Source: Actinomycetales bacterium
GTDB taxonomy: Bacteria; Actinomycetota; Actinomycetes; JAJZTN01
Direction of reading: 5' to 3'
Length of the DNA stretch: 64,000 bases
Assembly (NCBI GenBank): GCA_051960855.1
Contig: JBQCDV010000091.1
Location: 56,347 to 120,346 of the forward strand
This document shows, piece after piece, positions 1 to 64,000 of the stretch; position 1 is the stretch's first letter, and each line of letters opens with the position of its first letter. Below the pieces are notes generated by a model. That model saw nothing but the letters and a program-made list of their open reading frames with translations, ran no database searches and had not been told where the DNA came from. The translations under genes were made by a program, and so were the position numbers.

Positions 1-1
1 A

Positions 2-86
2 CCAGCCTGTCTACGAAACCTCGCGGGAGGAGGCGCTCGCCGACGCGGAGGACGAGGGGGAGACCCTCGACCCCGCGGACGACTGA
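2..86 (+). CDS. 3' end of an upstream gene; acidic C-terminal tail (…YETSREEALADAEDEGETLDPADD*)
   Basis: Open frame from the window edge to TGA at 84-86; function unknown. Confidence 0.3.
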   Translation, partial: QPVYETSREEALADAEDEGETLDPADD

Positions 87-96
87 GCACCGCCGG

Positions 97-1194
97 ATGC
101 CGCGACTACGCCGTTCGGATACGGGGGGTGCCGGGTTCACGCGCCGGCGCGCCGGCAAGGGGTGGACCTACCTCGACCCCGACGGCGCCAAGGTGACCGA
201 TCCAGCTCAGCTGCAGCGTTTCCAGGACCTGGCGATTCCGCCAGCGTGGAAGGACGTCTGGATCTGCCCCTGGCCCAACGGTCACATCCAGGCGCTCGGC
301 ACGGACGCGGCCGGGAGGCGGCAGTACCTGTACCACCCGCAGTGGCGGGCACAACGCGACGCGGCCAAGCACGACCGCGTGCTCGAGGTGGCCGCGTGCC
401 TGCCTCGCGCGCGGGAGCGGGTCGCTGCCGCGCTCGCAAGCGAGGGGCTCACGCGTGAGCGGGTGCTGGCCGCGGCCTTTCGGTTGCTCGACCTTGGCTT
501 CTTCCGCGTTGGCAGCGAGAGCTACGCGGAGGACAACGGCACCTTCGGCCTCGCCACCATGCGCCGCGAGCACGTCACCGTCGACGGCGACGTGGTGGTG
601 TTCGACTACATCGCGAAGCACGGCAAGCAGCGGGTGCAAGCCGTTGTGGACCCCGCGGTCCGGCAGGTCGTGCGGGAGCTGTGCGAGCGCGACGACCCAG
701 CGCCCGAGCTGCTGGCGTGGTGGGACGACGCCCACCAGACGTGGCGCGACGTGAAGAGCAGCGACGTCAACGACTACGTGCGCGAGGCGCTGGGCGTCGA
801 TGCTTCCGCGAAGGACTTCCGCACCTGGCACGCCACGGTGCTGATGGCCGTGGCGCTCGCGGTGTCGACGGAGGTCCCGGCCTCGGTGACCGCGCGCAAG
901 CGGGCGGTGTCGCGAGGCGTCACTGAGGTCTCCTCGTATCTCGGCAACACCGCGGCGGTGTGCCGCAAGTCCTACATCGACCCGCGCGTGATCGACCTGT
1001 ACGACGACGGGATCACCGTGCGGCCCGCGCTGGACCGGCTGGCCGAGGGGCAGAGCTTCGGCGACCCGGCGACTCACGGTGCGATCGAGGCTGCGGTGCT
1101 GCAGATCCTGCGGGAGGACCCGGACGCCGCCGCGCGCAAGAAGGGCACCAGACGCGCGCCCAAAGTGCGCCGTTCGGTCGGGGCGGCCGCCTGA
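97..1194 (+). CDS. DNA topoisomerase IB (poxvirus-type, bacterial TopIB)
   Basis: 365-aa ORF; KDFRTWHAT and CRKSYIDP motifs match the TopIB catalytic Arg/His region and active-site Tyr. Confidence 0.8.
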   Translation: MPRLRRSDTGGAGFTRRRAGKGWTYLDPDGAKVTDPAQLQRFQDLAIPPAWKDVWICPWPNGHIQALGTDAAGRRQYLYHPQWRAQRDAAKHDRVLEVAACLPRARERVAAALASEGLTRERVLAAAFRLLDLGFFRVGSESYAEDNGTFGLATMRREHVTVDGDVVVFDYIAKHGKQRVQAVVDPAVRQVVRELCERDDPAPELLAWWDDAHQTWRDVKSSDVNDYVREALGVDASAKDFRTWHATVLMAVALAVSTEVPASVTARKRAVSRGVTEVSSYLGNTAAVCRKSYIDPRVIDLYDDGITVRPALDRLAEGQSFGDPATHGAIEAAVLQILREDPDAAARKKGTRRAPKVRRSVGAAA

Positions 1195-1260
1195 CGGCAA
1201 CGGCCGGCGCCCTCCTGGGTGCCGGCCGCTGCGGTCGTGCAGGGTCTCTGCCGATGGCTG

Positions 1261-2919
1261 CTAGGCCGTCTTGCTCTCGTGCTCGTTCGGCACGCAGTGG
1301 GTCATCGTGATGCCGGTGACGTCACGCGGCCCGTTCTTGCCGAGGTTGTCCAGCCGCGCGCGCTCCTCATCGGAGAGCGTCTGGTGCGGCAGTGGGGGCA
1401 GGTCACGGACGTCCTCGACGCTGATGCCCAGCCCGTCGCCGACGCGCTGCCCCAGCTCGTCCTCACAGAGGAAGAAGTGCCAGACCATCCGCTCCTGGAT
1501 GCGGCGGTCGCACTGGCTGAGCGCCCCGACGAGGTTGGCGACCAGGTCGTCCTTCTCCCACTGCTCGCTGAGCAGGTAGCGCTCGCCGGCCTGCTTGTAG
1601 TCGTTGGTGCGCGGCAGCGGCTGGCGCGTCAGCCGGCCGGTGATCTGCGGTCCCTGCTCCTCGTGTGCCGGACGCTGCGCCTCCGCGAGGCCGCCGAGGA
1701 TCGACGGCTCGTAGTTAACGTGCGGGTTCTCTCCGCCGTTGTCGACGTAGTAGGCCATCTGTCCGTCGCGCTGGTTGGTGGCGACGGTGGTGCCCTTCGG
1801 CTGGTTGACGGGCAGCTGCAGGTAGTTCGGGCCGACGCGGTAGCGCTGGGTGTCGCTGTAGGAGAAGGTGCGCCCCACCAGCATCTTGTCGTCGGAGAAG
1901 TCGAGACCGTCGACCAGCACGCCGGTGCCGAAGGCGATCTGCTCGTTCTCGGCAAAGAAGTTGCTGACGTTCCGGTCGAGGACCATCCGGCCGACCGGCT
2001 TCGGCGGGAACAGCTCCTCCGGCCACACCTTCGTGTCGTCCAGCGGGTCGAAGTCGAGCTCGGGGTGGTCGTGGTCGTCCATCAGCTGCACGCGCAGCTC
2101 CCAGGCTGGGTAGTCGCCACGCTCGATGGCCTCGTAGAGGTCCTTGGTGTGGTACCCGAGCTCCTGCGCCTGGACAGCGGCGGCGTCAGCGGCGGTCCAG
2201 GAGCGCACCGGCTGCTCCGGGACCCAGTGGTACTTCACGAGCTTCGTCTCGCCCTCGGCATTGACCCACTTGTAGGTGTTGACGCCGAAGCCCTGCTGGT
2301 GTCGGTAGCTGGCCGGGATGCCGCGAGGACTGAAGAGGATCGTGACCATGTGCATGGCCTCGGGGGTCTGGCTGAGGAAGTCGAAGACGCGGTTGGGGTC
2401 CTGCCGGTTGAAGCTGACGGGGTCCGGCTTCTGCGAGTGGATGAGGTCGGGGAACTTGATGGCATCGCGGATAAAGAAGACCGCGAGGTTGTTCCCCACG
2501 AGGTCCCAGTTGCCATCCTCGGTGTAGAACTTCACGGCGAAGCCACGCGGGTCACGCACGGCCTCCGAGGAGTCCCGCCCGCCCGCGACGGTCGAGAAGC
2601 GCACCGCCACCTCGGTCCGCTTGCCCTTGTCCTGGAAGAGCTTCGCGCGCGTGAACTGCGAGATCGGGGCGTCTCCCCACGTGCCATAGGCCTCGAAATA
2701 CCCGAACGCCGTTGTCCCTCGCGCGTGCACGACGCGCTCCGGCACGCGCTCCCGGTCGAAGTGGCTGATCTTCTCGAGGAACTGGTAGTTCTCGAGCGTG
2801 GCAGGTCCCCTGGCTCCGATCGTCCGCTGGTTCTGGTTGTCGTAGACCGGGTGTCCCTGCCGGGTGGTCAGCGTCGTGCGCTGCGTGTCGGCTGGGGTGT
2901 CCTTCTTCGCGTCCGTCAT
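1261..2919 (-). CDS. katA: monofunctional heme catalase
   Basis: 552 aa with typical catalase core ([26 protein letters not shown]-like, [12 protein letters not shown]); ATGA overlap with upstream furA. Confidence 0.95.
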
Positions 2920-3476
2920 GCGGTGGTCTCCCTCTCATGGGTGACTGCTGGTTCGGCTTGGGGTGTGTGGTCTTGGCAGGCGGGGCAGAGGCCCCACCAG
3001 GTGACCTCCGCCTCGACGAGCACGAAGCCCGCCGGTGCCGAGGGGGTCACGCAGGGTGCCTCGCCGACCGCGCAGTCCACGTCGACGGTCAGGCCGCAGG
3101 CGCGGCAGATGACGTGGTGGTGGTTGTCGGCGACGCGGCGCTCGTAGCGGGCGGGTGACCCGGCCGGTTCGATGCGACGGAGCAGACCGGCACCGGTGAG
3201 CGCGTGCAGGCTGTCGTACACCGCCTGCACCGACACCCGGCCCAGTGTCTGCTGCACGTGGTCGACGACCTGGGCCGCCGAGGCATGAGGTGTCGACTCG
3301 AGGGCATCGAGGATGGCGAGCCGCACCGCCGTGACGCGCAGGCCTGCCGCGCGGAGTCCTGCCGCTCGCAGGTCGGCAGCCCGCAGGTCGGCAGCCCGCA
3401 GGTCGGCCGTCGGCCGGTCCGCGCGGGACCGGTCGGGGACCGGTGCTGCTGCCGTCACCGGGGCCTCGACGTTCAT
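2916..3476 (-). CDS. furA: Fur-family transcriptional regulator (FurA-like) with N-terminal DLRAA tandem-repeat extension
   Basis: Fur core with HHHVICxxCG and CPxC metal motifs; GGAGG RBS 8 nt upstream of ATG 3476; co-oriented and overlapping the catalase start. Confidence 0.85.
3336..3412. repeat. degenerate 15-bp tandem repeat (about 5 units, GCAGGTCGGCAGCCC-like) inside the furA 5' coding region
   Basis: Direct reading; encodes [24 protein letters not shown]. Confidence 0.8.
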
Positions 3477-3494
3477 CGCCCACCTCCCCTCTTT

Positions 3495-3509
3495 CTGGAA
3501 CTATTCCAG
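3495..3509. promoter_or_regulatory. perfect 6-3-6 palindrome CTGGAA-CTA-TTCCAG about 20 bp upstream of furA start; candidate Fur operator
   Basis: Seen in the divergent furA / oxidoreductase intergenic region. Confidence 0.4.
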
Positions 3510-3620
3510 TTTTGGTCGCGCGCGCCACCCTAGCGGGCTGGCGTCGGGAGAGGTCAACTCGCAAGGTGACGGGCAGGGTGAGGTCGACAGCACAACGACG
3601 GGCGACATCTCGGAGGCACG

Positions 3621-4496
3621 ATGGGTGAGCGGATCGCCTTTCTCGGCACCGGCATCATGGGAGGGGCCATGGCGCGGCGGCTGGCGGACGCCGGGCAGGA
3701 CATCGCGGTGTGGAACCGCACCCTGGACAAGGCCAGACCGTTGGCCGACGCCGGCGCCACCGTCGCGGCCAGCGTCGCTGACGCCGTTCGCGGTCGCACC
3801 CTGCTGGTCACGATGCTCGCGGATGCCGACGTCACCGCCGCCGCCCTCGGCAACGGGGACGCGCTCGCTGGCCTCGCGCCCGACGCTCTGTGGCTGCAGA
3901 TGGCGACCGTCGGGGTCGCTGGAGAGCAGCGGCTGCGCGGTCTCGCGGAGGCCGCGGGTGTGGGCTACCTGGACGCGCCCGTCTCCGGCACGAAGCAGCC
4001 CGCCGAGCAGGGCGCCCTCACGGTGCTCGCCTCCGGGCCCGAGGACCTTCGCGCCCGCGCCGAGACGGTCTTCTCGGTCGTGGGTTCGACGACCGTGTGG
4101 GCCGGGGAGGCCGGGGCCGGCAGCCGTCTCAAGCTGGTCGTCAACACCTGGCTGCTCGGCCTCCTCGGGGCGCTGGCCGACAGCATCCGGCTCAGTGAGC
4201 TGCTCGGCCTCGACCCTGCCGGCTTCCTGGCTGCCATCGAGGGCGGCCCGCTGTTCACGCCGTACGCGAAGCTCAAGGGTGGCGCAATGATCGCGGGGGA
4301 GTATCCGGCGGCGTTCCCGCTCTCGATGGCGAGCAAGGACGCCCAGCTGGTGGTGGAGGCCGCGCACGACGCCGGCGGCGACCTCCCGGTGGCCGATGCC
4401 CTGGCCGGGCTCTTCCAGCGTGCGGCTGCCCTGGATGGCGGCGAGCTGGGCCGTGCCGACATGGCCGCTGTGGTCGAGGCCCTGCGCCGCGCGTAG
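3621..4496 (+). CDS. NAD(P)-dependent oxidoreductase, 3-hydroxyisobutyrate dehydrogenase / 6PGDH NAD-binding family
   Basis: N-terminal IAFLGTGIMGGAMARRL Rossmann motif; HIBADH-like core. Confidence 0.85.
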   Translation: MGERIAFLGTGIMGGAMARRLADAGQDIAVWNRTLDKARPLADAGATVAASVADAVRGRTLLVTMLADADVTAAALGNGDALAGLAPDALWLQMATVGVAGEQRLRGLAEAAGVGYLDAPVSGTKQPAEQGALTVLASGPEDLRARAETVFSVVGSTTVWAGEAGAGSRLKLVVNTWLLGLLGALADSIRLSELLGLDPAGFLAAIEGGPLFTPYAKLKGGAMIAGEYPAAFPLSMASKDAQLVVEAAHDAGGDLPVADALAGLFQRAAALDGGELGRADMAAVVEALRRA

Positions 4497-4508
4497 GCCG
4501 GTCGCCGC

Positions 4509-5003
4509 CTATCCGCGGAACGGCGGAGGCGGTGGTGCCAGTCGTGCGCGCGGGCAGTCCGCCAGCGTCAGCCCCCCGAAGCCGAGGGCCTCGTCGCACA
4601 GCGTCTCGACGGTCCAGCCGTGCTCGCTGCCGAACCTCGTGACGGTCGCCCGGTAGATCGTGATCTCGTACCGGGTCGGTGTGCCGTACGCGACCTGCAT
4701 GGTGCCGATGAGCTCGGCGCCGCTGTCGTCGGACGGCCCGTGAAAGGGCCGGTCGTAGCGGCTCCACAGCGACGGCTCGGACTGCCAGCAGCCGCCGTTG
4801 TGCACGTCTCGCAGCGCGAGCTCCACGAGGACCGCCCGCGCAGCCTCCTCGGGCAGGACGGCGGCCGGGCGGATCACCTGCGTGAGCACGGCCTCGTCGT
4901 ACGCCGCCGCGATCAGGTCTGCGTCGTTGCTCGCCACCCTCTGCGCATCGACATCGCCGCGGCGCGCCTTGAGTCCACGGGTTGCGGGCGACCGGCTGGT
5001 CAC
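4509..5003 (-). CDS. hypothetical protein
   Basis: 164-aa ORF between the oxidoreductase and DUF3145; no recognisable motif; start uncertain. Confidence 0.35.
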   Translation of the reverse strand: MTSRSPATRGLKARRGDVDAQRVASNDADLIAAAYDEAVLTQVIRPAAVLPEEAARAVLVELALRDVHNGGCWQSEPSLWSRYDRPFHGPSDDSGAELIGTMQVAYGTPTRYEITIYRATVTRFGSEHGWTVETLCDEALGFGGLTLADCPRARLAPPPPPFRG

Positions 5004-5137
5004 CCTTCCGACGGGAAGGGCTGGTCACGAGCCGTCTCGTCGGGCACAATGCCTGCAGCAGCTCCGCTGGCTCATCCGAGCGACGGTGCCGAGGCCGCTG
5101 GGGAAGGCGCACCTCGCACCTGCAAGGAGGACCAGCG

Positions 5138-5653
5138 ATGACCGCTGCCAGTTCGACGTCGCGCGCCCGCGGCGTCGTTTTCGTGCATTCGGTGAGCCCA
5201 GCAGTGGCGCCGCATGTCGAGTTTGCGCTGACGCATGTCCTCGGCAGCCCCGTCTCGCTGGAGTGGACGGCGCAGCCCGTCGTGCCCCGCGCGCTGCGAG
5301 CGGAGCTGTCATGGCAAGGGCGTCCCATGACGGCCGCCCGGCTGACCTCGGCACTGCGGACGCTCGAAAAGGTGCTCTTCGAGGTGACCGAGGACGCCTC
5401 ACTGGGTGGCGAGGGCGAGAGGTACAGCTATACGCCGAGCCTCGGAGTCTTCCACGCACTGGTCGGGACCCACGGCGACATCCTGCTGCCCGAGGACCGG
5501 GTCCGTGCCGCCGTCGTGCGGGCCCAGGCCGGAGAGTGCCAGCTGGACTCCGAGCTCGACCGCCTGCTCGGCAAGCCGTGGGACGACGAGCTCGAGGCCT
5601 ACCGGCACGCCGGAGAGGGCGCTCCCGTCCGCTGGCTGCACGCCGTCGTCTGA
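5138..5653 (+). CDS. DUF3145-family protein (actinobacterial, fatty-acid-synthesis-associated)
   Basis: AAGGAGGA RBS then ATG 5138; GVVFVHSVSPAVAPHVEFAL…ELSWQG resembles the DUF3145 consensus. Confidence 0.7.
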   Translation: MTAASSTSRARGVVFVHSVSPAVAPHVEFALTHVLGSPVSLEWTAQPVVPRALRAELSWQGRPMTAARLTSALRTLEKVLFEVTEDASLGGEGERYSYTPSLGVFHALVGTHGDILLPEDRVRAAVVRAQAGECQLDSELDRLLGKPWDDELEAYRHAGEGAPVRWLHAVV

Positions 5654-5800
5654 CCCGCGGCGAATGGGTCAGTTGCCGCAACCCGTGGGCTCTTTCAGTT
5701 GCGGCACGTGACCCGATGCCGAGTCCCCCGACGTGCTGCCCCCCGGACCGGCCGAACCGTGCTGAGGAGGCTGCTCGTCGTCGCCGCGCTGCCCCCGTGA

Positions 5801-7216
5801 CTACAGCGGGATGTTGCCGTGCTGCCCGCGCAGCCCCGGCCGGTCGGCCTCGGCGATGGCGCGGGCGATCGCCGAGCGGGTCTGAGTGGGGTCGATGACC
5901 TCGTCGATCACGCCGATCTCGACGGCACGGGGCAGGCCGCCGGCGAGCTTCTCGTGCTCCGCCGCCAGCTCCAGCTCGACCTGCGCGCGCTGCTCGTCCG
6001 GCACTTCCGCCAGCCGGCGTCGGTGCAGGATGCGGATGGCAGCGACCGCTCCCATGACCGCCAGCTCCGCCGTCGGCCACGCGAAGACCTTGGTCGCTCC
6101 GAGAGCGCGGGAGTTCATCGCGATATACGCGCCGCCGTAGGACTTGCGGGTGACGAGGGTGACGCGCGGGACGACGGTCTCGGCGAAGGCGTGCAGCAGC
6201 TTGGCGCCGCGACGGACCACCCCGTCCCACTCCTGCCCGACACCGGGCAGGTAGCCGGGGACGTCGACGATGACGGCCAAGGGGACCCCGAGGGCGTCGC
6301 ACATGCGGACGAAGCGGGCTGCCTTCTCCGCGCTCGAGGAGTCGAGGCAGCCGCCGAGCCGGAGCGGGTTGTTGGCAATGACGCCGATGGTGCGGCCGCC
6401 GAGACGGCCGAGAGCGGTGACGATGTTCGGCGCCCAGCGTGGGTGCAGCTCGAGCGGCTCGTCGTCGAGGAGGGCGGCGACGAGCGGGTGCACGTCGTAG
6501 GCCCGCTTCGCCGACTCGGGCAGGTTCGCCCCCAGGTCGACGTCCTCGACGGAGTCGACGTCGAGCGTGCCCTGGCTGCCCAGCAGCGAGCACAGCCGGC
6601 GCGCCTCGTCGAAGGCCGCGTCGGTGGTCTCGGTGACGACGTGCACGACGCCGCTGCGGCGGCCGTGGGGCTCGGGACCGCCGAGGCGGAGCGCGTCGAC
6701 GTTCTCGCCGGTGACCGACCGGACGACGTCCGGGCCGGTGACGAAGACGCGTCCCTCGGGTCCGAGGATGACGATGTCGGTCAGGGCGGGGCCGTAGGCC
6801 GCTCCTCCCGCGGCGGGGCCGAGCACGACGGAGATCTGCGCGATCTTGCCGGAGGCCCGCGTCATGATGGCGAAGACCTCGCCGACGGCGTGCAGTGACA
6901 CGACGCCCTCAGGGAGCCGGGCGCCGCCGCTGTGCCAGAGCCCCACGATCGGGGTGCCATCTGCGAGGGCGCGCTGGTAGGCGGCGAGGATCACCTTGCA
7001 GCCGTCCACGCCCATCGCGCCGCCCATCACGGTGGCGTCCGAGACGAAGGCCGTGACAGGGGTGCCGTCGACGTGCCCGCGGGCGGCGAGCATGCCGCTG
7101 CGGTCGCGCTCGGTGAGCAGCTCGACCGTGCCGGGGTCGAAGAACCGCTCCAGGCGCAGGACGGGGTCGCGCGGGTCGACCTCGACGGTGAGACCAGGTG
7201 CCGCTGTCGTCGTCAC
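5801..7216 (-). CDS. accD6: acyl-CoA carboxylase carboxyltransferase beta subunit (AccD6-like)
   Basis: 471-aa carboxyl transferase domain protein; GTGA overlap with upstream kasA stop. Confidence 0.9.
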   Translation of the reverse strand: MTTTAAPGLTVEVDPRDPVLRLERFFDPGTVELLTERDRSGMLAARGHVDGTPVTAFVSDATVMGGAMGVDGCKVILAAYQRALADGTPIVGLWHSGGARLPEGVVSLHAVGEVFAIMTRASGKIAQISVVLGPAAGGAAYGPALTDIVILGPEGRVFVTGPDVVRSVTGENVDALRLGGPEPHGRRSGVVHVVTETTDAAFDEARRLCSLLGSQGTLDVDSVEDVDLGANLPESAKRAYDVHPLVAALLDDEPLELHPRWAPNIVTALGRLGGRTIGVIANNPLRLGGCLDSSSAEKAARFVRMCDALGVPLAVIVDVPGYLPGVGQEWDGVVRRGAKLLHAFAETVVPRVTLVTRKSYGGAYIAMNSRALGATKVFAWPTAELAVMGAVAAIRILHRRRLAEVPDEQRAQVELELAAEHEKLAGGLPRAVEIGVIDEVIDPTQTRSAIARAIAEADRPGLRGQHGNIPL

Positions 7217-8484
7217 GAGGCGCTCCGGACAGCGAGGGCGACGTTGTGGCCGCCGAAGCCGAAGGAGTTGTTCAGGGCGAGCAGCTCTCCCTCGGGCAGC
7301 GCCCGCGGCTCCCCTCGCGCCACATCGAGACGAACGTCGTCGTCGGGGTCCTCGAGGTTGGCTGTCGGCGGCACCTGGCGGTGGTAGAGCGCGAGGATCG
7401 TGGCGATGGTCTCGACCGCGCCGGCCGCACCGAGCAGGTGGCCGGTCATGGACTTGGTCGAGGTGACGACGACCTTGTCGGCTGCGTCGCCGAGCGCTTC
7501 ATGGATGGCCGCGGACTCCGCGACGTCGCCGACGGGCGTGGAGGTGGCGTGCGCGTTGATGTGCACGACCTGGTCGGGCGTGGCGCCGGCGTCGGCCAGT
7601 GCCAGCCCCATAGCGCGGGCCGCACCGGCGCCCGTGGGGTCGGGGGCCGCGATGTGATGGGCATCGGAGGTGATGCCCGCCCCGGCGATTACGCCGTACA
7701 CCCGGGCGCCGCGAGCCGTGGCCGACGACAGCCGCTCGAGGACGAGCACGCCCGCGCCCTCGCCGAGGACGAAGCCGTCTCGGCCCTTGTCGTAGGGCCG
7801 CGACGCGCGCTCCGGCTCGTCGTTGCGGGTCGACAGTGCCTGCATCGCGGCGAAGCCCGCGACGGGCAGCGGGTGGATCGCGGCCTCGGTGCCGCCGGCC
7901 AGGACGACGTCGGCGCGGCCGCTGCGGATCATGTCGGCGGCGTAGGCAATCGCCTCGGCGCCGCTGGAGCAGGCGCTGACCGTCGTGTGGGAGCCGGCGC
8001 GGGCCTGGAACTCGATGCTCACCCATGCTGCGGGCGAGTTGGGCATCAGCATCGGCACCGTCATCGGCAGCACCCGTCGCGCGCCGCGCTCCTTGAGCGT
8101 GTCGTAGGCGTCGAGCAGGGTCGTGACCCCACCGATGCCGCTGGCGATCACCACGCCGAGGCGCTCAGGGTCCACCTCGGGTGTGCCCGCGTCCTGCCAC
8201 GCCTCCCGCGCCGCGATCATCGCGAACTGCCCGGCGCGGTCCATGCGCTTGCGCTCGGGGACCGGGAGCACCTCGGCAGGCTCGACGGCGATCGTGCAGG
8301 CGAACTGCACGGGCACCATGTCGACCCAGTCGTAGGTCAGGGGCCGGGCGCCACTGCGGCCCGCGAGCATGGCCTCCCAGGTGGACGGGACATCTCCGCC
8401 GAGCGGGGTCGTCGCGCCGAGCCCGGTGACGACGATCGGGTCGTCAGCTCCGCTGCCGCGGCCGGCAGTCGCGTCGCTGCTCAT
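7213..8484 (-). CDS. fabF: beta-ketoacyl-ACP synthase I/II (KasA/FabF)
   Basis: Active-site Cys (SACSSG) and HINAHATST / NSFGFGGHN motifs. Confidence 0.95.
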   Translation of the reverse strand: MSSDATAGRGSGADDPIVVTGLGATTPLGGDVPSTWEAMLAGRSGARPLTYDWVDMVPVQFACTIAVEPAEVLPVPERKRMDRAGQFAMIAAREAWQDAGTPEVDPERLGVVIASGIGGVTTLLDAYDTLKERGARRVLPMTVPMLMPNSPAAWVSIEFQARAGSHTTVSACSSGAEAIAYAADMIRSGRADVVLAGGTEAAIHPLPVAGFAAMQALSTRNDEPERASRPYDKGRDGFVLGEGAGVLVLERLSSATARGARVYGVIAGAGITSDAHHIAAPDPTGAGAARAMGLALADAGATPDQVVHINAHATSTPVGDVAESAAIHEALGDAADKVVVTSTKSMTGHLLGAAGAVETIATILALYHRQVPPTANLEDPDDDVRLDVARGEPRALPEGELLALNNSFGFGGHNVALAVRSAS

Positions 8485-8643
8485 GTCTGGCCTTCCTGGA
8501 TCGGAAAATCGGTGGCCGGTTGATCGGTAAATCGGTGGGCCGGTTGTTCGGTGGGCCGCTTGTTCGGTTGGCCGGTGGCCGCTTGTTCGGGGACGCCGCA
8601 GCCGGGGCGAGACGCTCGCCCCCGCTACGTCGTTCGGGACGTA

Positions 8644-8892
8644 CTAGCTCTGGGCGCGCTGGATGAAGGCGACGGCGTCGCCGACGGTGCGCAGGTTCTT
8701 GACCTCGTCGTCCGGGATCTTCACGCCGAACTTGTCCTCGGCGTTGACGACGATCGTCATCATCGACAGCGAGTCGATGTCGAGGTCGTCGGTGAAGGAC
8801 TTGTCGGGCTGGACGTCCGAGGCGGGGATGCCGGTCTCTTCGTTGACGATCTCGGCGAGGCCGTCAAGGATGTCCTGCTCGGTGCTGGCCAT
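8644..8892 (-). CDS. acpP: acyl carrier protein
   Basis: 82 aa; DLDIDSLSM phosphopantetheine attachment motif. Confidence 0.95.
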   Translation of the reverse strand: MASTEQDILDGLAEIVNEETGIPASDVQPDKSFTDDLDIDSLSMMTIVVNAEDKFGVKIPDDEVKNLRTVGDAVAFIQRAQS

Positions 8893-8959
8893 AGGGTCTG
8901 CTCCTCCTGTTGTGTGGGGTCGAAGGTCGGTCGGATGTCACGGCGGGAGCGCCGCGCGG

Positions 8960-9973
8960 TCAGGGTAGGCGCACCACCTGGGCGGCGAACACCAGCCCGG
9001 CGCCGAAGCCGATCAGGAGGGCGAGGTCGCCGCTCTTGGCCTCGCCCGCCTCGAGCATCCGCTCCATGGCGAGCGGAATCGAGGCAGCCGAGGTGTTGCC
9101 CTGGTCGGCGATGTCGCGGGCGACGGGCACGTCAGCGGGCAGCTTGAGTGCCTTGATCATCGCGTCGGTGATGCGCATGTTGGCCTGGTGGGGGATGAAG
9201 GCGTCGAGGTCGGAGGCTTCGATGCCGGCGGCGTCCAGCGCCTGCTGGGCGACCTTGGCCATCTCCCACACTGCCCACCGGAAAACCGTCTGGCCCTGCA
9301 TCGTCAGGGGAATCCACTCGGTGCGGCCCTCGCGGACGTCGATCCACGTGCCGGTGTGGTTGATCGCCTCGTACTTCGAGCCGTCCGAGCCCCACACGGT
9401 CGGGCCGATGGCGGGGGTGTCGCTCGGGCCGACCACGACAGCGCCCGCGCCGTCGCCGAAGAGGAACGCCGTCGAGCGGTCGTGCTTGTCGGTGAAGTCG
9501 GAGAGCTTCTCGCACCCCACCACGACGACGTACTGCGCCGACCCGCCCCGCACCATGTCATGGGCGAGGGAGACGCCGTAGCAGAAGCCGGCGCAGGCCG
9601 CGGAGATGTCGAAGGCGGGCACACCGTGGGCGCCGAGGCGCTCGGCGAGCAGGGCGGCGCCGCTGGGCGTCTGCAGCGGGTGGGTCACGGTGGCGAGCAG
9701 GACCGCACCGACCTGCTCCGGGGAGATCCCGGCCTGGGCCAGCGCCTTGCCGGCAGCCGCCGTGGCCATGTCCACGACGGTCTCGTCCTCGGCGGCCCAA
9801 CGCCGCGTGACGATCCCCGAACGCTCCCGGATCCACTCATCGGAGGAGTCGATGTACTGGCAGATCTCCTCGTTGGTCACCACGCGGGACGGGCGGTAGC
9901 CGCCCACTCCGAGGATGCGGGCGTGGCGGGCGCCGGCAGGGACGGCGAGCTCGACGGTGCGGTCGCTGGGCAT
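8960..9973 (-). CDS. fabH: beta-ketoacyl-ACP synthase III
   Basis: FabH fold; AACAGF active-site Cys, HQAN and GFGAG motifs. Confidence 0.95.
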   Translation of the reverse strand: MPSDRTVELAVPAGARHARILGVGGYRPSRVVTNEEICQYIDSSDEWIRERSGIVTRRWAAEDETVVDMATAAAGKALAQAGISPEQVGAVLLATVTHPLQTPSGAALLAERLGAHGVPAFDISAACAGFCYGVSLAHDMVRGGSAQYVVVVGCEKLSDFTDKHDRSTAFLFGDGAGAVVVGPSDTPAIGPTVWGSDGSKYEAINHTGTWIDVREGRTEWIPLTMQGQTVFRWAVWEMAKVAQQALDAAGIEASDLDAFIPHQANMRITDAMIKALKLPADVPVARDIADQGNTSAASIPLAMERMLEAGEAKSGDLALLIGFGAGLVFAAQVVRLP

Positions 9974-9994
9974 GGGGGCCTCCTGTCGGCGGGG

Positions 9995-11179
9995 TCAGTG
10001 GGGGCTGAGCTCGGGGTGCAGCCGGACGAGCGGCTGGCCGGGTGCGACCGGATCGCCGTCCTCGACGAGCCACTCGACGACCGTGCCGCCGTGCGGTGCC
10101 AGGACGTCGCGGTCGTCGCGGCGCGTGCGGACCGCCCCGACCCGGCTGCCCGGCTCGAGAGCGCTGCCGACGGGGGCGCCGTCGGAGACGAACGTGCCCG
10201 AGGCCGGCGCCACCAGCAGGCGCCAGGTGGGGGAGTCGTCCATGGGGCTGGCGCTGCCGTGACGCGCGATCAGGTCGCGGGCGGCGTCGAGGTCGTCGGG
10301 CGTCTTGAGGGCCAGCGTCTCCACACCCGGCAGCGCCCGCTTGATCAGCCCGGTGAGCGTGCCGGCCGGAGGCATCTCGATGACGGCGGTGACGCCCAGG
10401 TCCTGCATCGACTGCATGCACAGGTCCCAGCGGACCGGTGAGCTGACCTGCGTGACGAGGCGCCGCAGCACGTCGCGGCCGTCGTGGACGACCGACCCGT
10501 CGGCGTTGGACAGCAGGCGCGTGCGGGGGTCGTGCACGCTGATGGCCCGGGCCAGCTTGCCGAGCACCTCCACCGCGGAGGCCATGTGCTGGGTGTGGAA
10601 CGCCCCCGCCACCTGCAGGGGGATGAGGCGGGCCTTCGCCGGCGGGTCGGACTTCAGCGCCTCGAGCTGCTCAAGAGTCCCGGCTGCCACGACCTGGCCG
10701 GCTCCGTTGATGTTGGCCGGGGTGAGCCCGTGCCGCTCGAGAGCAGCCAGAACGTCGTCCGCGTCGCCCCCCAGGACGGCCGTCATCCCGGTCGGGGTGC
10801 GGCGGCTGGCCTCCGCCATCGCCTTGCCGCGCTCACGCACGAAGACCATCGCCTGCTCGGCACTGATCACCCGGGCGCCGGCAGCGGCCGCGATTTCACC
10901 GACACTGTGGCCGGCGATCGCCCCGATGGAGCGGAACGCATCCGCCGGATGCGGGAAGAGCGCGAGCGCCGACACCATCGCCGAGGCGACCAGCAGGGGC
11001 TGGGCCACGGCGGTGTCGCGGATGGTCTCGGCGTCGGAGGTGGTGCCGTGCTCGACGAGGTCGATGCCGGCGACGGCGGAGAGCCAGTGGAGCCGGTCGG
11101 CGAAGCCGGGGAGCTCGAGCCAGGGAGTGAGGAAGCCGGGGGTCTGCGCACCCTGTCCCGGGGCCACGACGACGAGCAT
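9995..11179 (-). CDS. fabD: malonyl CoA-ACP transacylase fused to a C-terminal lysine-less biotinyl/lipoyl-like domain
   Basis: GHSVGE active-site motif; C-terminal about 95 aa with SGTF…APxxGxVxExLVEDGDPVAPGQPL hybrid-motif pattern but RTRR where AMKM is expected; start at internal MLVVVAPGQG. Confidence 0.85.
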   Translation of the reverse strand: MLVVVAPGQGAQTPGFLTPWLELPGFADRLHWLSAVAGIDLVEHGTTSDAETIRDTAVAQPLLVASAMVSALALFPHPADAFRSIGAIAGHSVGEIAAAAGARVISAEQAMVFVRERGKAMAEASRRTPTGMTAVLGGDADDVLAALERHGLTPANINGAGQVVAAGTLEQLEALKSDPPAKARLIPLQVAGAFHTQHMASAVEVLGKLARAISVHDPRTRLLSNADGSVVHDGRDVLRRLVTQVSSPVRWDLCMQSMQDLGVTAVIEMPPAGTLTGLIKRALPGVETLALKTPDDLDAARDLIARHGSASPMDDSPTWRLLVAPASGTFVSDGAPVGSALEPGSRVGAVRTRRDDRDVLAPHGGTVVEWLVEDGDPVAPGQPLVRLHPELSPH

Positions 11180-11267
11180 GGGTCCACTCTGGACCGTCGA
11201 AGGGTGCCAACAGGCAACCGGCACCGACGAACTTCGGCCATGATCTTTTGTAGGAACCCCACAAAAG

Positions 11268-12413
11268 CTACGGCGGAAGCAGCCGCCCGAGGGTGAGGGC
11301 CAGCTGCAGGATGTAGGCGTCCCGCGGGTGGGTGGCGGTCAGGCCGGTGATCTCCGCCACGCGCCGCAGCCGGTAGCGGACGGTGTTGGGGTGCACGAAC
11401 AGCAGTCGGCCCGTGGCCTCGACCGACCCGCCGTGCTCGAGGAAAGCCGCGAGGGTCTCGAGCAGAGCCGATCCCGCGTCGGCGACGGGAGCGTAGACCT
11501 CGGTGACCAGGGAACGGCGGGCATGTCCATCTCCGGACAGCGCACGTTCAGGCAGCAGCTCGTCGGCGCGGACGGGGCGGGGAGCGTCCGGCCAGCCGGC
11601 CACCGACCGGAGGCCGGCGACGGCGGCCCGGGCCGAGGCGGCCGCGTGCAGCAGGTCGGGCACGACCGGGCCGACCACGACGGGTCCGGGCCCGAAGGCG
11701 GCAGTCACCGCTCGGGCGCCGTCGGTGGCGTCACCGACCCCTCCGAGGACTGCGACCAGCCGGTCGCCCTGCACTCCGGTGAGCACGTCGAGCCCCACGA
11801 GCCGGGCGCGCCGCCGGACGTCCTCGACGACGGTCTCGGCCTCAGTTGCGGAGTGCTCGGCGCGCGCCGGGGCGTGCCCCACCACGACGGCGACGCCGCT
11901 GCCGCTGGTCCAGCCCAAGGCGGCCGCCCGGGAGCGCACCGACTCATCGGCCTCGCCGCGCAGCACGGAGTCGACGACGAGGGCCTCCAGGCGGGCGTCC
12001 CACGCCCCGCGTGCCTCGGCGGCCTTGGCGTAGATGTCGGCCGCTGCGAAGGCGACCTCGCGGGAGTAGCGCAGCACCGCTTCGCGCAGCAGCGGCTGCT
12101 CGTCGGCAGGAACGATGACCTCGATCTGCGACTCGACCACGTCGATCGTCGCCCGGACCAGCTCGACGGTCTGCTGCAGCGTCACTGCCCGAGTGAGCTC
12201 GCGCGGTGCCGTGCCGAAGACGTCGGCAGTGATGGTCGGAGACTGCGTCGGGTCCCGGAACCAGGCGACGAAGGCGGCGATGCCCGCCTGCGCCACCAGT
12301 CCCACCCAGGACCGCTCGGCTGGTCCCATGGCGCGGTACCAGCCGAGCTGGGCGTCCATCCGCTCCAACGCCGCCGCGGCCAGCAGACTGGTCGACTGCT
12401 CGACGCGTCGGAC
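11268..12413 (-). CDS. PucR-family transcriptional regulator (MabR/FasR-like regulator of the fab operon)
   Basis: C-terminal PucR HTH (HPNTVRYRLRRVAEITG); positioned upstream of fabD as in Mycobacterium and Streptomyces; the ORF-track N-terminus overlaps the aceE 3' end, so the start was moved downstream (GTG 12413 or ATG 12359). Confidence 0.75.
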   Translation of the reverse strand, partial: VRRVEQSTSLLAAAALERMDAQLGWYRAMGPAERSWVGLVAQAGIAAFVAWFRDPTQSPTITADVFGTAPRELTRAVTLQQTVELVRATIDVVESQIEVIVPADEQPLLREAVLRYSREVAFAAADIYAKAAEARGAWDARLEALVVDSVLRGEADESVRSRAAALGWTSGSGVAVVVGHAPARAEHSATEAETVVEDVRRRARLVGLDVLTGVQGDRLVAVLGGVGDATDGARAVTAAFGPGPVVVGPVVPDLLHAAASARAAVAGLRSVAGWPDAPRPVRADELLPERALSGDGHARRSLVTEVYAPVADAGSALLETLAAFLEHGGSVEATGRLLFVHPNTVRYRLRRVAEITGLTATHPRDAYILQLALTLGRLLPP

Positions 12414-12465
12414 CGTCTCCGGCGCTGGTGCGGGAAGCGCCGGAGCCGGAAGCGGCTGCGCGACC

Positions 12466-15204
12466 TCAGGCCTCGCCACCCTCGCTGCCCGTCGTTCCGG
12501 CGCGGACGTCGTCGAGCTGGTACTTCTCGATGGCCTCGCGCACGGCCTCCGGCTTGACCTCCCCGTTGCGGGCCAGCTCGGCGAGGGTCTGGACGACGAT
12601 CGAAGGCCCGTCGACCTTGAAGTACCGCCGGGCGGCCATGCGGGTGTCGGAGAAGCCGAACCCGTCGGCGCCGAGGCTGACGAAGCGACCCGGCATCCAC
12701 GGCAGGATCTGGTCGGGAACGGCGCGCATCCAGTCGCTGACGGCGATGCGCGGGCCGGGCTGGTCACCGAACGTGGCGGTCAGGTAGGGCGTCCGCTGCT
12801 CCTCGGGGTGCATGAGGTTCCACTCGTCGCACTCGAGGCCGTCGCGACGAAGCTCGGTCCACGAGGTCACCGACCAGACGTCGGCGGCGACTCCCCAGTC
12901 GCGCAGCAGCAGCTCCTGGGCCTCGAACGCCCACGGCACCGCCACACCGCTGGCGAGCAGCTGGGCCCGCGGCCGGTCCTCGTGGGCAGCCTCGCTGCGG
13001 GAGAGCAGGTAGATGCCCTTGAGCAGACCGTTGACGTCGAGGTGCTCCGGCGCCTGCGGCTGCAGCATCGGCTCGTTGTAGACCGTCAGGTAGTAGTAGA
13101 TGTTCTCCGGGTTGTCGCCGTACATCCGCCGCAGCCCGTCGCGCACGATGTGCCCGATCTCGTAGGCGTACGCGGGGTCGTAGGCGACGACCGCGGGGTT
13201 GGTCGAGGCCAGCAGCAGGGAGTGCCCGTCGGCGTGCTGCAGGCCCTCACCGGTCAAAGTGGTGCGCCCGGCGGTCGCGCCGAGCAGGAAACCGCGGGCC
13301 ATCTGGTCCGAGGCCGCCCAGAGGAAGTCGCCGGTGCGCTGGAAGCCGAACATCGAGTAGAAGATGTAGATCGGCACCATCGGCTCGCCGTGCGTGGCGT
13401 AGGACGTAGCCGCCGCCGTCCAGGACGAGACCGAGCCGGACTCGTTGATCCCCTCGTGCAGGATCTGCCCGTTGGTGGCCTCCTTGTAGGCCAGCATCAG
13501 CTCGCGGTCGACCGACATGTAGTTCTGCCCGTGCGGCGAGTAGATCTTCGCGGTCGGGAAGAGCGAGTCCATGCCGAAGGTGCGGGCCTCGTCGGGGATG
13601 ACCGGCACGAAGCGCTTGCCGAGCTCGGGGTCCTTCATGAGCTCCTTGACGAGGCGCACGAAGGCCATGGTGGTGGCGACCGGCTGCTTGCCCGATCCCC
13701 GGTTGACCACCTCGAACGGCTTGTCGCTGGGCTGCGGCAGCGGCTTGGTCCAGTCCGTGCGCCGCTTCGGCAGCGAGCCACCGAGCTGCCGGCGCCGTTC
13801 GAGGAGGTACTGGATCTCCTCGTTGTCCGGGCCCGGGTTGATGTACGGCGGCATCTTCGGGTTGCGCTCGAGCTCCTCGTCCGTGATGGGGAGAAAGAGC
13901 CGGTCGCGGAAGGCCTTGAGGTCCTCGAGGGTCAGCTTCTTCATCTGGTGCGTCGCGTTGCGCGCCTCGAAGTGGCTGCCCAGCGTCCAGCCCTTGATCG
14001 TCTTCGCAAGGATGACCGTCGGCTGGCCGGTGTGCTTCATGGCCGCGTCGTAGGCGGCATAGAGCTTGCGGTAGTCGTGGCCGCCGCGCTTGAGCGCCCA
14101 GATCTCGTCGTCGCTCAGGTGCTCGACCATCTTGCGTGTGCGCGGGTCGCGGCCGAAGAAGTGCTCGCGGACGAAGGCGCCGGACTCAGCCTTGTAGGTC
14201 TGGTAGTCGCCGTCGTTGGTGACGTTCATCAGGTTGACCAGCGCGCCGTCGACGTCGCCTGCGAGCAGGGCATCCCACTCGCGCCCCCAGATGACCTTGA
14301 TGACGTTCCAGCCGGCTCCGCGGAAGAACGACTCCAGCTCCTGGATCACCTTGCCGTTGCCGCGGACGGGCCCGTCGAGCCGCTGCAGATTGCAGTTGAT
14401 GACGAAGGTGAGGTTGTCGAGCTCCTCACGAGCCGCGACACCGATCGCGCCCAGGCTCTCCGGCTCGTCCATCTCGCCGTCGCCGAGGAACGCCCAGACG
14501 TGCTGCTGGCTGGTGTCCTTGATGCCGCGGTGCTGGAGGTACTTGTTGAAGCGGGCCTGGTAGATCGCGTTCATGGGCCCGATGCCCATGGAGACGGTGG
14601 GGAACTCCCAGAAGTGCGGCATCAGCCGCGGGTGCGGGTAGGACGGCAGGCCGCCACCGGGGTGGGACTTCTCCTGCCGGAACCCGTCCAGGTCGTTCTC
14701 GGTGAGCCGGCCCTCGAGGAAGGCACGGGCGTAGATCCCGGGGGAGGCGTGGCCCTGGATGAAGATCTGGTCGCCGCCGCCGGGGTGGTCCTTGCCGCGG
14801 AAGAAGTGGTTGAAGCCGACCTCGTACATGCTGGCGCTGGAGGCGTAGGTCGAGATGTGGCCACCGACGCCGATGCCGGGCCGCTGGGCGCGGTGCACCA
14901 TCACGGCGGCGTTCCAGCGCATGTACGCGCGCAGCCGGCGCTCGACGTACTCGTCGCCGGGGAACCACGGCTCCGCCTCAGGCGGGATCGTGTTGATGTA
15001 GTCGGTGCTGCGCAGCGACGGGACCCCGACTTGGTCTTCGCGCGCACGCTTCAGCAGGCTCAGCATCAGGTAGCGCGCCCGGGTGCGACCGCGCTGCTCG
15101 ACGACCTGGTCGAGCGACTCGAGCCACTCCGAGGTCTCGTCGGGGTCGATGTCGGGAAGCTGGCTGGGCAGACCGTTACTGATGATCCGACCGGTGTCAG
15201 ACAC
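12466..15204 (-). CDS. aceE: pyruvate dehydrogenase E1 component
   Basis: 912-aa homodimeric-type E1 with ThDP-binding motifs. Confidence 0.95.
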
Positions 15205-15287
15205 GGGCGTCCTCCTGTTAGTAGCGACTCCACGCTATCTCTCGTCCGGGCGACCGTGACGACCACGGCAGGCACGAAAGGGGCCGG

Positions 15288-15698
15288 ATGGAGACCACGG
15301 TGATCGACATCACCACCGGAGGCAGTCAGCGGGTCGTTGACCTGACCGACCGCTGCGCGCGATGGCTTCGCGAGACGAACGCCGGAGACGGGCTGCTGCA
15401 CGTCTGGGTGCCGCACGCCACGGCCGGGCTGGCCGTCCTCGAGACCGGCGCCGGCAGCGACGCCGACCTGCTGGCGGCGCTGGAGGACCTGCTGCCACGA
15501 GACGACCGGTGGCGGCACCGCCACGGCTCGCCGGGCCACGGCCGCGACCACGTGCTGCCGGCGTTCCTTGCGCCGTTCCTGGTCGTGCCGGTGCTGCACG
15601 GGCGCCTGGCTCTCGGCACGTGGCAGAGCCTGTGCCTGGTCGACACCAACGGGGACAACCCGCAGCGGCAGCTGCGGGTGTCGTTCCTGCCCGGGTGA
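15288..15698 (+). CDS. YjbQ/UPF0047 family (secondary thiamine-phosphate synthase) protein
   Basis: 136 aa; typical YjbQ length and sequence character. Confidence 0.8.
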   Translation: METTVIDITTGGSQRVVDLTDRCARWLRETNAGDGLLHVWVPHATAGLAVLETGAGSDADLLAALEDLLPRDDRWRHRHGSPGHGRDHVLPAFLAPFLVVPVLHGRLALGTWQSLCLVDTNGDNPQRQLRVSFLPG

Positions 15699-15704
15699 CC
15701 GTCG

Positions 15705-16811
15705 CTACGCCGTTCGGTGATGGGCGATGCTCTCGTGCTCGGCTCCGGCTGGCTCGGCGTGCACGACCGCCGATGACAGCCGCCGGACCTCGTGCAGCAG
15801 CTGGTGCTCCGCCTCGTGGGCCAGGTCGTGCCCCTGCGCCACGGACAGCGAGGCATCGACGACGATCTCGCACTCGGCGAGCAGCGAGTGCCCGATCCAC
15901 CGCAGGCGCACCAATCCGACGTCGAGCACGCCGGGCGTGGCCCGCAGCGTGGACTCGACGAGGTCAACGAGGGCAGGGTCCACCGCATCCATGAGGCGCC
16001 GGTAGACATCCCGGACGGCGCCGCGCAGGACGGCGAGGATCGCCACCGTGATGAGCAGCCCCACCAGCGGGTCCGCCCAGCGCCAGCCCACCGCGACCCC
16101 GGCAGCGCCGACGACGACGGCCAGTGACGTGAACCCGTCGGTGCGAGCGTGCAGCCCGTCGGCGACCAGCGCCGCGGATCCGATCTCGCGGCCGACCGCG
16201 ATCCGGTAGCGCGCGACGACCTCGTTGCCGAGGAAGCCGACGACGCCCGCGGCCGCCACCGCCCAAAGCGCGGACACCTCGCTGGGGTGGCGCAGCCGGT
16301 CCACCGACTCCCACGCGGCGATGACGGCTGACACCGCGATGACCACGACGATGGCCAGCCCGGCCAGGTCCTCGGCCCGTCCGTAGCCGTAGGTGTAGCG
16401 GCGCGTCGGCTGGCGCCGACCGATCCAGAAGGCGATGCCGAGCGGCACTGCCGTCAGAGCGTCGCCGAGGTTGTGCAGCGTGTCGGACAGCAGCGCCACC
16501 GAGCCGGAGAACGCCACGACGACGGCCTGCACCACGGCGGTGAGCGCGAGACCGGCCAGCGACACCCACAGCGCCCGCAGCCCGCGCGAGCTGGCTTCGA
16601 GCTCGGCGTCGACGGAGTCGGACGGGTCATGGCTGTGCGGGGCGACGAGCTCGCGCAGCCAACCCAGCGCCCCACCGTGCCCGTGGCCGTGTTCTTCGTG
16701 GCCGTGCTCTTCGTGGCCGTGCGCCTCGTGCCCGTGCGCCTCGTGCCCGTGCTCCTCGTGCCCGTGCTCCTCGTGCGCGTGCTCCTCGTGCGCGTGCTCA
16801 CCGACCGCCAT
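15705..16811 (-). CDS. cation diffusion facilitator (CzcD-like) metal efflux transporter with His-rich N-terminal repeat
   Basis: CDF TM core plus C-terminal domain; N-terminus HAHEEHAHEEHGHEEHGHEAHGHEAHGHEEHGHEEHGHGHGG. Confidence 0.9.
   Translation of the reverse strand: MAVGEHAHEEHAHEEHGHEEHGHEAHGHEAHGHEEHGHEEHGHGHGGALGWLRELVAPHSHDPSDSVDAELEASSRGLRALWVSLAGLALTAVVQAVVVAFSGSVALLSDTLHNLGDALTAVPLGIAFWIGRRQPTRRYTYGYGRAEDLAGLAIVVVIAVSAVIAAWESVDRLRHPSEVSALWAVAAAGVVGFLGNEVVARYRIAVGREIGSAALVADGLHARTDGFTSLAVVVGAAGVAVGWRWADPLVGLLITVAILAVLRGAVRDVYRRLMDAVDPALVDLVESTLRATPGVLDVGLVRLRWIGHSLLAECEIVVDASLSVAQGHDLAHEAEHQLLHEVRRLSSAVVHAEPAGAEHESIAHHRTA
16687..16806. repeat. 8 tandem 15-bp units (GTGGCCGTGCTCTTC-like) encoding the HEEHG repeat of the CDF transporter
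   Basis: Direct reading. Confidence 0.85.
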
Positions 16812-16939
16812 GAGCCGCAGTGTGGCAGCACAAAGTGGGATCTCGTGGGCGCGAGACGGGCCGAAACGCTTGCGTGCGCCGCCCGACTCCGCTGGACTAC
16901 GCGGGAAGAGCAGTCTCGATCGACAGCAGGAGGGCTTCC

Positions 16940-17368
16940 GTGAGCGCGACCGCGGGTCCCGCGGAGGGCAACGCCCTTGCCGCGCGGCTTGGCATCAAGC
17001 CGGGGCAGGTGGTGCAGGAGCTCGGCTGGGACGAGGACTGCGACGACACGCTGCGGGACGCCATCGAGCAGGCGTCCGGCACCGCCCTGGTCGACGAGGA
17101 GTTTGACGACGTCGCCGATGTCGTCCTGCTCTGGTGGCGTGACGGGGACGGCGACCTCGTCGACGCCCTGGTCGACAGCCTCGTCAGCCTCGGGGACGGG
17201 GGCGTGGTCTGGCTGCTCACGCCGAAGTCGGGCCGTGAGGGCCATGTGCCGTCCAGCGAGATCAGCGATGCCGCCCCCACCGCTGGACTGGCCGCTACGT
17301 CGACGGTCAGCGCAGCCGCGGAGTGGACCGGCACGCGCCTGGCTTCACCGAGGTCCAAGCGCTCCTGA
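16940..17368 (+). CDS. DUF3052-family protein (Rv2239c-like)
   Basis: VQELGWDEDCDD…LLWWRDGDGDLVDAL motif region; GTG start chosen; ORF-track N-terminus looks non-coding. Confidence 0.65.
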   Translation: MSATAGPAEGNALAARLGIKPGQVVQELGWDEDCDDTLRDAIEQASGTALVDEEFDDVADVVLLWWRDGDGDLVDALVDSLVSLGDGGVVWLLTPKSGREGHVPSSEISDAAPTAGLAATSTVSAAAEWTGTRLASPRSKRS

Positions 17369-17422
17369 CTGTTGCCCCTTCAGGGGAAGGTGGATAAAGC
17401 CACTTCCGTCCGCCGGTGGCTG

Positions 17423-18364
17423 CTAGCGCAGCCCGGGCACCCACCGCGCCAGCCGACCCACTCCCGCCAGGTACCGCGCCGCCGTTCGGAGAGCGGGACC
17501 GCCGGGCAGCCCGGGGACGTTCTCGAGGATCGGCGCGAGCTCCAGCAGGGCCGGCACGTGCCGGGTGCGCAGCTCCCGGGTGACCAGCAGCGGCGGCACG
17601 GCTACGCGACCGGCCGAGGCATCCAGGACGGTGCCCGCCTGGCCCTCCACCGCCGCCCAGCCAGGGTCGGCTTCGACGACCGAGATGGTCGTCCAGTCCG
17701 GCCCCACGACGCCGCTGACCCACACCGCCGCATCGGTCACGAGCGCGAACGTCGTGGTCAGCCGGCTGCGGGCCGCGAGCGCTCCGGTGGCGTCGGCGAG
17801 AGCGGCCAGTCCGGCGTTGGCCAGCGCGGGCGTCAGCTCGGCAGGCGCTCCTGACGGGACGAGGTCGCGAGCGTGCACCGCCAGCTCGTAGCCGATGGTC
17901 GCGGCGACGCCGAGCAGCGGGAGCGGCCCGATGGCCGAGGGCACCTCGACGGTGGCGAGGGACTGCGCCTCGGGGTCGTCGAGGACTCGCAGCACCTCGG
18001 CACGCGAGCGGGTGAGGGCCGCCAGCAGCTCCTCGCGGGAGGCGTCGCCGTGAGCGGCGACGACCCGGGCGTTGCGGGCGTCGTTGCTCTCGTACGCCGC
18101 GTCGGGGTCGACCGGGAGGCCCGTCCGAGCCTCGTCGACCGCGCCTGCGAGGCCGACCGCCCCCTCCCACAGCCCCAGATGGGCCAGCAGCGCTCGCGCG
18201 TCCCACCCCTGGCACCGGGTGGGCGCCGTCAGGTCCACACCCTCCGCGAGCTCGAGGAAGTCATCCCACGCGGCGGACACGAGCCCTCGCAGGTGGTCGG
18301 GCTCGCCCGAGGACAGGCCCCTCTCACCGGGCAGGGGGAGCAGCGGCTGGGCATGATCGGGCAC
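17423..18364 (-). CDS. mycothiol-dependent maleylpyruvate isomerase N-terminal (DinB/MDMPI-like, TIGR03083-type) domain protein
   Basis: TRCQGWDARALLAHLG motif; GTG start with GGGAGAGG RBS; the remainder of the 515-aa ORF is antisense to ahpE. Confidence 0.55.
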   Translation of the reverse strand: MPDHAQPLLPLPGERGLSSGEPDHLRGLVSAAWDDFLELAEGVDLTAPTRCQGWDARALLAHLGLWEGAVGLAGAVDEARTGLPVDPDAAYESNDARNARVVAAHGDASREELLAALTRSRAEVLRVLDDPEAQSLATVEVPSAIGPLPLLGVAATIGYELAVHARDLVPSGAPAELTPALANAGLAALADATGALAARSRLTTTFALVTDAAVWVSGVVGPDWTTISVVEADPGWAAVEGQAGTVLDASAGRVAVPPLLVTRELRTRHVPALLELAPILENVPGLPGGPALRTAARYLAGVGRLARWVPGLR

Positions 18365-18472
18365 GGAGGGAATCCTCTCCCGGCTGCCGAAGTTTCTGCA
18401 CCCGAGGGGCGGTGCGTCTCTCGCCCGCCCAGTGCCGTTGCTACCGATCCCCTTGTCGTCACCGGAGGTCCT

Positions 18473-18967
18473 ATGTCCGCGCCCGCCCTGCCCACCGTCG
18501 ACGCCCCCCTCGAGGTGGGTCAGCCCGCGCCGGACTTCACGCTGCGCGACCAGCACGGGGCCGAGGTGAGCCTGGCGGACTACCGCGGCAAGGCGGTGGT
18601 GGTCGTCTTCTACCCCTTCGCCTTCACCGGCACCTGCACCGGCGAGCTCTGCGCGATCCGCGACTCGATCGGTGACTTCGCGAACGACGATGTCCAGGTC
18701 CTCGCCGTCTCCTGCGACCCCTCGTCGGCGCTGCGCGTCTTCGGCGACCAGGAGGGCTACACCTTCCCGCTGCTGTCGGACTTCTGGCCGCACGGCGAGG
18801 TCGCGCGGCGCTACGGCGTCTTCCTCGAGGAGAGGGGGATGGCGACGCGGGGCACCTTCCTCGTCGACCGTGAGGGCGTGCTCCGGTGGAGCGTCGTCAA
18901 CGGCCCCGGTCAGGCGCGCAGCCTGGACGAGTACCGCGCCGCGCTCGCCGACGTGCTCGGGCGGTAG
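18473..18967 (+). CDS. ahpE: peroxiredoxin (AhpE-like 1-Cys/atypical Prx)
   Basis: PFAFTGTCT peroxidatic Cys motif; GGAGG RBS; 164 aa. Confidence 0.9.
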   Translation: MSAPALPTVDAPLEVGQPAPDFTLRDQHGAEVSLADYRGKAVVVVFYPFAFTGTCTGELCAIRDSIGDFANDDVQVLAVSCDPSSALRVFGDQEGYTFPLLSDFWPHGEVARRYGVFLEERGMATRGTFLVDREGVLRWSVVNGPGQARSLDEYRAALADVLGR

Positions 18968-18997
18968 CACCGGGGGCTAGGCTCGTCGCCCTACGAC

Positions 18998-19069
18998 GGG
19001 CGTATAGCTCAGCGGTAGAGCTCCGGTCTTACACACCGGCGGTCGGCGGTTCGAATCCGTCTGCGCCCA
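18998..19069 (+). tRNA. tRNA-Val (anticodon TAC)
   Basis: 72-nt cloverleaf folded by hand: acceptor GGGCGTA/TGCGCCC, anticodon loop CTTACAC, TTCGAAT T-loop. Confidence 0.85.
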
Positions 19070-19070
19070 C

Positions 19071-19934
19071 GTGAGCCCTTCGTCGCAGGACCCGAGCGCC
19101 GGGACGGCCCGACTGGCGCGATGGAACGGTGGGAGCGTCGCGGTCTTCGCGACGTGCCTCAACGACACGCTCTTCCCTGGTGTCGCGGAGGACACCGTTG
19201 CGCTCTTGCGGCGCCTCGGGCTGCGTGTGGTGGTGCCGCCGGCCCAGACCTGCTGCGGGCAGATGCACGTCAACTCCGGCTACCCGCGCGAGGCGGCTGG
19301 CATCGTGCGCAGCTTCGTCGACGCCTTCGAGTCCGCCGACCTCGCCGTCGTCGTCGCACCGAGTGCCTCCTGTGTCGCCTCGGTGCGGCACCAGCAGGGC
19401 CTCGTGGCTCGCGCGGTGGGGGACGCGGGACTCGAACGCGCTGTCGGGGACGTCGCCCCTCGAGTGCGCGAGCTCACCGAGTTCCTCGTCGACGATCTCG
19501 GACTCGAGGACGTGGGCGCCTACTTCCCGCACCCGGTCGCCTACCACCCGACCTGCCACTCCCTCCGGATGCTGCGGGTCGGGGACCGGCCGCTGCGGCT
19601 GCTGCGCGGCGTGGACGGGATCGAGCTGCGGGAGCTCGAGCGGGCCCAGGAGTGCTGCGGCTTCGGCGGCACCTTCTCGGTCAAGAACGCCGACACCTCC
19701 GTCGCCATGGGCAGGGACAAGGTCGCGAACGTCGTCGCCTCGGGTGCCGACGTGCTCGTCGCCGCCGACTCGTCGTGCCTCATGCATCTGGGTGGACTGA
19801 TGTCGCGCCAGCAGCTGGCGGTGCGGCCCGTCCACCTGGCCACCGTGCTCGCCAGCACCCGGCAGCGGCCCTGGCCCGGTCCGGCGGTCGCCACCCCCGG
19901 CCCGACCGCGATCGCGGGGAGGACGTCCTCGTGA
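19071..19934 (+). CDS. lutA: lactate utilization protein A (Fe-S oxidoreductase, CCG domains)
   Basis: Two CCG motifs (QTCCGQ, QECCGFGG); only in-frame start is GTG 19071, 2 nt after the tRNA. Confidence 0.85.
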   Translation: MSPSSQDPSAGTARLARWNGGSVAVFATCLNDTLFPGVAEDTVALLRRLGLRVVVPPAQTCCGQMHVNSGYPREAAGIVRSFVDAFESADLAVVVAPSASCVASVRHQQGLVARAVGDAGLERAVGDVAPRVRELTEFLVDDLGLEDVGAYFPHPVAYHPTCHSLRMLRVGDRPLRLLRGVDGIELRELERAQECCGFGGTFSVKNADTSVAMGRDKVANVVASGADVLVAADSSCLMHLGGLMSRQQLAVRPVHLATVLASTRQRPWPGPAVATPGPTAIAGRTSS

Positions 19935-21379
19935 GCGTGACGTGGCTGGGCGTCCCAGCCTTTCCCGAGGCGGCGCACGAACAGCTCGGCAACGAGCAGC
20001 TGCGCGCGAACCTGCGGCACGCCACCACCACCATCCGGGCCAAGCGGGCTGCGGTCGTCGCCGAGGTGCCGGACTGGCAGGAGGTCCGGCACCGGGCCGC
20101 CACCACCAAGGACGACGTTCTGCAGTCGCTTGACGAGCACCTGCTGCGCTTCGAGGAGGCGGCCACCGCGGCGGGTGCGACCGTGCACTGGGCCCGCGAC
20201 GCCGCCGAGGCCAACGAGGTGGTGCTCGGTCTGGTGCAGGCGACCGGGCAGCGCGAGGTCGTCAAGGTCAAGTCGATGGCCACGCAGGAGATCGGCCTGG
20301 ACGAGGCCCTCGAGGCGGCGGGGATCGCCGCGCTCGAGACCGACCTCGCCGAGCTCATCGTGCAGCTGGCCGACGACCGCCCAAGCCACATCCTCGTGCC
20401 GGCGATCCACCGCAACCGTGAGGAGATCCGGCAGATCTTCGTCGAGCACATGGGGGAGCGTGGCGTGCCCGCCCCGCAGGGCCTCACGGCCGACCCACCC
20501 GCACTGGCCGAGGCCGCCCGACGCCACCTGCGGCAGAAGTTCCTCTCCGCCAAGGTCGGCATCTCAGGAGCCAACTTCGCCGTCGCCGAGACGGGCAGCC
20601 TCGTGGTCGTCGAGTCCGAAGGCAACGGGCGGATGTGCCTGACCCTGCCCGAGACGCTGATCTCGGTCGTCGGCATCGAGAAGATCGTGCCGCGCTGGTC
20701 GGACCTCGCCGACTTCCTCACCCTCCTGCCGCGGTCGTCGACGGGGGAGCGGATGAACCCCTACACGTCGGTGTGGACCGGCGTCACGCCTGGCGACGGT
20801 CCGCAGGACGTCCACATCGTGCTCGTCGACAACGGCCGCACCCGCGTCCTCGCCGACCCGGTGGGCCGCCAGGCGCTGCGCTGCATCCGCTGCTCGGCCT
20901 GCCTCAACGTCTGCCCGGTCTACGAGCGGGTTGGCGGCCACGCCTACGGCAGCGTCTACCCTGGCCCCATCGGCGCGATCCTCACTCCTCAGCTCGGCGG
21001 GATGGCCAACGAGGTCGAGCGGTCGCTGCCCTTCGCCTCCTCGCTCTGCGGCGCCTGCTACGAGGTCTGCCCGGTGGAGATCGACATCCCCTCGGTGCTC
21101 GTGCACTTGCGGGCCACGGCCGTTGACGCGGAGCGTTCGGACTCGACTCACCGCGCCGAACGCACCGTGATGCGGCTCGCCGCCGCCGTCCTGTCGCGGC
21201 CCCGGCTGCTCGCCGCGGCGCAGCGGGCCAGTGGCCTGCTGGGCCAGCTGCCCGGCGTGGGGCCGCGGCTGCGATGGGCGCCGGGTCCCGGCCGGGACTG
21301 GACACGGTCGCGTGACCTGCCGGTGCCGCCCGCGGAGTCGTTCCGAGCGGCAGAGGGCAGCGAGGGGCGGTGGCCGTGA
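19931..21379 (+). CDS. lutB: lactate utilization protein B (4Fe-4S iron-sulfur protein)
   Basis: CIRCSACLNVCP and CGACYEVCP ferredoxin motifs; GTGA overlap with the lutA stop. Confidence 0.9.
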   Translation: MSVTWLGVPAFPEAAHEQLGNEQLRANLRHATTTIRAKRAAVVAEVPDWQEVRHRAATTKDDVLQSLDEHLLRFEEAATAAGATVHWARDAAEANEVVLGLVQATGQREVVKVKSMATQEIGLDEALEAAGIAALETDLAELIVQLADDRPSHILVPAIHRNREEIRQIFVEHMGERGVPAPQGLTADPPALAEAARRHLRQKFLSAKVGISGANFAVAETGSLVVVESEGNGRMCLTLPETLISVVGIEKIVPRWSDLADFLTLLPRSSTGERMNPYTSVWTGVTPGDGPQDVHIVLVDNGRTRVLADPVGRQALRCIRCSACLNVCPVYERVGGHAYGSVYPGPIGAILTPQLGGMANEVERSLPFASSLCGACYEVCPVEIDIPSVLVHLRATAVDAERSDSTHRAERTVMRLAAAVLSRPRLLAAAQRASGLLGQLPGVGPRLRWAPGPGRDWTRSRDLPVPPAESFRAAEGSEGRWP

Positions 21380-22122
21380 ACGCCCGCGACGAGGTCCTGT
21401 CACGCGTGCGACACGCGACCCGAACGCCGTCCGCCCCGCTGACCTCCGACGTCGGCATCCCCTCGTCGCCGGCGCCGACCAGCGCGCCGTCTCCGGCGAC
21501 CGCCGCCTCGGTCGCGGGTGCCGCGGCTGCCGAGCGTGACGGCGCTCGCTCTCGGGTCACCATCGAGCTGTTCGTCGAGCGGGTGCGTGACTACCGGGCG
21601 CAGGTGGTGGAGGTACCGGCCTCGGAGGTGGCCGGTGCGGTGGCACGCCTGCTCGACGAGAGTCACGAGGGGCACGAGGGGCAGCAGGTGCACGAGGGGC
21701 AGCAGGCTCAGCGGAGCCGCGTGGTGGCCCCGCCGGGAGTGCCGGATGAGTGGCTGGCCGCACTCGATCCGGATCGGCTGCACCGGGACCAGCCCGTGCT
21801 GAGCGTGGACGAGCTGGACGCGGCGGCAGCGGTCATCACGGGGGCCGCAGTCGGTATCGCCGAGACCGGCACCATCGTCCTCGACGGCTCATCGGACCAG
21901 GGGCGGCGAGCTCTCACGCTCGTGCCCGATCACCACATCGTCGTCATCTCGCAGGCGCAGGTGGTGCGCGACGTGCGTGCTGCGATCGCGGCGCTGTCGC
22001 CGACCCGGCCGCTCACCTTCATCAGCGGACCGTCCGCGACCAGCGACATCGAGCTCTCCCGTGTCGAAGGCGTGCACGGCCCCCGCCGCCTCGATGTCGT
22101 CGTGCTGACGAAAACTACTTAA
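21370..22122 (+). CDS. lutC: lactate utilization protein C (LUD domain)
   Basis: LUD/YkgG family; GTG start overlapping the lutB stop. Confidence 0.8.
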   Translation: MAVNARDEVLSRVRHATRTPSAPLTSDVGIPSSPAPTSAPSPATAASVAGAAAAERDGARSRVTIELFVERVRDYRAQVVEVPASEVAGAVARLLDESHEGHEGQQVHEGQQAQRSRVVAPPGVPDEWLAALDPDRLHRDQPVLSVDELDAAAAVITGAAVGIAETGTIVLDGSSDQGRRALTLVPDHHIVVISQAQVVRDVRAAIAALSPTRPLTFISGPSATSDIELSRVEGVHGPRRLDVVVLTKTT

Positions 22123-22150
22123 CGTGAGTCTGACGAAAAGGAGTGACGCG

Positions 22151-23338
22151 GTGCCAGATGAGCGCGTGCGACTCGTGCAGCGGATGCGGAGCTTCGGTGC
22201 GACGATCTTCGCCGAGATGTCCGCGCTGGCGGTGCAGCACGACGCGGTGAACCTGGGCCAGGGTTTCCCCGACACCGACGGGCCGGCGGTGGTGCTGGAG
22301 GCGGCGAAGGCCGCGATCGACAGCGGTCGCAACCAGTACCCGCCGGGCCGCGGCATCCCCGAGCTGCTGCAGGCGGTGTCGCACCACCAGAAGCGCTTCT
22401 ACGGCATCGACCTCGACCCGCAGCGTGAGGTCCTCGTGACCGCCGGTGCCACCGAGGCGATCGCTGCCGCCGTGCTCGCGCTCGCAGGCCCCGGTGACGA
22501 CGTCGTGGTGCTCGAGCCGTTCTACGACTCCTACGCCGCGGTGGTCGCGCTCGCCGGGGCCCGGCTGCGGCCGGTCACGCTGCACGCCCCGGAGTTCGAG
22601 CTCACCCGCGAGGCGCTCGAGGCGGCGGTCACCCCGCAGACGCGCGTGCTGCTGCTCAACACCCCGCACAATCCGACGGGTCGAGTCCTGACGCGCGAGG
22701 AGCTGCAGCTCGTCGCCGACGTCTGCGTCGCCCACGACCTGGTCGCGGTCGTCGACGAGGTCTACGAGCACCTCGTGTACGACGGCGAGCACCACGCGCT
22801 GGCGACGTTCGGGGGGATGTGGGAGCGGACGCTGAAGATCTCGAGCGCCGCCAAGACCTTCTCGGTCACCGGCTGGAAGGTCGGGTGGGTCACCGGGCCC
22901 CGGGACCTCGTCGACGCGGTGCTGACGGTCAAGCAGTTCCTCACCTTCGTCAACGCCGCGCCGCTGCAGCCGGCGGTGGCCGTCGCCCTTGCCCTGCCGG
23001 AGGCCTACTTCGACGAGCTGCGCGAGTCGCACCGGGCACGGCGAGACCTGCTTGCCAGCGGGCTACGCCAGGTCGGGCTCACGCCGCTGCGCGCGGAGGG
23101 CACCTACTTCCAGTGCGTCGACGTGGCCGAGCTCGGTGAGACGGACGCGCTCGACTTCTGCCGGCGGCTGCCGGGGGAGGTGGGGGTCGCCGCCGTCCCG
23201 GTGTCGGTCTTCTACCAGACGCAGGGGGTGGGCCGGACTCTGGTGCGCTTCGCCTTCTGCAAGCGCGAGGAGGTCATCGCGGAGGCGGTCCGGCGGCTGG
23301 AGGCTGCTGTCTCATCTCGAACTACGCTGCCTGCGTGA
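22151..23338 (+). CDS. class I/II PLP-dependent aminotransferase (Rv2231c/CobC- or DapC-like)
   Basis: Aminotransferase fold with SAAKTFSVTGWKVG Lys motif; AAGGAG RBS then GTG 22151. Confidence 0.85.
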   Translation: MPDERVRLVQRMRSFGATIFAEMSALAVQHDAVNLGQGFPDTDGPAVVLEAAKAAIDSGRNQYPPGRGIPELLQAVSHHQKRFYGIDLDPQREVLVTAGATEAIAAAVLALAGPGDDVVVLEPFYDSYAAVVALAGARLRPVTLHAPEFELTREALEAAVTPQTRVLLLNTPHNPTGRVLTREELQLVADVCVAHDLVAVVDEVYEHLVYDGEHHALATFGGMWERTLKISSAAKTFSVTGWKVGWVTGPRDLVDAVLTVKQFLTFVNAAPLQPAVAVALALPEAYFDELRESHRARRDLLASGLRQVGLTPLRAEGTYFQCVDVAELGETDALDFCRRLPGEVGVAAVPVSVFYQTQGVGRTLVRFAFCKREEVIAEAVRRLEAAVSSRTTLPA

Positions 23339-24213
23339 CCCACGCGCAGACTCCTCCCACGCTGCGGCAGGTCGTGGGGCTGATGGACGCGCTCTGGCCT
23401 CCGTCGACGGCGGAGAGCTGGGATGCCGTCGGTCTGACGGTAGGTGACCCTGACGCTTCCGTCAGGCGCGTGATGTTCGCGGTCGACCCGGTCGACGACG
23501 TCATCGAGGAGGCCGTCGACTGGGGCGCCGACCTGCTGGTCACCCACCATCCGCTGCTGCTGCGTCCGGTGTCCTCGGTCGCCGCCGTGACTCCCAAGGG
23601 CCGCATGGTTACCCGGCTGCTGCGGCACGGGATGGCGCTGTACACCGCCCACACCAACGCCGACAAGGCTTCCCCCGGGGTCAGCGACGCCCTCGCCGCT
23701 GCTCTCGGCGTGGTGGACACCGTCCCGCTGCGGCCCGACGCGGGCAGCGACGCCACGGGCATCGGCCGCGTCGGACGGCTGGAGGGGAACGAGACGCTGG
23801 AGTCGTTCGCCGAGCGGGTCGCCTCGGCGCTGCCCGTCGGCCCCGGCGGCGTCCGCGTGGCCGGGGACCCACGTCGTCCGGTGCGCCGGGTCGCCGTGAG
23901 CGGCGGCGCCGGCGACGACCTCTTCTCGGAGGTGCGAGCCGCTGACGTGGATGCCTTCGTGACGGCCGACCTGCGTCACCATCCGGCGTCGGAGGCACTC
24001 GCCCACGGCGGGCCGGCCCTGCTCGACGCCGGGCACTTCGCGACCGAGTGGCCCTGGCTGCCGGTCGCGGCGGCGCAGATCGAGGCGGAGGTGCGCACGC
24101 TCGGCGATACCGTGGGGGCTGTGGAGACCCGGGTGTCGACGGTCTGCACGGACCCCTGGACGGCCCTCGCGCTGCCGTCCGGACTGCCTCGACCGTCAAG
24201 GAGCACGCCCTGA
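23335..24213 (+). CDS. Nif3-like dinuclear metal center protein
   Basis: NIF3 family signature (LLVTHHP…AHTNAD); GTGA overlap with the aminotransferase stop. Confidence 0.85.
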   Translation: MTHAQTPPTLRQVVGLMDALWPPSTAESWDAVGLTVGDPDASVRRVMFAVDPVDDVIEEAVDWGADLLVTHHPLLLRPVSSVAAVTPKGRMVTRLLRHGMALYTAHTNADKASPGVSDALAAALGVVDTVPLRPDAGSDATGIGRVGRLEGNETLESFAERVASALPVGPGGVRVAGDPRRPVRRVAVSGGAGDDLFSEVRAADVDAFVTADLRHHPASEALAHGGPALLDAGHFATEWPWLPVAAAQIEAEVRTLGDTVGAVETRVSTVCTDPWTALALPSGLPRPSRSTP

Positions 24214-24953
24214 AAGCCGCACCGCACGACCAGCTCCGCCTGCTCGACCTGCAGAGCCTCGACACCCGCCTCGACCAGCTGGCCCACCGGCGTCGTGCCC
24301 TGCCCGAGCACGCCCAGGTGGACGCGCTGACGAGCCGGCTCGCTGCGCTGCGCGATCTCCTCGTTGCCGCCCGCACGGTCGTGTCGGACACCGAGCGCGA
24401 GCAGGGCAAGGCCGAGACCGACGTCGCCCAGGTGCGGGAGCGGGCCGCTCGCGACCAGCAGCGGCTGGACTCCGGTGCCGTCACCTCCCCGAAGGAGCTG
24501 GAGAACCTTCAGCACGAGATCGCCTCCCTGCAGCGACGCCAGAGCACCCTCGAGGACGTCGAGCTCGAGGTCATGGAGCGCTTGGAGGCTGCGCAGTCGC
24601 GGGTCACCGAGCTCGAGGCCGAGCAGTCGGACCTCGAGGCGGAGCTGGCCCAGGTGCAGGCGCGGCGCGACGCTGCCCAGGCCGACATCGACGACGAGGC
24701 CGCCACCACGACCTCCCTGCGCACCACGCTCGCCGGCCAGATCCAGCCGGACCTGGTGACGCTCTACGAGAAGGTGCGGTCCTCCTCCGGCGGCGTCGGC
24801 GCGGCGCCGATCAAGCACCGCCAGTGCCAGGGCTGCCGCCTCGAGCTCAACCCGGTCGACCTCGGGCGCTTCCGGGACGCTCCGGCGGACGAGGTGCTGC
24901 GCTGCGAGGAGTGCCGCCGGATCCTGGTGCGCACGGAGGAGTCCGGGCTGTGA
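24210..24953 (+). CDS. DUF164 zinc-ribbon coiled-coil protein (Rv2229c-like)
   Basis: Coiled-coil region then CQGCRLE…CEECRRIL zinc ribbon; no ATG/GTG/TTG in frame near the expected N-terminus; CTG at 24210 follows AAGGAG by 6 nt. Confidence 0.7.
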   Translation: MKAAPHDQLRLLDLQSLDTRLDQLAHRRRALPEHAQVDALTSRLAALRDLLVAARTVVSDTEREQGKAETDVAQVRERAARDQQRLDSGAVTSPKELENLQHEIASLQRRQSTLEDVELEVMERLEAAQSRVTELEAEQSDLEAELAQVQARRDAAQADIDDEAATTTSLRTTLAGQIQPDLVTLYEKVRSSSGGVGAAPIKHRQCQGCRLELNPVDLGRFRDAPADEVLRCEECRRILVRTEESGL

Positions 24954-25849
24954 GCCGCCGCCTCATCATCGAGGCCGACGGCGGGTCGAGGGGGAATCCT
25001 GGCCCTGCTGCCTATGGGGCGCTGGTGCGCGACGCCGAGACGGGCGTCGTACTGGCCGAGCGCAACGAGCACATCGGCCGCGCCACCAACAACGTGGCGG
25101 AGTACCGGGGCCTCATCGCCGGTCTCGAGGCGGTCCGCGCCCTCGACCCGACGGCCACCCTCGAGGTCCGCATGGACTCCAAGCTCGTCATCGAGCAGAT
25201 GGCCGGGCGGTGGAAGGTCAAGCACCCCGACATGATCCCGCTCGCGCTGCGGGCGCAGCGGCTGCTGCCGTCAGGCGAGGTGCGCTGGCAGTGGGTCCCA
25301 CGCGAGCGCAACAAGGACGCCGACCGGCTGGTCAACCAGGCGCTGGACGAGGCGCTGTCGACGGGGGCCGGGGCACGGCGTGCCGGTGCAGCGTCCCGCG
25401 CCCGCGAAGCCCAGCAGCAGGTGCTGCTCGACCCCCCCGACCCGGAGGTCACCGCCCGCGGGGCAGCCGCCGCCCGCGAGGCGCTACGTCGAAGCACCCG
25501 TCCGTCGCCGGCCGCCCTCGTCGCGGAGTTCCACGAGCGGTTCGAGCTCGTGACCCAGACCTCGCCGAGCGCGAGCGACATCCCGGGTGACCTCGCCGAG
25601 CTGCGGCAGCGGCTGCTGGAGGAGGAGGTGGCCCAGCTGCGCACCGCGGTCGGCGCCGTCGACGTTGCAGGGGTGGCCCGCGAGCTCGCCGACGTCGTCT
25701 ACGTCGCCTACGGCACGGCCCTCACCTACGGCATCGACCTCGACGCCGTCCTCGCCGAGGTCCACCGCGCCGCCCTCGCCGGCGCGGCCGACCGGCCGGT
25801 CGAGCCCGACGTCGCCGGGGTGCTGGGGCTGCAACCGCGCGAGGACTAG
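24950..25849 (+). CDS. rnhA: ribonuclease HI fused to a MazG-like NTP pyrophosphohydrolase-type all-alpha domain
   Basis: RNase H core (IIEADGGSRGNPGPAAYG … DADRLVNQAL); C-terminal EEEVAQLRTA…ELADVVYVAYGTALTYGIDLD resembles a MazG/HisE-type motif; GTG start overlaps the DUF164 stop. Confidence 0.75.
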   Translation: MSRRLIIEADGGSRGNPGPAAYGALVRDAETGVVLAERNEHIGRATNNVAEYRGLIAGLEAVRALDPTATLEVRMDSKLVIEQMAGRWKVKHPDMIPLALRAQRLLPSGEVRWQWVPRERNKDADRLVNQALDEALSTGAGARRAGAASRAREAQQQVLLDPPDPEVTARGAAAAREALRRSTRPSPAALVAEFHERFELVTQTSPSASDIPGDLAELRQRLLEEEVAQLRTAVGAVDVAGVARELADVVYVAYGTALTYGIDLDAVLAEVHRAALAGAADRPVEPDVAGVLGLQPRED

Positions 25850-27111
25850 AAGGGCACGACCAGGCTCGGCAGCCAGAGCGCGAGCACGCACGCCACGAGG
25901 GTGACCGGCACGCTGAGCGCCCCGAGTGCGTGGAAGGTCGAGGCCCGCACCTGCTCGTCGCGCTGGCCCAGCACCCGCCGCCAGAGCAGCACCGCGAGCG
26001 AGCCGACGTAGGTGAGGTTCGGGCCGACGTTGACCCCGATGAGCGCGGCCAGGACAGCGGGGACAGCGGGGGCGCCAGCCGGCGCGACCAGGGGGAGCAG
26101 CAGGAGGATCGCCGGCAGGTTGTTGAGCAGGTTCGAGGCGACCGCGGCGACCACGGCGATCCCGAGTAGCGCGGGCAGGGAGGCGCCGGCCGGCACGAGG
26201 TGCCCGAGGAGCCGGCCGAGCGGGCCGGAGGCGACGGCCGCGACGACGACCCCCAGCGCGAGGACGAACACGGCAAAGCCGACGTTGGCCGACCGGATCG
26301 CCGCGCGGGTGTCCAGCCGCCGGCGACGCACGGTGTGCACCGCCAGGACGACCGCGCCCGCGGCGGCCACCCAGACCGGGGCGACCCCGAGCGGCTCTCC
26401 GGCGATGAAACCCGCGAGCACACACACCACGACGATCAGCGCTGCGCGCGGGTAGGGCCGCGGCGGACGCTGCGACCGCACGGGGACTGCGCGCAGGTCC
26501 GTCCGGAACCAGGTGCGCAGCACCGCCCACTCGACGACGACGGCGACCAGCCACGGCAGCGCCATTCGGGCCGTGAATCCTCTGAAGGACAGGCCGGTCG
26601 CGGCGACGGCGAGCAGGTTGGTGAGGTTCGAGACCGGCAGCAGCAGCGAGGCCGAGTTCGCCAGGTGCGCGCAGGCGTAGGTGTGCGGACGGGAGGGGAC
26701 GCGCACCTCGCGGGCGGCGAGCAGCACGACCGGCGTGAGCAGGATGACCGTGGCGTCGAGGCTGAGCGCCGCCGTCGTCACGGCTGCCGCAACGACGGTG
26801 CGGGCGAAGAGCACGTGCGCTCCCGAACGGCGTCCGCCACCGTTGCTGCGTGGTGCGAGCCGCTGGCCGACGGCGTCGAAGAGGCCTTCCTGCTCGCAGA
26901 GCTCGGCCAGCACGAGGACGGCAACGAGGAAGCCGACGACGGGCAGCAGACTCCTGACCTCGGCTCCGGCGCGCGGCAGGGACACGCCGCCGGTGGCGAT
27001 GACGAGCACCGCCGCCGGCACGGCCGCCACCGCCTCGGACAGGCCGCGCGGTCGCAGCACGGCGAAGACGAGGACGGCCACGAGGGCGAGCAGCGCGACA
27101 CCCGCCGTCAC
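25846..27111 (-). CDS. ArsB/NhaD-superfamily anion permease (arsenical pump-like membrane protein)
   Basis: 421-aa polytopic membrane protein with ArsB-like repeats; GTGA overlap with the yaaA stop. Confidence 0.75.
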   Translation of the reverse strand: MTAGVALLALVAVLVFAVLRPRGLSEAVAAVPAAVLVIATGGVSLPRAGAEVRSLLPVVGFLVAVLVLAELCEQEGLFDAVGQRLAPRSNGGGRRSGAHVLFARTVVAAAVTTAALSLDATVILLTPVVLLAAREVRVPSRPHTYACAHLANSASLLLPVSNLTNLLAVAATGLSFRGFTARMALPWLVAVVVEWAVLRTWFRTDLRAVPVRSQRPPRPYPRAALIVVVCVLAGFIAGEPLGVAPVWVAAAGAVVLAVHTVRRRRLDTRAAIRSANVGFAVFVLALGVVVAAVASGPLGRLLGHLVPAGASLPALLGIAVVAAVASNLLNNLPAILLLLPLVAPAGAPAVPAVLAALIGVNVGPNLTYVGSLAVLLWRRVLGQRDEQVRASTFHALGALSVPVTLVACVLALWLPSLVVPF

Positions 27112-27896
27112 GCCGGCTCCACCAGCTCCAACCGCCAGGGCTGCCCCGGGCGCGGCGGCTGGTGGAGGTCGGCGGCCCAGCGTCCGGTCGCCGCGACGAG
27201 CTCGGCCAGCTCCTCGGGGCGTCGCGGGGGAGACGCCGAGCGGAGCAGCTCACGGGCCAGCAGCCCCCGGCCGTGCTTGGCCATGTGACTGACGACCTGC
27301 CGCCGCCCGGCCTGCTCGCGCACCACGTGCACCTGCACCCAGCGTCCGGCGAGGTCGGGAGGGGCCGGCCAGGCGGCGACGTAGTCGCTGGAGCGGCAGT
27401 CGACGACGAGGCCCCGGGCGGTCGGCGGTCGCAGGGCGTCTGCCAAGGGGGCGCGCCACAGCCGCGGCAGCGGTCCGAGGCCGGGCAGGGTTGCCGACAT
27501 CGACAGCCGGTAGGGCGGGACCCGGTCGGCCGGGCGCAGCGCGCCCCACAGCCCGCTGACGATGACGAGCGACGAGGTGGCACGCCGCCGACTGCCCGAG
27601 GTCCAGGTGGCCGGGTCGAGGGCGTCGTAGAGGACGCCGGTGTAGACCTCGATCGCGGGCAGCGCGGGGGCTTCGAGCAGGCGCGTGTCGCGGGCGACCT
27701 CGTCGAGCTGCGTGGGTCCCAGCCCGAGGGCTGCCGCCGCCGCGGACGGATCGGTGCGGCACAGCTCCACGAGGGTCTCGAGCACCCGGGCGCGGGTCTC
27801 GGTGAGCTCGGGGAAGGACAGGCTGTCCAGCCGCACGGGCGCCCGGCGGGAGGCGGCGCTCGTCTTGCCCTCGCTGGGGGGCAGCAGGATCAGCAT
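27108..27896 (-). CDS. yaaA: peroxide stress protein YaaA (UPF0246/DUF328)
   Basis: MLILLPPSEGK N-terminus and YaaA core; the remainder of the 639-aa ORF is antisense to the RNB gene. Confidence 0.85.
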   Translation of the reverse strand: MLILLPPSEGKTSAASRRAPVRLDSLSFPELTETRARVLETLVELCRTDPSAAAAALGLGPTQLDEVARDTRLLEAPALPAIEVYTGVLYDALDPATWTSGSRRRATSSLVIVSGLWGALRPADRVPPYRLSMSATLPGLGPLPRLWRAPLADALRPPTARGLVVDCRSSDYVAAWPAPPDLAGRWVQVHVVREQAGRRQVVSHMAKHGRGLLARELLRSASPPRRPEELAELVAATGRWAADLHQPPRPGQPWRLELVEPA

Positions 27897-27989
27897 CGAG
27901 GGGCCGCCGCCGAGGGGAGGGGGCTCGCGGGCGGCACGAGTGGGAAGCGTAACGAGCGCGAATCCTCGGCGCAGCCCTAGGCTTCCCGA

Positions 27990-29411
27990 GTGGCGGCCCG
28001 GCACGTGAGACTGACGGAGACGGACGGCCGCGTGCTCCGAGAGGGCTTCGCCGCGATCCGGCGCGAGCTGGAGGTCCCGGAGACGTTCCCACCGGAGGTG
28101 CTGGATGCGGCCCGCGCCGCAGCCGAGCGACCCGTTGATGACGGCGACCGGACGGACCTGCGAGCCACGGCGTTCTTCACGCTCGACCCGCCTGGGTCGA
28201 TGGACCTGGACCAGGCGATGTTCCTCGAGCGCACGGGGACGGGCTTCGTCGTTCGGTACGCCATCGCCGATGTCGCCTCCTTCGTCGCGACCGACGGCCC
28301 GGTGGACGCCGAGGCGCGACGCCGGGGCGAGACCCTGTACAGCCCGGACACGCGCACGCCGCTGCATCCACCCGTGCTGTCGGAGGGCGCGGCGAGCCTG
28401 CTGCCCGACCAGGACCGGCGCGCTGTCGTCTGGACGCTGACCCTCGACGGCGACGGAGAGCTCACCGGCACCCACCTCGAGCGGGCTCTGGTGCGGTCCT
28501 GCCGGCGGCTCGACTACGCCGGCATGGCCGGGCTGCTCGCCGGCGGCGACGAGCAGGCCCAGCTGCTTGCCGAGATCGGCCGGCTGCGGGTGCAGCGCGG
28601 GGTCGAGCGAGGTGCGGTCGACCTGCCGATACCGGAGCAGGAGGTGGAGGCGGTCGGCGGCGGCTACCGCCTGACCTACCGGGAGGTGTCGGCGGCCGAC
28701 CGCTGGAACGCCCAGATCTCCCTGCTCACCGGTATGGCCGCCGCCCGGATCATGCTCGACGGCCGGATCGGGATCCTGCGCACGCTGCCGCCCGCGCCGG
28801 AGTCGGCCGAGACCAGGCTGCGCGCGACGGCCGCGAGCCTGGGTGTGGACTGGCCCGCCGAGGAGAGCTTCGCGGCCCTGGTGCCCGGTCTCGACCCCAG
28901 CCGCCCCGCGGTGGCGGCTCTGGTGCAGGAGGCGACGGTGCTGCTGCGCGGCGCCGGCTACACCGCCTTCGACGGCGAGCTGCCGAAGCAGCCCGAGCAC
29001 GCTGCGGTCGCCGCTCCCTACAGCCACGTCACGGCCCCACTGCGCCGCCTGGTGGACCGGTTTGCCACCGAGGTGGTCCTCGCCCTCGTCGCCGGCCGCG
29101 ACGTCGACCCGGATATCCGCGCCGCCCTGCCGGAGCTGCCCGCTCTGATGTCGGCGGCCGACGAGCGGGCCGGGCGGCTCGAGCGCGCCTGCCTCGACCT
29201 CGTCGAGGCGACCGTGCTGCAGTCGCGGGTGGGGGAGGAGTTTGCGGGCTCCGTCGTCGACATCCGCGAGGGCGGCGGGACCGTGCTGCTGCGCGACGAG
29301 GCGGTCCGCGCCCCCGTGACCGGGGAGGGCCTGCGGCTCGGCGAGCAGGTGCGGGTGCGCCTGACCGAGGCCGATCCCGAACGCCGCAGCGTGCGCTTCT
29401 CGTGTGCCTGA
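27990..29411 (+). CDS. RNB-domain ribonuclease (RNase II/R family, no S1/CSD domains)
   Basis: TLDPPGSMDLDQA resembles RNB motif I (D-x5-D-x-D-D-A) with the last Asp replaced by Gln. Confidence 0.7.
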   Translation: MAARHVRLTETDGRVLREGFAAIRRELEVPETFPPEVLDAARAAAERPVDDGDRTDLRATAFFTLDPPGSMDLDQAMFLERTGTGFVVRYAIADVASFVATDGPVDAEARRRGETLYSPDTRTPLHPPVLSEGAASLLPDQDRRAVVWTLTLDGDGELTGTHLERALVRSCRRLDYAGMAGLLAGGDEQAQLLAEIGRLRVQRGVERGAVDLPIPEQEVEAVGGGYRLTYREVSAADRWNAQISLLTGMAAARIMLDGRIGILRTLPPAPESAETRLRATAASLGVDWPAEESFAALVPGLDPSRPAVAALVQEATVLLRGAGYTAFDGELPKQPEHAAVAAPYSHVTAPLRRLVDRFATEVVLALVAGRDVDPDIRAALPELPALMSAADERAGRLERACLDLVEATVLQSRVGEEFAGSVVDIREGGGTVLLRDEAVRAPVTGEGLRLGEQVRVRLTEADPERRSVRFSCA

Positions 29412-29432
29412 CCTGCCTCTAGGCTGGGGGCG

Positions 29433-29813
29433 GACGAGTCGGCCGGGCGGTCGCGTCGGCCGTCACCGCGAGGTGGCTGCCGCCGAGGAAAGTCCGGGCT
29501 CCACAGGGCAGGGTGGTGGGTAACGCCCACCCGGGGTGACCCGCGGGACAGTGCCACAGAGAGCAGACCGCCGGCTCCCTTCGGGGACCGGTAAGGGTGA
29601 AAGGGTGGTGTAAGAGACCACCAGCGCCTGGGGTGACCCAGGCGGCTCGGCAAACCCCACCCGGAGCAAGGTCAGACAGGAAGCGTCCGAGGGCGGCCCG
29701 CCCGAGCTTCCGGGTAGACCGCTGGAGGCCACCGGCAACGGTGGCCCGAGATGGATGGCCGTCGCGCACCGCGAGGTGCGTCAACAGAACCCGGCTTACA
29801 GGCCGGCTCGTCC
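29433..29813 (+). ncRNA. rnpB: RNase P RNA (bacterial type A)
   Basis: GAGGAAAGTCCGGGCTCCACAGGGCA P4 region and ACAGAACCCGGCTTA 3' P4 strand; P1 stem GACGAGTCGGCC / GGCCGGCTCGTC. Confidence 0.85.
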
Positions 29814-29831
29814 CCTTACCTCGGGAGCGCC

Positions 29832-30236
29832 ATGAGTCAGAGCAGTTCGATGACGACGTCACGAACAGGTCGTCTCGTGGCGGCGCGACTCCTCCTGGCA
29901 CCCCCCTGGGCCGTCGCCAACCTGACCCTCGGAGTCGGGATGGTGCTGCCCGTCGGCTACGTCGTGACCCTTGCTGCCTACCTGCGTCAGCGCGGGCACG
30001 CGCACCACGCGTACGTCGACGTCCGAGGCCGGCTCTCCCCGTTCTCTGGGCTCTTCGACAGTGACGAGGTCGGCATCATCGCCGTCGTCGTCCTTCTCGT
30101 CACGGTGGTGCTGCTCGCTCTCACGGCCGCTGTCAACCATCGGCTGGCGGCGCGCCTCACCACGGGGCGACGCACACCTGTGTGGGGCATCGCTGTCCTG
30201 CTGCAGCTCGTCCCGTCGCTGTGGGTTTGGCGGTAG
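29832..30236 (+). CDS. hypothetical small membrane protein
   Basis: 134 aa with 3-4 hydrophobic segments; start set downstream of rnpB. Confidence 0.4.
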   Translation: MSQSSSMTTSRTGRLVAARLLLAPPWAVANLTLGVGMVLPVGYVVTLAAYLRQRGHAHHAYVDVRGRLSPFSGLFDSDEVGIIAVVVLLVTVVLLALTAAVNHRLAARLTTGRRTPVWGIAVLLQLVPSLWVWR

Positions 30237-30255
30237 GAGGATCCGGCATCGAGGC

Positions 30256-30702
30256 TCAGCCGTCGATGCGCATCTCGACCGGCGTGGGCAGCTCGACGGT
30301 CCGTCCGACGGTGCACAGCCGGTCGTGGGACTCGGCGACCGCCTTGGGAAGGACGGCGCGGGCAGCGTCGCCGGCCTCGCCGTCGGGGAACGTCACGCGG
30401 AAGGTGACAGCGACGTTCGTGAGGTGGTTGCCCTCATCGTCGCGGACCTTGTCCGCCTCGACCGTGACCGAGAAGCCGGTCGGCTCCGCGCGACGGGTCG
30501 TGAGGATGTCGACGTCGACGGCGGTGCAGCCACCGATGGCGGCGAGCAGCAGCTCGACGGGGGTGAAGACGTCGCTGTCACCGGTGCCCATGCTGACGGT
30601 GCCGCCTCGCCGGTTGTGGGCGAGGAAGGAGCCGGCGCCGGTGCGCTCGACGGTGACGCTGCGCTTGGTGGTGGCGGGCTGAGGGTTCGTGATGTCCGTC
30701 AT
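30256..30702 (-). CDS. OsmC/Ohr family peroxiredoxin-like protein
   Basis: OsmC fold with two Cys (GGCTAVD, LCTVG); internal ATG (MTDITNP) chosen. Confidence 0.8.
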   Translation of the reverse strand: MTDITNPQPATTKRSVTVERTGAGSFLAHNRRGGTVSMGTGDSDVFTPVELLLAAIGGCTAVDVDILTTRRAEPTGFSVTVEADKVRDDEGNHLTNVAVTFRVTFPDGEAGDAARAVLPKAVAESHDRLCTVGRTVELPTPVEMRIDG

Positions 30703-30715
30703 GCCGCGAACGCTG

Positions 30716-31525
30716 TCAGACAGTCGACGGCGGGTCCAGTGCCTCCGGCCGCTGCCACGACGGCTTGTGCTCGTACACATCGCGGTAGTAGTCGAGCAGC
30801 TCGAGCTGTCCCGCCGCCGCCTGGTCGATGATGACGACGACGTGCGGATGGTGCTGGAGGACGGAGCCGGGCCAGCGCGCGGAGACGGGGCCTTCGATGA
30901 TGGCGGCCACCGCAGCCGCCTTCGCCTCGCCTTGGGCGACCAGCACGATGCGGCGAGCCTCGAGGATGGTCGCGAGGCCTTGGGTCAGGCAGTGCGTGGG
31001 GACCTCGGCGACTGAGGCGAAGAAGCGGGCGTTGTCAGCTCGGGTGCTGGGGGCGAGGGTCTTCAGGCGCGTCCGGGAGCCGAAGGACGAGGTCGGCTCG
31101 TTGAAGCCGATGTGGCCGTTGGCGCCGAGGCCCAGGATCTGCACGTCGATGCCCCCGGCCGCGGCGATCCGTCCCTCGAAGTCGGCGCAGGCCGCAGCGA
31201 GGTCCTCGGCTCGGCCATCGGGCACGTGGACGAGCGCGGGGTCCAGGCGCAGCGGCTCGACGACCTCTCGCCGGATCACGGAGGCGTAGCTCTGCGGGTG
31301 GCCGGCGGCGATCCCGACGTACTCGTCCAGCGCGAAGGCCGGGCAGCGTGAGAGGTCGAGCTGGCCAGCCTCGACGAGCCTGCGCAGCTCTTGGTAGGTG
31401 CCCACAGGCGACGACCCCGTGGCGAGTCCGAGCACCGCCTGCGGGTGCTGTCGCACGACGGCGGCCACGTGCGCAGCCGAGACGCGGGCGACGTCGGCGG
31501 GGTCGGGGAGGACGACAACTTCCAC
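30716..31525 (-). CDS. nagB: glucosamine-6-phosphate deaminase
   Basis: NagB motifs (LGLATGSSP, LGLGANGHIGFNEP); GTG start. Confidence 0.9.
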   Translation of the reverse strand: MEVVVLPDPADVARVSAAHVAAVVRQHPQAVLGLATGSSPVGTYQELRRLVEAGQLDLSRCPAFALDEYVGIAAGHPQSYASVIRREVVEPLRLDPALVHVPDGRAEDLAAACADFEGRIAAAGGIDVQILGLGANGHIGFNEPTSSFGSRTRLKTLAPSTRADNARFFASVAEVPTHCLTQGLATILEARRIVLVAQGEAKAAAVAAIIEGPVSARWPGSVLQHHPHVVVIIDQAAAGQLELLDYYRDVYEHKPSWQRPEALDPPSTV

Positions 31526-31534
31526 GATGGCGCC

Positions 31535-32473
31535 TCAGTCCGGGGTGGTGGTCTGCGGTCTGGTGCGCGCTGCCGCGAGAGCTGGCGCCGCGGCGAGCGC
31601 GGCTCCGACGACGGCGGCGGGCAGGTCGGGAGGCAGCAGCTGGATGCGGGCAGGCAGCTGCAGGCCGGTGAGGAAGTGCGACTGCGACGACCAGTCGACG
31701 AGGAGGTCGCGGACCCGCGCGAGCAGCTGGTCGCCGAGCCGGCTGAGGCCGCCGCCGATCACGACGGTGCCGACGTCCACGGTCAGGATGAGCAGGCGCG
31801 CCGCGGCGGCGACCCCGTGGGCGAGCTGGGCCGAGATCTGCTGCACCAGCGCGCTTCCGCTGTCGCCGCTCGCGAGCAGGTCGGACAGGGGCGTGCGGTC
31901 CTCACCGGCGAGAGCGCGGCCGAGGCCCGATCCCGACGCCATCGTCTCGAGGCAGCCGACCTGGCCGCAGGAGCACACCTCGCCAGCTGGGTCGACGGGC
32001 ACGTGCCCGACCTCTCCGGCCGCCCCGCGGCTGCCTCGCAGGAGGTGCCCGTCGATGACGAGGCCGGCCGCCATGCCGGTGCCGAGGTTGAGATAGGCCA
32101 TGGAGCCGCTGAGCTCCATCAGCTGGTAGGCGCCGAGCGCGGCGGCGTTGACGTCGTTCTCGACGGTGACCGCCACTCCGAGCCGTCGCTGCAGCTCGCC
32201 GCCCAGGTCCAGCTCGCTCACGCCGAGGTTGACGGCGTGGGAGACCAGGCGGGTGCGCGGGTCCACCACCCCCGGGACGCCGACACCGATCGACTCGAAC
32301 TGCCCGGGACGCAGTCCCGTGCGCGTGGACAGCTCCCAGATGCTGTCGACCGCGGCCTGGATCACGCCCTCCGGGCCGAAGCCCGTCGGCAGCCGCAGGC
32401 CCGTCACCACTGTGCCGTCCTCGACAGCCACCGCCTCGGTCTTGGTGCCGCCGATGTCGATGCCCAGCTTCAT
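31535..32473 (-). CDS. ROK-family sugar kinase (N-acetylglucosamine kinase-like)
   Basis: MKLGIDIGGTK ATP motif and CSCGQVGCLE zinc motif. Confidence 0.85.
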   Translation of the reverse strand: MKLGIDIGGTKTEAVAVEDGTVVTGLRLPTGFGPEGVIQAAVDSIWELSTRTGLRPGQFESIGVGVPGVVDPRTRLVSHAVNLGVSELDLGGELQRRLGVAVTVENDVNAAALGAYQLMELSGSMAYLNLGTGMAAGLVIDGHLLRGSRGAAGEVGHVPVDPAGEVCSCGQVGCLETMASGSGLGRALAGEDRTPLSDLLASGDSGSALVQQISAQLAHGVAAAARLLILTVDVGTVVIGGGLSRLGDQLLARVRDLLVDWSSQSHFLTGLQLPARIQLLPPDLPAAVVGAALAAAPALAAARTRPQTTTPD

Positions 32474-33963
32474 CGGATGGCACCGTCGAGAAGGGTGAGC
32501 AGCGCCTCGCCGACCAGACGCGACGCACCGAAGGTCGCGATGTCGACGACGTCTCCTCCTCCTCGTGCTGTGCCGGGCCACCCCATGTCGACGACGAGCA
32601 CGGACGGGTTCGCCTGCCGCAGACGTGCGATGAGGTCGCGTGCGAAGGGCCGCCGGTGCAGGTCTTTGCCGACGACCAGCACCGGTCCCTCCAGCGGTCC
32701 TACCTCGGCGCCCTCACCCTCGCGGACGACCAGGACCCGCCCGGGAGTGAAGGGCCGGGTCACGTTCGACTGCGGCTGGCGTTCGGCGGCGGGGAAGGGA
32801 CCCCACGGAGCTGAGCCGACGGCAATGTTCGCAGCCGTCTCAACACGGATCACCGTGAAGCCGGACGTCGCCGTGCGGCACCAGGGCTGGATGTCGGTGC
32901 GGAGGTCGAAGGACGCGACGATGCGGCGCAGCTCCGCGGCATCGTCAGCCGGACGGTCGGGCTCACCCCGCTCTCGCTGGTCACGCAGCTCCGCGCCGAG
33001 CCGCTGGACCCGCGCTGCGGCCTCCGCCACCCGCTCCGCGGTCAGGTCTCCCCGGGCGACGGCCTGGGCGATCTCGCGCTCGATGTCGCAGAGGTCCTGC
33101 TCGGTCGTGTCCGTGCCGATGCACAGCAGGTCGCAGCCGGCGGCCAGAGCCTGGACGGCGGCAGCCGGGATGCCGAGGCTGCCGCTGGCGCCGGCCATGT
33201 CGAGTGCGTCGGACACCACGACGCCCTGGAAGCCCAGTTCCTTGCGCAGGAGAGTGGAGATGACCTGGGGACTCAGTGTCGCCGGGCGGTCCGGGTCGAG
33301 GGCGGTGACGACGATGTGCGAGGTCATGACCGCTTTCACCCCGGCATCCACGGCCGCCCGGAACGGCGCCAGCTCGCGCTGGTGCAGGAGCTCGAGGCTG
33401 ACGTCGATGACAGGAAGGGCCACGTGCGAGTCCTGGCCGGTGTCACCGTGTCCCGGGAAGTGCTTGACGGTCGCGGCCACGCCAGTCGACTGGAGTCCGC
33501 GCACCCAGGCGACGCCGTGTCGTGCCACGAGGTCGGGATCGGCTCCGAAGCTCCGGACGCCGATCACGGGATTGTCGGGGTTGGAGTTGGTGTCGATGTC
33601 GGGGGCGAAGTCGAGGTTGCAGCCTGCTCGCCGCAGCTCCCAGCCGACCCGACGGGCCACGGTCTCCGTGCGTGCCACGTCGTCGATCCGTCCGAGGACG
33701 GCGTTCCCCGGATAGGGGGAACCGGTCGCGTAGTGCAGGCGGGTGACGTCGCCACCTTCCTCGTCGATGGCGACGAGGGCCTCGGGGTGAGCGCTGAAGA
33801 TGCCGGTCGTCAGGTCCTTGACCTGGTCAGCGTCGACGATGTTGGAGCCAAAGAGGCACACCCCGGCCAGCCCATGCCGCAACCGCTCGTCGAGCCAGCT
33901 CGGTAGCCGGGTGCCAGTGAAGCCCGGCAACAGCGTGCCGCGCGCGACCGCCTCGATACCCAC
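32470..33963 (-). CDS. GH3 beta-N-acetylhexosaminidase (NagZ-like)
   Basis: KHFPGHGDTGQDSH NagZ signature. Confidence 0.9.
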   Translation of the reverse strand: MGIEAVARGTLLPGFTGTRLPSWLDERLRHGLAGVCLFGSNIVDADQVKDLTTGIFSAHPEALVAIDEEGGDVTRLHYATGSPYPGNAVLGRIDDVARTETVARRVGWELRRAGCNLDFAPDIDTNSNPDNPVIGVRSFGADPDLVARHGVAWVRGLQSTGVAATVKHFPGHGDTGQDSHVALPVIDVSLELLHQRELAPFRAAVDAGVKAVMTSHIVVTALDPDRPATLSPQVISTLLRKELGFQGVVVSDALDMAGASGSLGIPAAAVQALAAGCDLLCIGTDTTEQDLCDIEREIAQAVARGDLTAERVAEAAARVQRLGAELRDQRERGEPDRPADDAAELRRIVASFDLRTDIQPWCRTATSGFTVIRVETAANIAVGSAPWGPFPAAERQPQSNVTRPFTPGRVLVVREGEGAEVGPLEGPVLVVGKDLHRRPFARDLIARLRQANPSVLVVDMGWPGTARGGGDVVDIATFGASRLVGEALLTLLDGAIR

Positions 33964-33985
33964 GGTGCTCCTCTCCCCGCCGTTA

Positions 33986-34008
33986 TTTCGTTAGTAGACC
34001 TTACAAAC
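33986..34008. promoter_or_regulatory. operator-like motif TTTCGTTAGT-N6-TTACAAAC (site 1), followed by a CCCCCGCGGGGG palindrome
   Basis: Seen in the divergent nag / ROK-regulator intergenic region. Confidence 0.35.
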
Positions 34009-34134
34009 CCCCGCGGGGGCAAGAGGTCCAGGCGAGGCTCCAGGAGGCAGGCGGCACCGGTAACAGCGATGGGGAACGGGAATCGGCGCACGAGGGGAGT
34101 CTTCGGGCGCGCCGAAAATTAGGTCTTGACGAGA

Positions 34135-34162
34135 GTTTGTAAGCGATGTTCACTAACGAAAC
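34135..34162. promoter_or_regulatory. inverted second copy of the operator-like motif (GTTTGTAA-N9-ACTAACGAAA), about 30 bp upstream of the ROK regulator start
   Basis: Reverse complement matches site 1 at both half-sites. Confidence 0.35.
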
Positions 34163-34192
34163 CTCGAGAGCTCCGAGTGGAAGGGAGGGGTC

Positions 34193-35347
34193 ATGCGCAG
34201 ACCGTCGGCAATGGCGGCGGCCGCCGTCCCGGGACAGCGCTCCCTGCGGCTGACGGCCAAGGCGCTGCCAACCGACAGCCGGCAGCACAACCGCTCGCTG
34301 CTGCTGCAGGAGCTGTTCCACAACGGTGCGATGAGCCGCGCCGACCTCGCCCGCCGGTCCGGCCTCACCCCCGTCACGGTGTCCAACCTCGTCAAGGAGC
34401 TGTTGCGCGCCGGCCTGGTCGAGGACCAGGGAGCCACCGCTGCAGGGGGAGTCGGCAAGCCTGCGACGCTGATCGCCCTGCGGCGGCAGGCCTTCCAGAT
34501 CCTGTCGGTCGACCTGTCCGGCGACGACGTCTTCGTCGGGGCGGTGGTGGACCTGGAAGGCAACGTGGTCCGGCGCCATTCGGTGACGTCGAAGGGTCGC
34601 ACCGGGCGGCGCGCAGTCGACCTCGTGACCAGGGTCGTCGGCGCGCTCGTCGAGTTCGCGACGGCCCCCATCCTCGGCATCGGCATCGCGACACCCGGCA
34701 TCGTCGACAACCGCGGACGCGTGCTGTCTGCGCCCAACCTCAAGTGGACCGATGTGAATCTGGCGGGCCTCCTCGAGGAGCGGTTCGAGCTCCCGGTGCG
34801 CGTGGAGAACGACGCAGACGCCGAGGCCCTGGCGGCTCGAAGCTTCGGCCGCTCCAGCGGCAACAGCCTGATGGTCGTCACCATCAAGCACGGCGTGGGA
34901 GCCGGCCTCGTGCTCGGGGACATGCTCATCCACGGAGACGACTTCGCTGCCGGCGAGATCGGGCACGTGGTCGTCGACGAGGCCGGGGAGACCTGCTCGT
35001 GCGGCCGCCGCGGCTGCCTCGAGGTGTCGCTGGCCGTGCCGTCGCTGCGCCGCCGGTTCGCAGGGCGGTCGGAGTCGGAGCGCGAGGAGGTGCTCGTTGA
35101 CGCCGGACGCGCCCTCGGTGCCGCGCTGGCACCGATCACCAGCGCGCTCAACCTCAACGAGGTCATCCTGTCCGGCCCCGCCGAGCTGCTCGACGGTCCA
35201 CTGCGCGACAGCGCCCTCGACACCATCCGTGCGAAGACTCTGGCCGCCGTCAGCAGCGGCCTCCAGCTCAGCGTCGACACCAGCGGTGACCTCGCCCTTC
35301 TCGGTGCTGCCGTCCTCGTGCTGCACGCCGAGCTCGGCGTGGCCTGA
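34193..35347 (+). CDS. ROK-family transcriptional repressor (NagC/XylR-like)
   Basis: N-terminal HTH (RADLARRSGLTPVTVSNLVKEL) plus ROK domain with CSCGRRGCLE. Confidence 0.85.
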   Translation: MRRPSAMAAAAVPGQRSLRLTAKALPTDSRQHNRSLLLQELFHNGAMSRADLARRSGLTPVTVSNLVKELLRAGLVEDQGATAAGGVGKPATLIALRRQAFQILSVDLSGDDVFVGAVVDLEGNVVRRHSVTSKGRTGRRAVDLVTRVVGALVEFATAPILGIGIATPGIVDNRGRVLSAPNLKWTDVNLAGLLEERFELPVRVENDADAEALAARSFGRSSGNSLMVVTIKHGVGAGLVLGDMLIHGDDFAAGEIGHVVVDEAGETCSCGRRGCLEVSLAVPSLRRRFAGRSESEREEVLVDAGRALGAALAPITSALNLNEVILSGPAELLDGPLRDSALDTIRAKTLAAVSSGLQLSVDTSGDLALLGAAVLVLHAELGVA

Positions 35348-35387
35348 ACACACATCCGGTTGGCTCCATTACCAGCAAGGAGATTCG

Positions 35388-36749
35388 ATGAAGAGGTCTC
35401 GATTTGTGGCAGTCGGCGCCGCCGGACTCGCCATCGGCCTGTCGCTCGCCGCCTGCTCCAGCAGCGGCACCGGTGCCGGCAACGTCGCTGACAAGTCAGG
35501 CAGCGCCGCGACGGGTGGGGCATCGGGCACCGGGGGATCGGGCGCGCTGCCCGGGGCCGGCCAGACGATCACCGTCTGGGAGATGAACGGCGACCTCACG
35601 CCGGCGACCCTCGACGCCATCAACGCGGAGTTCACCAAGAAGACCGGGGCGAAGGTGAACGTGCAGCTGCAGGACTGGTCGGGGATCACGACCAAGCTGA
35701 CGACGGCTCTGGCCACGTCCAACCCGCCGGACGTCGTCGACGTCGGCAACACCCAGGTGCCCAGCTATGCGGCGACCGGCGGTCTGGCCGACCTGACGAG
35801 TCACAAGGACGAGCTGGCCCAGGGGCGCACGTGGCTCGGGGGACTCGTGGACCCGGCCACCGTCGACGGCAAGCTCTACGGCGTCCCGTCCTTCGCGGGC
35901 ACGCGGGCCGTCATCTACAACAAGAAGATGTGGGCTGACGCGGGCATCACCAGTAGCCCGACCACGTACGAGGAGCTGACGGCCGATCTCGACAAGATCA
36001 AGGCCAAGAACACGGCGAGCGACTTCTCCGCCTTCTACCTGCCAGGGAAGTACTGGTACGCGGGGCTGCAGTGGGTCTGGGACGCCGGTGGCGACCTTGC
36101 CACCCAGTCCAACGGGTCGTGGAAGGCCGGCCTGTCCAGCCCTGAGGCCCAGCAGGGGCTGAAGGACTTCAAGGAGTTCCAGAACACCTACTCCACGCCG
36201 GCGTCACGCACGCTCAACACCGACAAGCCCGACCAGGACCAGGTCTTCGCCGACGGTAAGACGAGCGCGATCCTCGGCAACGGGTGGGAGATCGGGGTCA
36301 TCCAGAAGAACAACCCGAAGCTCACGAACGACGACCTGGGAACGTTCGCGTTCCCGGGGAAGTCAGGCAAGGCCCAGCCGGTGCTGCTCGGAGGCTCCGA
36401 CTGGAGCGTGCCCGTCAAGAGCGCCCACCAGGACCTCGCGCTGGAGTGGCTGAAGATTGCGGCCGGGCCGCAGATCCAGGACACGCTGGTCTTCGGCAAG
36501 GAGGGCTGGATCCCGAACACCCTCGAGGGAGTCAAGGCGGCCGCAAACGGCCAGCTGACCGACATCCAGAAGGGCTATTTCACGGCGGCGCAAACGTCGA
36601 AGTCCACGCCGGCCGCGGCCAACTGGTCCACCATCGAAGGCGACAACAGCATCACCGAGTTCTTCTCGTCGATCGCCTCAGGGGCGCAGACGCCGGAGGC
36701 GGCCGCGAAGGCTTTCGATGCGCACATCGAATCGGTCCTGAACAAGTAG
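35388..36749 (+). CDS. ABC transporter sugar-binding lipoprotein (NgcE-like, GlcNAc/chitobiose)
   Basis: Lipobox LSLAAC; family 1 SBP; AAGGAG RBS; ORF-track N-terminal 97 aa rejected. Confidence 0.9.
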   Translation: MKRSRFVAVGAAGLAIGLSLAACSSSGTGAGNVADKSGSAATGGASGTGGSGALPGAGQTITVWEMNGDLTPATLDAINAEFTKKTGAKVNVQLQDWSGITTKLTTALATSNPPDVVDVGNTQVPSYAATGGLADLTSHKDELAQGRTWLGGLVDPATVDGKLYGVPSFAGTRAVIYNKKMWADAGITSSPTTYEELTADLDKIKAKNTASDFSAFYLPGKYWYAGLQWVWDAGGDLATQSNGSWKAGLSSPEAQQGLKDFKEFQNTYSTPASRTLNTDKPDQDQVFADGKTSAILGNGWEIGVIQKNNPKLTNDDLGTFAFPGKSGKAQPVLLGGSDWSVPVKSAHQDLALEWLKIAAGPQIQDTLVFGKEGWIPNTLEGVKAAANGQLTDIQKGYFTAAQTSKSTPAAANWSTIEGDNSITEFFSSIASGAQTPEAAAKAFDAHIESVLNK

Positions 36750-36773
36750 CGGCGAGAGGTCGGTCCTAGCGCG

Positions 36774-37745
36774 ATGGCTGCCGTCGAGTCGACGGGTGTG
36801 GGCGGGACGCTTGCGGCGAAACCGCGGCGTCCCGGCCGTGCCAAGCCCTTCCGCCGGTCGAGCCCCTGGATGCCAGTGGCCCTGCTGGCCCCGGCGATGA
36901 CGGTGGTCATCGCGCTGATCCTCGTGCCGATCCTGTTTCTGGTCTTCACCTCGTTCACCGACTTCGACCAGAAGTCGTTGTTCACCGGGACGTTCCAGTT
37001 CGTCGGGATCTCGCAGTACACCGCGGTCTTCACCGACTCCGGCTTCTGGCTCGCCTTCGCACGGACGGTCGGCTTCACGACGGCGATGGTGGCCGGCAGC
37101 GTCGTTCTGGGGATGGGGGTCGCCCAGCTGCTGGCGATGCTCGGCCGAGGCATGCGATACGTCGTCACCGTCGTGCTCATCCTGGCGTGGGCGATGCCGA
37201 ACGTGGCCTCGTCCCTGGTCTGGAACTGGCTCTTCCAGCCCGGCTACGGAGTCGCCAACTGGCTGCTGACCTCCACGCACTTGTTCGGCGACCTGACCGA
37301 CGTCAACTGGGGCGAGCGCGCGCCGCTGGCCTATCTGGCCATCTGGATGCTCATCGTCTGGCAGGCCGTGCCCTTCATCGCTCTCACCCTCTACGCCGCT
37401 CAGACGCAGGTGCCGACCGAGTACTTCGAGGCGGCCCGCCTGGACGGTGCCGGGGAGTGGCTGATCTACCGACGGCTGACCGTGCCCTTCCTCAAGCCGA
37501 CGCTGCTGCTGATGACGATCCTGTCGATCATCTGGGACTTCAACGTCTTCAACCAGATCTGGCTCGTCTCCCAGGGCGGCCCGCACGACGCGACCTCCAC
37601 GCTGGGGGTCTGGACCTACAAGACCGCCTTCGTCGGCTTCCACCTCGGCCAGGGCGCCGCGATCGCCGTCGTCACGCTGCTCCTGCTCCTCGGCCTGACG
37701 GCGTTCTACATCCGCAGTCTCGTGCGCAGCGGGGAGGACCTGTGA
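36774..37745 (+). CDS. sugar ABC transporter permease (MalF-type)
   Basis: 6 TM segments with an EAA loop. Confidence 0.9.
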   Translation: MAAVESTGVGGTLAAKPRRPGRAKPFRRSSPWMPVALLAPAMTVVIALILVPILFLVFTSFTDFDQKSLFTGTFQFVGISQYTAVFTDSGFWLAFARTVGFTTAMVAGSVVLGMGVAQLLAMLGRGMRYVVTVVLILAWAMPNVASSLVWNWLFQPGYGVANWLLTSTHLFGDLTDVNWGERAPLAYLAIWMLIVWQAVPFIALTLYAAQTQVPTEYFEAARLDGAGEWLIYRRLTVPFLKPTLLLMTILSIIWDFNVFNQIWLVSQGGPHDATSTLGVWTYKTAFVGFHLGQGAAIAVVTLLLLLGLTAFYIRSLVRSGEDL

Positions 37746-38569
37746 CGCCTTCGCTCCGGCGCCGTGTCGCGAACGCCATCGCCGTGGTGTTCGTCGTGGT
37801 CTGGATCTTCCCGGTGTACTGGATGGTCAACACCGCGTTCAAGCCGCGGTCGGAGGTCATGACGGCGACGCCGCTCTTCCTGCCGCGTCACCCCACCTGG
37901 TCGAACTTCGTCAACGCCGTCACGCAGACCAACTTCCTGATCGACCTGCGCAACAGTGCGATCGTCGTGCTCGGGGCCATGGTCGCCTCCATCGCCGTCG
38001 GGCTGTTCGCAGCCGCGGCCCTCACACGGTTCCGCTTCCGCGGACGGCGCTCGATCATGGTCGGCATCCTGGCGGTGCAGATGCTTCCGGCGACCGCCCT
38101 GCTGATCCCGACGTTCCTCGTCTTCAACCGACTGGGGCTGCTCGGCACCTACGCCGGGCTGATCCTCGCCTACGTGGCGGCCGTGCTGCCGTTCTCGATC
38201 TGGGTCATGCGGGGGTTCTTCCTCCTCATCCCCGTCGAGCTCGAGGAGGCGGCGATGGTCGACGGAGCCGGCAGCTGGCGGATCCTGCGCAGCGTCCTCG
38301 TGCCCCTCGTCATGCCCGGCGTGGTGGCGACGAGCATCTTCGCCTTCATCGCCGCCTGGAACGACTACCTGACCGCCTACACCTTCATGAAGGATCAGAC
38401 GATGTACACCCTGCCGGTCTGGCTGGCGTCGTTCTCGACGAAGACGGGGACCGATGTGGGAGCGCAGATGGCGGGCTCGGTCGTGTTCTCGCTACCGGTC
38501 GTCGTCTTCTTCCTGCTCATCCAGCGAAAACTGGTCGCGGGGATGTCAGCCGGCGCCGTGAAGGGCTGA
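37742..38569 (+). CDS. sugar ABC transporter permease (MalG-type)
   Basis: GTG start overlapping the upstream stop (GTGA); EAA motif. Confidence 0.9.
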   Translation: MTPSLRRRVANAIAVVFVVVWIFPVYWMVNTAFKPRSEVMTATPLFLPRHPTWSNFVNAVTQTNFLIDLRNSAIVVLGAMVASIAVGLFAAAALTRFRFRGRRSIMVGILAVQMLPATALLIPTFLVFNRLGLLGTYAGLILAYVAAVLPFSIWVMRGFFLLIPVELEEAAMVDGAGSWRILRSVLVPLVMPGVVATSIFAFIAAWNDYLTAYTFMKDQTMYTLPVWLASFSTKTGTDVGAQMAGSVVFSLPVVVFFLLIQRKLVAGMSAGAVKG

Positions 38570-39895
38570 GGCCCGGCGGTGCGCTGATGACCGGCTGACG
38601 TAGACGGCGACCACGCCGGTCAGCACCACGATGGCCGTGGCCGACAGCCCGAGAGACAGGTGCACCCCGATGGCGCCGCCGAGGAGCCCGACAGTGAAGC
38701 CGCTGCCGGCGCGCAGCCCGTTGGCGGACATGCCGTAGACGCCGATCACCTGCCCGCGCTTGCCCTCCGGCGCTCGCAGCTGCACCAGGGTCTGGCCGAT
38801 GGACATGCTGGCCAGGTTGGCGATGCCCCCGATGAGCAGCATGGCGACGGCGAGCAGGTAGTTGCGGGTCGCGGCGAAGCCGAGCATCGACAGTCCGTAG
38901 ACCGCGGTGCTCACCATCGCGGTGGGAACGGTGGGCCGCAGGCGGCCGGTGACCTCCAGCAGCAGGCCCCCGATGACCCCGCCCGCGCCGTTCGCGAACA
39001 GCAACACCGTGTACGCCGTTCCCGCCGCTCCTGCTCCATCGTCGTGGGCGAAGATCGGCATCGCCGACTGCAACGACGCGCCAACGAAGAAGGAGCCGAT
39101 GCCGCCGAGGGCGATCATGCTGAGGATCACCGAGTCCTGCCGGACGTCGCGGATGACGCGCAGCGCCTGGGCCAGGGTGAGCCGCGGCCGGGCTGCTCCG
39201 CTGCGGCTGTGCCCCGTGAAGCGGGTGCGCGCCAGGAAGAGCGTGAGCGGCAGGTAGATCAGGACGTTCGTGAAGATCCCCGCGGTCGGCTTGAGACCCA
39301 GCAGCAGCGCGGCGCCGACGATCGGTCCGCAGAGGATGCCGAGGCTGCGGGCGGTGGCATTGAGCCGAACGGCGCTGGGGAGTGCCTCGTCGCCGACGAA
39401 GTCGTGCAGCATCAGCTGCTCGGCGGGGCCCCAGAGGGCCCCGGCCAGACCGTGCACGACCAGCAGCAGGCACGCGGCTGCGACCGTGAGCGTGCCGGTG
39501 AGGAAGAGGACACCCCAGGCCGCCGAGACCGCCATGAAGAGCAGCTGCGCCACCTGGATGACGCGGCGGCAGTCGTACCGGTCGGCCAGGCCGCCGAAGG
39601 TCACCGACAGCAGCAGGAACGGCACCCAGTGGGCGATGACCGCGAAGCCGGCCAGGGCGGGGGAGTGGAACTGCTGCCAGAGCACCCAGTAGGTGATGAC
39701 GTGCTCGATGTTGTCGGCCATCATCGACAACATGCCACCGACCAGGTAGGTGCGGCAGTCGCGGTTGCGCAGCGCGGCGAACTTCGCCGGCGGGGCCGCG
39801 GCCGTGCCGGGGCGCGGCTGGGCGGGCAGGACCGGCGACTCCTCCGGCGGGGTCAGGACGGGGACGTGCGACGGCACGCCGCAGGCGGAGCACAT
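38546..39895 (-). CDS. MFS transporter
   Basis: 12-TM major facilitator topology. Confidence 0.8.
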   Translation of the reverse strand: MCSACGVPSHVPVLTPPEESPVLPAQPRPGTAAAPPAKFAALRNRDCRTYLVGGMLSMMADNIEHVITYWVLWQQFHSPALAGFAVIAHWVPFLLLSVTFGGLADRYDCRRVIQVAQLLFMAVSAAWGVLFLTGTLTVAAACLLLVVHGLAGALWGPAEQLMLHDFVGDEALPSAVRLNATARSLGILCGPIVGAALLLGLKPTAGIFTNVLIYLPLTLFLARTRFTGHSRSGAARPRLTLAQALRVIRDVRQDSVILSMIALGGIGSFFVGASLQSAMPIFAHDDGAGAAGTAYTVLLFANGAGGVIGGLLLEVTGRLRPTVPTAMVSTAVYGLSMLGFAATRNYLLAVAMLLIGGIANLASMSIGQTLVQLRAPEGKRGQVIGVYGMSANGLRAGSGFTVGLLGGAIGVHLSLGLSATAIVVLTGVVAVYVSRSSAHRRASALHGAG

Positions 39896-39938
39896 GGGGA
39901 CCAGTGTCTCGCGCCGGCGACGTGCCGGACCCGCATGG

Positions 39939-40523
39939 TCAGGCGGGCAGCGACGTTCCGTTGGTGATGTTGAGGACGGTCGCGAACGTGAGGTACATCA
40001 GCCACAGCCCGGTCACGACGTGGACCAGGCCGAGGATGCGCTCGAAGGCCTCGAGTCCGACGGCGACGAAGAAGTCGCTGACGTAGACCAGGGTCAGCCC
40101 GAGGAACAGCAGTCCCACGGGCCAGGCGCCGTTGCCGAAGAAGACCACCATGCCCAGGATGGACAGGATCGTGAAGGCGACGGACATACCGGCGTTGGGT
40201 GCAGGGGAGTTGCCGCGGTAGCGGTTCCAGCCGAGTGCGAACCAGTGGATGCCGTACGCCGAGAAGGCCACAGCCGCCATATAGAGCGCCTTGTCGTGGA
40301 AGACCTGCAGCCACGTCAGCCCGACGAAGAGCAGGATGCCGGTCACGAGCTGGCACAGCCCGGGCAGGAAGACGCCCCAGACGCCGAGGGAGCGGTCCAC
40401 CCGCTCGTCACGCGCCGGGAATCCGAACAGCTCGGCCGGCCCCCAGATCAGATAGCCGGTGCCGAGCCCGAAGAAGCCGAGTGCCACGGGGACGAAGTCC
40501 GACGTCGCCAGCTCAACAGCCAT
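39939..40523 (-). CDS. GPR1/FUN34/YaaH (SatP/AceTr) acetate-succinate transporter family protein
   Basis: NPAPxG-like motif (NSPAPNAG); 6 TM. Confidence 0.8.
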   Translation of the reverse strand: MAVELATSDFVPVALGFFGLGTGYLIWGPAELFGFPARDERVDRSLGVWGVFLPGLCQLVTGILLFVGLTWLQVFHDKALYMAAVAFSAYGIHWFALGWNRYRGNSPAPNAGMSVAFTILSILGMVVFFGNGAWPVGLLFLGLTLVYVSDFFVAVGLEAFERILGLVHVVTGLWLMYLTFATVLNITNGTSLPA

Positions 40524-40689
40524 GTACTCCTCCTAGTTGTTGTGCGGAGAAGTACCACCGCATGCCGGATGACAAACGACTCCCATGGGGGCGCGAGCCG
40601 GTGCCGTCTGGCAGAATGTCCGGAAGAAGCGTTTTGCGTGATCTCGACCGGGGCACCGTTGGGGCCGTACCCGAGCCGAGAGGTAACCC

Positions 40690-41544
40690 ATGCACACTTC
40701 CGCCCCCCTGGCCGTGGACTTCGGCCAGGGCATCTCGGACGCGTGGAGCAATGTCGCCACGTTCGTCCCGAAGCTCGTCGCGTTCCTCGTCATCCTGCTG
40801 ATCACTTGGATTGTCGCCAAGGTCCTTCAGAAGGTCGTCGACGCGGTCCTGGAGAAGGTCAACTTCGACCGTGCCGTCGAGCGAGGCGGCATCAAGAAGG
40901 CCATGTCCCGCAGCAAGTACGACGCCAGCGACCTGGTCGGCAAGCTGGTCTACTACGCCGTCTGGCTCTTCGGCCTGTCTGCCGCCTTCCACGTCTGGGG
41001 CGACAACCCCATCAGCCAGCTGCTGCAGAACGTCATCGAGTTCCTGCCCAAGGTCTTCGTCGCGATCGTGATCGTCGTGGTGGCCGCGGCCATCGCCAAC
41101 GCGGTCAAGAGCCTGATCACCGACATGATCGGCGGCCTGTCCTACGGCAAGTTCCTCGCCAACGCCGCGATGGTCTTCATCTGGGGCATCGGCATCATCG
41201 CCGCCCTCAACCAGATCGACGTCGCCGTCACGGTCACGGAGCCGATCCTCATCACCGTGCTCGCCATCATCGCCGGTGTCACCATCGTCGGCGTCGGCGG
41301 TGGCCTCATCCAGCCGATGCGCCAGCGCTGGGAGCAGTACCTCCAGCAGGCCTCGCAGCAGACCCAGCAGATGAAGCAGCACGTCCAGGCCAAGCAGGGC
41401 TCGTCGTCCTCTCCGAGCCGTCCCAGCTCGGAGGGGTACAGCAACTACGGCACCCCCGGCTCGACGGCCGCCAACGTCGACCTGCGCGACAGCACGCAGC
41501 AGATGCCGGCGACGCCGGAGGCCGGTCGCTACGACGGCCGCTGA
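40690..41544 (+). CDS. membrane protein with duplicated conserved-TM-helix (MscS-associated/CmpX-like) repeats and a Q/S-rich tail
   Basis: Two similar FxPKxxVAxxIxxxxxxIA segments; low-complexity C-terminus. Confidence 0.5.
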   Translation: MHTSAPLAVDFGQGISDAWSNVATFVPKLVAFLVILLITWIVAKVLQKVVDAVLEKVNFDRAVERGGIKKAMSRSKYDASDLVGKLVYYAVWLFGLSAAFHVWGDNPISQLLQNVIEFLPKVFVAIVIVVVAAAIANAVKSLITDMIGGLSYGKFLANAAMVFIWGIGIIAALNQIDVAVTVTEPILITVLAIIAGVTIVGVGGGLIQPMRQRWEQYLQQASQQTQQMKQHVQAKQGSSSSPSRPSSEGYSNYGTPGSTAANVDLRDSTQQMPATPEAGRYDGR

Positions 41545-41557
41545 CAGCAGCAGGTAG

Positions 41558-41586
41558 AAGGGGCCCACCGCGAGGTGGGCCCCTTC
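41558..41586. terminator. bidirectional intrinsic terminator hairpin (AGGGGCCCACC-GCGAG-GGTGGGCCCCT + T-tract) between convergent genes
   Basis: Perfect 11-bp inverted repeat read directly. Confidence 0.6.
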
Positions 41587-41594
41587 GGCGTTGC

Positions 41595-42467
41595 TCAGGG
41601 CAGCGTGAGGATCTCGGCTCCCGTCGCTGTGACGAGAAGGGTGTGTTCGAACTGCGCGGTGCGCTTGCGGTCGCGGGTCACGGCCGTCCAGCCGTCCTCC
41701 CACAGGTCCCACTCGTCGCTGCCCAACGTGAGCATCGGCTCGATGGTGAAGGTCATGCCGGTCTCGATGACGGTGTCGTAGGCGGGCTCGTCGTAGTGGG
41801 GGACGACCAGACCGGTGTGGAAGGTGGTTCCGATGCCGTGGCCGGTGAACGCCCGGACGCTGGTGTAGCCGAAACGCTTGGCGTAGGCCTCGATCACGCG
41901 ACCTGGCACATTGATCTGGCGGCCCGGCTTCACGGCGTTGATGGCCCGCATCAGAGCCTCGTGCGTCCGTTCGACGAGCAGCCTCGCCTCCTCGTCGACG
42001 TCGCCGACGAGGAAGGTGGCGTCGGTGTCGCCGTGCACTCCGTTGAGGAAGGCGGTGATGTCGACGTTGACGATGTCGCCGTCCCGCAGCACCGTCGAGT
42101 CGGGGATGCCGTGGCAGATGACCTCGTTGACCGACGTGCACAGCGACTTGGGAAAGGCGGGGCCGCGGCCGGAGCCCGGGTAGCCCAGCGTTGAGGGGTA
42201 GGCGCGGTGGTCGAGCAGGAAGTCGTGCCCGACCCGGTCGAGCTCGTCGGTCGTGACGCCCGGAGCGACGTGTCGCCGCACCTCCTGCAGCGCCTGCGCG
42301 GCAACGCGGCAGGCGACCCGCATCTTCTCGATGGTCTCGGCGTCCTTGACCTCGGAGCCCTCGAACGGCGTCGCGCGGGGCTGGCCGACATACTCCGGGC
42401 GCGGGATGTCAGCGGGGACGGCGCGAGGGGGCGAGATTCGGCCGGGGACGACAGGCGTGACGGGCAT
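41595..42467 (-). CDS. map: methionine aminopeptidase type I
   Basis: MetAP1 metal-binding motifs; GGAGGA RBS; ORF-track N-terminal 36 aa trimmed. Confidence 0.9.
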
Positions 42468-42615
42468 CCCCCGATCCTCCCCCTCTTGTGGCGGCGAGCA
42501 GGCAACGTCATGGGGGCCGGGTGACCGTGTCGTCACTCTCCGGCAGCAGGAGTGAGTCCAGCCGGCGGGGAGCATGATCTGCCCAGCACCTGTCGCACCA
42601 GCAGAGGAGAGGGAC

Positions 42616-42813
42616 GTGGCCGACGAGAACGAGTGGTTCTACTGCCTCAAGCACAAGACCGTCGAGCAGGCGGCCGGGTGCCGCAGCGCCGAGCGCATGG
42701 GGCCCTACGCGAGCGCAGAGGCGGCTTCGCACGCACTGGAGAGCGCGCACGCGCGCACCGAGCAGTGGGACGCCGAGGACCAGGCCTGGAACGAGCGCGG
42801 CGAGCGGTCCTGA
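42616..42813 (+). CDS. hypothetical small protein (WFYCLKH…C motif)
   Basis: GTG start with GGAG 6 nt upstream; 65 aa. Confidence 0.4.
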
Positions 42814-42891
42814 CGGGCAGGGGTATCGACGGTTAGCAGCTCTGCGGCCAGCCGTTGTTGCGGCGAGGAGCGCCGCTAGCGCCGTTCGGGC

Positions 42892-43869
42892 TCACACCCT
42901 CACAAAGCCGCCGGGGAACTGCCACAGGTCGGGCGCCGGGGGTTGCGCGGGGAGCGGCTGAGCGGTGGGCGTCATGCCGGTCAGCTGCGCGAAGGCTTCG
43001 AGCAGGGGCCGCCCGGCGCGCAGCACTGCTCCCTTGTCGAAGCCCAGCACCTGCCAACCGAGCTCCTCGTGCAGCCGCGCGCGGCGCCGCCAGTCGTGCC
43101 GCTGCGCGGCGACGGTGGAGTGGTGCTCCTCGCCGTCGTACTCGAGCCCGACCCGCAGTTCCGGCAGCGCGAGGTCGAGCCGCACCGGCCCGGTCGAGAG
43201 GCGCAGCGGGTGCTGCGCGACCGGGCGGGGGAAGCCGGCGTCGATGAAGCCCAGCCGCAGCCACGACTCCCCGAAGGACTCGGTCAGCGGCTCGACCAGC
43301 CGGGCGATGTCGCGGGCCTGCCGGATATAGCGGTGCCCGGCAAAGCGCTCCACCTCGCCGGCGAGCTCGTCGGGCAGCACCAGCCCGAGGTGGGCCAGGG
43401 CGTCGACCGCGGCGAGGGCGTCCCGGCGGGGCAGCCACCGGGCCAGGTCGACGGCCGTGCGCGGCGGTGTCGTCGTGGGGATGCCGTGCACGAGGGCGAC
43501 GTCCCGGTCGGCGAGGACGAGGGCGTCGCAGCCGTGGACTCCCTGCCGTCGCGGACGCGAACCGGGCGGACCGGCGCAGTCGACGAGGGGCACCGACAGA
43601 TGCCGGCCCGGCGCCCTCGCGTCGACCCCCCACAGCCAGGCGGCACTGCGCCGCGACACGACGACGCGGGGCGGCAGGACCAGCGCCAGCGCCCGAGCCC
43701 GCAGCAGGGGGGTGTCAGGCGCGGCAGCCGCGACGTAGACGCCCTGCAGGACCTGCCGCAGCGCACCGCTGGCCCGCGCCTCGCGGAACGCCGAGCGCGT
43801 GAACCCCGCCGCCTCGTGGTCGACAGCGCGGAAGCACTCGTCGTCGCCGTGGTAACTGGGGCTGGCCAT
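42892..43869 (-). CDS. DUF559 (Vsr/restriction-endonuclease-like) domain protein with AbiEi-like N-terminus
   Basis: C-terminal LEYDGEEHH…WRRRARL pattern typical of DUF559. Confidence 0.6.
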   Translation of the reverse strand: MASPSYHGDDECFRAVDHEAAGFTRSAFREARASGALRQVLQGVYVAAAAPDTPLLRARALALVLPPRVVVSRRSAAWLWGVDARAPGRHLSVPLVDCAGPPGSRPRRQGVHGCDALVLADRDVALVHGIPTTTPPRTAVDLARWLPRRDALAAVDALAHLGLVLPDELAGEVERFAGHRYIRQARDIARLVEPLTESFGESWLRLGFIDAGFPRPVAQHPLRLSTGPVRLDLALPELRVGLEYDGEEHHSTVAAQRHDWRRRARLHEELGWQVLGFDKGAVLRAGRPLLEAFAQLTGMTPTAQPLPAQPPAPDLWQFPGGFVRV

Positions 43870-44014
43870 CTCCCCAGCGTGCTCGAACGGCGCTGCTGCG
43901 CGTGCCCGTCGTCCACAGGCTGCAGCGCCCGCGACGGCTGACGTTCCAGGCAGGTAAGGGGCAGGGGGGTCTTACCTTGCCTGCTCGGCGAGACCGGGTC
44001 ACGCGGCGGGAGGG

Positions 44015-45370
44015 TCACGCGGCGCGGGCGGCGCGCACCTCCCGCTCCCGGACGGCGTGCTCGCTGGTGCGGTCGTCGTAGCGGACCAGGGCCGGCAGAC
44101 ACGTGGCTAGCACTCCCACGGCGCCGAGACACACCAGGCCTCCGCTGACGATCGACGTCCGCAGGGAGGTGACTGCGGCAAGGCCGCCGGCGCGGGCGTT
44201 GCCGGCCATCGGCCCGAGCGAGTAGCTCAGCAGCTCGATGCCGGCCAGCCGACCGCGCAGCTCGTCGGGGATCGTGCCGTTCCACACGGCGCTGCGGAAC
44301 AAGCCACTGACCATGTCGAAGGCGCCCGCCAGGACGAGGAACCCGAGCGCGACCCAGATGCCACGCGCGAGACCGAAGCCGACCATGGCCGCGCCGTAGA
44401 GCCCGGCGGCGCACAGGATCGCCAGACCGTGCCGATGCACATGTGCGGTCCAGCCACTCGTCACTGTGACGAGAAGGGACCCGACCGAGCCGGCGCTGTA
44501 GAGCAGACCGACGGCCCACGGCGCGTGTAGCTCGTCTGCCACAAAGGGAAACAGCGCCGTCGCAAAGCCGAAGACCATCGCGACGGTGTCGACGGCGTAG
44601 GTCCCGAGCAGGTCCTTGCGGCTCCAGGCGTAGGCGAGCCCTTCACGGATCGCCCCGATCGACGGCGGCTGGGCCTCCTCGCTGGCCGGCACCGGCCGCA
44701 GCCGCAGCAGCAACGCGATGCTGACGACGTAGGTCGCCACATCCCAGGCGTAGGCCGACCACGTCCCGATGCCCGAGACCATGAGGCCGCCGATGGCCGG
44801 TCCCACGATCGCGCCGAGGGAGAAGCGCACCGAGGACAGCGCGCTGGCCGCGACGAGCTCGTCGTGGGCGACGACGCGGGGGATCAGCGAGTCCAGGCTG
44901 GGCCGCTGCAGGCTGTCGGCCACCGCGAAGAGCCCACTGATCGCAAACAGCGGCCACACCAGCGGCTGCGCCCGCAGCGCGTTGAGCAGCAGCAGGCCGG
45001 ACAGGACGAGCATCGCCGCCTCGCAGACCAGCACCATGCGCCGGCGGTCGACCGCATCGGCCAGCGCACCGCCGTACAGCCCGAAGACGATCAGCGGCAC
45101 CACCTCGACCGCGCCGAGCAGACCGGCGAGGGCCAGCGAGCCCGTCAGCTGCTTGAGCTGGAACGGCAGGGCCACGTAGGTCACCAGCGACCCCAGCATC
45201 GTCACGGCGCCCGAGGTCCACAGCAGCCGGAAGTCTCGCGAGGTCCGCAGCGGCCGGATGTCCATCGCGTACCAGCGGCGGCGCGACGCGGTGGCGTCGA
45301 CGGCGGGCTCGCCGGTCAGCGGTGGCTGCGGCTCGGGGAGGGCGACGGGCGAAGGGCTGGGGTCGGACAC
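44015..45370 (-). CDS. MFS transporter
   Basis: 12 TM; DRRRM motif-A-like loop. Confidence 0.85.
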   Translation of the reverse strand: MSDPSPSPVALPEPQPPLTGEPAVDATASRRRWYAMDIRPLRTSRDFRLLWTSGAVTMLGSLVTYVALPFQLKQLTGSLALAGLLGAVEVVPLIVFGLYGGALADAVDRRRMVLVCEAAMLVLSGLLLLNALRAQPLVWPLFAISGLFAVADSLQRPSLDSLIPRVVAHDELVAASALSSVRFSLGAIVGPAIGGLMVSGIGTWSAYAWDVATYVVSIALLLRLRPVPASEEAQPPSIGAIREGLAYAWSRKDLLGTYAVDTVAMVFGFATALFPFVADELHAPWAVGLLYSAGSVGSLLVTVTSGWTAHVHRHGLAILCAAGLYGAAMVGFGLARGIWVALGFLVLAGAFDMVSGLFRSAVWNGTIPDELRGRLAGIELLSYSLGPMAGNARAGGLAAVTSLRTSIVSGGLVCLGAVGVLATCLPALVRYDDRTSEHAVREREVRAARAA

Positions 45371-45416
45371 GAGGGTCCATGGTGACGGACGGCGCCGGTC
45401 CTGACGAGCGATTTCC

Positions 45417-45486
45417 GAACGGCGCTGCCCCTCCCTAACGGCGCTGCCCCTCCCGAACGGCGCTGCCCCTCCCGAACGGCGCTGCC
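45417..45486. repeat. intergenic tandem repeat, 19-bp unit GAACGGCGCTGCCCCTCCC, about 3.7 copies
   Basis: Direct reading. Confidence 0.85.
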
Positions 45487-45489
45487 GCG

Positions 45490-46113
45490 CTACCGCATCC
45501 GGCGCGGCACCGGAGCCGGACCGCTCACGCGGTCGAGCAGACGGCCGAGGCGCTGGCGGGCACCCTCGATCCGCGGCACGAGCGGCCGGGCCGCCGAGCC
45601 GGCCAGCAGGTGCTGCACGGTGTCGAGGTCGACGACCGCCTCGCTCGGCACCGCCGGGGCCGGGACGGGCAGAGCCTCGTGGGCGAGCGCCTCCAGCTCC
45701 GGATCACCCCCGTCGACGCTGAAGATGGTGGCTCCCGCCCGGCGTGCGTCGTTGACCCGCTCCAGCAGGTCGGCACCGCTGGCCCCGGGGAGCGCCTCCG
45801 GGGAGACCACGAGCAGGGAGTCGCGGCGACCGGCGACGCGCAGGCGGTCGAGTCCGACAGCCAGGTGCGCGGGGGCGCCGGGCGGCGGGGACCACCGCAC
45901 CAGCGTCGGCTCCAGCTCGGGCAGGGCGGCGATGCGGGCCTCGTCGGACAGGTGAGCGGCCAGGTGCCACGGCTCCTCCTGCTCGGTCCCGACGAGCAGC
46001 AGGCCCTGCGGCTCGAGCCGCCGCCGCAGTGACAGCGCGAAGCCGTCGACGCGCTGCACCCACCCGGTGCCTGAGAGCACCTCGCGCAGCAGCAGGGCCC
46101 GGGTCGCGTCCAC
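45490..46113 (-). CDS. hypothetical protein (possible SIS-like fold)
   Basis: Only the C-terminal 207 aa of the 650-aa ORF look coding; GTG start divergent from npdG. Confidence 0.3.
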   Translation of the reverse strand: MDATRALLLREVLSGTGWVQRVDGFALSLRRRLEPQGLLLVGTEQEEPWHLAAHLSDEARIAALPELEPTLVRWSPPPGAPAHLAVGLDRLRVAGRRDSLLVVSPEALPGASGADLLERVNDARRAGATIFSVDGGDPELEALAHEALPVPAPAVPSEAVVDLDTVQHLLAGSAARPLVPRIEGARQRLGRLLDRVSGPAPVPRRMR

Positions 46114-46209
46114 ATGACCATCGTGCCGGAGCGTGGCGGAGGAGCGCCGCACCCTTTCAAGATCCGTGTGTCGGGCGCGAAGGCTGGGCCCATCCGGGAG
46201 AATCTCGTC

Positions 46210-46911
46210 ATGACCGATGTCGCGCAGCCGCAGTCCACCCCCCTCGACGGACTGACCGTCGGCATCCTCGGAGGCACCGGGGACCAGGGACGGGGGCTCG
46301 CCTACCGGCTGGCGCGCGCCGGGACCAGCGTCGTTCTCGGATCGCGCAGCGCCGACCGCGCAGCAGCAGCGGCGGCGGAGCTCACGTCGGGAGAGGCTGC
46401 AGCGAGCGGAATCACGGGGGCGGGCAACCGCGACTGCGCCGGGCAGTCCGACGTCGTGATCGTGGCCGTGCCGTGGGAGGGACATGGTGACCTGCTGCGC
46501 GAGCTCGCGGACATCCTCGCCGGGAAGCTCGTCGTGGACTGCGTGAACCCGCTGGGCTTCGACAAGCAGGGCGCCTACGCACTCGACGTCCCCGAGGGCA
46601 GTGCCGCCCAGCAGGCTGCGTCGCTGCTGCCGGAGTCGCGGGTGACAGCGGCCTTCCACCACGTCTCGGCGGTGCTGCTGCTCGACCGGTCGCTCGACAC
46701 GATCGACACCGACGTCATGGTCCTCGGCGACGACCGCGAGGCCACCGACCTGGTCCAGGCGCTGGCGTCGAGCATCGCGGGCGTCAGAGGCTGCTACGCC
46801 GGCCGCCTGCGCAACGCCCATCAGGTCGAGTCGCTGACCGCCAACCTCATCTCGGTCAACCGCCGCTACAAGACGCACGCGGGGCTGCGACTCTCTGGCG
46901 AGGGCTTCTGA
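46210..46911 (+). CDS. npdG: NADPH-dependent F420 reductase
   Basis: GILGGTGDQGRGLA Rossmann motif; Fno family. Confidence 0.75.
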   Translation: MTDVAQPQSTPLDGLTVGILGGTGDQGRGLAYRLARAGTSVVLGSRSADRAAAAAAELTSGEAAASGITGAGNRDCAGQSDVVIVAVPWEGHGDLLRELADILAGKLVVDCVNPLGFDKQGAYALDVPEGSAAQQAASLLPESRVTAAFHHVSAVLLLDRSLDTIDTDVMVLGDDREATDLVQALASSIAGVRGCYAGRLRNAHQVESLTANLISVNRRYKTHAGLRLSGEGF

Positions 46912-46933
46912 TGCATCCGGCGTCAGGGCCGGC

Positions 46934-47689
46934 GTGACCGTGGCCCCGCGCGTCGTCTCCCTGGTGCCCTCGCTCACCGAGACGGTCGCAGTCTCGGCGC
47001 CGCACCTTCTCGTCGGCGCGACGCAATGGTGCACGGAGCCGGCGGGTCTCGCGGTCGCACGGATCGGCGGCACCAAGAACCCCGACATCGAGCAGATCCT
47101 CAAGCTCGATCCCGACCTCGTGCTGGCCAACGAGGAGGAGAACCGTGCGCCGGACCTGGCCGCCCTGCGCAACGCCGGAGTCACCGTCCTCGAGACGTAC
47201 GTCCGCTCGCTCTCCGACGCCTTCGCCGAGCTCGATCGGGTGCACGACGCCTGCGGCCTGGCGCGGCCGGATTGGCTCACTGAGGCCCGCCGGGTTTGGG
47301 GCGCCGAGGGCGGTGGCGGCACAGTGGGTGGGGCCGCTCGCCAGCGGCTGCTGGCTGTGGTCCCGATCTGGCGGCGGCCCTGGATGGCGCTGGGACACGA
47401 CACCTTCGCCGGCGATGTCCTGGCGCACCTCGGTGTCGGCAACGTGCTGGCCGACAGCGAGCAGCGGTACCCCCGCTTCGACCCAGCGGAACTGCTGGAA
47501 GACGAGAGCCGGAGACCCGCTCTGGCTGTCCTGCCCGATGAGCCTTACCGCTTCACCCCGGACGACGGGCCGGAGGCCTTCCCCGGGATCCCGTCGCGAC
47601 TGGTCTCCGGCCGGCATCTCACCTGGTACGGCCCCAGCCTCCTCGAGGCGCGCACCGCCCTCGCGCGCGCACTCGGCGGCGGCCTCTAG
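46934..47689 (+). CDS. class III periplasmic-binding-protein-fold (BtuF/TroA-like) protein without signal peptide
   Basis: VVSLVPSLTE…IGGTKNPDIEQILKLDPDLVL pattern; GTG start. Confidence 0.55.
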   Translation: MTVAPRVVSLVPSLTETVAVSAPHLLVGATQWCTEPAGLAVARIGGTKNPDIEQILKLDPDLVLANEEENRAPDLAALRNAGVTVLETYVRSLSDAFAELDRVHDACGLARPDWLTEARRVWGAEGGGGTVGGAARQRLLAVVPIWRRPWMALGHDTFAGDVLAHLGVGNVLADSEQRYPRFDPAELLEDESRRPALAVLPDEPYRFTPDDGPEAFPGIPSRLVSGRHLTWYGPSLLEARTALARALGGGL

Positions 47690-48063
47690 AGCGCCTCGAC
47701 CGAGGACCGGAGCCGGCAGGCAATGTCAGCCACCTCGTCCAACTGGCCACTCGCGATCGCCATCACGAGCTCGTACGCCTCGTCGTTCGTCAGGACGAAC
47801 CGGTAGCCGTTGACCCCGTAGAACGCCAGCACACTCGCCAGCCCGAGGCGCTTGTTGCCGTCGACAAGGGGATGGTTGCGGACGATTGCGTGCAGCAGAG
47901 CCGCGCCCTTGTCGTGAAGGGAGGCGTATGCGTCCTTCCCGAAGGCCGATGCGAGAGGACGTTGCGCCGCCGCGTCCAGCAGACCGACGTCTCGGAGCAG
48001 GACCTGACCGTTGAGGGTGCGGTCGGCAATGTGAAGAAGGTCCTCGAGGTCTAGGAAGATCAA
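47686..48063 (-). CDS. doc: Doc (death-on-curing) Fic-family toxin
   Basis: HPLVDGNKR Fic-like motif; TTG start 3 nt after the antitoxin stop. Confidence 0.8.
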   Translation of the reverse strand: MIFLDLEDLLHIADRTLNGQVLLRDVGLLDAAAQRPLASAFGKDAYASLHDKGAALLHAIVRNHPLVDGNKRLGLASVLAFYGVNGYRFVLTNDEAYELVMAIASGQLDEVADIACRLRSSVEAL

Positions 48064-48066
48064 GGG

Positions 48067-48279
48067 TCATCGACCGAGACGTTCGAGCGCCTCGGCGTAG
48101 CGGGGGATCTCCCGGTCGAGCACCTCGTCGAGCAACTGCCGCTTGCTGACACGCTCGACGTAGTCGCGGATTGCCTCGCGCGCGACCTCCTGCATCGATC
48201 GCCCTTCCAGCTGCGCCCGCTTGCGCAGCGCTGCCGCTTCCTCGTCGTCCAGTCGCAGCGTCACCGCCATGACGCTCAC
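48067..48279 (-). CDS. ribbon-helix-helix (CopG/Phd-like) antitoxin
   Basis: 70 aa; TLRLDDEEAAALRKRAQLEGRS RHH. Confidence 0.7.
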   Translation of the reverse strand: MSVMAVTLRLDDEEAAALRKRAQLEGRSMQEVAREAIRDYVERVSKRQLLDEVLDREIPRYAEALERLGR

Positions 48280-48362
48280 GGTATCGCGACTGATACCGCG
48301 CTGGGGGGTCCTGCCGCGGGTCGTCGGCCACCACGGCGAGGCTGACGTAGCAGACTGGCCCC

Positions 48363-49700
48363 ATGGGCAAGCAGGAAGACTTCGTCCTCCGGACGATCGA
48401 GGAGCGCGAAGTCCGCTTCGTGCGACTGTGGTTCACCGACGTGCTGGGCTTCCTCAAATCGGTGGCGGTCGCGCCGGCTGAGCTGGAGGCCGCCTTCAGC
48501 GAGGGCATCGGCTTCGACGGCTCGGCGATCGAAGGCTTCGCCCGGGTCTACGAGAGCGACATGCTCGCCAAGCCCGACCCGTCGACGTTCCAGATGCTGC
48601 CGTGGCGCTCCGAGGCGCCGGGGACAGCCCGGATGTTCTGCGACATCCTCATGCCCGACGGCAGCCCGAGCCCGGCCGACCCGCGCCAGGTGCTAAAGCG
48701 GACGCTGGCGGGGGCCGCCTCCATGGGCTTCACCTTCTACACCCACCCCGAGATCGAGTTCTTCCTCTTCCATCGCGACCGCAGCGCCGACGGTCGCCCG
48801 GTCCCGATCGACTACAGCGGCTACTTCGACCACACGCCGCACGGTGTCGGGCAGGACTTCCGGCGGCAGGCGATCACGATGCTCGAGTCGATGGGCATCT
48901 CGGTGGAGTTCAGCCACCACGAGGGCGCGCCTGGCCAGCAGGAGATCGACCTCCGCTACGCCGACGCGCTGTCGACCGCGGACAACATCATGACCTTCCG
49001 CCTCGTGATGAAGCAGGTCGCGCTGGAGCAGGGCGTGTGGGCGTCGTTCATGCCCAAGCCCTTCAGCGAGCACCCCGGCTCGGGGATGCACACCCACCTC
49101 TCGCTCTTCGAGGGCGACCGCAACGCGTTCCACGAGGCCGGCGCGCCCTACCAGCTGTCGAAGACCGGTCGCGCCTTTATCGCCGGCCTGCTCCGGCACG
49201 CCGCCGAGATCACCGCTGTCACCAACCAGTGGGTCAACTCCTACAAGCGGCTCTCCGGCGGCGGCGAGGCCCCCGCCTACATCTGCTGGGGCCACAACAA
49301 CCGCTCCGCGCTGGTCCGGGTGCCGATGTACAAGCCCAACAAGGAGCAGTCGACGCGCATCGAGGTGCGCTCCCCGGACTCCTCCTGCAACCCCTACCTC
49401 GCCTACGCCCTGATGCTGTCGGCCGGCCTGACCGGCATCGAGAAGGGCTACGAGCTGCCCGAGGGAGCCGAGGACGACGTGTGGGCGCTCACCGATGCCG
49501 AGCGACGGGCGCTCGGCATCACCCCGCTGCCCTCGAGCCTGTCCGACGCGATCTCGGCGATGGAGGACAGCGAGCTGGTCGCTGAGACCCTCGGCGAGCA
49601 CGTCTTCGACTTCTTTCTGCGCAACAAGCGGCAGGAGTGGGTCGACTACCGCCGCCAGGTCACCCCGTTCGAGCTCGACCGCTACCTGCCGATCCTGTGA
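48363..49700 (+). CDS. glnA2: glutamine synthetase type I, GlnA2-like
   Basis: 445-aa GS with catalytic domain motifs. Confidence 0.9.
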   Translation: MGKQEDFVLRTIEEREVRFVRLWFTDVLGFLKSVAVAPAELEAAFSEGIGFDGSAIEGFARVYESDMLAKPDPSTFQMLPWRSEAPGTARMFCDILMPDGSPSPADPRQVLKRTLAGAASMGFTFYTHPEIEFFLFHRDRSADGRPVPIDYSGYFDHTPHGVGQDFRRQAITMLESMGISVEFSHHEGAPGQQEIDLRYADALSTADNIMTFRLVMKQVALEQGVWASFMPKPFSEHPGSGMHTHLSLFEGDRNAFHEAGAPYQLSKTGRAFIAGLLRHAAEITAVTNQWVNSYKRLSGGGEAPAYICWGHNNRSALVRVPMYKPNKEQSTRIEVRSPDSSCNPYLAYALMLSAGLTGIEKGYELPEGAEDDVWALTDAERRALGITPLPSSLSDAISAMEDSELVAETLGEHVFDFFLRNKRQEWVDYRRQVTPFELDRYLPIL

Positions 49701-49719
49701 GGCTCGCGTGATGCTCCCG

Positions 49720-50457
49720 AACGACAGCCACCCCCACGACACGGGCACGAACGGCGCTGTGCGACTTCTCGTCGTCGAACACCAGCCGACCTGCACCGCC
49801 GGGACCCTCGGTGACGAGTTCAGCCACGCCGGCGCTTCGGTGACCACGGTCCGCCCCGGAGACGGCGACGAGGTGCCCTCGTCCCTCGTCGGCGTCGACG
49901 GCCTCGTCGTGCTCGGTGGCGCGATGGGCGCGAACGACGACGACCGCGCGCCGTGGCTGCCTGCCACCCGAGCCCTGCTCGCTGCCGCCGTCGACCAGGG
50001 CGCGCCGGCGCTGGGCGTGTGCCTCGGGCACCAGCTGCTGGCGGTCGCCTCCGGCGGCAGCGTCGCTCGTAACGCCGCCGGGCCGCAGGCCGGTGTCCTG
50101 CCGCTGAGCCTCACCGAGGAGGGGCGGCGCGACCCGGTGCTGGGCGTGCTCTACGACGGCAGCCGCGTCGTGCACTGGAACTTCGACACCGTGCTCGAGC
50201 TGCCACCGCACGCCACCGTCCTGGCCCGGTGCGGCAGCTCCGTGCAGGCGATGCGAGTGGGGGAGCGGGCCTGGGGGCTGCAGTTCCATCCCGAGGTGAC
50301 CGGCGAGATCGTCGCCGAATGGGCCCGGGAGGACGAGCAGAGCGGCGCCCTCCCCGACGCCCTGGGCCGGCTGCCTGAGGTGGAGAGCGCCGAGCCGGAG
50401 ATCCGGCGCGGCGCTCAGCGGCTTGCTGCGGCGTTCCTCGACGTGGTCGCGGCCTGA
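49720..50457 (+). CDS. class I glutamine amidotransferase-like protein
   Basis: GVCLGHQLL catalytic Cys motif and HPE motif. Confidence 0.75.
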   Translation, partial: NDSHPHDTGTNGAVRLLVVEHQPTCTAGTLGDEFSHAGASVTTVRPGDGDEVPSSLVGVDGLVVLGGAMGANDDDRAPWLPATRALLAAAVDQGAPALGVCLGHQLLAVASGGSVARNAAGPQAGVLPLSLTEEGRRDPVLGVLYDGSRVVHWNFDTVLELPPHATVLARCGSSVQAMRVGERAWGLQFHPEVTGEIVAEWAREDEQSGALPDALGRLPEVESAEPEIRRGAQRLAAAFLDVVAA

Positions 50458-50480
50458 GTCCAGCCCCGCCCCAGCCGTCG

Positions 50481-53400
50481 ATGTCGGACCTCGAGCGCAC
50501 CGCCACACCGCAGGCGGCGATGGCACGGTCGGGCTTCGCCGACCCCGAGGCCGCGACGCGGCTGACAGCGGAGCTGCCCGGGGAGATCTGCGAGGCGGTG
50601 CTCGACGAGGTCGTCGACGCCCCAGACCCCGACCTGGCGCTGCTGTCACTGACCCGGCTGCTCGACGCGACCGGGGCCGCCGGTGCCACGGCTGGTGCCA
50701 TGGCCGGTCCCAGAGCCGAGCGCGAGCCGCTCGTGCGGGCCCTCGCCGACGACAGCGCCGTTCGGCACCGGCTTGTCACCGTGCTGGGGATGAGCAGCGC
50801 TCTCGGGGAGGGCCTGGCGCGGCACCCGGAGCAGTGGCGGCTCCTGCAGGGTGAGCTGGCGCCGGCGCCTCCGGACACGCTCCGGCAGGAGCTGCTCGAG
50901 GCCGTCGGGGCCGACCCCCGGGCCGCCACCCCGGTCGCCGCCCCCCTCGACGGCCTGTCGGGCGCCGACGCGCTGCGCATCGCCTACCGCGGCCGCCTGC
51001 TGCGCATCGCCGCCCGCGACGTCGCCGAGGGCGCCGACGTCGAGGAAGTCGCCGCCGAGCTCGCCGACCTGGCCGCCGCCGCGTTGGAGGCGGCTCTCGC
51101 CGTGGCCCGGTCGGAGCTGCCCCCGAACGCCGCCCCGGCGCGTCTTGCCGTCATCGGCATGGGCAAGTGCGGGGGCCGGGAGCTGAACTACGTCAGCGAC
51201 GTCGACGTCGTCTTCGTCGCCGAACCCATGACGGGAGAGCTGGACAGCCGCCCCGACGCCACCGCCGCGCTCGCCACCGCCACCAAGCTGGCCAGCGCGC
51301 TGTCCCGGATCTGCTCGGCGGTCACGGCAGAGGGCACCCTGTGGCCGGTCGACGCCGCCCTGCGCCCGGAGGGCAAGGCCGGGCCCCTGGTGCGGACGCT
51401 GTCGAGCCACGTCGCCTACTACGAGCGGTGGGCGAAGACCTGGGAGTTCCAGGCGCTGCTCAAGGCGCGGCCGGTGGCGGGGGACCGCGAGCTCGGACAG
51501 GCGTACGTGGAGGCGCTGGCCCCGCTGGTGTGGCACGCCGCCGCCCGCGAGCACTTCGTCGAGGACGTGCAGGCCATGCGGCGCCGGGTCGAGGAGCACA
51601 TCCCCGCCAGCGCCGGCGACCGCGAGCTCAAGCTGGGACCCGGCGGGTTGCGCGACGTGGAGTTCAGCGTGCAGCTGCTCCAGCTCGTGCACGGCCGCAG
51701 CGACGACACCCTGCGCAGCGGCAGCACGCTGGTCGCGCTGCACGCGCTCGCGGCCGGCGGCTACGTCGGGCGCGAGGACGCCGGCACCCTCGAGCAGGCC
51801 TACCGCTTCCTGCGCACGCTCGAGCACCGCATCCAGCTCCGTCGCCTCCGGCGGACGCACACGCTGCCCGACGATGAGGCGGAGCTGCGCGTACTCGGTC
51901 GCAGCCTCGGCTGGCGGACCGCTCCGGCCGAGGAGCTCACGCGCGAGTGGCGGCGGGAGACCCGCGAGGTCCGGCGCCGCCACGAGAAGCTCTTCTACCG
52001 GCCCCTCCTGCAGGCCGTGGCGCGTCTCGACCCCGGCGAGGCGCGACTGACTCCGGAGGCGGCTGCGGCTCGCCTGCAGGCGCTGGGTTTCACCGACCCG
52101 GCCGGAGCCCTGCGCCACCTCGACGCCCTGACTGCCGGTGTCTCCCGCCGGGCCACCATCCAGCGGACCCTGCTGCCGGTCATGCTCGGCTGGTTCGCCG
52201 ACGCCCCCGACCCCGACGCCGGGCTGCTCGCCTTCCGCCAGGTCAGCGAGGCGCTCGGCACGACACCGTGGTACCTGCGGCTGCTGCGGGACGAGGGCAG
52301 TGCCGCCGAGCGGATGTCCCGGCTGCTGGCGACCAGCCGCTATGCCTCGGACCTGCTGCTGCGAGCCCCCGAAGCGGTGGCGATGCTGGGCGACGACTCC
52401 GAGCTCGTCCCTCGCTCCCGCGCCGACCTCGTGACGGAGATCGCCACCAGCGTCCGGCGTCACGACGACCCCGTGTCCGCGGCCCAGGCGGTGCGCGCCT
52501 TCCGGCGCCGCGAGCTGCTGCGGGTGGCCGTCGCCGATGTCCTCGACGACCCCGGGCTGGAACGGGTCAGCGCCGCTCTCACCGACGTCGCCGCCGCCAC
52601 CTTGACCGGTGCCCTCGAGGCAGCGACGCGGACCGTCGAGGCCGAACGGCGCGCACCGCTGCCAACGGCGTTCGCCGTCATCGGCATGGGGCGGCTCGGG
52701 GGCGCCGAGATGGGCTACGGCAGCGACGCCGACGTGCTCTTCGTCCACGACCCGCTGCCGGGAGCCGACGAGCAGGACGCGAGTGAAGCAGCCCTCGCCG
52801 TCGCCTCCGAGCTGCGCCGTCTGCTCGCACTGCCCGCGCCGGACCCACCGCTGCTCGTCGACGCCGACCTCCGCCCGGAGGGGCGGCAGGGCCCGCTCGT
52901 GCGCACCCTCGCCTCCTATGCGGCGTACTACGACCGGTGGGCCCTGGTGTGGGAGCGGCAGGCTCTGCTGCGGGCGGCCCCCAACGCCGGCGATGCGGGG
53001 CTGGGGGAGCGATTCGTCGCCCTGATCGACCCGCTGCGCTACCCGCCGGGCGGGCTGTCCCCGGCCGACGTGCGGGAGGTCCGCCGGATCAAGGCCCGCG
53101 TCGAAGCCGAGCGCCTGCCGCGCGGCGTCGACCGGCACGACCACCTCAAGCTCGGCCCCGGGGGCCTGTCGGACGTGGAGTGGACCGCGCAGCTGCTCCA
53201 GTTGCAGCACGCCGGCGACCACCCCGATCTGCGAACGACGTCCACCCTGCCGGCGCTGCGTGCCGCCGTGGCCGCCGGGCTGCTGGCCGCCGACGACGCC
53301 GCGCGGCTGGAGGAGGCCTGGCGCCTGGCCGGCCGGATCCGCAACGCCGCCGCGCTGGTGCGCGGGAAGGCCGCTGACACGCTGCCGGCCAAAGTGCGCG

Positions 53401-53522
53401 ATCAGGCCGCCGCTGCACGGGTCCTCGGCTATGGTCCGGGCACGGCTGCCGATCTCGTCGAGGACTACCGGCGGGCCGCACGGCGAGCCCGAGCGGTCGT
53501 CGAGCGGGTCTTCTACGCCTGA
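50481..53522 (+). CDS. glnE: bifunctional glutamine synthetase adenylyltransferase/deadenylase
   Basis: 1013 aa; two nucleotidyltransferase domains (GKxGGxELNYxSDVD twice). Confidence 0.95.
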   Translation: MSDLERTATPQAAMARSGFADPEAATRLTAELPGEICEAVLDEVVDAPDPDLALLSLTRLLDATGAAGATAGAMAGPRAEREPLVRALADDSAVRHRLVTVLGMSSALGEGLARHPEQWRLLQGELAPAPPDTLRQELLEAVGADPRAATPVAAPLDGLSGADALRIAYRGRLLRIAARDVAEGADVEEVAAELADLAAAALEAALAVARSELPPNAAPARLAVIGMGKCGGRELNYVSDVDVVFVAEPMTGELDSRPDATAALATATKLASALSRICSAVTAEGTLWPVDAALRPEGKAGPLVRTLSSHVAYYERWAKTWEFQALLKARPVAGDRELGQAYVEALAPLVWHAAAREHFVEDVQAMRRRVEEHIPASAGDRELKLGPGGLRDVEFSVQLLQLVHGRSDDTLRSGSTLVALHALAAGGYVGREDAGTLEQAYRFLRTLEHRIQLRRLRRTHTLPDDEAELRVLGRSLGWRTAPAEELTREWRRETREVRRRHEKLFYRPLLQAVARLDPGEARLTPEAAAARLQALGFTDPAGALRHLDALTAGVSRRATIQRTLLPVMLGWFADAPDPDAGLLAFRQVSEALGTTPWYLRLLRDEGSAAERMSRLLATSRYASDLLLRAPEAVAMLGDDSELVPRSRADLVTEIATSVRRHDDPVSAAQAVRAFRRRELLRVAVADVLDDPGLERVSAALTDVAAATLTGALEAATRTVEAERRAPLPTAFAVIGMGRLGGAEMGYGSDADVLFVHDPLPGADEQDASEAALAVASELRRLLALPAPDPPLLVDADLRPEGRQGPLVRTLASYAAYYDRWALVWERQALLRAAPNAGDAGLGERFVALIDPLRYPPGGLSPADVREVRRIKARVEAERLPRGVDRHDHLKLGPGGLSDVEWTAQLLQLQHAGDHPDLRTTSTLPALRAAVAAGLLAADDAARLEEAWRLAGRIRNAAALVRGKAADTLPAKVRDQAAAARVLGYGPGTAADLVEDYRRAARRARAVVERVFYA

Positions 53523-53556
53523 CGGAGGCTGGAGGAGCTGGAGGCTGGGAGGGGCA

Positions 53557-54984
53557 GTGGCAGCAGGGGCACGCCAGATTCGGCGCGGTCGGCGCGGCCG
53601 GCGTGGCCGGGGAGGCCGGCATCGGGCAGTCGCGGCAGCCTCTCTGTCCACGCGAGCGCTGCTACGCAGCAACGGCGAGGTCAGGGCGCTGCTCGCCGCG
53701 CAGGGCCTGTCGGAGGTCGGCGACTGGATCTCCCGCGTCAGCCTGGCGACGGTGGTGCTCGCCGCCACGCAGAGCGTGCTGCTGACGGCGGCGACGTTCG
53801 CGATCAGCTTCCTGCCCTCGGTCCTCGGGGGCGTGCTCCTCGGCGGCCTCGCCGACCGTTTCCCGCGGCGCGACGTCCTGCTCGCCTGCGACCTCATCCG
53901 GGCGCTGGCGGTCCTGTGGCTCACCGTCGCGGTCACCCGGGGCCTGGCCGTCGGGGTGCTGCTGGCGCTGCTGGCCTTCGCCGAGCTGTTCAGCGCCCCC
54001 TTCCTGGCCGCTCGCAGCGCACTGCTGCCCGACCTCGTCGACGAACCCCGGCAGTACTCCACCGCCAACTCCGCCTCGCGCGTCCTCACGATGGGCACCC
54101 AGGTCTTCGGCTTCATCGCCGCCGGGCTGGTCGTCCAGCTGCTGGGCGTGCGCACCGCTCTGCTGGTCGACGCGGCGAGCTTCGCGGTCAGCATGCTGCT
54201 GCTCACGCGGGTCCGGCGCGGCGCTGCTGTCGGACCCGACACTGCTGTCGCACCTGACACTGCTGCCGGACCCGCCACGCCGGGCGCGCGTGCTGGCCGC
54301 CTCCGCCGCTATGCCCGGGAGCTGCGCGCTGGCGCCGACATCGTCCTGCGGGACCCGGTGCGACGGTCGCTGGTGCTGCTCGGCTGGGGGAGTGCGGTCG
54401 TGCTCATCGCGCCGGAGGCCGTCGCGCTGGCCTACGCCCACGAGCGCGGCATGTCGACGTTCACCGGCAGCGTCCTGATGGCCCTGACCCCGGCTGGCGC
54501 CGCCGTCGGCGCGTGGTGCGTTGGCAGGCTGCCACCGTACGCGCAGGTGGTGCTGCTACTTCCCCTGGTCGCCGGAGCGAGCCTGCCGCTGCTGCTGACT
54601 CCGCTGGTGTCGTCCCTGGCTCCGGTCGGACTGGCTCCTAGCGACCCCGCGGCGGTCGCCGTGACTCTCGCAGTGAGCGCGCTGTGGCTGGTGAGCGGGG
54701 CCTGCCAGGGCTACATGCTGCCGCTCATCGCCACCGTCACCCTGGCCACCGCGCCCGCCCAGCGAGGGCTCGTCAACGGGCTAGCAGGGGCCGGCTTCAG
54801 CTTGGCCACCACAGCGGCCTTCCTCGTGGTGGGCCAGCTCGCGGACTCCTTCGGCGCGGCTACCAGCATCGGCGTTGGCGGCGCCGTCGGTCTCGTGCTC
54901 GCCGCGGTCGCCTGGCGGCTGTGGCCAGCCCAGGCCGTGCGCGACGGTGCCGCCACCGCCTGGGCCGCCACGTCGGCCTCCTGA
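53557..54984 (+). CDS. MFS transporter
   Basis: 12 TM; start uncertain (GTG 53557, Arg-rich leader). Confidence 0.65.
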   Translation: MAAGARQIRRGRRGRRGRGGRHRAVAAASLSTRALLRSNGEVRALLAAQGLSEVGDWISRVSLATVVLAATQSVLLTAATFAISFLPSVLGGVLLGGLADRFPRRDVLLACDLIRALAVLWLTVAVTRGLAVGVLLALLAFAELFSAPFLAARSALLPDLVDEPRQYSTANSASRVLTMGTQVFGFIAAGLVVQLLGVRTALLVDAASFAVSMLLLTRVRRGAAVGPDTAVAPDTAAGPATPGARAGRLRRYARELRAGADIVLRDPVRRSLVLLGWGSAVVLIAPEAVALAYAHERGMSTFTGSVLMALTPAGAAVGAWCVGRLPPYAQVVLLLPLVAGASLPLLLTPLVSSLAPVGLAPSDPAAVAVTLAVSALWLVSGACQGYMLPLIATVTLATAPAQRGLVNGLAGAGFSLATTAAFLVVGQLADSFGAATSIGVGGAVGLVLAAVAWRLWPAQAVRDGAATAWAATSAS

Positions 54985-55014
54985 AGGACACGTCCCAGAT
55001 GACGCGGCGACGGG

Positions 55015-55161
55015 CTACTCGCTCGCGCTGTCGTCCTTCGTGCTGTCGTCCTTCGTGCCCTGCTTCGACTCGTCCCCGCTCTGGTCGGGCCGCGCCTCCG
55101 GCGCCATCTCGTCCTCGGGCTCGAACTCCTCGCCGCTGGCGGGGCCGGAGTAGTCGCTCAT
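55015..55161 (-). CDS. small acidic hypothetical protein (48 aa, MSDYSGPASGEEFEPEDE…TKDDSTKDDSASE)
   Basis: Not in the ORF track (<60 aa); found by manual minus-strand translation; coordinates approximate. Confidence 0.3.
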   Translation of the reverse strand: MSDYSGPASGEEFEPEDEMAPEARPDQSGDESKQGTKDDSTKDDSASE

Positions 55162-55459
55162 GCTGGCGTCCTCTCGCTCTGGGTGACCACGGGTTGGACC
55201 GCAGCCGAGTCACGGACACCTTTCCCCCGAAGAGCCCTCAAGCCACCGCCGTTCGCGCCGATGTGAAGGTCGGCAGCGTGGAAGGGGCCGACGTCGAGGA
55301 CGCCGACCGAGGCTCGCGCCCCTGCCATCGGGCTGGGGGGCGTCCAGCGTCGGTTGCGGTCGCGATCGCACGCGCGACCCGAGCCCCCACCACCTCGTCG
55401 CGGGGCCACGACCTTCCGGTCGTCGGCCCCTCGACGCATGCCGGCGGACAGGGGGAGCC

Positions 55460-55960
55460 GTGACGACCCAAGCCGACGGCAGCACCGCATCCCGCGCCAC
55501 CGTGCGCTGGTGGCTGGCCTCGCTGGTCTGGGTGGCCGCGGTCGCAGTCGCCTACGCGGGACTGTTCGCGGCCCTCGGTGAGACGTTCACCATCGAGCCG
55601 ACCGCGGAAACTCTCGCGCGCGCTGACAGGGGCCGCGCTGTCGCCGGCCTGCTGGCGGTGGTCGTCGCAGCACTCGCCTTCGTCCCGGTCCTACGGCGCT
55701 GCCGGCTGCCGCGGGCGGCGGCCGCGATGGTCGCCGGACCCGGTGTCGCCGGCGCCCTGCTGTCCGCCGCCGACGAGAGCGGGATCGTCGGGCTCGCGCT
55801 GCTCGCCGTCACATCGCCGCTGGTGCTGGCCGGTGCCGTCCTGGGGGTCCTGCGCGACCAGCCCCACCCGCTTGAACGCCGCTGGCGCGTGCTCGTCGCC
55901 GTCGTCGCCTGCCTCGCCGTCGCGCTGACCGTCGGGGTGCTGTCCGTCCTCGGCGCGTGA
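55460..55960 (+). CDS. hypothetical membrane protein
   Basis: 4 hydrophobic segments. Confidence 0.4.
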   Translation: MTTQADGSTASRATVRWWLASLVWVAAVAVAYAGLFAALGETFTIEPTAETLARADRGRAVAGLLAVVVAALAFVPVLRRCRLPRAAAAMVAGPGVAGALLSAADESGIVGLALLAVTSPLVLAGAVLGVLRDQPHPLERRWRVLVAVVACLAVALTVGVLSVLGA

Positions 55961-55994
55961 GGTCCGGCCGTCGGACGCCCGGCGCTGCTCAGAC

Positions 55995-56831
55995 TCAACC
56001 CTCCGGCTGTCTGAGCTGCGCAATGAGGACGTCGACGTGGCGGAGGTCCTCGGGCGCGTAGCGCTCGGCCAGGTCCTGCCGCAGCACCTCGGCCGACCAC
56101 AGGCGCCACCCACGGGAGACGCGGTCGGCAAGCGGCGCCGCCCACGCGTCGAGCAGCGCTGCCGCCGCCCTCCGCCCTCGGACCGTCGGAATCACGGGGT
56201 CCAAGGTCAGGATCGACTCGGTCCTCGCGAGGTCGGCGACAGGCGGCCCCGCGGCAGCGTTCGCCCAGTCGATGACAGCGAGGACCTCTAGCGCCTCATC
56301 GACCAGGATGTTGCCGGGGTGAAGGTCGAGGTGCAGCAGCGAGGACGGCGCCCGCTCCGACCGCGGCGGGGCGGAGGACGCAGGGCCCAGCAGTTGGTCT
56401 AGCCGAGGCACGTCGGCCGGCACATCGACGCGGGCGAGTGCCGCGTGGAGTTCCAGGCAGCGACGCCCGAGTGTGGCGGCCTCGGCCGTCGACAGGTCCC
56501 CGTCATCGCCTAGCACCATGTCAGCGACGGATCTCCCCTGCAGTCGCGGCATCACGATCACCGACATGACCTCATCACCGCCCGGTGCGGTGACGTCGCA
56601 CCGGGCTGATACCGCGGGCACCGGCACCTGGCCGGCTGCGGCTCGCATGGCAGCCAGTTCCCGGTCGATGCGCGACGGTGCCGCCACGCGCAGCACGACC
56701 TCGTCGGCGAGCCACGTCTCTCCGGAGGCACCCGAGCTCGGGACTACCTCGGCGCGGACCCCCAGGCGGCGCGCGGCTTCGGCCGCGGCCCACTGCTGAC
56801 GAGCCGCGCGACTCGCGGCCGTTACAGACAT
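55995..56831 (-). CDS. aminoglycoside phosphotransferase (APH)-family kinase
   Basis: HLDLHPGNILV and VIDWANAAAG motifs. Confidence 0.75.
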   Translation of the reverse strand: MSVTAASRAARQQWAAAEAARRLGVRAEVVPSSGASGETWLADEVVLRVAAPSRIDRELAAMRAAAGQVPVPAVSARCDVTAPGGDEVMSVIVMPRLQGRSVADMVLGDDGDLSTAEAATLGRRCLELHAALARVDVPADVPRLDQLLGPASSAPPRSERAPSSLLHLDLHPGNILVDEALEVLAVIDWANAAAGPPVADLARTESILTLDPVIPTVRGRRAAAALLDAWAAPLADRVSRGWRLWSAEVLRQDLAERYAPEDLRHVDVLIAQLRQPEG

Positions 56832-56880
56832 CGGCTCATCGCTCCGTCACGCCGGCGACGGTAGCGGCCGGCGCGCTGCT

Positions 56881-57540
56881 GTGTGGCAGCATCGCGATGT
56901 GTCCGACGGCTACGGCAGCGACCAGCAGAGCCGGGAGCGCGATCTGGTCGCGTACTACGACGCGGAAGTCGCCGATCGCGCCCACCGCGGCCTTGCCCCG
57001 CAGCGGGAAGCGGCGCGGACGGCGTTCGTCGATCTGCTTGTCAGCGAGGGTCGCCACCACCTGCTCGAGGTCGGCTGCGGGCCCGGTCGCGACGGGCAGG
57101 CGTTTGTCGATGCTGGCCTGGGCTACGTCGGAGTGGACCTCTCGCCAGCCTCCGTCGCACACTGCCGCCGTGACGGCCTCGACTGCCGGGTCGCGAGCGC
57201 GCTGGAACTGCCGTTCGGTGACGGTGAGTTTGAGGCGGCCTGGACGATGAGCACGCTGCTCCACCTCCCGAACGCCGCTGTCGGGCGTGCTCTCGGTGAG
57301 CTGGTGCGGGTTGTCGCCCCCGGCGCGCCGATTGGCGTCGGGGTGTGGGGCGGGGATGACGTGGAGGGAGTCGACCCCTCGATGAGCGATGCCGCCTTCG
57401 GGCCGGCGCGGTTCTTCAGCCTCCGCAGCAGCCAGACGTGGCGGCGGCTGCTCGCCGAGCATGCCGACGTCGAGCGGTGGGAGCCGTGGGTCGACGCTCG
57501 CGGCGTGACCTACCAGTTCGCGGTGCTCCGGACGGGCTAA
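56881..57540 (+). CDS. class I SAM-dependent methyltransferase
   Basis: LEVGCGPGRDG motif I. Confidence 0.8.
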   Translation: MWQHRDVSDGYGSDQQSRERDLVAYYDAEVADRAHRGLAPQREAARTAFVDLLVSEGRHHLLEVGCGPGRDGQAFVDAGLGYVGVDLSPASVAHCRRDGLDCRVASALELPFGDGEFEAAWTMSTLLHLPNAAVGRALGELVRVVAPGAPIGVGVWGGDDVEGVDPSMSDAAFGPARFFSLRSSQTWRRLLAEHADVERWEPWVDARGVTYQFAVLRTG

Positions 57541-58108
57541 GAGGCAAGCTCGCGGAAGGCACTGGCCGTGGTACCGCTGCTCGGCCCCATCGAGAACAGC
57601 TACACCAAGAGGCTCGGCTGTTCCTGACCAGGCGTGAGGCTGTGGCGGCGCCTTCTGGGCTGTCACCCTCCCAGCCGCGCCCGGTGAGCATCGACATCAC
57701 GAACCAGCCCTTCACGGCGAAGTTCAGTGTGTTCTTCGAGTTCACCATGCCCGCGGTGATGACGCCCGCGGACTTCATGAGCATGACGAAGTTGTCGAAG
57801 TGGTAGTTGGTGACGACCCGGAACAGTGCGCGCTCGAGCTTTTCGTAGGCGATGGGGATGCGCTCCTCGTCGACCTTGCGAGTCTCCGGGTCGCGGCCCG
57901 AGAGCTCACTGACGATGCTCGACGCCTTGCCACGGCTGAAGCCGACGAGGCCAGCCACGCGGACGATGTCGCTGTACTCCGGGTCGTAGAGATCCTCGGC
58001 CTCGTCCTTCAGCCAGCTAATGATGAGCGTTGCGAAGTGCCTGGGCGTCGACGACCTCGACGCCCCGAACAGCAGGAGATACCCGGAGTGGGCTCGCAAT
58101 TTGACCAT
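57416..58108 (-). pseudogene. probable gene remnant; only the N-terminal about 150 aa (57660-58108) look coding
   Basis: Lower GC; C-terminal 80 aa low-complexity and overlapping the methyltransferase 3' end by 125 nt. Confidence 0.3.
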
Positions 58109-58138
58109 GCCGAGAGGTTGATTCGGCAGGCGCGAGCT

Positions 58139-58481
58139 TAGATGTCTCGCTCTTCAGGCGGCAGTAGCGCCTGCATGCGCTCGACAGCATCGGCGAGGGG
58201 CTGCAGGTCCTGGTCGATCACCGCTTGGACAATCTCGGGGTTGGTTGCGAAGGGTGGGCAACGAAGTCCCGCATGCCGGCGATCTCGCGCCACCTCATCG
58301 CCGGCTCGGCGTCGGTTGTCTCGGCGCTGAGCGCCTTCACCGCTTCAGCGATCTCGAGGAGCCGCATGGCCACGGCGTCCATCACAATCAGCCACGCTGA
58401 TCGGTCTGCTGCAGGTGTGAATGGGATCGACGTGATTGCCGCCAAAATGTCGTCGAGGGCCGTTGCGTCGGATCGGCTCAC
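58139..58481 (-). pseudogene. hepT: HepT (DUF86) toxin of a HepT/MNT TA pair, frameshifted near the C-terminus
   Basis: …IAGMRDFVAHP then, in -1 frame, FATNPEIVQAVIDQDLQPL… reconstitutes the HepT GMRNxxxHxYF motif and C-terminus; GTGA overlap with the MNT stop. Confidence 0.55.
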
Positions 58482-58879
58482 AGTGGAAGCAGGTCCTTCG
58501 CCGCCCGGGAGCGCACGCGCTCCTTCAGCCCGCTGCGGGGGACCAGGTCGACTGGCACGCCAAGGAGACCCTCCGCCTCGTGCTGGATGCCGACGATGTC
58601 GATGATGCTGGTACCCGGAGGAAAGTCGACCAGGATGTCGACGTCGCTGCCCTCGTGATCGTCGCCACGCGCAGCACTTCCGAAGATCTCCGGGTTCGTG
58701 ACGCCGTGACGGCGCAGCAGATCGAGCAGCTCGCCACGGTGGTCCGCCACACGGCGGCCGGTTGGGCCGCTGAGGGGCTTGCGGATCGGCGCCGCCATGT
58801 CGGCCAGCATGTCGCGTCGAGCCTCCCAGTGCGTCACGATGTCGGCGGCGAGCTCCTTGATCCGCATGTCGATCCGCAT
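58478..58879 (-). CDS. mntA: MNT-type minimal nucleotidyltransferase (MntA antitoxin)
   Basis: GSAARGDDHEGSDVDILVDF NTase motif. Confidence 0.8.
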   Translation of the reverse strand: MRIDMRIKELAADIVTHWEARRDMLADMAAPIRKPLSGPTGRRVADHRGELLDLLRRHGVTNPEIFGSAARGDDHEGSDVDILVDFPPGTSIIDIVGIQHEAEGLLGVPVDLVPRSGLKERVRSRAAKDLLPL

Positions 58880-58982
58880 GTCGGAGCCGACAGTCGCCTC
58901 CTCCTTGGCCCACTTCGACTTCAGCCGCTCGCTGATCTCCTCCTCGGACCCGACGGTGGCGTCGTCGAACTCGTCGTCGATA

Positions 58983-59201
58983 TCACGCCGGCTTCAGGTA
59001 CACGAACGGCTCTTGGCGACGGGTGGCGAACCGGGCCAGCACCTCCTCCCGCAGCCACAGGTTTCGGGCGAACCCCTCGGCGGCGCCGGGGAAGTCGGCG
59101 GCGTAGGTGTGGTGGTGGGCGGTGTCGACGCTGACGAACAGCGCCGCGGCGACGTGCTCGATGGTCCAGATGGGGACCGAGAGGTCCAGGTGCGTGGGCA
59201 T
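58983..59201 (-). CDS. hypothetical small ORF upstream of the MNT/HepT pair
   Basis: 72-aa frame; no motif; may be non-coding. Confidence 0.2.
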   Translation of the reverse strand: MPTHLDLSVPIWTIEHVAAALFVSVDTAHHHTYAADFPGAAEGFARNLWLREEVLARFATRRQEPFVYLKPA

Positions 59202-59335
59202 GCACCTGGTGGTCCGCGGACGCCTCGAGGGCGCAATCGCCGCACGCACCGCGGCCCCCGCCAGGGGGATTCCGGGGGAAATCCTGGCGGGGGCCGGGGA
59301 TCTGCGCAGGTCACGGCCCGTGAGGGCCGGTCCTG

Positions 59336-60772
59336 TCAGATGTCGTAGTAGAGCTCGAACTCGTGGGGGTGGGGACGCAGCCGGATGGGGTCGACCTCGT
59401 GGGTGCGCTTCCAGTCCACCCACGTCTCGATGAGGTCGGGGGTGAAGACATTGCCCTCGAGCAGGTAGGCGTTGTCAGCCTCCAGGGCCTCCAGCACGGC
59501 GGGCAGGGAGCCCGGCACCTGCTGCACCTGGGCGTGCTCCTCGGGGGGCAGCTCGTAGAGGTCCTTGTCGACCGGCTCCGGCGGCTCGATCTTGTTGCGG
59601 ACGCCGTCGAGACCGGCCATGAGCATCGCGGAGAAGGCGAGGTAGGGGTTGCAGGACGGGTCGGGCACCCGGAACTCGATGCGCTTGGCCTTGGGGGAGG
59701 TGCCGGTGACCGGGATCCGGACGGCGGCCGAGCGGTTGCGCTGCGAGTAGACGAGGTTGACGGGAGCCTCGAAGCCCGGAACCAAGCGGTGGTAGCTGTT
59801 GACCGTCGGGTTGGTGAAGGCCAGCAGGCTGGGGGCGTGCTCGATGAGGCCGCCGATGTACCAGCGAGCGGTGTCGGACAGCCCGCCGTAGCCGCGCTCG
59901 TCGAAGAACAGCGGGTCGCCGTCCTTCCAGAGCGACTGGTGGGTGTGCATGCCCGAGCCGTTGTCACCGAAGATCGGCTTCGGCATGAAGGTGGCGCTGT
60001 GGCCGGCCGCCCACGCGACGTTCTTGATGATGTACTTGAACAGCATCATCTGGTCGCCGGAGTGCAGCAGCGTGTTGAAGCGGTAGTTGATCTCGGCCTG
60101 GCCGGCCGTGCCGACCTCGTGGTGCGAACGCTCGACGTTGAGACCGGCGGCCTGCAGGGTGAGGACCATCTGGTCGCGCAGGTCGGCGAAGTGGTCGACC
60201 GGGGCGACCGGGAAGTACCCGCCCTTGTACGGGGTCTTGTAGCCGCGGTTGGGGCTGCCGTCCGGCTCGGTCTCGCGGCCGGTGTTCCAGGCCGCCTCGC
60301 GGGAGTCGATGAAGTAGTAGCCGGCGTTCTGACGGGTCTCGAAGCGGACGCTGTCGAAGACGTAGAACTCGGCCTCGGCGCCGAAGTAGGCGGTGTCGGC
60401 GATGCCGGTGCCCGTGAGGTAGGCCTCGGCCTTGGCCGCGACGTTGCGCGGGTCGCGGCTGTAGGGCTCGTCGGTGAACGGGTCGACGATGGAGAAGTTC
60501 ATCGCGAGGGTCTTCTCGCGTCGGAACGGGTCGAGGAACGCGCTGGCGGGGTCCGGCACGAGCTTCATGTCCGACTCGTGGATCGCCTGGAACCCGCGGA
60601 TCGAGGAGCCGTCGAACATCAGGCCCTCGGCGAAGGTGTCGGCGTCGAAGTACTCCGCCGGGGCGTTGAAGTGCTGCATCACACCCGGCAGGTCACAGAA
60701 GCGGACGTCGACGAACTTCACGCCCTCGTCTCGGATGTAGCGCAGGGCTTCCTCTGCGTTGCTGAACATCAA
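59336..60772 (-). CDS. glnA: glutamine synthetase type I (GlnA1)
   Basis: 478 aa; GS-I motifs incl. adenylylation-site region NLYELPPEE. Confidence 0.95.
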
Positions 60773-60890
60773 CTCTCCTCGTGCTCGGTCGGCTCGTCAC
60801 GACCGTAGCCACCCGCGGTGTCCCCGCCGTGTCCCGGGTGTTTCGTCACTGTTACGGCTGCTGCCAGATCGGCTCAAGCGAGAGTGTGGC

Positions 60891-61316
60891 TCAGCGCAGC
60901 CGGACGACGACCGAGCCCGCGATGCGGTCGTGAAGGCCGCGGCCGTCGCGGTCGAAGATCAGCGGGGGCACGACCAGGCAGAGCAGCACCGTGCGCACCA
61001 GCAGTGGCACCAGCGGCAGCCGGCCACCCCCGACGCGCTCGACGCGCAGCCGCAGCAGCACCTGGCCGAAGCTGCCGCCGACGAGCAGCGTGAGCACGAC
61101 GATCTCGACGAAGAAGATCCCCAGGGTGACCGATCCGGGCGCGCCCCCCTGGCCGAGGTGGAAGAGCTCGCCGGAGATCAGGAGGCTGGCGAACCAGTCG
61201 ATCGCCAGGGCGCCCACCCTGACCCCCATACCGGCCACGGATCCGGGGCCGGTCTCTGGACGACCGAGCCGCGCGCCCCGGAAGCCAGGGTCTCCGGTCT
61301 CCGAGGTCGAGGTCAC
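60891..61316 (-). CDS. RDD-family membrane protein
   Basis: RxxAxxIDW RDD motif. Confidence 0.7.
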   Translation of the reverse strand: MTSTSETGDPGFRGARLGRPETGPGSVAGMGVRVGALAIDWFASLLISGELFHLGQGGAPGSVTLGIFFVEIVVLTLLVGGSFGQVLLRLRVERVGGGRLPLVPLLVRTVLLCLVVPPLIFDRDGRGLHDRIAGSVVVRLR

Positions 61317-61324
61317 GGAGTCGC

Positions 61325-62020
61325 TCAGCGCGTGCCGCGCGGCATCTTGGGCATGCGCGCGCCCTTGGGCAGCGGCCCGCGCGGCATCATCTGCTGCGCC
61401 GGGGTGCCCATGGCGCGCAGGCGCTTGTTGACCTCCGCGATGTCGGCCTTGGCCAGCGGGCCGCCCTTGAGCTTCATGACATGGCGGGTCAGCTTGCGCA
61501 GGGGCACCTGCCCCTCGCCGTTGCCCGCCTGCAGCTCGTGCACCGGGACGTCGGGAACGACGCGGGCGAGACGCTTGCGCTCGTTGGCGAGCAGCTGGGT
61601 GACCCGAGAGGGGGAGGAGCCCTCGCCAACGAGGACGACACCAGGGCGGCCCACCGCGCGGTGGACGAGGTCCTGCTGCCGGTTGACCGCGACCGCGGGC
61701 GTGACCGTCCAGCCGCGCCGCAGGGTCTGCAGTACGGCGGCCGCCGCGCCCGGCTGGCCCTCTACGGAGGAGTAGGCCGACCGCTCGGCACGCCGCCCGA
61801 AGACGATGGTCGTCAGCGCGATTGCGGCGAGCAGCCCCAGGACGCCGAGGTACCAGACGTGGCCGATGAGCAGCCCGATGAGGAGAAAGACGACGAGGGT
61901 GCCGAAGAAGACGCCGGCGAGGATGAGCCCGATCTGAGGGTCACCCTGCTTCGTCATCCGGTAGGCGGACCGGATCTGCGCGACGCGGCTCTGCTTGGGC
62001 GGGGTAGCTGCTGTGGCCAT
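61325..62020 (-). CDS. DUF4191-family membrane protein (Rv2219-like)
   Basis: Internal ATG chosen (MATAATPPKQ); 2 TM then conserved C-terminus. Confidence 0.7.
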   Translation of the reverse strand: MATAATPPKQSRVAQIRSAYRMTKQGDPQIGLILAGVFFGTLVVFLLIGLLIGHVWYLGVLGLLAAIALTTIVFGRRAERSAYSSVEGQPGAAAAVLQTLRRGWTVTPAVAVNRQQDLVHRAVGRPGVVLVGEGSSPSRVTQLLANERKRLARVVPDVPVHELQAGNGEGQVPLRKLTRHVMKLKGGPLAKADIAEVNKRLRAMGTPAQQMMPRGPLPKGARMPKMPRGTR

Positions 62021-62043
62021 GGTGGCGTCAGGATAGTCGGCGC

Positions 62044-63075
62044 CTAGCGCGCCAGCAGCCCCGCGACCTCCTGCCGTGCCGGCGCACCCTCGGCCAGGTG
62101 GGCCAGGGCCTCGGGCAGCTCCTGCCCGCGGCGACGCATGGCCTGTGCCCAGAGCCGCCCGGCTCGGTACGACGACCGCACGAGTGGTCCGCTCATCACG
62201 CCGAGGAAGCCGATGGCCTCGGCCTCGTCGCACAGTGAGACAAACTCCTCCGGGTGCACCCACCGCTCGACGGGGTGGTGACGCACGGAGGGGCGCAGGT
62301 ACTGCGTGATCGTGACCAGGTCGCAGCCGGCCTCGTGCAGATCGTGCAGGGCGGCGACGACCTCGTCGGTCGTCTCGCCCATGCCCAGGATCAGGTTGCT
62401 CTTGGTGACCATGCCGGCCTCGCGGGCCAGGCGGATGACGTCGAGCGACCGCTCGTAGCGGAAGCCGGGACGTATCCGCTTGAAGATGCGCGGCACCGTC
62501 TCGAGGTTGTGGGCGAAGACCTCCGGCGCGGCGTCGAAGACCTGCTGCAGCAGCTCGGCCCTGCCGCTGAAGTCCGGCACGAGGATCTCGACGCCCGTCC
62601 CAGGGTTGAGCGCGTGCACCTGGCGGATGGTCTCGCTGTAGAGCCAGGCGCCCTCGTCGTCGAGGTCGTCGCGCGTGACGCCGGTGATGGTGGCGTAGCG
62701 CAGGCCCATCGTCCGCACCGACTCCGCCACCCGACGCGGCTCGTCGCGGTCAAGCGGCTCGGGCTTGCCAGTGTGGATCTGGCAGAAGTCGCAGCGGCGG
62801 GTGCACTCGTCGCCGCCGATGAGGAAGGTGGCCTCGCGGTCTTCCCAGCACTCGTAGATGTTGGGGCAGCCGGCCTCCTGGCACACCGTGTGCAGACCCT
62901 CGCTCTGCACCAACCCGCGCAGCTCGCGGTACTCCGGACCCATCTTCGCCCGGGTGCGGATCCACTCCGGCTTCTTCTCGATCGGCGTCTCGGAGTTGCG
63001 GACCTCCAGACGCAGCAGGCGCCGCCCCTCGGGGGCGACGCGCGAGTCGGGGACCGAAGCCGTTGCATCTACCAC
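62044..63075 (-). CDS. lipA: lipoyl synthase
   Basis: CxxxCxxC radical-SAM and second Cys cluster. Confidence 0.95.
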
Positions 63076-63100
63076 GACATCAGCGTACGTCGGGCCGGGC

Positions 63101-63760
63101 TCAACCCGGCAGCCCGACCTCCACCAGGCGCCGCCGCACGAGAGGGAGCGCCTCGGTCACGGTGACGTCGCGGCCTAGCTCGGCGGACAGTGAGGTGACA
63201 CCGGCGTCGGCGATCCCGCAGGGCACGATCCGGCCGAAGGCGCCGAGGTCGCAGTCGCAGTTGAGCGCGAAGCCGTGCATCGTCACGCCCTGCGAGACGC
63301 GGATGCCGATGGCTGCGATCTTGCGTTCGGGGCGTCCGGTGACCGGGTCGGCGCCCAGCCAGACGCCGCTGCGGCCCTCGACCCGGCCGGCGGCGACCCC
63401 CAGGTCGGCGCACACGCGGATCAGCGCCTCCTCGACCCGGCGTACGTAGGCGACGACGTCGATGGGCTCGGCGAGCTTCACGATCGGGTAGCCCACCAGC
63501 TGGCCCGGCCCGTGCCACGTGATCTTGCCGCCGCGGTCGACGTCGACCACCGGTGTCCCGTCGAAGGGCCGCTCGTGCGGCTCGGTGCGCTTGCCTGCCG
63601 TGTAGACGGCCGGATGTTCCAGCAGGAGACAGGTGTCGGGTTGCTCGCCGGTCACGACCGCGCCGTGCACCTCGCGCTGGCGGTCCCAGGCGTCGCGGTA
63701 GTCCACGACTCCGGCCTCGACGAACACGAGCTGGCGGGTCTGCTCAGGAGCAACGGTCAC
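63101..63760 (-). CDS. lipB: lipoyl(octanoyl) transferase
   Basis: LipB motifs ([17 protein letters not shown]). Confidence 0.9.
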
Positions 63761-63781
63761 GCCCCCACGATACGAGCGCCC

Positions 63782-64000
63782 TCAGGAGGCGTCACTCCCA
63801 GCGTGCCGCCGACAGCCGCTGGACGAGACCGGTGAGCAGCGGCCGCAGTGTCTCTCGCTCCTCCGGGGAGAACAGCCGCTCGGCGGCGTCCTCATCGACA
63901 GCCTCGGCCAGGGCGCGCTCCCCGTCACGGGTGCGGCTCACCACGAAGCGCCGCCGGTCGTCAGGGTCGCGGTGACGCTCGACGAGGCCGCTGCGCTCGA
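63782..64000 (-). CDS. MarR-family transcriptional regulator, 5'-truncated by the window edge
   Basis: …GLVERHRDPDDRRRFVVSRTRDGERAL winged-helix wing. Confidence 0.7.

Follow-up and report, generated by a model that had tools for sequence, protein, structure and literature searches.

A probable peroxide-defence operon encoding a FurA/PerR-type repressor, with a length-polymorphic pentapeptide repeat in its first helix, and a catalase

The 64,000-nucleotide stretch of actinobacterial DNA analysed here (the window, 64 kb) holds what is probably a two-gene peroxide-defence operon, in which a FurA/PerR-type autorepressor is followed by a catalase, and the repressor's first helix (alpha1) bears a tandem repeat of variable length, most likely a near-neutral appendage that the protein tolerates. 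Since the operon, its operator and the coupling of its genes are textbook FurA/PerR biology, they add merely another member to that class, and the alpha1 repeat is the only unusual element. It offers a clean natural case in which a conserved motif of alpha1, LRxAGLRVT, has served as the seed of an in-frame tandem expansion within a DNA-binding domain, and in which the length is seen to differ between 99%-identical strains. Should length affect repression, this would be an unusual route to diversified oxidative-stress readiness; should it have no effect, it would provide a measure of the N-terminal variation tolerated by the Fur fold. A Fur-family ORF, a 15-bp tandem repeat, a GGAGG ribosome-binding site, an ATGA overlap, a heme catalase gene and a unique palindrome were all found in the window, where the features lie as follows.

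1193-1236, minus strand: GC-rich hairpin 3′ of the catalase stop codon, a probable operon terminator by folding energy
1261-2919, minus strand: monofunctional heme catalase gene (ORF call, 552 aa; PF00199 and PF06628)
2916-2919, minus strand: ATGA stop/start overlap of fur and catalase genes (TGA 2918-2916, ATG 2919-2917), suggesting translational coupling
2916-3476, minus strand: FurA/PerR-type Fur-family repressor gene (ORF call, 186 aa; PF01475, NCBI MAG match, ligands and fold)
3333-3362, minus strand: AGLRA and AGLRV (units 4 and 5, codons 39-48), the canonical alpha1 motif LRxAGLRVT and seed of the repeat
3363-3407, minus strand: three extra ADLRA units (codons 24-38, 15 aa), units 1 and 2 being perfect 15-bp copies; polymorphic in copy number and lineage-specific
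3408-3476, minus strand: non-repetitive Pro/Ala/Arg-rich N-terminal leader (codons 1-23), mostly coil as predicted by AF2
3483-3487, minus strand: Shine-Dalgarno sequence GGAGG, 6 nt before the ATG, invariant in siblings
3494-3510, no strand assigned: FurA-box-like operator ACTGGAAT-A-GTTCCAGA, with a perfect 6-3-6 palindrome core at 3495-3509
3527-3532, minus strand: candidate −10 hexamer TAGGGT (TANNNT type), read from the sequence, invariant in siblings
3552-3557, minus strand: candidate −35 hexamer TTGACC, read from the sequence, invariant in all five sibling sequences

The operon would thus run from the candidate promoter through the FurA-box operator, the Shine-Dalgarno sequence, the repressor gene, the ATGA overlap and the heme catalase gene to the hairpin terminator. 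By analogy with Mycobacterium tuberculosis FurA and Bacillus subtilis PerR, a metal-loaded repressor dimer would bind the palindrome and repress its own operon, and H2O2 would inactivate the repressor, so that regulator and catalase are both derepressed. The overlap of the fur stop and catalase start codons, described in an earlier note on this DNA, is present as described and would couple translation of the two proteins. The hairpin downstream has a minimum free energy of −44.4 kcal/mol (z = −4.8), equalled in stability by none of 200 shuffles, and probably terminates the operon while also serving the convergent topoisomerase IB gene.

The regulator, called FurA-like in the earlier note, is borne out as FurA/PerR-like by its Pfam score, its metal ligands and its fold. 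The ORF product is 100% identical to the NCBI MAG protein P0001 and matches the FUR domain PF01475 over residues 44-134 with 70 bits (cut-off 23.1). The regulatory-site ligands H64, E112, H119, H121 and D132, all invariant in 118 homologues, align with PerR H37, D85, H91, H93 and D104, E112 being an Asp-to-Glu change relative to D85, and the two CxxC motifs of a structural Zn(Cys)4 site (C124, C127, C164 and C167) align with PerR C96, C99, C136 and C139. The AF2 model (mean pLDDT 81.5) has the winged-helix DNA-binding and dimerisation/metal domain fold, and Foldseek matches it best to PerR, Fur, Zur and Nur, with a probability of 1.00. The protein falls outside the NCBIfam PerR equivalogs (NF047406, 67.7 vs 200; NF052545, 55.1 vs 180).

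Downstream, the catalase scores 561 bits against PF00199 and 66 bits against PF06628, lacks a peroxidase domain, has 4cab as its closest PDB match (E = 6e-212) and shares 75.6% identity with its fur-linked counterpart in Motilibacter deserti (L015). KatG or a catalase lies directly downstream of fur in 71 of 80 related genome loci, the full tally being 45 KatG, 26 monofunctional catalases, 8 other genes and 1 locus without room. The replacement of katG by a KatA-type catalase had been presented as a departure from the furA-katG pairing; the monofunctional catalase is indeed there, but with 26 of the 79 loci that have room showing the same arrangement it is a common partner of fur, not an unusual substitute. 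The 4-bp overlap is likewise common to seven catalase loci (L002, L006, L015, L018, L063, L065 and L067).

Tandem Repeats Finder places the array at 3337-3407, with a 15-bp period, 4.7 copies and 83% match, in agreement with the degenerate 15-bp repeats previously noted at 3336-3412; the perfect part amounts to 2.7 copies at 3367-3407. The protein-level description needs correction. Where five repeats had been said to make up an extension of about 47 aa, the repeat units span only residues 24-48 (25 aa), residues 1-23 are non-repetitive, and only the three ADLRA units are extra. Because L41 is where the conserved Fur core starts, units 4 and 5 are the canonical LRxAGLRVT motif of essentially all homologues: it is invariant across 118 of them, and L41, R42, G45, R47 and T49 are invariant or almost so in the alignments. 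In our best explanation, replication slippage on perfect 15-bp repeats has tandemly duplicated this motif, already readable as two five-residue units, into the extra ADLRA units, of which the window has three and a sibling strain four. The 64 kb contain some 15-18 tandem arrays (22 Tandem Repeats Finder rows, some overlapping), and as arrays of such strength are not rare in the window, this one is real yet not statistically exceptional.

Slippage in frame, which the earlier note had raised as a possibility to be examined by comparing copy number, is borne out among the siblings. At the DNA level, four sibling contigs share 98.5-99.1% identity with the window, and one of them, L081 (99.1% identical), carries a fourth ADLRA unit, inserted as 15 bp in frame at 3367; this is its sole indel in 6.37 kb. 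The five sequences (window plus four siblings) therefore show two alleles in a 4:1 split. An assembly artefact was rejected as the source of the array, which is present in five independent assemblies. Elsewhere, exactly two LR pentads occur in 153 of 160 other loci, more than two in none of the 160 and an ADLRA expansion in none. A protein-guided search of the JGI metagenomes returned only relatives of at most 68% identity, none of them expanded, and yielded no further alleles; an exact DNA search of the same metagenomes with the invariant 22-mer of box plus leader found no match, and the genome collection contained no close relative, the best being 69% identical. The expansion is restricted to one lineage.

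Substitutions among the siblings point to relaxed constraint on the extension. The N-terminal 40 codons carry six non-synonymous and two synonymous differences (five and two, respectively, in codons 1-23), against none and five in the 146 core codons (Fisher p ~0.016). From these five sequences, the extension most likely represents a tolerated, near-neutral appendage and not a required functional module. In the AF2 model a helix covers residues 21-43 (pLDDT 78-98) and residues 1-20 are coil (pLDDT ~64), so that the extension is predicted to lengthen alpha1 to a helix of about 23 residues. The helical model is insecure for residues 24-38 because a five-residue Leu/Ala periodicity is not amphipathic in an alpha-helix and resembles pentapeptide-repeat units. 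A coiled-coil reading was dropped on inspection, since five-residue Leu periodicity fits neither heptads nor hendecads.

The main alternative to near-neutrality is that the repeat is an adaptive tuning device, the length of alpha1 altering operator affinity, dimer packing on DNA or protein stability. Each slippage step would change alpha1 by 5 aa, or about 7.5 Å and 140 degrees, and subpopulations with differing basal catalase would amount to a contingency locus at the protein level. The array lies within the first helix of the DNA-binding domain, fused directly to invariant residues; its perfect DNA copies imply recent events; and copy number differs between 99%-identical strains as the sole indel in 6.4 kb. 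On the other hand, two alleles split 4:1 among five sequences are all the variation seen, three or four 15-bp copies make a short tract for high-rate slippage, and the N-terminal region is under relaxed constraint. The genome also contains many comparable short arrays, including a variable intergenic one 60 bp away, which suggests a general mutational tendency and not selection. Of the features expected of a contingency locus, the length polymorphism between close strains is present (three or four extra units at 99.1% DNA identity), whereas no frameshift or promoter-spacing switch results from the length change; with a 15-bp unit the reading frame is always kept and on/off switching is impossible. 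We consider a tuning role unlikely. The stronger proposal, that the alpha1 extension is a selected, slippage-driven rheostat whose 5-aa steps shift operator occupancy or higher-order DNA assembly, is less probable still; if true, basal catalase expression would be diversified within a population, and the contingency locus would work via transcription-factor structure in place of frameshift on/off switching.

That the repeat is translated, as the earlier note predicted from a strong ribosome-binding site at the upstream ATG, is supported. Two canonical in-frame starts, ATG1 and GTG7, precede the invariant L41-T49 motif; there is no canonical start codon between codons 7 and 51, and codons 41-49 are conserved with a synonymous SNP. 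As only ATG1 and GTG7 precede this conserved motif, the repeat must be translated. Initiation further in, at a non-canonical codon (the CTG of Leu36, for instance), would instead leave the array as 5′-leader DNA or RNA. The PGAP start for the L081 allele (P0121) is just such an internal CTG, skipping most of the repeats, most homologues have much shorter N-termini, and the high ratio of non-synonymous to synonymous differences in codons 1-40 among siblings, read above as relaxed constraint, would fit non-translation too. Against this, ATG1 is invariant in all five sequences, with GGAGG 6 nt upstream, and is used in four of the five annotations, while no CTG codon has a purine-rich Shine-Dalgarno sequence upstream. 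The GC3 of codons 1-23 (0.87) resembles that of coding sequence, and homologues with leaderless promoters begin at the position equivalent to ATG1. Even initiation at CTG36 would keep Leu-Arg-Ala, the last three residues of the third ADLRA unit. An untranslated repeat is accordingly improbable. For annotators there is a caution here, in that the annotations of sibling genomes give one gene two different starts, four of them using ATG and the fifth an internal CTG.

It is very improbable that the A-D-L-R-A units make up, or are the seed of, a pentapeptide-repeat element, a right-handed beta-helix that would be a new structural module of the repressor. The Ala/Leu periodicity of five residues suits that fold, ADLRA fits the A(D/N)LXX consensus of PF00805 (the family of MfpA and Qnr), and a search with residues 20-73 found pentapeptide-repeat proteins among the 12 matches inspected, some with an identical 14-residue string. 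Against 1.84 billion representatives, pentapeptide-repeat and low-complexity A/D/L/R proteins swamped the results of this query, which was uninformative on other Fur proteins. The PF00805 scores rise from 13.2 bits for the window allele to 19.3 bits for the six-unit L081 allele, but both lie below the cut-off of 20.2, and five units in the window or six in L081 make about 1.25-1.5 coils where the family model expects eight; membership would call for at least eight units scoring above threshold. Moreover, solved Fur/PerR structures show a helix at the Fur alpha1 motif, which is what the last two units represent, and AF2 predicts a helix running across the extension and continuous with Fur alpha1. 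The pentapeptide likeness follows trivially from duplication of AxLRA.

Upstream of the gene, the perfect CTGGAA-N3-TTCCAG palindrome that the earlier note placed about 20 bp away is the sole match in 64 kb (3495-3509; 0.00 expected from shuffles), with 18 nt between it and the ATG. Its suggested role as an autoregulatory operator gains from comparison with the published mycobacterial FurA box, reported as TCTGGAAT-N-ATTCCAGA or TCTTGACT-N-ATTCCAGA (PMC4218801; motif also in PMC4319475), for which TCT[TG]GA[CA]T-N-ATTCCAGA at the gene's own promoter was taken as the criterion. The window sequence ACTGGAATAGTTCCAGA at 3494-3510 is unique and differs from the published box at two of 17 positions, and because of this match we assign the palindrome, by sequence, to a known operator type. 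The related motif class CTTGAC/CTGGAA-N3-TTCCAG-aaa is found upstream of fur in most of 80 related loci. A role for the palindrome as an RNA hairpin, be it terminator or attenuator, in place of a protein operator is scarcely credible: a terminator scan does flag the plus-strand sequence CTGGAACTATTCCAG with TTTTGG after it, but no plus-strand gene ends upstream, the stem has only six pairs, three of them GC, the whole leader folds no better than shuffles (z = −0.82), and the sequence matches a known protein-binding box kept at the DNA level across genera. A plus-strand terminator was rejected on these grounds.

A sigma-70 scan with the strict E. coli consensus found no site, so the promoter proposed for the operon is drawn from the sequence as read and from the corresponding regions of homologues. 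TTGACC and TAGGGT are separated by a spacer of 19 nt, which is long, and their placement is uncertain because the window reads AGGTGG at the site of the −10 in the leaderless promoters of homologues. TAGGGT would set the transcription start near 3519-3521; this would put the FurA box inside the 5′ leader, an arrangement also seen at M. smegmatis ahpC (PMC4218801).

Among known systems, FurA of M. tuberculosis and M. smegmatis is the natural comparison. It belongs to the same Fur subgroup, the window repressor being 59-64% identical to katG-linked homologues such as that of Mycobacterium fragae (L049), and the two share the DNHHH and CxxC motifs, an operator of the TCTTGACT-N-ATTCCAGA type (PMC4218801, PMC4319475) and a gene order in which the regulator precedes a peroxide-detoxifying enzyme. 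That enzyme is KatG in mycobacteria and a monofunctional heme catalase in the window. The window box, unlike the mycobacterial one, is a perfect CTGGAA/TTCCAG palindrome and has no second role as a TTGACT −35 element; the window genes, unlike furA-katG, overlap by 4 bp; and the alpha1 of the window lineage has three to four extra pentapeptide units. For the window fur, the sequence also points to a leader that includes a Shine-Dalgarno site, in contrast to M. tuberculosis furA, whose 5′ end coincides with the start codon (PMC2358910).

In Streptomyces coelicolor, CatR (SCO5206) is a Fur-family redox-responsive repressor of the monofunctional catalase CatA (PMC2464607, citing Hahn et al. 2000), and Santos et al. 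assign it to group D of the actinobacterial Fur proteins (PMC2464607). The window repressor resembles CatR in family and in its link to a monofunctional catalase, but groups with the FurA-type (group A) homologues. Judging by their locus numbers in S. coelicolor, catR and catA are probably not arranged as an overlapping operon. B. subtilis PerR (PDB 2fe3 / 3f8n) is the best structural match, with its five regulatory-site ligands and Zn(Cys)4 site aligned, yet it is only 27% identical and lacks the repeat expansion. The IR2 operator of M. smegmatis ahpC, TCTGGAAT-C-ATTCCAGA, is an almost identical perfect inverted repeat (two mismatches in 17 positions); in PMC4218801, FurA binding to IR2 is inferred and not directly shown. 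IR2 controls ahpC, whereas the window box belongs to the fur-catalase operon.

The DNA encodes, on one strand, a FurA/PerR-type repressor followed by a catalase:

2916-3476, minus strand: Fur-family ORF of 186 aa (Pfam PF01475, 70 bits)
1261-2919, minus strand: catalase ORF of 552 aa (Pfam Catalase, 561 bits, and Catalase-rel, 66 bits)

The stop codon of the first overlaps the start codon of the second as ATGA, the arrangement described in the earlier note, and GGAGG lies 6 nt 5′ of the fur ATG. A very stable hairpin (z = -4.8) lies downstream of the catalase gene. Convergent with that gene is one for a bacterial type IB topoisomerase (97-1194, plus strand; PF21338 and PF01028), whose stop codon is overlapped by the hairpin (1193-1236); the hairpin may terminate both transcripts.

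Within fur, Tandem Repeats Finder located the previously reported 15-bp tandem repeat at 3337-3407 (4.7 copies, 83% match), including a perfect stretch of 2.7 copies at 3367-3407. The earlier note had read it as an extension of about 47 residues made of five repeats. The 5-aa units are indeed present, but alignment of the protein, first with 20 and then with 117 homologues, places the start of the conserved Fur core at L41, in an LRxAGLRVT motif whose L41, R42, G45, R47 and T49 are invariant or nearly so. Units 4 and 5 (residues 39-48) therefore make up the normal alpha1 terminus and the alpha1/alpha2 junction, residues 1-23 form a leader without repeats, and the part that is extra relative to the family is just three ADLRA units (residues 24-38; 3363-3407). 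Units 1 and 2 are identical in DNA (GCC GAC CTG CGG GCT), unit 3 has two positions unlike them, and units 4 and 5 have codon usage unlike the others, a pattern that suggests recent duplications atop an older one. The expansion is lineage-specific: exactly two pentad-phased Leu-Arg units lie upstream of the motif in 153 of 160 other loci, drawn from both genomes and metagenomes, and none of the 160 has more. Neither the alpha1 expansion nor its polymorphism turned up in these related loci or among the best 120 matches listed by a protein search scoring 8,000 candidates, and a full-text literature search found neither. The FurA-type system itself is already known; what seems new is the pentapeptide expansion of alpha1 and its variable length.

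The earlier note had suggested comparing copy number across strains, predicting that the array could slip in frame, and natural variation confirms this. The protein's 90%-identity cluster has five members; the sibling contigs share the window's gene order and are 98.5-99.1% identical to it in DNA. Three have the window's copy number, one of these with an Ala-to-Ser change inside a repeat unit, and L081 (JBQCEM010000072.1) carries one more perfect 15-bp unit, giving four ADLRA, so that two alleles are seen. The extra unit is the sole indel of L081 relative to the window across 6.37 kb. Another sibling, L082, has as its only large indel a gain of 23 bp in an intergenic array (~3561-3580), the second short tandem array of this region; multi-base indels in this population are confined to tandem arrays. 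This second array lies between fur and a divergent dehydrogenase gene (3621-4496) and has a unit of 11-12 nt, TGCCCGTCACC on the minus strand. It too is length-polymorphic, the gain in L082 corresponding to two extra units, and the sibling L084 appears to carry part of one more unit where its contig ends.

In-frame start candidates of fur are ATG1, GTG7, CTG26, CTG31, CTG36, CTG46 and GTG51. Residues 41-49 do not vary across the family and their sole change among siblings is a synonymous SNP at 3330, so translation must begin upstream of codon 41, where the canonical candidates are ATG1 and GTG7. Both are 5′ of the repeats, ATG1 has a Shine-Dalgarno site, and no purine-rich tract was found preceding any CTG candidate. 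By exclusion of the other starts, the repeats are thus predicted to be translated, as the earlier note had proposed from the RBS-backed ATG. The one dissenting datum is P0121, the NCBI annotation of the L081 allele, which begins at the CTG of Leu36. For this allele, which has four ADLRA units (L081 3001-3456; GCA_051960235.1), the annotation gives 151 aa from the internal CTG, with an in-frame ATG and GGAGG 40 codons upstream; that ATG is the annotated start in the four sibling genes, an inconsistency between annotations.

The extension evolves almost freely, under relaxed constraint. Across five sequences, the N-terminal 40 codons hold six non-synonymous (A5V, R16G, R18G, P22S, T23A, A29S) and two synonymous differences (V7, P14), whereas the 146 core codons hold none and five, respectively (Fisher p ~0.016, our calculation). 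AlphaFold2, run with a 118-sequence alignment, gave a model of mean pLDDT 81.5 in which residues 1-20 are coil, residues 21-43 form one unbroken helix (pLDDT 78 rising to 98) and a standard Fur/PerR fold follows. Among solved structures, B. subtilis PerR and various Fur, Zur and Nur proteins are closest in fold. H37, D85, H91, H93 and D104 of B. subtilis PerR (comparison sequence identical to 2fe3) align with H64, E112, H119, H121 and D132, and its four cysteines with C124, C127, C164 and C167. Most likely the extension adds about four turns to alpha1 and is tolerated; a role in tuning seems improbable.

ADLRA also fits the consensus A(D/N)LXX of pentapeptide-repeat proteins, and such proteins, some with the identical string, were among 12 inspected matches of a search with residues 20-73. 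Against the Pfam PF00805 cut-off of 20.2 bits, the window allele reaches 13.2 bits and the six-unit allele 19.3 bits. The C-terminal part of the repeat region is helical in Fur proteins, and there are only five or six units; we therefore treat the resemblance as a by-product of duplicating AxLRA rather than a sign of belonging to that family, although it makes the all-helical model less secure.

The palindrome CTGGAA-N3-TTCCAG reported upstream of fur is present at 3495-3509 and is the sole such site in 64 kb (none in 100 shuffles). A terminator-like hit on the plus strand has no gene there to terminate, and as RNA the palindrome is unremarkable (z = -0.82). Upstream of most of the closest FurA-type homologues (80 genome loci) there is a shared motif, tttCTTGAC-N3-TTCCAGaaaa, then a TANNNT hexamer, with the start codon 6-7 nt after. 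This matches the published mycobacterial motif T[CT]TTGACT[CG][AG]TTCCA[GA]A[AT]AA (PMC4319475). The window's ACTGGAAT-A-GTTCCAGA, itself unique there, departs at 2 of 17 positions from the perfect version of the box, M. smegmatis ahpC IR2 (PMC4218801), and the perfect palindrome also lies 5′ of fur in Isoptericola and at locus L043. Given the motif match and the same site upstream of homologous fur genes, the palindrome is a putative member of this known operator class.

In the homologues the left half-site would also serve as the -35 and the transcript would start at the start codon, consistent with M. tuberculosis furA, whose 5′ end coincides with the initiation codon (PMC2358910). The window has AGGTGG, not TANNNT, at the -10 position, and GGAGG before the ATG. 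Two hexamers lie further upstream:

3557-3552: candidate TTGACC, invariant in siblings
3532-3527: candidate TAGGGT, 19 nt from TTGACC, invariant in siblings

From these features we propose a leadered transcript, with the FurA box falling inside the leader (about +10 to +27) in the manner of ahpC.

The pairing with a monofunctional catalase, noted earlier as a departure from furA-katG, proved ordinary. Downstream of fur, 45 of the 80 genome loci have a protein of ~740 aa (three were checked and are KatG, each with a pair of peroxidase domains; tblastn assigned the others), 26 a monofunctional catalase, eight something else and one no room. The 4-bp overlap recurs at seven catalase loci, and at three others the genes overlap by 8 bp; the fur-linked catalase of Motilibacter deserti is the closest to ours (75.6% identity). 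Fur-family control of a monofunctional catalase also has a precedent in S. coelicolor CatR (PMC2464607). By analogy with the FurA/PerR literature, the repressor would bind its box metal-dependently and be released by peroxide, repressor and catalase would be autoregulated and co-expressed, and their translation would be coupled. Among four loci from Dactylosporangium, Actinoplanes and Micromonospora, L008 has a gene with an MpaB/Lcp-type oxygenase domain (PF09995) after the FurA-type gene, in place of a catalase or KatG; the other three, L038, L042 and L044, have downstream ORFs of similar length (284-321 aa), so that FurA may control a different partner in Micromonosporaceae.

Other repeats were observed. 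A 15-bp repeat at 16682-16799 (7.9 copies, 94% match) encodes the His/Glu-rich N-terminus (HEEHGHEEHGHEAHG...) of ORF 15705-16811 (minus strand), by eye a cation-diffusion-facilitator-type membrane protein, and is another in-frame 5-aa repeat of this genome. A 19-bp repeat at 45415-45486 (3.8 copies, 96% match; CCGAACGGCGCTGCCCCTC) is apparently intergenic, between ORFs ending near 45385 and 45490, and overlapping 16-bp and 23-bp repeats (8499-8598) lie at the junction of two plus-strand ORFs (7198-8523 and 8551-9147). Rarobacter faecitabidus has a three-copy repeat of ~33 nt some 150-250 nt upstream of fur, before its promoter, which reads PALPGRRWAPR three times in one frame. The 188-aa Fur homologue P0002 (ENA contig, 858 bp) has an internal tandem duplication of ~45 aa spanning the metal-binding segment DNHHH...CxxC...DVDC, which could be genuine or a chimeric assembly.

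Follow-up and report, generated by a model that had tools for sequence, protein, structure and literature searches.

An actinomycete FabD carrying a lysine-less BCCP-type domain in a FAS-II operon that ends with an AccD6 ortholog

The malonyl-CoA:ACP transacylase FabD is usually regarded as a simple single-domain housekeeping enzyme. The fasII locus of Mycobacterium tuberculosis includes fabD (Rv2243), acpM, kasA, kasB, and accD6 (Rv2247), and the malonyl-CoA that FabD consumes is produced by AccA3-AccD6 (PMC8733736). The recognition sequence published for the regulator MabR is TTTTGT-N9-ACAAAA (PMC5541348). In plants, the BADC proteins, which are non-catalytic BCCP paralogs without a biotinylation motif, are found at the entry step of fatty-acid synthesis, where they associate with the BC subcomplex; they were first described as negative regulators (PMC12706156).

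Here, we describe a FabD that is almost certainly fused to a BCCP-type domain. The gene was found in a window of 64,000 nucleotides (the whole stretch of DNA that was analysed) from an Actinomycetales bacterium (assembly GCA_051960855.1, contig JBQCDV010000091.1). A paper describing this FabD fusion was not found in the literature searched, which covered few subscription journals and in which absence is not proof.

Gene, operon and regulator

The operon reads in the order aceE, mabR/fasR, fabD-fusion, fabH, acpP, fabF, and the AccD6 ortholog. Its features are as follows.

12466..15204, minus strand: aceE (pyruvate dehydrogenase E1), the upstream neighbour, assigned by domain search and synteny
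11268..12767, minus strand: PucR-type regulator, ortholog of MabR and S. coelicolor FasR, with GGDEF_2 and HTH_30 domains
11246..11266, unstranded: palindrome TTTTGT-N9-ACAAAA between the regulator gene and fabD, the predicted MabR operator
9995..11179, minus strand: fabD-fusion CDS, 394 aa, with the stop at 9995-9997
8960..9973, minus strand: fabH (KAS III), starting 21 nt past the fabD stop and preceded by a GGAGG ribosome-binding site
8644..8892, minus strand: acpP (acyl carrier protein), PF00550
7213..8484, minus strand: fabF/kasA-type beta-ketoacyl-ACP synthase, PF00109 and PF02801
5801..7216, minus strand: AccD6-type carboxyltransferase (CT) beta subunit, the last operon gene, PF01039

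The preliminary description of this DNA had proposed a FabD with an extra C-terminal domain, without stating the strand, and this was borne out. The gene is a single unbroken ORF across window positions 9995-11224 on the minus strand; a plus-strand reading of the region was rejected for its many stops. An ATG at 11177-11179 yields a protein of 394 aa, and an alternative upstream GTG at 11224 yields one of 409 aa. The ATG is likely the true start because homologs begin there, the 120 best of them spanning 392-413 aa. An NCBI MAG protein (P0121) has the same length and sequence as the 394-aa product (100% identity).

A frameshift between FabD and the extension had been named in that description as what would undo the fusion. 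No stop or frameshift was found there by ORF and GC3 checks, and GC3 is continuous (FabD part, 0.91; extension, 0.95). The possibility that a frameshift or lost stop joined fabD to a small gene in one assembly is already refuted and can be set aside with near certainty, since the fusion is in frame in all 120 best homologs and the domain is in frame with GHSxGE in 76 of 80 independent genome loci. In the remaining four loci, the FabD part is cut by a contig end (three) or the search pattern was unmatched (one).

The encoded protein is divided as follows.

10268..11179, minus strand: FabD (malonyl-CoA:ACP transacylase) domain, residues 1-304, PF00698 E=2e-18
10898..10912, minus strand: GHSVG active-site motif with the serine nucleophile, placed by motif position and alignment
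10232..10267, minus strand: linker of ∼12 residues (...HGSASPMDDS), starting exactly where S. coelicolor FabD ends
10010..10231, minus strand: lysine-less BCCP-type domain of 74 residues (PTWRLLVAP...LVRLHPE), an eight-strand barrel-sandwich
10118..10120, minus strand: Arg codon at the biotinyl-Lys position, R354 in the 394-aa protein and R369 in the 409-aa protein, placed by profile alignment to 1o78

All of the FabD motifs were found, namely GQGAQ, GHSVGE (nucleophile), VRERG (malonate-binding Arg), and AFHT (His, within GAFHT). In an alignment of 66 sequences, H91, S92, V93, G94, and E95 of the GHSVGE motif (residues 90-95 in the 394-aa numbering) are invariant, and R117, H195, and Q9/Q12 are invariant or nearly so. 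We take these motif residues to correspond to R117, H201, and Q11 of E. coli. The AF2 model of the FabD part (pLDDT 92.9) has the two-subdomain MCAT fold, and Foldseek matched it to S. coelicolor FabD (1nm2; 61% identity, rmsd 1.2 Å, TMt 0.96) and M. tuberculosis FabD (50% identity, TMt 0.95). PF00698 scored 67.3 bits against a cutoff of 32.7. TIGR00128 reached 165.9 bits against a cutoff of 260.9, and the mdcH model scored slightly higher (177.4 bits), also under its own cutoff. The FabD identity is favoured because of the operon context and the 61% identity to the solved S. coelicolor transacylase. Judged by its motifs, the FabD encoded here is catalytically complete.

The gene upstream of fabD is listed as an ORF of 499 aa, as compared to ∼400 aa for its homologs (401-402 aa at the same position in loci L084 and L085), and the true start of the regulator is for this reason probably near 12470. 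The palindrome that precedes fabD is an exact match to the published MabR recognition sequence (PMC5541348), occurring once in the window as compared to zero occurrences expected by chance; relatives carry TTGTAGG-N3-CCTxCAA at the corresponding site. The locus thus has both features of the MabR/FasR regulon, a PucR-type regulator directly upstream and an exact operator motif before fabD. The synteny with aceE was seen in 49 of the 80 loci, which are those with a long enough flank.

The claim that the operon encodes AccD6 also held. The CT aligned to M. tuberculosis AccD6 (4fb8) with 648 bits, residues 4-471 on 4-473 with the short N-terminus included, as compared to 390 bits for PccB and 359 bits for AccD5. 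Of the 71 fused loci that could be evaluated, 70 have AccD6 as the last gene of the operon, and so does a relative with just 49% identity in the FabD fusion. In Phytoactinopolyspora halophila, FabD is fused and the operon lacks a CT/AccD6 gene. Neither a second biotinyl domain nor an AccA gene was found within the window.

The appended domain and its biotinyl-lysine position

The C-terminal extension has 88 residues, which comprise a linker of ∼10-12 residues, a domain of 74, and a tail of four. The linker is flexible in the AF2 model (pLDDT ∼63 for residues 311-320), and the full-length model (pTM 0.81) leaves the orientation of the domain relative to FabD undecided. The two motifs that had been quoted for the extension, SGTF and PHGGTVVEWLVEDGDPVAPGQPL, are both present in the translation. 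Within the full-length protein, the Pfam scores are sub-threshold (PF13533, 24.5 bits against 29.8; PF00364, 18.3 against 22.1). An HMM search with PF00364, which had been suggested as a check, matched the isolated domain at 23.1 bits, above the 22.1 cutoff, and the model matched all 35 family members tested (E<=0.01), with a best E-value of 2.3e-12. The family profile matched the 1.3S transcarboxylase BCCP (1o78) with E=1e-12. TIGR00531 (BCCP; 14.9 bits against 115.2) and PRK07051 (31 against 87) were both under their cutoffs.

Structure prediction of the C-terminal region, the other check suggested, gave a BCCP fold with the hairpin at one end. The AF2 model of the isolated domain has a pLDDT of 88.8 and, by DSSP, six strands of at least three residues. 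Its best Foldseek matches in the PDB are BCCP domains, with an rmsd of 1.2-1.4 Å over 67-69 columns and a TMt of 0.85-0.90. The matches listed above rank 45 are mostly BCCP domains with a few other barrel-sandwich proteins (CphZ, BesA). A lipoyl-domain reading was considered, as aceE adjoins the locus, and was not favoured; the NCBIfam matches are all biotin-carrier models, and the first lipoyl domain in the Foldseek results stands at rank 45. At the level of sequence profiles, an E2 lipoyl domain scores close behind the best BCCP.

The preliminary description had stated that the AMKM biotinylation lysine is replaced by RTRR, and the alignment to the 1.3S BCCP agrees. E-A-M-K-M stands opposite R-T-R-R-D, with the Lys aligned to the second Arg of 'TRR'. 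Across 290 unique family sequences, this position holds R in 275 (95%), Q in 11, another residue in four, and K in none; all 11 of the Q-bearing sequences have an R one residue earlier. Because Arg replaces the target Lys, the domain is not expected to be biotinylatable. Fragments of the fusion protein in databases are often labelled 'biotin/lipoyl-binding protein' or 'biotin attachment protein' despite the missing Lys. Of the 85 columns in the domain alignment, 13 are invariant and 14 nearly so, surface-type residues and the hairpin Arg among them. Invariant residues that depart from the BCCP consensus are W319, R320, W370, H388, P389, and the His of the APHGG turn.

It is very improbable that the domain is a carrier after all, modified with biotin, lipoate, or another group on a different residue. 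A candidate would be the Lys in the first turn (AP-A-K-G-T-F), which is common in homologs (K in 285 of ∼400 rows). That Lys is, however, not conserved, with the window protein having a Ser instead (APASGTF), and strand topology would place the first turn beside the modification hairpin and not on it. Biotin and lipoate ligases require a Lys at the hairpin tip, where none of the 290 sequences has one.

Distribution, selection and candidate roles

The fusion was found in at least 508 species-level genomes. Carriers include Nocardioidaceae, Jiangellaceae, Actinopolymorpha, Angustibacter, Sporichthyaceae, and Actinocrinis, and further groups with the fusion are Kineosporiales, Nanopelagicales, and Catenulisporales. 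The preliminary description had pointed to Propionibacteriales and Micrococcales as the orders to survey; the fusion is present in the former, but among the 80 best loci none is from the latter. By these sequence comparisons, a large group of Actinomycetes has the two-domain protein as its normal FabD. A free-standing family member was not found among the matches inspected. The matches of 104-182 aa, which might have been stand-alone versions, all begin inside FabD, and two of 83 aa (P0252 and P0292) were rejected as their starts lie within 14-41 nt of the edge of a contig, with fabH as the next gene. Several of the longer matches inspected in the representative library were uninformative on the origin of the domain, being either frame-shifted gene calls (P0328 and P0257) or multi-domain proteins of lipoyl, HlyD, or BCCP type (P0244, P0271, P0275, P0330, and P0334).

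For close pairs, to which the analysis was confined since distant pairs are inflated by extreme GC3 bias, the domain has dN/dS values of 0.02-0.25 and FabD has values of 0.007-0.29. The ratios indicate that purifying selection constrains the domain and FabD to a similar degree. This bears on the idea that the domain is a relic, in which an ancestral BCCP fusion lost its lysine and was kept as a solubility or stability tag without a specific partner. The missing lysine and the flexible linker would suit such an appendage. Its retention in all of these species across several orders, a dN/dS like that of the catalytic domain, and the many invariant or nearly invariant columns, the hairpin Arg included, argue against it, and neither truncated nor decayed versions turned up, the short matches being contig-end artefacts. 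We consider a relic to be quite improbable.

As a tentative proposal, possible although short of probable, the appended domain could be a BCCP mimic that docks FabD onto the acyl-CoA carboxylase. The domain would use the surfaces by which true BCCPs visit the carboxyltransferase (AccD6) or biotin carboxylase (AccA), with the conserved Arg at the hairpin tip serving as a contact residue in place of biocytin. Docked in this way, it would hold FabD beside the acyl-CoA carboxylase, and malonyl-CoA could be loaded onto ACP near its place of synthesis. Circumstantial support comes from the models, in which the domain is of BCCP rather than lipoyl type and the hairpin geometry is kept, and from the Arg that almost every family member has at or beside the Lys position. 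Equally circumstantial is the operonic AccD6, which all but one of the 71 evaluable fused loci have and the Streptomyces operon with its unfused FabD lacks; the unfused controls are one Streptomyces locus and the published M. tuberculosis data. The plant BADCs, as BCCP paralogs that lack the lysine and enter the carboxylase complex (PMC12706156), would offer a precedent.

Other observations weigh against docking. A mimic on the BCCP sites would compete with the real carrier, and Arg, with a side chain much shorter than biocytin, would lack the same reach into the CT active site. The fusion in P. halophila without an operonic CT speaks against a specific link to AccD6. AccD6 would not need the domain, as the accD6 locus of M. 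tuberculosis has an unfused FabD of 302 aa. The narrower version of the proposal, that an Arg-tipped mimic docks at the BCCP sites of AccA-AccD6 and couples acetyl-CoA carboxylase to FAS-II either by channeling or by feedback from FabD occupancy, is possible but less likely than not.

The competition with the real carrier could itself be the function. The lysine-less domain would then act as a BADC-like brake, competing with the biotinylated BCCP of AccA for BC or CT sites and throttling malonyl-CoA synthesis; the effect would scale with FabD abundance or occupancy and amount to negative feedback, not channeling. The structural facts behind this reading are the same as those behind docking, competition is the simplest outcome of a mimic at BCCP sites, and the plant BADCs, which lack the biotinylation motif and associate with BC, were initially taken for negative regulators (PMC12706156). 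Against it, BADCs stand alone, carry long disordered regions, and are assembled with BC, while here only a 74-residue domain is fused to an enzyme, and there is no evident reason for an inhibitor to be tied stoichiometrically to the consumer of the product. We regard a brake as unlikely.

A role inside FAS-II and unrelated to the carboxylase, such as capture of ACP, tethering of FabH or FabF, dimerisation of FabD, or gating of its active site, seems rather unlikely to us, albeit with several observations in its favour. Barrel-sandwich hybrid domains are interaction modules in many unrelated proteins, and the family also matches HlyD_3, HlyD_D23, QRPTase_N, and RnfC_N. The conserved basic hairpin, with R354 and often more Arg, would be well matched to an acidic partner, for example ACP. 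The unusual invariant residues other than W370 would, from strand topology, lie at the linker-side end of the domain and might contact FabD, and one fused genome, that of P. halophila, has no operonic AccD6. However, the nearest relatives in sequence and structure are BCCP domains specifically and not generic barrel-sandwich proteins, the pLDDT of the domain in full-length FabD is not above that of the isolated model and gives no sign of an intramolecular interface, and FabDs that lack such a domain still work with ACP.

A large and environmentally abundant set of Actinomycetes keeps a catalytically dead carrier-type domain on FabD under purifying selection. Docking of the domain on the acyl-CoA carboxylase, if true, would directly show a physical connection from ACC to FAS-II in bacteria. 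It would also be a prokaryotic parallel to plant BADC regulation, integrated in the enzyme that acts next in the pathway, and would bear on the engineering of malonyl-CoA flux in actinomycete polyketide and lipid producers. If it binds another partner, the biotinyl fold would still have been put to a new use. Annotation is affected as well, with 'biotin attachment' labels given to a domain that has no attachment-site lysine.

Comparison with known systems

Among the closest known systems is the S. coelicolor MCAT (1NM2), to which the FabD part is similar across the entire FabD domain. The S. coelicolor enzyme stops at ...LVAEHTQ, exactly at the start of the linker in the window protein, and all 120 of the Streptomyces FabD homologs are unfused proteins of 304-324 aa. 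The Streptomyces operon resembles that of the window in its upstream PucR-type regulator, its fabD-fabH-acpP-fabF order, and a convergent DUF3145 gene that follows; unlike the window operon, it has no carboxyltransferase gene (one locus).

The M. tuberculosis fasII locus shares the aceE-mabR-fabD...accD6 synteny, in which we take aceE to be Rv2241 and mabR to be Rv2242. It also shares the MabR operator, a CT of which that in the window is an ortholog, and a FabD that is 50% identical. It differs in that its FabD, at 302 aa by PDB chain lengths, has no C-terminal domain, and its operon contains a pair of KAS genes but lacks fabH, which the window operon has. The M. tuberculosis FAS-II elongates the products of FAS-I.

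The BCCP domains of actinobacterial acyl-CoA carboxylase alpha subunits (such as M. smegmatis MCC alpha, 9yx0) and the P. horikoshii BCCP (2evb) have the same fold as the appended domain, with an rmsd of 1.2-1.8 Å, and that of M. smegmatis MCC alpha is 35% identical to it. Both have AP-x-x-G-x-V half-motifs and a hairpin of equal length. The window domain differs in having Arg for the biotinyl Lys, with R-D-E where BCCPs have M-K-M, and in the invariants specific to its family, which are PTWR before strand 1, APHGG, EW in strand 6, and the terminal RLHPE. It is joined to FabD and not to a biotin carboxylase.

The closest known analogue of the appended domain is the plant BADC, and the resemblance is in the fold and the missing biotinylation motif only. 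BADCs exist on their own in plastids, contain large disordered regions, and form an assembly with biotin carboxylase. The window domain, in contrast, is a bare 74-residue fold that is bacterial and always fused to FabD.

The fused fabD gene and its two parts

The preliminary description placed an ORF at 9995-11224. An ORF is indeed present there, on the minus strand; a plus-strand reading was rejected, as that frame is full of stops. The minus-strand ORF yields a 409-aa product from a GTG at 11224 and a 394-aa product from an ATG at 11177-11179. The latter is 100% identical to the NCBI MAG protein [quoted passage not shown] and agrees with the 120 best homologs in its start (MLVxVAPGQGAQ) and length (392-413 aa). 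The start is probably the ATG at 11179 rather than the GTG at 11224, with 11180-11224 a mechanical ORF start set too far upstream. In a window of 71.6% G+C, third-position GC is 0.91 for residues 1-300 and 0.95 for residues 301-409 (of the longer product) with no break between, so the extension is translated in frame with FabD, uninterrupted by the frameshift that had been considered beforehand. The fabH gene, preceded by GGAGG, starts 21 nt past the fusion stop.

The N-terminal part is a FabD by its catalytic motifs and fold, by its Pfam score, and by its operon, which all agree; its NCBIfam equivalog score is below the cutoff. Residues 1-304 (394-aa numbering, used from here on) match PF00698 and contain GQGAQ, GHSVGE, VRERG, and AFHT; they share 61% identity with the malonyl-CoA:ACP transacylase of S. 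coelicolor and 50% with the FabD of M. tuberculosis. The AF2 model, with pLDDT 92.9, fits 1NM2 to within 1.2 Å rmsd (target TM-score 0.96). The S. coelicolor enzyme terminates in ...DLDAARELVAEHTQ, exactly where the linker of the fusion begins, and the linker is modeled at low confidence (pLDDT about 63). Beyond it lie the following features.

Residues 317-390, minus strand: BCCP-type C-terminal domain (PF00364, NCBIfam, profile, AF2 model)
10118-10120, minus strand: codon of R354, aligned with the biotinyl lysine in the profile alignment

Against the whole protein, the Pfam biotinyl/lipoyl models give only sub-threshold matches, but the domain scanned alone reaches 23.1 bits for PF00364 (cutoff 22.1), a model matched by 35/35 aligned members of the family of such FabD-fused domains. 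NCBIfam matches in this region are biotin-carrier families throughout (PRK07051, BCCP, pyruvate carboxylase subunit B), and the family profile matches the 1.3S transcarboxylase BCCP with E=1e-12. The isolated domain is predicted as a barrel-sandwich fold (AF2 pLDDT 88.8). Among its listed PDB neighbors, most of those ahead of the first lipoyl domain, which ranks 45th, are BCCP domains of biotin enzymes, and a few other barrel-sandwich proteins make up the remainder; the top neighbor is the P. horikoshii BCCP (rmsd 1.2-1.4 Å, target TM 0.85-0.90), and identity to the M. smegmatis MCC alpha subunit is 35%. Both the Pfam search and the structure prediction proposed in the preliminary description thus bear out its domain assignment.

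The replacement of the biotinylation lysine, also claimed there, holds as well. The profile alignment sets E-A-M-K-M opposite R-T-R-R-D, and the lysine position is therefore R354. Among 290 unique family sequences this position is Arg in 275, Gln in 11, and Lys in none, and all 11 Gln-bearing sequences have an Arg one residue before. Biotin and lipoate ligases require a lysine at the attachment position, and a cryptic modification of the domain is very unlikely. The domain is a member of the biotinyl-fold superfamily and, because the defining lysine is absent, not of the BCCPs. It retains the BCCP hairpin length; of 85 alignment columns, 13 are invariant and 14 more at least 90% conserved, including columns atypical of BCCPs (PTWR before strand 1, APHGG, E-W in strand 6, and RLHPE at the end). 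Here a complete FabD carries, on a flexible tether, a folded BCCP-type domain that has no lysine at the attachment position.

Distribution and operon context

With the extension as query, 435 proteins were retrieved. The top 120 measure 104-182 aa, most of them from short contigs, and the 14 inspected among these are C-terminal pieces of fused FabDs, starting at an internal Met or a contig-end cut. Apparent stand-alone proteins of ∼83 aa were rejected as truncated calls, since a contig end lies 14-41 nt from their start and fabH comes next. NCBI names truncated pieces (database proteins P0002, P0029, P0052, and others) "biotin attachment protein" or "biotin/lipoyl-binding protein" although the family has no lysine at the attachment position. 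Among the long representatives, several (P0328, P0257, P0248) result from frame-shifted gene calling.

When one genome per species was scanned, at least 508 genomes proved to encode the domain; with carrier taxonomy checked, they include Nocardioides, Marmoricola, Jiangella, Phytoactinopolyspora, Haloactinopolyspora, Actinopolymorpha, Sporichthyaceae, Nanopelagicales, Actinocrinis, and a Streptosporangiales MAG; Angustibacter appears in the protein matches. Four MAG loci labeled "Bifidobacterium breve" or "Bifidobacterium sp." (L009, L011, L034, L068) also carry the fused operon, and these labels are probably wrong because the operons group with Nocardioidaceae/Jiangellaceae-type loci. In 76 of the best 80 loci the domain shares a stop-to-stop frame with GHSxGE; in three others the FabD part is cut by a contig end and one lacks a search-pattern match. 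For closely related pairs, dN/dS spans 0.02-0.25 in the domain and 0.007-0.29 in the FabD domain, the same range. Given this in-frame spread, conservation, and dN/dS, the domain is conserved and under selection as a part of this FabD lineage, and is no artefact or decaying relic. That it is a structural relic is quite unlikely, as its conservation speaks against this, and that the fusion is an artefact is extremely unlikely.

On the minus strand, the gene order is aceE, PucR-type regulator, fabD fusion, fabH, acpP, fabF, carboxyltransferase. Neighboring features are:

11268-12767, minus strand: PucR-type regulator ORF, 499 aa
11246-11266, between regulator and fabD: palindrome TTTTGTAGGAACCCCACAAAA
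4982-5653 (probable start near 5138), plus strand: DUF3145 gene, beyond AccD6 and convergent with the operon end

Because the regulator ORF overlaps that of aceE and homologs of the regulator span about 400 aa, translation of the regulator probably begins near 12470. The palindrome is an exact match to the MabR recognition sequence, TTTTGT-N9-ACAAAA (PMC5541348), with 0 matches expected by chance. This predicted operator directly follows the regulator stop and precedes the fabD ATG by about 65 nt. In related loci its place is taken by a variant, TTGTAGG-N3-CCTxCAA, with a conserved TTTCGT/TTGTG element some 20 nt further on.

The carboxyltransferase is AccD6, as previously noted, with a full-length alignment to M. 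tuberculosis AccD6 that scores 648 bits (PccB, 390; AccD5, 359). Synteny is kept in 80/80 of the best fused loci and AccD6 is present in 70/80; nine of the other ten end before its position. The only evaluable fused locus in which it is truly absent after fabF is that of Phytoactinopolyspora halophila (L012, 8871-9992), where a convergent DUF3145 gene adjoins fabF directly; the sister species P. alkaliphila has the carboxyltransferase (L033). A relative whose fused FabD is only 49% identical (L084) has fabH-acpP-fabF and then, at 11676-13112, a 478-aa AccD6-like ORF whose ATG overlaps the fabF stop and which is missing from the called genes of that NCBI MAG locus; two SDR genes (fabG/inhA-like) follow. 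Because DUF3145 directly follows fabF in both Streptomyces (L085) and P. halophila, AccD6 looks like an insertion between the two.

Elsewhere, the window contains:

97-1194, plus strand: bacterial type IB topoisomerase (Top1B_N_bact + Topoisom_I), a gene that relatively few bacteria have
1261-2919, minus strand: monofunctional catalase (PF00199)
2916-3476, minus strand: Fur-family regulator directly upstream of the catalase, ends overlapping; the pair resembles furA-katG, with a different catalase class
4509-5003, minus strand: 164-aa ORF without a Pfam match, its GC3 of 0.90 resembling that of coding sequence; flanked by the DUF3145 gene and by an NAD-binding dehydrogenase (3621-4496, plus strand)
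18998-19070, plus strand: tRNA-Val(TAC)
29435-29814, plus strand: bacterial class A RNase P RNA (303 bits)

Possible roles of the domain

Our leading, tentative proposal is that the domain is a putative BCCP mimic that would bring FabD onto an AccA-AccD6 carboxylase. This is favored by the retained hairpin length, by an Arg that occupies or adjoins the lysine position in nearly all members, by the BCCP domains of acyl-CoA carboxylase alpha subunits being the closest relatives, and by an operon that nearly always has AccD6, whose product FabD consumes. However, AccD6 of M. tuberculosis occurs with a FabD that lacks this domain, the domain is present in one genome whose operon has no AccD6, biocytin is far longer than an Arg side chain, and a real carrier would face competition from the mimic. 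Such docking might channel malonyl-CoA or might restrain the carboxylase; as a reading of its own, a putative brake on the carboxylase, of the kind represented by plant BADC proteins, is unlikely. A partner inside FAS-II (ACP, FabH, FabF, or FabD itself) is a possible, if doubtful, alternative: barrel-sandwich domains are generally used as binding modules, and a basic hairpin would suit the acidic ACP.

Comparison with known systems

Fused proteins are already in public annotation with precomputed PF00364 and PF00698 matches. A full-text literature search, with most subscription journals outside its coverage, returned no paper describing a FabD-BCCP-like fusion, and the architecture is clean, widespread, and apparently undescribed. 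It offers a testable, putative link between ACC and FAS-II. Relative to Streptomyces, the fused lineage has an extra domain and an extra gene, since Streptomyces FabDs are 304-324 aa in 120/120 and the one locus compared (L085) reads fasR-fabD-fabH-acpP-fabF, then convergent DUF3145, with no carboxyltransferase gene. M. tuberculosis differs in that its locus combines AccD6 (Rv2247) with a 909-nt fabD that is unfused (PMC8733736). The closest concept is that of the BADC proteins, BCCP paralogs that are not biotinylated and that associate with the biotin carboxylase subcomplex (PMC12706156); this is resemblance and not membership, because BADCs are free-standing plastid proteins whereas the domain described here is fused to FabD.

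Follow-up and report, generated by a model that had tools for sequence, protein, structure and literature searches.

Paired 21-bp elements in a divergent amino-sugar locus of an uncultured actinomycete resemble operators of the ROK repressor NagR

NagR, a repressor of the ROK family, acts in bifidobacteria on GlcNAc, lacto-N-biose and HMO genes (PMC4746261; PMC9599254; James 2018 as cited there). Its operators are 21-bp palindromes (PMC9599254 Table S3), described as motif I in early-diverged species (for example ATAGTAAgGAAagTgaACTAa before chbABC) and as motif II, TTTGTTAA-N5-TTAACAAA; binding to the B. infantis sites has been verified by EMSA (PMC9599254). Early-diverged bifidobacteria have nagR-hex1-nagK-nagB-nagA and chbABC under NagR (PMC9599254). 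Within Bifidobacteriaceae, a NagR-type regulon is defined by monophyly, genomic context and a similar site motif. DasR, a GntR/HutC-family regulator of Streptomyces, has the same role in Actinobacteria, governing how GlcNAc and chitobiose are taken up and catabolized.

We analyzed a divergent amino-sugar locus within a 64-kb stretch of actinomycete DNA; this whole stretch is referred to below as the window. A catabolic operon on the minus strand and a regulator/transporter operon on the plus strand face away from a shared intergenic region, which contains two copies of a paired motif.

33964-34192: divergent intergenic region, 229 bp, with the GH3 operon (minus strand) on one side and the ROK-regulator/ABC-transporter operon (plus strand) on the other
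30256-33963, minus strand: catabolic operon of GH3, ROK kinase, NagB and OsmC-like genes
32470-33963, minus strand: GH3 beta-N-acetylhexosaminidase-like gene (PRK05337 204.9 bits, just below the cut-off of 207)
31535-32581, minus strand: ROK sugar kinase
30716-31525, minus strand: NagB
about 30256-30702, minus strand: OsmC-like gene
34193-35347, plus strand: NagR-like ROK-family regulator that opens the transporter operon and has a winged HTH at its N terminus
35388-38569, plus strand: CUT1-type ABC sugar transporter, with a gene order after the regulator that is shared by most of the 80 related loci described below
35388-36749, plus strand: lipoprotein solute-binding protein (CUT1-type SBP_bac_1)
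36774-37745 and 37742-38569, plus strand: permeases
33986-34008, plus strand: motif copy 1, TTTCGTTAGT-N5-TTACAAAC, exact match, full letters TTTCGTTAGTAGACCTTACAAAC
34135-34161, minus strand: motif copy 2, TTTCGTTAGT-N9-TTACAAAC, exact match, full letters TTTCGTTAGTGAACATCGCTTACAAAC

A sequence-only reading of this DNA had called the flanking genes as nagZ, ROK kinase, nagB and osmC on one side and a ROK regulator with a transporter on the other, and these calls hold. Its label of the transporter as NgcEFG-like does not; the binding protein scores 35.9 bits with TIGR03851 against a cut-off of 399.65 and was rejected as an NgcE equivalog. The genomic context is that of a NagR-type regulon, comprising a GH3 gene, a ROK kinase, NagB and an ABC transporter, with GH3 replacing GH20 and nagA not seen in the operon.

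The same reading had described two inverted copies of a motif in the 229-bp region. Exact pattern search of the 64 kb recovered both copies there and none besides, each oriented toward its own downstream gene. The pattern had zero matches in 100 dinucleotide-preserving shuffles, and neither TTTCGTTAGT nor TTACAAAC recurs exactly elsewhere in the window. The spacers, given earlier as 6 to 9 nt, measure 5 and 9 nt. A bipartite motif with a flexible spacer of 5 or 9 nt was rejected, since one fixed 21-bp frame fits both copies. The spacers differ by 4 nt because the block ACTAACGAAA, shared by the two copies, holds two half-site-like words 4 nt apart (cACTAA and TAACGAA), of which O1 uses the outer and O2 the inner. 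Each site probably functions as a 21-bp quasi-palindrome, TTnGTnA-N7-TnACnAA, and the two lie 149 bp apart, center to center.

33987-34007, minus strand: operator O1 (predicted), GH3-operon side, 21-bp quasi-palindrome TTTGTAAGGTCTACTAACGAA read toward the GH3 gene; plus strand TTCGTTAGTAGACCTTACAAA
34136-34156, plus strand: operator O2 (predicted), regulator-gene side, 21-bp quasi-palindrome TTTGTAAGCGATGTTCACTAA
34008-34019: CCCCCGCGGGGG palindrome, spacer DNA between O1 and the -35 box, non-functional

The identical 10-nt block ACTAACGAAA is longer than one 21-bp frame needs, and we counted this observation against an operator model. The palindrome that had been reported to abut site 1 is present as CCCCCGCGGGGG and overlaps the last C of copy 1; any significance attached to it falls away, since it is a chance occurrence and not conserved. 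The window contains 42 perfect 12-nt palindromes, 9 of them GC-only, compared with 44.8 ± 6.8 expected, and in the closest relative this position reads AGCGTCCCCAGG, which is not a palindrome. As a terminator or second operator CCCCCGCGGGGG was rejected: its frequency is that expected by chance, it lacks conservation, and the two inferred transcription starts both lie downstream of it. Rfam search of the leader and intergenic region gave no match at E ≤ 1.

We built a symmetric weight matrix exclusively from 71 published Bifidobacterium NagR (ROK) operators (PMC9599254 Table S3). When this matrix was run over the 64-kb window, O2 ranked first at 18.5 bits and O1 second at 15.9 bits (16.1 bits with a motif II matrix), with the third-ranked match at 3.5 bits. 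Both sites fall inside the range of the training sites, 9.2 to 25.2 bits. No first-order Markov-simulated window (300 generated) and no shuffled version of the AT-richer intergenic region (5000 generated) reached 15.9 bits. O2 is also close in letters to the published B. infantis nagB operator, ATTGTTAtgAAacTTcACtAA. By matrix rank and training range, O1 and O2 carry the site motif of a NagR-type regulon. In the reverse direction, a matrix of Micrococcales sites run on B. longum loci recovered the published nagR/nagB and nagK operators, a result that is partly circular because the Micrococcales sites had been chosen by the bifidobacterial matrix and the B. longum loci fetched by one operator.

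The regulator matches PF00480 at 139.3 bits (cut-off 22.9), has HTH_24/MarR matches at residues 36-77 and contains GEIGH...CSCGRRGCLE, a form of the ROK Zn motif GH...CxCGxxGCxE that is invariant in an alignment of 25 orthologs. It has the features that define ROK-family transcriptional regulators. The proteins most similar to it share 69% and then 50-59% identity and come from Leifsonia, Galbitalea, Humibacter, Gryllotalpicola, Cellulomonas, Xylanimonas and others. For comparison with bifidobacteria, B. longum contigs from gut metagenomes were fetched by the exact nagR operator, and NagR was taken from one of them (L128); it shares 35% identity with the window regulator over 329 aa (E 7e-59).

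We also built a profile from 25 Micrococcales orthologs of the window regulator. It scored 80 orthologs at 450-636 bits and Bifidobacterium NagR at 290-300 bits. Other ROK proteins scored lower: 150-168 bits for a neighboring B. longum ROK regulator, 152 for Mlc and 148 for NagC (both E. coli), 137 for a Frigoribacterium paralog (L022) and at most 127 for ROK kinases. The NagR score is about twice that of the other ROK regulators tested, in a comparison that held few paralogs. The window regulator was rejected as an equivalog of NagC (NF047937, 132.9 bits against a cut-off of 650) and of Mlc (NF049930, 143.6 bits against 530). The linker between HTH and ROK domains reads G-K in the window regulator and NagR, and GGRR/GRP in NagC/Mlc. 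Judged by these scores, NagR is the nearest characterized relative of the window regulator. The data are suggestive of a single clade with NagR and, because few paralogs were compared, fall short of proving orthology.

Conservation was followed by scanning one genome per species with the alignment of 25 regulator orthologs, which gave 80 loci from Microbacteriaceae, Cellulomonas, Promicromonospora, Nocardioides and others. Gene order in nearly all of them is regulator, binding protein, two permeases, GH3 (in some), ROK kinase and NagB, all in the same direction; Galbitalea (L001) and Frigoribacterium (L010, L020, L022) share the divergent arrangement of the window. Across the 969 kb of these loci, the NagR matrix picked out 85 sites with scores of 9 bits or higher; of these, 82 adjoin the starts of regulator, GH3, kinase or binding-protein genes. 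At 17 of the 80 loci, chiefly in Promicromonospora and Isoptericola, this matrix gives less than 9 bits, although the right arm is kept. The element co-occurs with the regulator gene in at least 10 genera, irrespective of what lies upstream.

Upstream of the regulator, almost every locus shows the same order of elements: a TTGAC/TTGCG box, a few bases, and then TTnGT(T/A)(C/A)G..G.T.TACTAACAAAC. In 68 of the 80 loci this ends in GTnnGnnnGnTnTACTAACAAAC followed directly by the in-frame ATG or GTG of the regulator, exactly 4 nt past ACTAAC. These 68 loci usually have neither an earlier in-frame start nor space for a Shine-Dalgarno sequence. We aligned 67 distinct sequences anchored on ACTAAC, whose columns are therefore uninformative; the -35-like box lies at -36 to -31 from the start codon, and near-invariant positions are -23/-22 (GT), -15 (G), -13 (T) and -4 to -1 (AAAC). 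This geometry suggests a leaderless mRNA with its core promoter under the element. Most relatives carry a 27-bp palindrome, which gives two overlapping 21-bp frames.

The sites are not confined to this position. Several Microbacterium loci have second sites 48-49 bp further upstream, and two loci (L004 and L057) have a site before the binding-protein gene. As these extra copies lie outside the start-proximal core promoter, they argue for a transcription-factor site over a promoter element. Among the divergent loci, TTTGTTAGTAGACCTCACAAA and CTTGAC-N6-TTTGTAAGCCAGGTTTACTAA are retained in L176, the closest relative, whose regulator is 69% identical. O1 is conserved in L176, L001, L010, L020 and L022, and O2 in the closest relatives. 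Six divergent-type intergenic regions aligned with a mean column identity of 47%; invariant columns are concentrated at the two sites and at the -35 boxes, and no other part of the region, flanking DNA included, shows conservation among the closest relatives.

A strict sigma-70 consensus scan found no canonical promoter in the region, so the following promoter assignments rest on positional homology.

34126-34131, plus strand: -35-like box TTGACG of the regulator/transporter promoter, placed by the box position in 67 relatives and by the six-region alignment
34149-34154, plus strand: candidate -10 TTCACT, inside O2, 17 nt after TTGACG
34017-34022, minus strand: -35-like box TTGCCC of the GH3-operon promoter (plus strand GGGCAA), with geometry as in the leaderless relatives
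33998-33993, minus strand: candidate -10 TCTACT, inside O1, 18 nt after TTGCCC

Neither candidate -10 fits TANNNT. GCAAG at the GH3-side -35 position is kept in L176, L001, L010, L020 and L022. From these positions we infer transcription starts near 34162 for the regulator/transporter operon and near 33986 for the GH3 operon; the leaders would measure about 31 nt, with the Shine-Dalgarno sequence GGAAGGGAGG before ATG, and about 23 nt, with the Shine-Dalgarno sequence GGAGAGGAG before GTG, respectively. Across loci, the conserved site follows a -35-like box and precedes the start codon or the inferred transcription start.

The two sites exist, are non-random, agree with known NagR operators and show conservation across orthologous loci. 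We consider it likely that O1 and O2 are operators of an autoregulated, GlcNAc(-6P)-responsive repressor of the NagR type that occludes both divergent promoters, with both its binding and its effector predicted. According to this model, a dimer of the regulator (34193-35347) would sit on each 21-bp operator through its winged HTH. O1 and O2 would each lie between a -35-like box and a gene start, over the presumed -10/transcription-start region, so that bound regulator would block RNA polymerase at both promoters. Through O2 the regulator may control its own gene along with the ABC importer, and through O1 the GH3 hexosaminidase, ROK kinase, NagB and OsmC-like gene. Imported GlcNAc-containing oligosaccharides would be cleaved, and the resulting GlcNAc and/or GlcNAc-6-P would enter the ROK sugar pocket and release the repressor. 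We infer repression rather than activation; repression by a NagR-type regulator has literature precedent, which we counted for the model. Two of the three features that define a NagR-type regulon, the site motif and the genomic context, are recognizable here on sequence grounds. The earlier proposal that the motifs are candidate operators of the adjacent ROK repressor gains support from three independent comparisons: the match to the NagR matrix, the conservation across loci and the lack of dre-like sequences in the window at up to three mismatches.

The conserved blocks could instead be nothing but core promoter and leaderless-start elements for RNA polymerase or ribosomes, without a dedicated regulator, an explanation that we hold to be very unlikely. 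The right arm, ACTAACAAAC, abuts the start codon in 68 of the 80 relatives and a -35-like box stands at -36 to -31, so part of the conservation could be promoter constraint; in Cellulomonas-type sites, moreover, an AAAC tail lies outside the 21-bp frame. However, the element is palindromic, matches the operators of a characterized regulator and fits neither TANNNT nor TATAAT. Bifidobacterial NagR operators range from -29 to -464 relative to the start codon, and the relatives have further copies, 48-49 bp ahead of the core promoter and before binding-protein genes. The window sites, too, are still conserved despite 23-31 nt leaders before their start codons. A second alternative keeps a regulator and changes its identity, with the sites bound by a GntR/DasR-type protein or another ROK paralog encoded elsewhere. 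The window shows 64 kb of the genome, related genomes do encode ROK paralogs (L022), and GGTCTAC in O1 resembles half a dre site. Yet no 16-mer in the window comes within three mismatches of the Streptomyces dre consensus, ACTGGTCTAGACCACT, which led us to reject a DasR dre site and agrees with the sequence-only reading that the motif is distinct from dre. The GGTCT spacer is also variable among relatives (GGTGT, GCTTT, GGTTT). Given that the site accompanies the regulator gene in at least 10 genera whatever lies upstream and matches the operators of the nearest characterized homolog, we give this alternative hardly any chance.

It is also conceivable that the same protein and sites work by another mechanism, either as a dual regulator or activator or through a DNA loop between O1 and O2 that a tetramer of the regulator would hold. 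ROK regulators, NagC and Mlc among them, oligomerize, and NagC loops DNA at E. coli nagE-nagB. NagC is also annotated as a dual regulator, and the two operators here lie 149 bp apart in a divergent region. The spacings in related divergent loci, however, which are 89, 125, 125, 126 and 174 bp, do not share a helical phase, and looping with conserved phasing is unsupported when the 149 bp of the window is set beside them. Most relatives have a single site, and sites on core promoters are in the position expected for simple repression. We regard this mechanism as very unlikely and prefer occlusion of both promoters by a NagR-type repressor.

Our literature search found no description of the regulon in Micrococcales and no occurrence of the motif strings; supplements and RegPrecise lay outside this search, so a prior description may exist. 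Most likely, judging from the sequence, the window locus is an ordinary new example of a known amino-sugar gene switch. For an uncultured actinomycete it provides an operator map, with two predicted 21-bp sites, their promoters and a likely effector. It would extend the NagR regulon model, bifidobacterial so far in the literature found, to many soil- and plant-associated Actinomycetales, in whose genomes the 21-bp motif could be used to annotate GlcNAc/chitobiose regulons. The view of how ROK repressors work is unchanged.

A broader proposal, which we make with more doubt than confidence, is that the NagR operator-regulator pair is an ancient module of Microbacteriaceae, Cellulomonadaceae, Promicromonosporaceae, Nocardioides and relatives rather than a bifidobacterial invention. 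Its common form would be a leaderless-fused 27-bp palindrome, GTTTGTTnGTA-N5-TACnAACAAAC, with two overlapping 21-bp registers, and the window would hold a derived, leadered version with one register per site. If this is true, a single short element would combine the functions of operator, core promoter and translation start. Should Streptomyces ROK regulators beside ngcEFG belong to the family as well, the motif could help to locate their operators.

Among known systems, DasR differs from the window system in both regulator family and motif. The Streptomyces regulators CsnR (S. lividans), RokL6 (S. coelicolor) and Rok7B7/SCO6008 next to ngcEFG resemble it as ROK regulators beside sugar ABC transporters, and CsnR and RokL6 share with it ROK autoregulation, predicted here, from a palindrome in their own promoter region. 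The csnR-K operon has a similar content of regulator, transporter, hydrolase and kinase. The RokL6 site overlaps divergent promoters. The operators themselves are GC-containing and unrelated to those of the window, reading CTATCAGG-N7-CCTGATAG for RokL6 and AGGAAACTTTCCT for CsnR. As of a 2016 paper no specific Rok7B7 binding site had been found, and our own literature search for Rok7B7 sites returned nothing relevant.

NagC and Mlc of E. coli have the same protein architecture and A/T-rich quasi-palindromic operators with a short spacer, and a divergent nag region is likewise present. TT/AA at ±5,6, the only invariant NagC/Mlc positions, is kept in motif II and in one arm of each window site. 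Unlike these proteins, the window regulator lies far under the equivalog cut-offs and has the G-K linker in place of GGRR/GRP, and its system uses an ABC transporter and a kinase instead of the PTS.

The closest comparison is with Bifidobacterium NagR, from which the window regulator differs in its identity of only 35% and in its host, a high-GC soil/environmental Actinomycetales MAG. The hexosaminidase of the window is GH3 whereas that of bifidobacteria is GH20 (Hex1), and the window operon is without nagA and has gained an OsmC-like gene. Most Micrococcales relatives have the operator fused to a leaderless start codon, often as two overlapping 21-bp frames, an arrangement that is not described for bifidobacteria in the literature consulted. 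What the two systems share is a wHTH-ROK protein and a 21-bp palindrome with TTnGT...ACnAA arms. Like early-diverged bifidobacteria, the window has a local GlcNAc kinase, NagB, a hexosaminidase and an oligosaccharide ABC transporter, and, going by the inferred promoter positions, its operators would lie on promoter elements as those of Bifidobacterium NagR do.

In 68 of the 80 orthologous loci from relatives (within L002-L080), the wHTH-ROK regulator starts with an in-frame ATG or GTG directly 3' of the operator right arm ACTAACAAAC. These loci carry a TTGAC/TTGCG box at -36 to -31, and a Shine-Dalgarno sequence is absent. Taken together, the position of the arm at the start codon, the absent Shine-Dalgarno sequence and the upstream box suggest, from sequence, a leaderless promoter covered by the predicted operator. 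The window differs from relatives of this type, with inferred leaders of 23 and 31 nt.

We observe further NagR-like sites, scored with a weight matrix from 71 published Bifidobacterium NagR operators. Many Microbacterium, Herbiconiux and related loci have a second site, TTTGTAAAnnnnCnnnnCAAA, that scores 9-19 bits, placed 48-49 bp further upstream than the start-proximal operator. Sites also precede the binding-protein gene in two loci.

NagR-like sites in orthologous loci (locus and position)
Start-proximal operator, roughly 25 nt ahead of where the regulator gene starts, within L002-L080: for example L027 5931-5955
Second site TTTGTAAAnnnnCnnnnCAAA: L015 5853, L032 5907, L041 5876, L048 5882, L050 5115, L052 5847, L064 5882, L068 5919, L079 5888, L080 5843
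Site before the binding-protein gene: L004 2489-2509
Sites before the binding-protein gene: L057 6272-6292 and 6309-6329

L004 has the gene order binding protein-permeases-regulator, with the site ahead of the binding-protein gene, while in L057 the binding-protein-gene sites are present besides the regulator site. These data indicate that the NagR-like site tracks the start of the operon rather than the regulator gene itself.

The Microbacteriaceae element is a 27-bp palindrome, GTTTGTTnGTA-N5-TACnAACAAAC (for example L027 5927-5953, L080 and L034), and the same palindrome is found in Nocardioides (L017, L036). Within this palindrome, two 21-bp NagR-like frames overlap with an offset of 4 bp, and both have positive matrix scores. 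They may represent either two registers for binding or a single long footprint. In Promicromonospora, Isoptericola and Krasilnikoviella (L006, L014, L016, L018, L021, L023, L025, L029, L043, L045, L054, L066), the left arm has diverged (TCTGTTAAGGAGGT), the right arm is retained directly before the start codon (CTACTAACAAAC|ATG), and GGACA replaces TTGAC at the -35 position. With the bifidobacterial matrix, these loci stay under 9 bits; a lineage-specific change in operator or promoter may explain this.

Three Frigoribacterium loci (L010, L020, L022) share an additional conserved block between the two predicted operators O1 and O2, ATTTCGGGTATTGACC...GTGTTTC.TG..CGTAAACTCGCC (columns about 150-260 of alignment A2, six divergent-type intergenic regions). 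This block, which is missing from the window, may be a further promoter or binding site.

Other features in the window are as follows.
34163-34177: short palindrome CTCGAGAGCTCCGAG within the putative 5' leader of the mRNA that encodes the regulator
30256-30702 (minus strand): OsmC-like peroxiredoxin gene, 14 nt after nagB
27108-29027 (minus strand): ORF with a YaaA peroxide-stress domain, farther downstream

The leader palindrome, which a scan picked up on the minus strand as a weak hairpin resembling a terminator, is probably insignificant. The OsmC-like gene seems to be a member of the nag operon; nagA was found neither in this operon nor in the flanking window ORFs scanned.

About 0.7 kb downstream of nagR, B. 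longum encodes a second wHTH-ROK regulator (metagenome locus L128, 7030-8307), and other B. longum metagenome loci have it at the equivalent position. The published nagK operator sits between these two genes. Compared with this second regulator, the window regulator is 31% identical.

Follow-up and report, generated by a model that had tools for sequence, protein, structure and literature searches.

A HepT/MntA-type toxin-antitoxin module with a HepT pseudogene downstream of glnA in an Actinomycetales genome

When chromosomal toxin-antitoxin (TA) modules decay into remnants and orphan antitoxins, the toxin is generally inactivated first and the open reading frame (ORF) of the antitoxin persists; this order of loss is expected for addiction modules, because a cell that still has an active toxin dies if the antitoxin is lost. 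Among type VII modules, HepT/MntA is exemplified by SO_3166/SO_3165 of Shewanella oneidensis (Yao et al., 2020; PMC7641770). MntA is marked by the motif GSX10DXD and HepT by the motif RX4HXY; in the characterized system the RX4H portion constitutes the RNase site, and MntA oligo-AMPylates the motif tyrosine, which neutralizes HepT (PMC7641770).

The locus described here lies in a stretch of 64,000 nucleotides from an Actinomycetales bacterium (hereafter the window), and it resembles the Shewanella pair in several respects: two small genes overlap, with the minimal nucleotidyltransferase (MNT) gene first; the MNT carries an exact GSX10DXD motif; the second gene belongs to the PF01934 family of HepT proteins, and its intact relatives carry RX4HXY (R-DFLA-H-H-Y); and the module is found on mobile DNA. 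Unlike its Shewanella counterpart, the HepT gene of the window is a pseudogene with four indels, from which the tyrosine of the AMPylation site and the preceding histidine have been deleted and in which the C-terminus is out of frame. With a probability of roughly 0.85, we read the locus as a type VII HepT/MntA pair that came from a TraA-relaxase mobile element and decayed beside glnA, so that the toxin is dead and the antitoxin is likely an unconstrained relic.

The MNT and HepT genes and their setting

The MNT ORF (Table 1), in which the sequence FGSAARGDDHEGSDVDILV is an exact GSX10DXD, scores 51.8 bits against Pfam NTP_transf_2 (cut-off 21), 30.3 bits against Pfam Polbeta and 93.8 bits against PADLOC PDC-S09; its product is deposited at NCBI as MGN6687125.1, from an "Actinomycetales bacterium" metagenome-assembled genome (MAG), and is 86-89% identical in amino acid sequence to the MNTs of Nocardioides and Nocardioidaceae loci. 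Homology to the 109-aa MntA of related loci (designated here by L numbers) begins in the window at the ATG at 58811 (MLADMAAP...), one codon upstream of the ancestral MNT start, and the DNA upstream of 58806 is unrelated to the upstream DNA of the relatives. The closest intact relatives (L085-L090, L012, and L008) encode an AbiEi-MNT fusion of 371-383 aa, and the window MNT was considered as an N-terminal truncation of such a protein; this was rejected because stand-alone MNTs of ~109 aa with corresponding starts exist beside an intact HepT (L002, L001, L007, L009, and L010). The match between these starts and that of the window indicates that the window MNT is full-length for the stand-alone form.

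The stop codon of MNT (TGA, 58480-58478) overlaps the GTG start of HepT (58481) in the sequence GTGA, and the two genes form an adjacent, co-oriented, overlapping operon with MNT upstream. The same GTGA junction occurs in L012, L001, L002, L007, L008, L009, and L010, and an equivalent ATGA in L085. HepT itself is divided between two reading frames, which when joined encode 114 aa. The 87-aa product of the first frame, identical to NCBI MGN6687124.1 (P0002 in our protein set), scores 30.3 bits against the Pfam HepT-like profile PF01934 (cut-off 23.5); the joined product scores 44.9 bits and covers the profile to its end, the C-terminal part adding 14.6 bits. For both genes, the family match greatly exceeds what chance would give. 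The 37 C-terminal codons align to the HepT C-termini of the relatives, and a protein search with the joined sequence returned 92 homologues, all with PF01934, of which the closest intact one is 77% identical in amino acid sequence. Many "homologues" of 79-87 aa appeared to share a truncation, an interpretation that was rejected since, with the exception of the window product P0002, these are gene calls from an internal methionine (MDAVAMRLL...) and contain no frameshift.

A preliminary description, made from the window sequence, had named the MNT motif, the GTGA overlap, a HepT that leaves its frame after ...RDFVAHP, the continuation to 58139, and a joined product of 114 aa, and each of these was found as described; its assignment of the module to the HepT/MNT (type VII) class with a frameshifted toxin is likewise supported by the Pfam scores, the motif, and the overlap.

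Table 1. Positions of the MNT and HepT genes, their motifs and lesions, and neighbouring features in the window.
Feature	Coordinates	Strand	Details and basis
glnA (glutamine synthetase); 3' side borders the island	59336-60772	minus	translation; Gln-synt Pfam match in the L085 ortholog; tblastn
MNT/MntA-type minimal nucleotidyltransferase ORF	58478-58879	minus	133 aa from ATG 58879; Pfam, PADLOC, homologues
GSX10DXD catalytic motif of MNT, intact	58681-58637	minus	GSAARGDDHEGSDVD; motif as defined in PMC7641770
HepT pseudogene, frame A	58218-58481	minus	87 aa; GTG start 58481, premature TGA 58220-58218; VSRSDATALDD...IAGMRDFVAHPSQPTPRLSKR, then stop
12-codon out-of-frame patch in HepT	58389-58424	minus	bounded by +1, -2, +1; net zero
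RX4H(XY) active-site motif, interrupted by the 4-nt deletion	58252-58271	minus	alignment with relatives
HepT C-terminal 37 codons, other frame	58139-58251	minus	FATNPEIV...ERDI; reads FATNPEIVQAVIDQDLQPLADAVERMQALLPPEERDI to stop TAA 58141-58139
Remnant of the 5' end of a 318-aa gene	58023-58082	plus	60 nt, MSVAKCLGVDDLDAPN...; blastn to L012 7436-7496 (95%), L002, L007, L008
Fragment related to DUF262/GmrSD-type proteins, no intact gene	57541-58020	minus	homologues, two with PF03235 (DUF262/GmrSD N-terminal domain)

The stretch from 57450 to 58650 has a GC content of 63-65%, compared with 72-74% in the flanking chromosome, which is consistent with horizontally acquired DNA. Within it, ~703 bp of a 318-aa gene has been deleted relative to L012, and only 60 nt is left. 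The homologues of the DUF262/GmrSD-type fragment are all short (81-217 aa), and because all of them are fragments, the window sequence is probably the remnant of a type IV restriction gene. Taken together, the 60-nt remnant, this fragment, and the low GC content indicate that the TA pair shares a decayed island with other remnants. In the relatives that retain the 318-aa gene (L012, L002, L007, and L008), it is the next gene after HepT and convergent to it; it has no Pfam or PADLOC match. The called ORF of 230 aa at 57416-58108 is a chimera, the middle part of which resembles the short DUF262/GmrSD-type proteins. Farther along, an ORF at 56881-57540 (plus strand) has methyltransferase matches (Methyltransf_25, E = 1.4e-14); the gene caller of the public per-run assemblies chose instead an ORF of 208 aa on the opposite strand (56836-57666, minus).

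Toward glnA, the 530 nt that separates it from MNT has no counterpart in related loci. This interval contains a 72-aa ORF (58983-59201, minus strand; MPTHLDLSVPIWTIEHVAAALFVSVDTAHHHTY...) that looks like an excisionase-type helix-turn-helix protein; neither this ORF nor the chimeric 230-aa ORF has a Pfam or PADLOC match. Just downstream of the glnA stop codon, a 17-nt inverted repeat (94% complementary, 17-nt loop) at 59249-59299 probably forms the glnA transcription terminator; apart from this hairpin, the repeat scan returned only short repeats at chance level. Around the MNT/HepT locus, promoter and terminator scans detected no sigma-70-like promoter or terminator, and Rfam and tRNA scans found nothing.

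Lesions in HepT

The genes of the window were aligned at the DNA level with the intact genes of four reference loci, which are 87-91% identical to the window in nucleotide sequence: L012 (a Nocardioidaceae MAG), L085 (a metagenome contig), L001 (Nocardioides cremeus), and L002 (N. glacieisoli). These four agree with one another, and relative to them the window HepT carries four indels: an extra C at 58425, within a short C run; loss of CG after 58407 (58407/58406); an extra C at 58391; and loss of ACTA between 58253 and 58252 (CACC-ACTA-CTTC). The last three lie outside homopolymers. The first three enclose the 12-codon patch, which reads PFTPAADRSAWL where the HepT family has RSHLQHGPISVE; the scrambled patch includes the segment SHLxHG, whose H, L, and G are at least 90% conserved in an alignment of 27 homologues. 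These three indels were missed in the preliminary description because they jointly restore the frame. Their zero sum could mean that the open frame of HepT was under selection for some time, the chance of its arising by accident being ~1 in 3.

The fourth indel falls in the active-site motif. In the window the sequence runs R-DFVA-H-P and then shifts frame, where the relatives read R-DFLA-H-H-Y-F and the intact HepT homologues all read IAGMRDFLAHHYFATNPEIV; the deletion of ACTA removes the His-Tyr that follows RX4H and puts the last 37 codons out of frame. All four close relatives have the deleted His-Tyr, as do at least 90% of the 27 homologues; the window gene has no intact RX4HXY. Judged from this alignment, the ancestral HepT had the complete motif, which the present gene has lost. 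What had been taken for a frame change of one nucleotide in a CCC homopolymer is thus a 4-nt deletion, and the CCC at 58254-58252 is the junction made by that deletion: the relatives read CACCACTAC there, and the ancestral sequence contained no homopolymer. Nor would a one-nucleotide repair, which the preliminary description had put forward for testing, be expected to yield a working or toxic HepT, since the joined protein of 114 aa would still lack the tyrosine and one further residue of RX4HXY and would retain a scrambled patch of 12 residues across near-invariant positions. HepT is therefore a pseudogene in the sense that it carries frame-disrupting lesions relative to intact orthologs that are reproduced in independent data (see below), and from these lesions its product is predicted to be non-toxic.

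Related loci, probable loss of constraint, and alternative readings

A block consisting of a TraA-type relaxase gene, the MNT (or AbiEi-MNT) gene, HepT, the convergent 318-aa gene, and an HTH_3 regulator is conserved and intact in L012, L002, and L008, and is also held, with frame breaks, by L007; this TraA-bearing block is a conjugative or integrative element. The window, L003, L004, L006, and L085 have the module immediately downstream of glnA. The tail of TraA is kept between glnA and MNT in L006, and in L085 the 3' end of glnA (~160 nt) occurs twice, at 1512-1672 and 4713-4873, on either side of a 3-kb island that contains AbiEi-MNT, HepT, and an SRA-HNH nuclease; this duplication suggests that the glnA 3' end is a site-specific integration site. 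A second glnA 3' copy of the kind seen in L085, which would have marked an att duplication, was sought in the window and not found, the only similarity being a weak one to a GS-like gene near 49.4 kb.

Decay was tallied over 15 distinct close loci, including the window. Both genes are intact in seven (L012, L085, L001, L002, L007, L008, and L009); HepT is degraded or lost and MNT is open in five (the window, L003, L005, L006, and L010); and both genes are degraded in three (L004, L011, and L013). HepT is thus degraded or lost in 8 of the 15, and none of the 15 has an intact HepT without an intact MNT. The lesions differ from locus to locus: L003 has an N-terminal frame change, L005 (an isolate genome) retains ~14 HepT codons, L006 has several indels and a truncation, and L010 has a 1-nt deletion and a truncation. 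HepT is intact where it adjoins an intact TraA relaxase (L012, L002, and L008), and most of the glnA-adjacent chromosomal copies are degraded.

Selection was assessed by counting, among the window and the four reference relatives, the changes seen in a single sequence at sites identical in the other four. On the window lineage the ratio of nonsynonymous to synonymous changes is 9:2 for MNT and 13:2 for HepT; on the terminal branches of the four relatives, pooled, it is 4:13 and 10:18, respectively (Fisher test of window versus relatives: p = 0.0056 for MNT and p = 0.0017 for HepT). From codon content, 74-76% of changes are expected to be nonsynonymous under neutrality, and the window agrees with this. 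For MNT, pairwise dN/dS is 0.20-0.45 between the window and its nearest relatives and 0.05-0.15 among intact pairs. These results are suggestive of a loss of purifying selection on the window lineage; the MNT looks unconstrained because its 9:2 matches the neutral ratio and differs from the 4:13 of the relatives. On these counts, which are small (11 substitutions in MNT and 15 in HepT) and polarised with four outgroups only, the window MNT is most likely an unconstrained relic awaiting a disabling mutation rather than a maintained gene, and weak purifying selection may still act on it. As a counterpoint, the ORF, the catalytic motif, and the start codon of MNT are all intact, which a relic would keep only by chance or if its decay were recent.

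The intactness of MNT leads to the alternative that survives best, although it is unlikely: that the toxin is dead but MntA is selected as a functional orphan antitoxin, for example for "anti-addiction" through AMPylation of the HepT of incoming related elements. In its favour, the ~330 nt of MNT aligned with the four relatives contains no indels, compared with four in the adjacent HepT, and GSX10DXD is preserved; an open MNT beside a degraded or lost HepT recurs in L003, L005, L006, and L010, and within the same group of bacteria, intact and closely related HepT/MntA modules travel on elements that bear a relaxase. Against these points stand the neutral-like 9:2 of the window MNT, significantly unlike that of the relatives; the similar totals of lineage-specific change in the two genes; the replacement of the original upstream region by DNA in which no promoter-like site was found; and the decay of MNT, too, in three relatives. 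The proposal in the preliminary description that the toxin was inactivated and the antitoxin retained accordingly stands in part: inactivation of the toxin is real, and MNT has kept its ORF and motif, but the substitution counts do not bear out retention by selection. It is similarly doubtful that selection keeps, at least for a time, the MntA genes that have outlived HepT in the five loci, as anti-addiction immunity towards conjugative elements with a related HepT/MntA; if it did, the 3' region of glnA would be a place where such elements land repeatedly and become domesticated and disarmed.

A sequencing or assembly artefact, in which a homopolymer miscall would hide an intact HepT in the true genome, as the preliminary description had considered, is much less probable still. 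The window does derive from a MAG, and for one indel, the inserted C at 58425, the surrounding sequence is a short run of C. This explanation, however, requires four separate indels, among which the -4 (ACTA), the -2 (CG), and the +1 at 58391 are outside homopolymers, while the adjacent 330 nt of MNT has none; the CCC at the frameshift arises from the deletion itself; and the nonsynonymous excess within HepT fits real decay. In addition, separate assembly of each of four runs (SRR31761938, SRR31761990, SRR31762020, and SRR31761993) gave contigs with 100% identity to the window over 967-2106 nt, and the same 87-aa HepT is encoded on contigs of all four. The number and placement of the indels and the full agreement of the four assemblies make a sequencing error very unlikely. 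The four accession numbers neighbour one another, and a single study or site is their probable origin, so that the runs vouch for the sequence and not for separate populations. That HepT is still produced, whether through a programmed ribosomal frameshift at ...CAC CCT TCG... or as a protein that functions in two pieces, has a negligible probability: the 37 C-terminal codons do remain open and 100% readable in the other frame, but an open frame of that length is unremarkable at ~65% GC, the recoded product would lack the RX4HXY tyrosine and its N-terminal patch would still be scrambled, and programmed frameshifting is rejected because the junction has no X XXY YYZ slippery heptamer and HepT is in a single frame in all intact relatives.

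Under the preferred reading of toxin-first decay, a mobile element with a TraA relaxase brought the module in, and what is left of it occupies a decayed island of lower GC content next to the 3' side of glnA. Motifs and family membership suggest that in the ancestral module the HEPN RNase HepT would have cut RNA and MntA would have neutralized it by oligo-AMPylating the RX4HXY tyrosine. HepT was then killed by the three indels that scramble 12 N-terminal residues together with the 4-nt deletion that takes out His-Tyr and shifts 37 codons, the toxin being lost first and the antitoxin later. The present locus most likely does nothing, and counts of active toxin-antitoxin or defence systems in this genome should leave it out. 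The entry NCBI MGN6687124.1, where the product is given as a normal "HepT-like ribonuclease domain-containing protein," needs a pseudogene flag; beyond annotation, the importance of the locus is slight.

Relation to known systems

Against the NCBIfam equivalog profiles, the MNT scores 32.5 bits (MntA_antitoxin, NF047752) and HepT 20.5 bits (HepT_toxin, NF047751), both below the cut-off of 60, which places the two proteins in a divergent actinobacterial subfamily, with neither a close ortholog of the studied pair.

The type IV system AbiE, which consists of the antitoxin AbiEi and the nucleotidyltransferase toxin AbiEii, is touched on by relatives of the module (L012, L085-L090, and L008) in which an AbiEi-like region is fused to MNT. 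The fusion is in-frame and paired with HepT in L012 (5182-6333), L085 (1889-3004), and L008 (3902-5035), and is conserved at 66-88% identity across these lineages; its AbiEi part scores 295 bits against PADLOC AbiEi and 30.4 bits against Pfam AbiEi_4. The fusion combines an AbiE antitoxin module (type IV) with an antitoxin of type VII, and a text search of the literature returned no paper obviously describing such a fusion. The window MNT, however, lacks the AbiEi part, and the partner of the fusion in the relatives is HepT and not an AbiEii/DUF1814 toxin; AbiE is relevant to the locus as context only.

The closest likeness is to the chromosomal remnants of TA systems. As in these, the toxin of the window is dead, the antitoxin ORF is open, and the pair sits in a degraded island with gene fragments; the pattern recurs in related genomes, with five loci in which only HepT is degraded, three in which both genes are, and none in which only MNT is. 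Repeated, toxin-first, and found mostly in glnA-adjacent copies, it is an expected illustration of the decay of an addiction module after a mobile element has become fixed in a chromosome. Nothing notable separates the window from such remnants: the locus is a known type VII module in a commonplace toxin-first decay and a textbook example of it.
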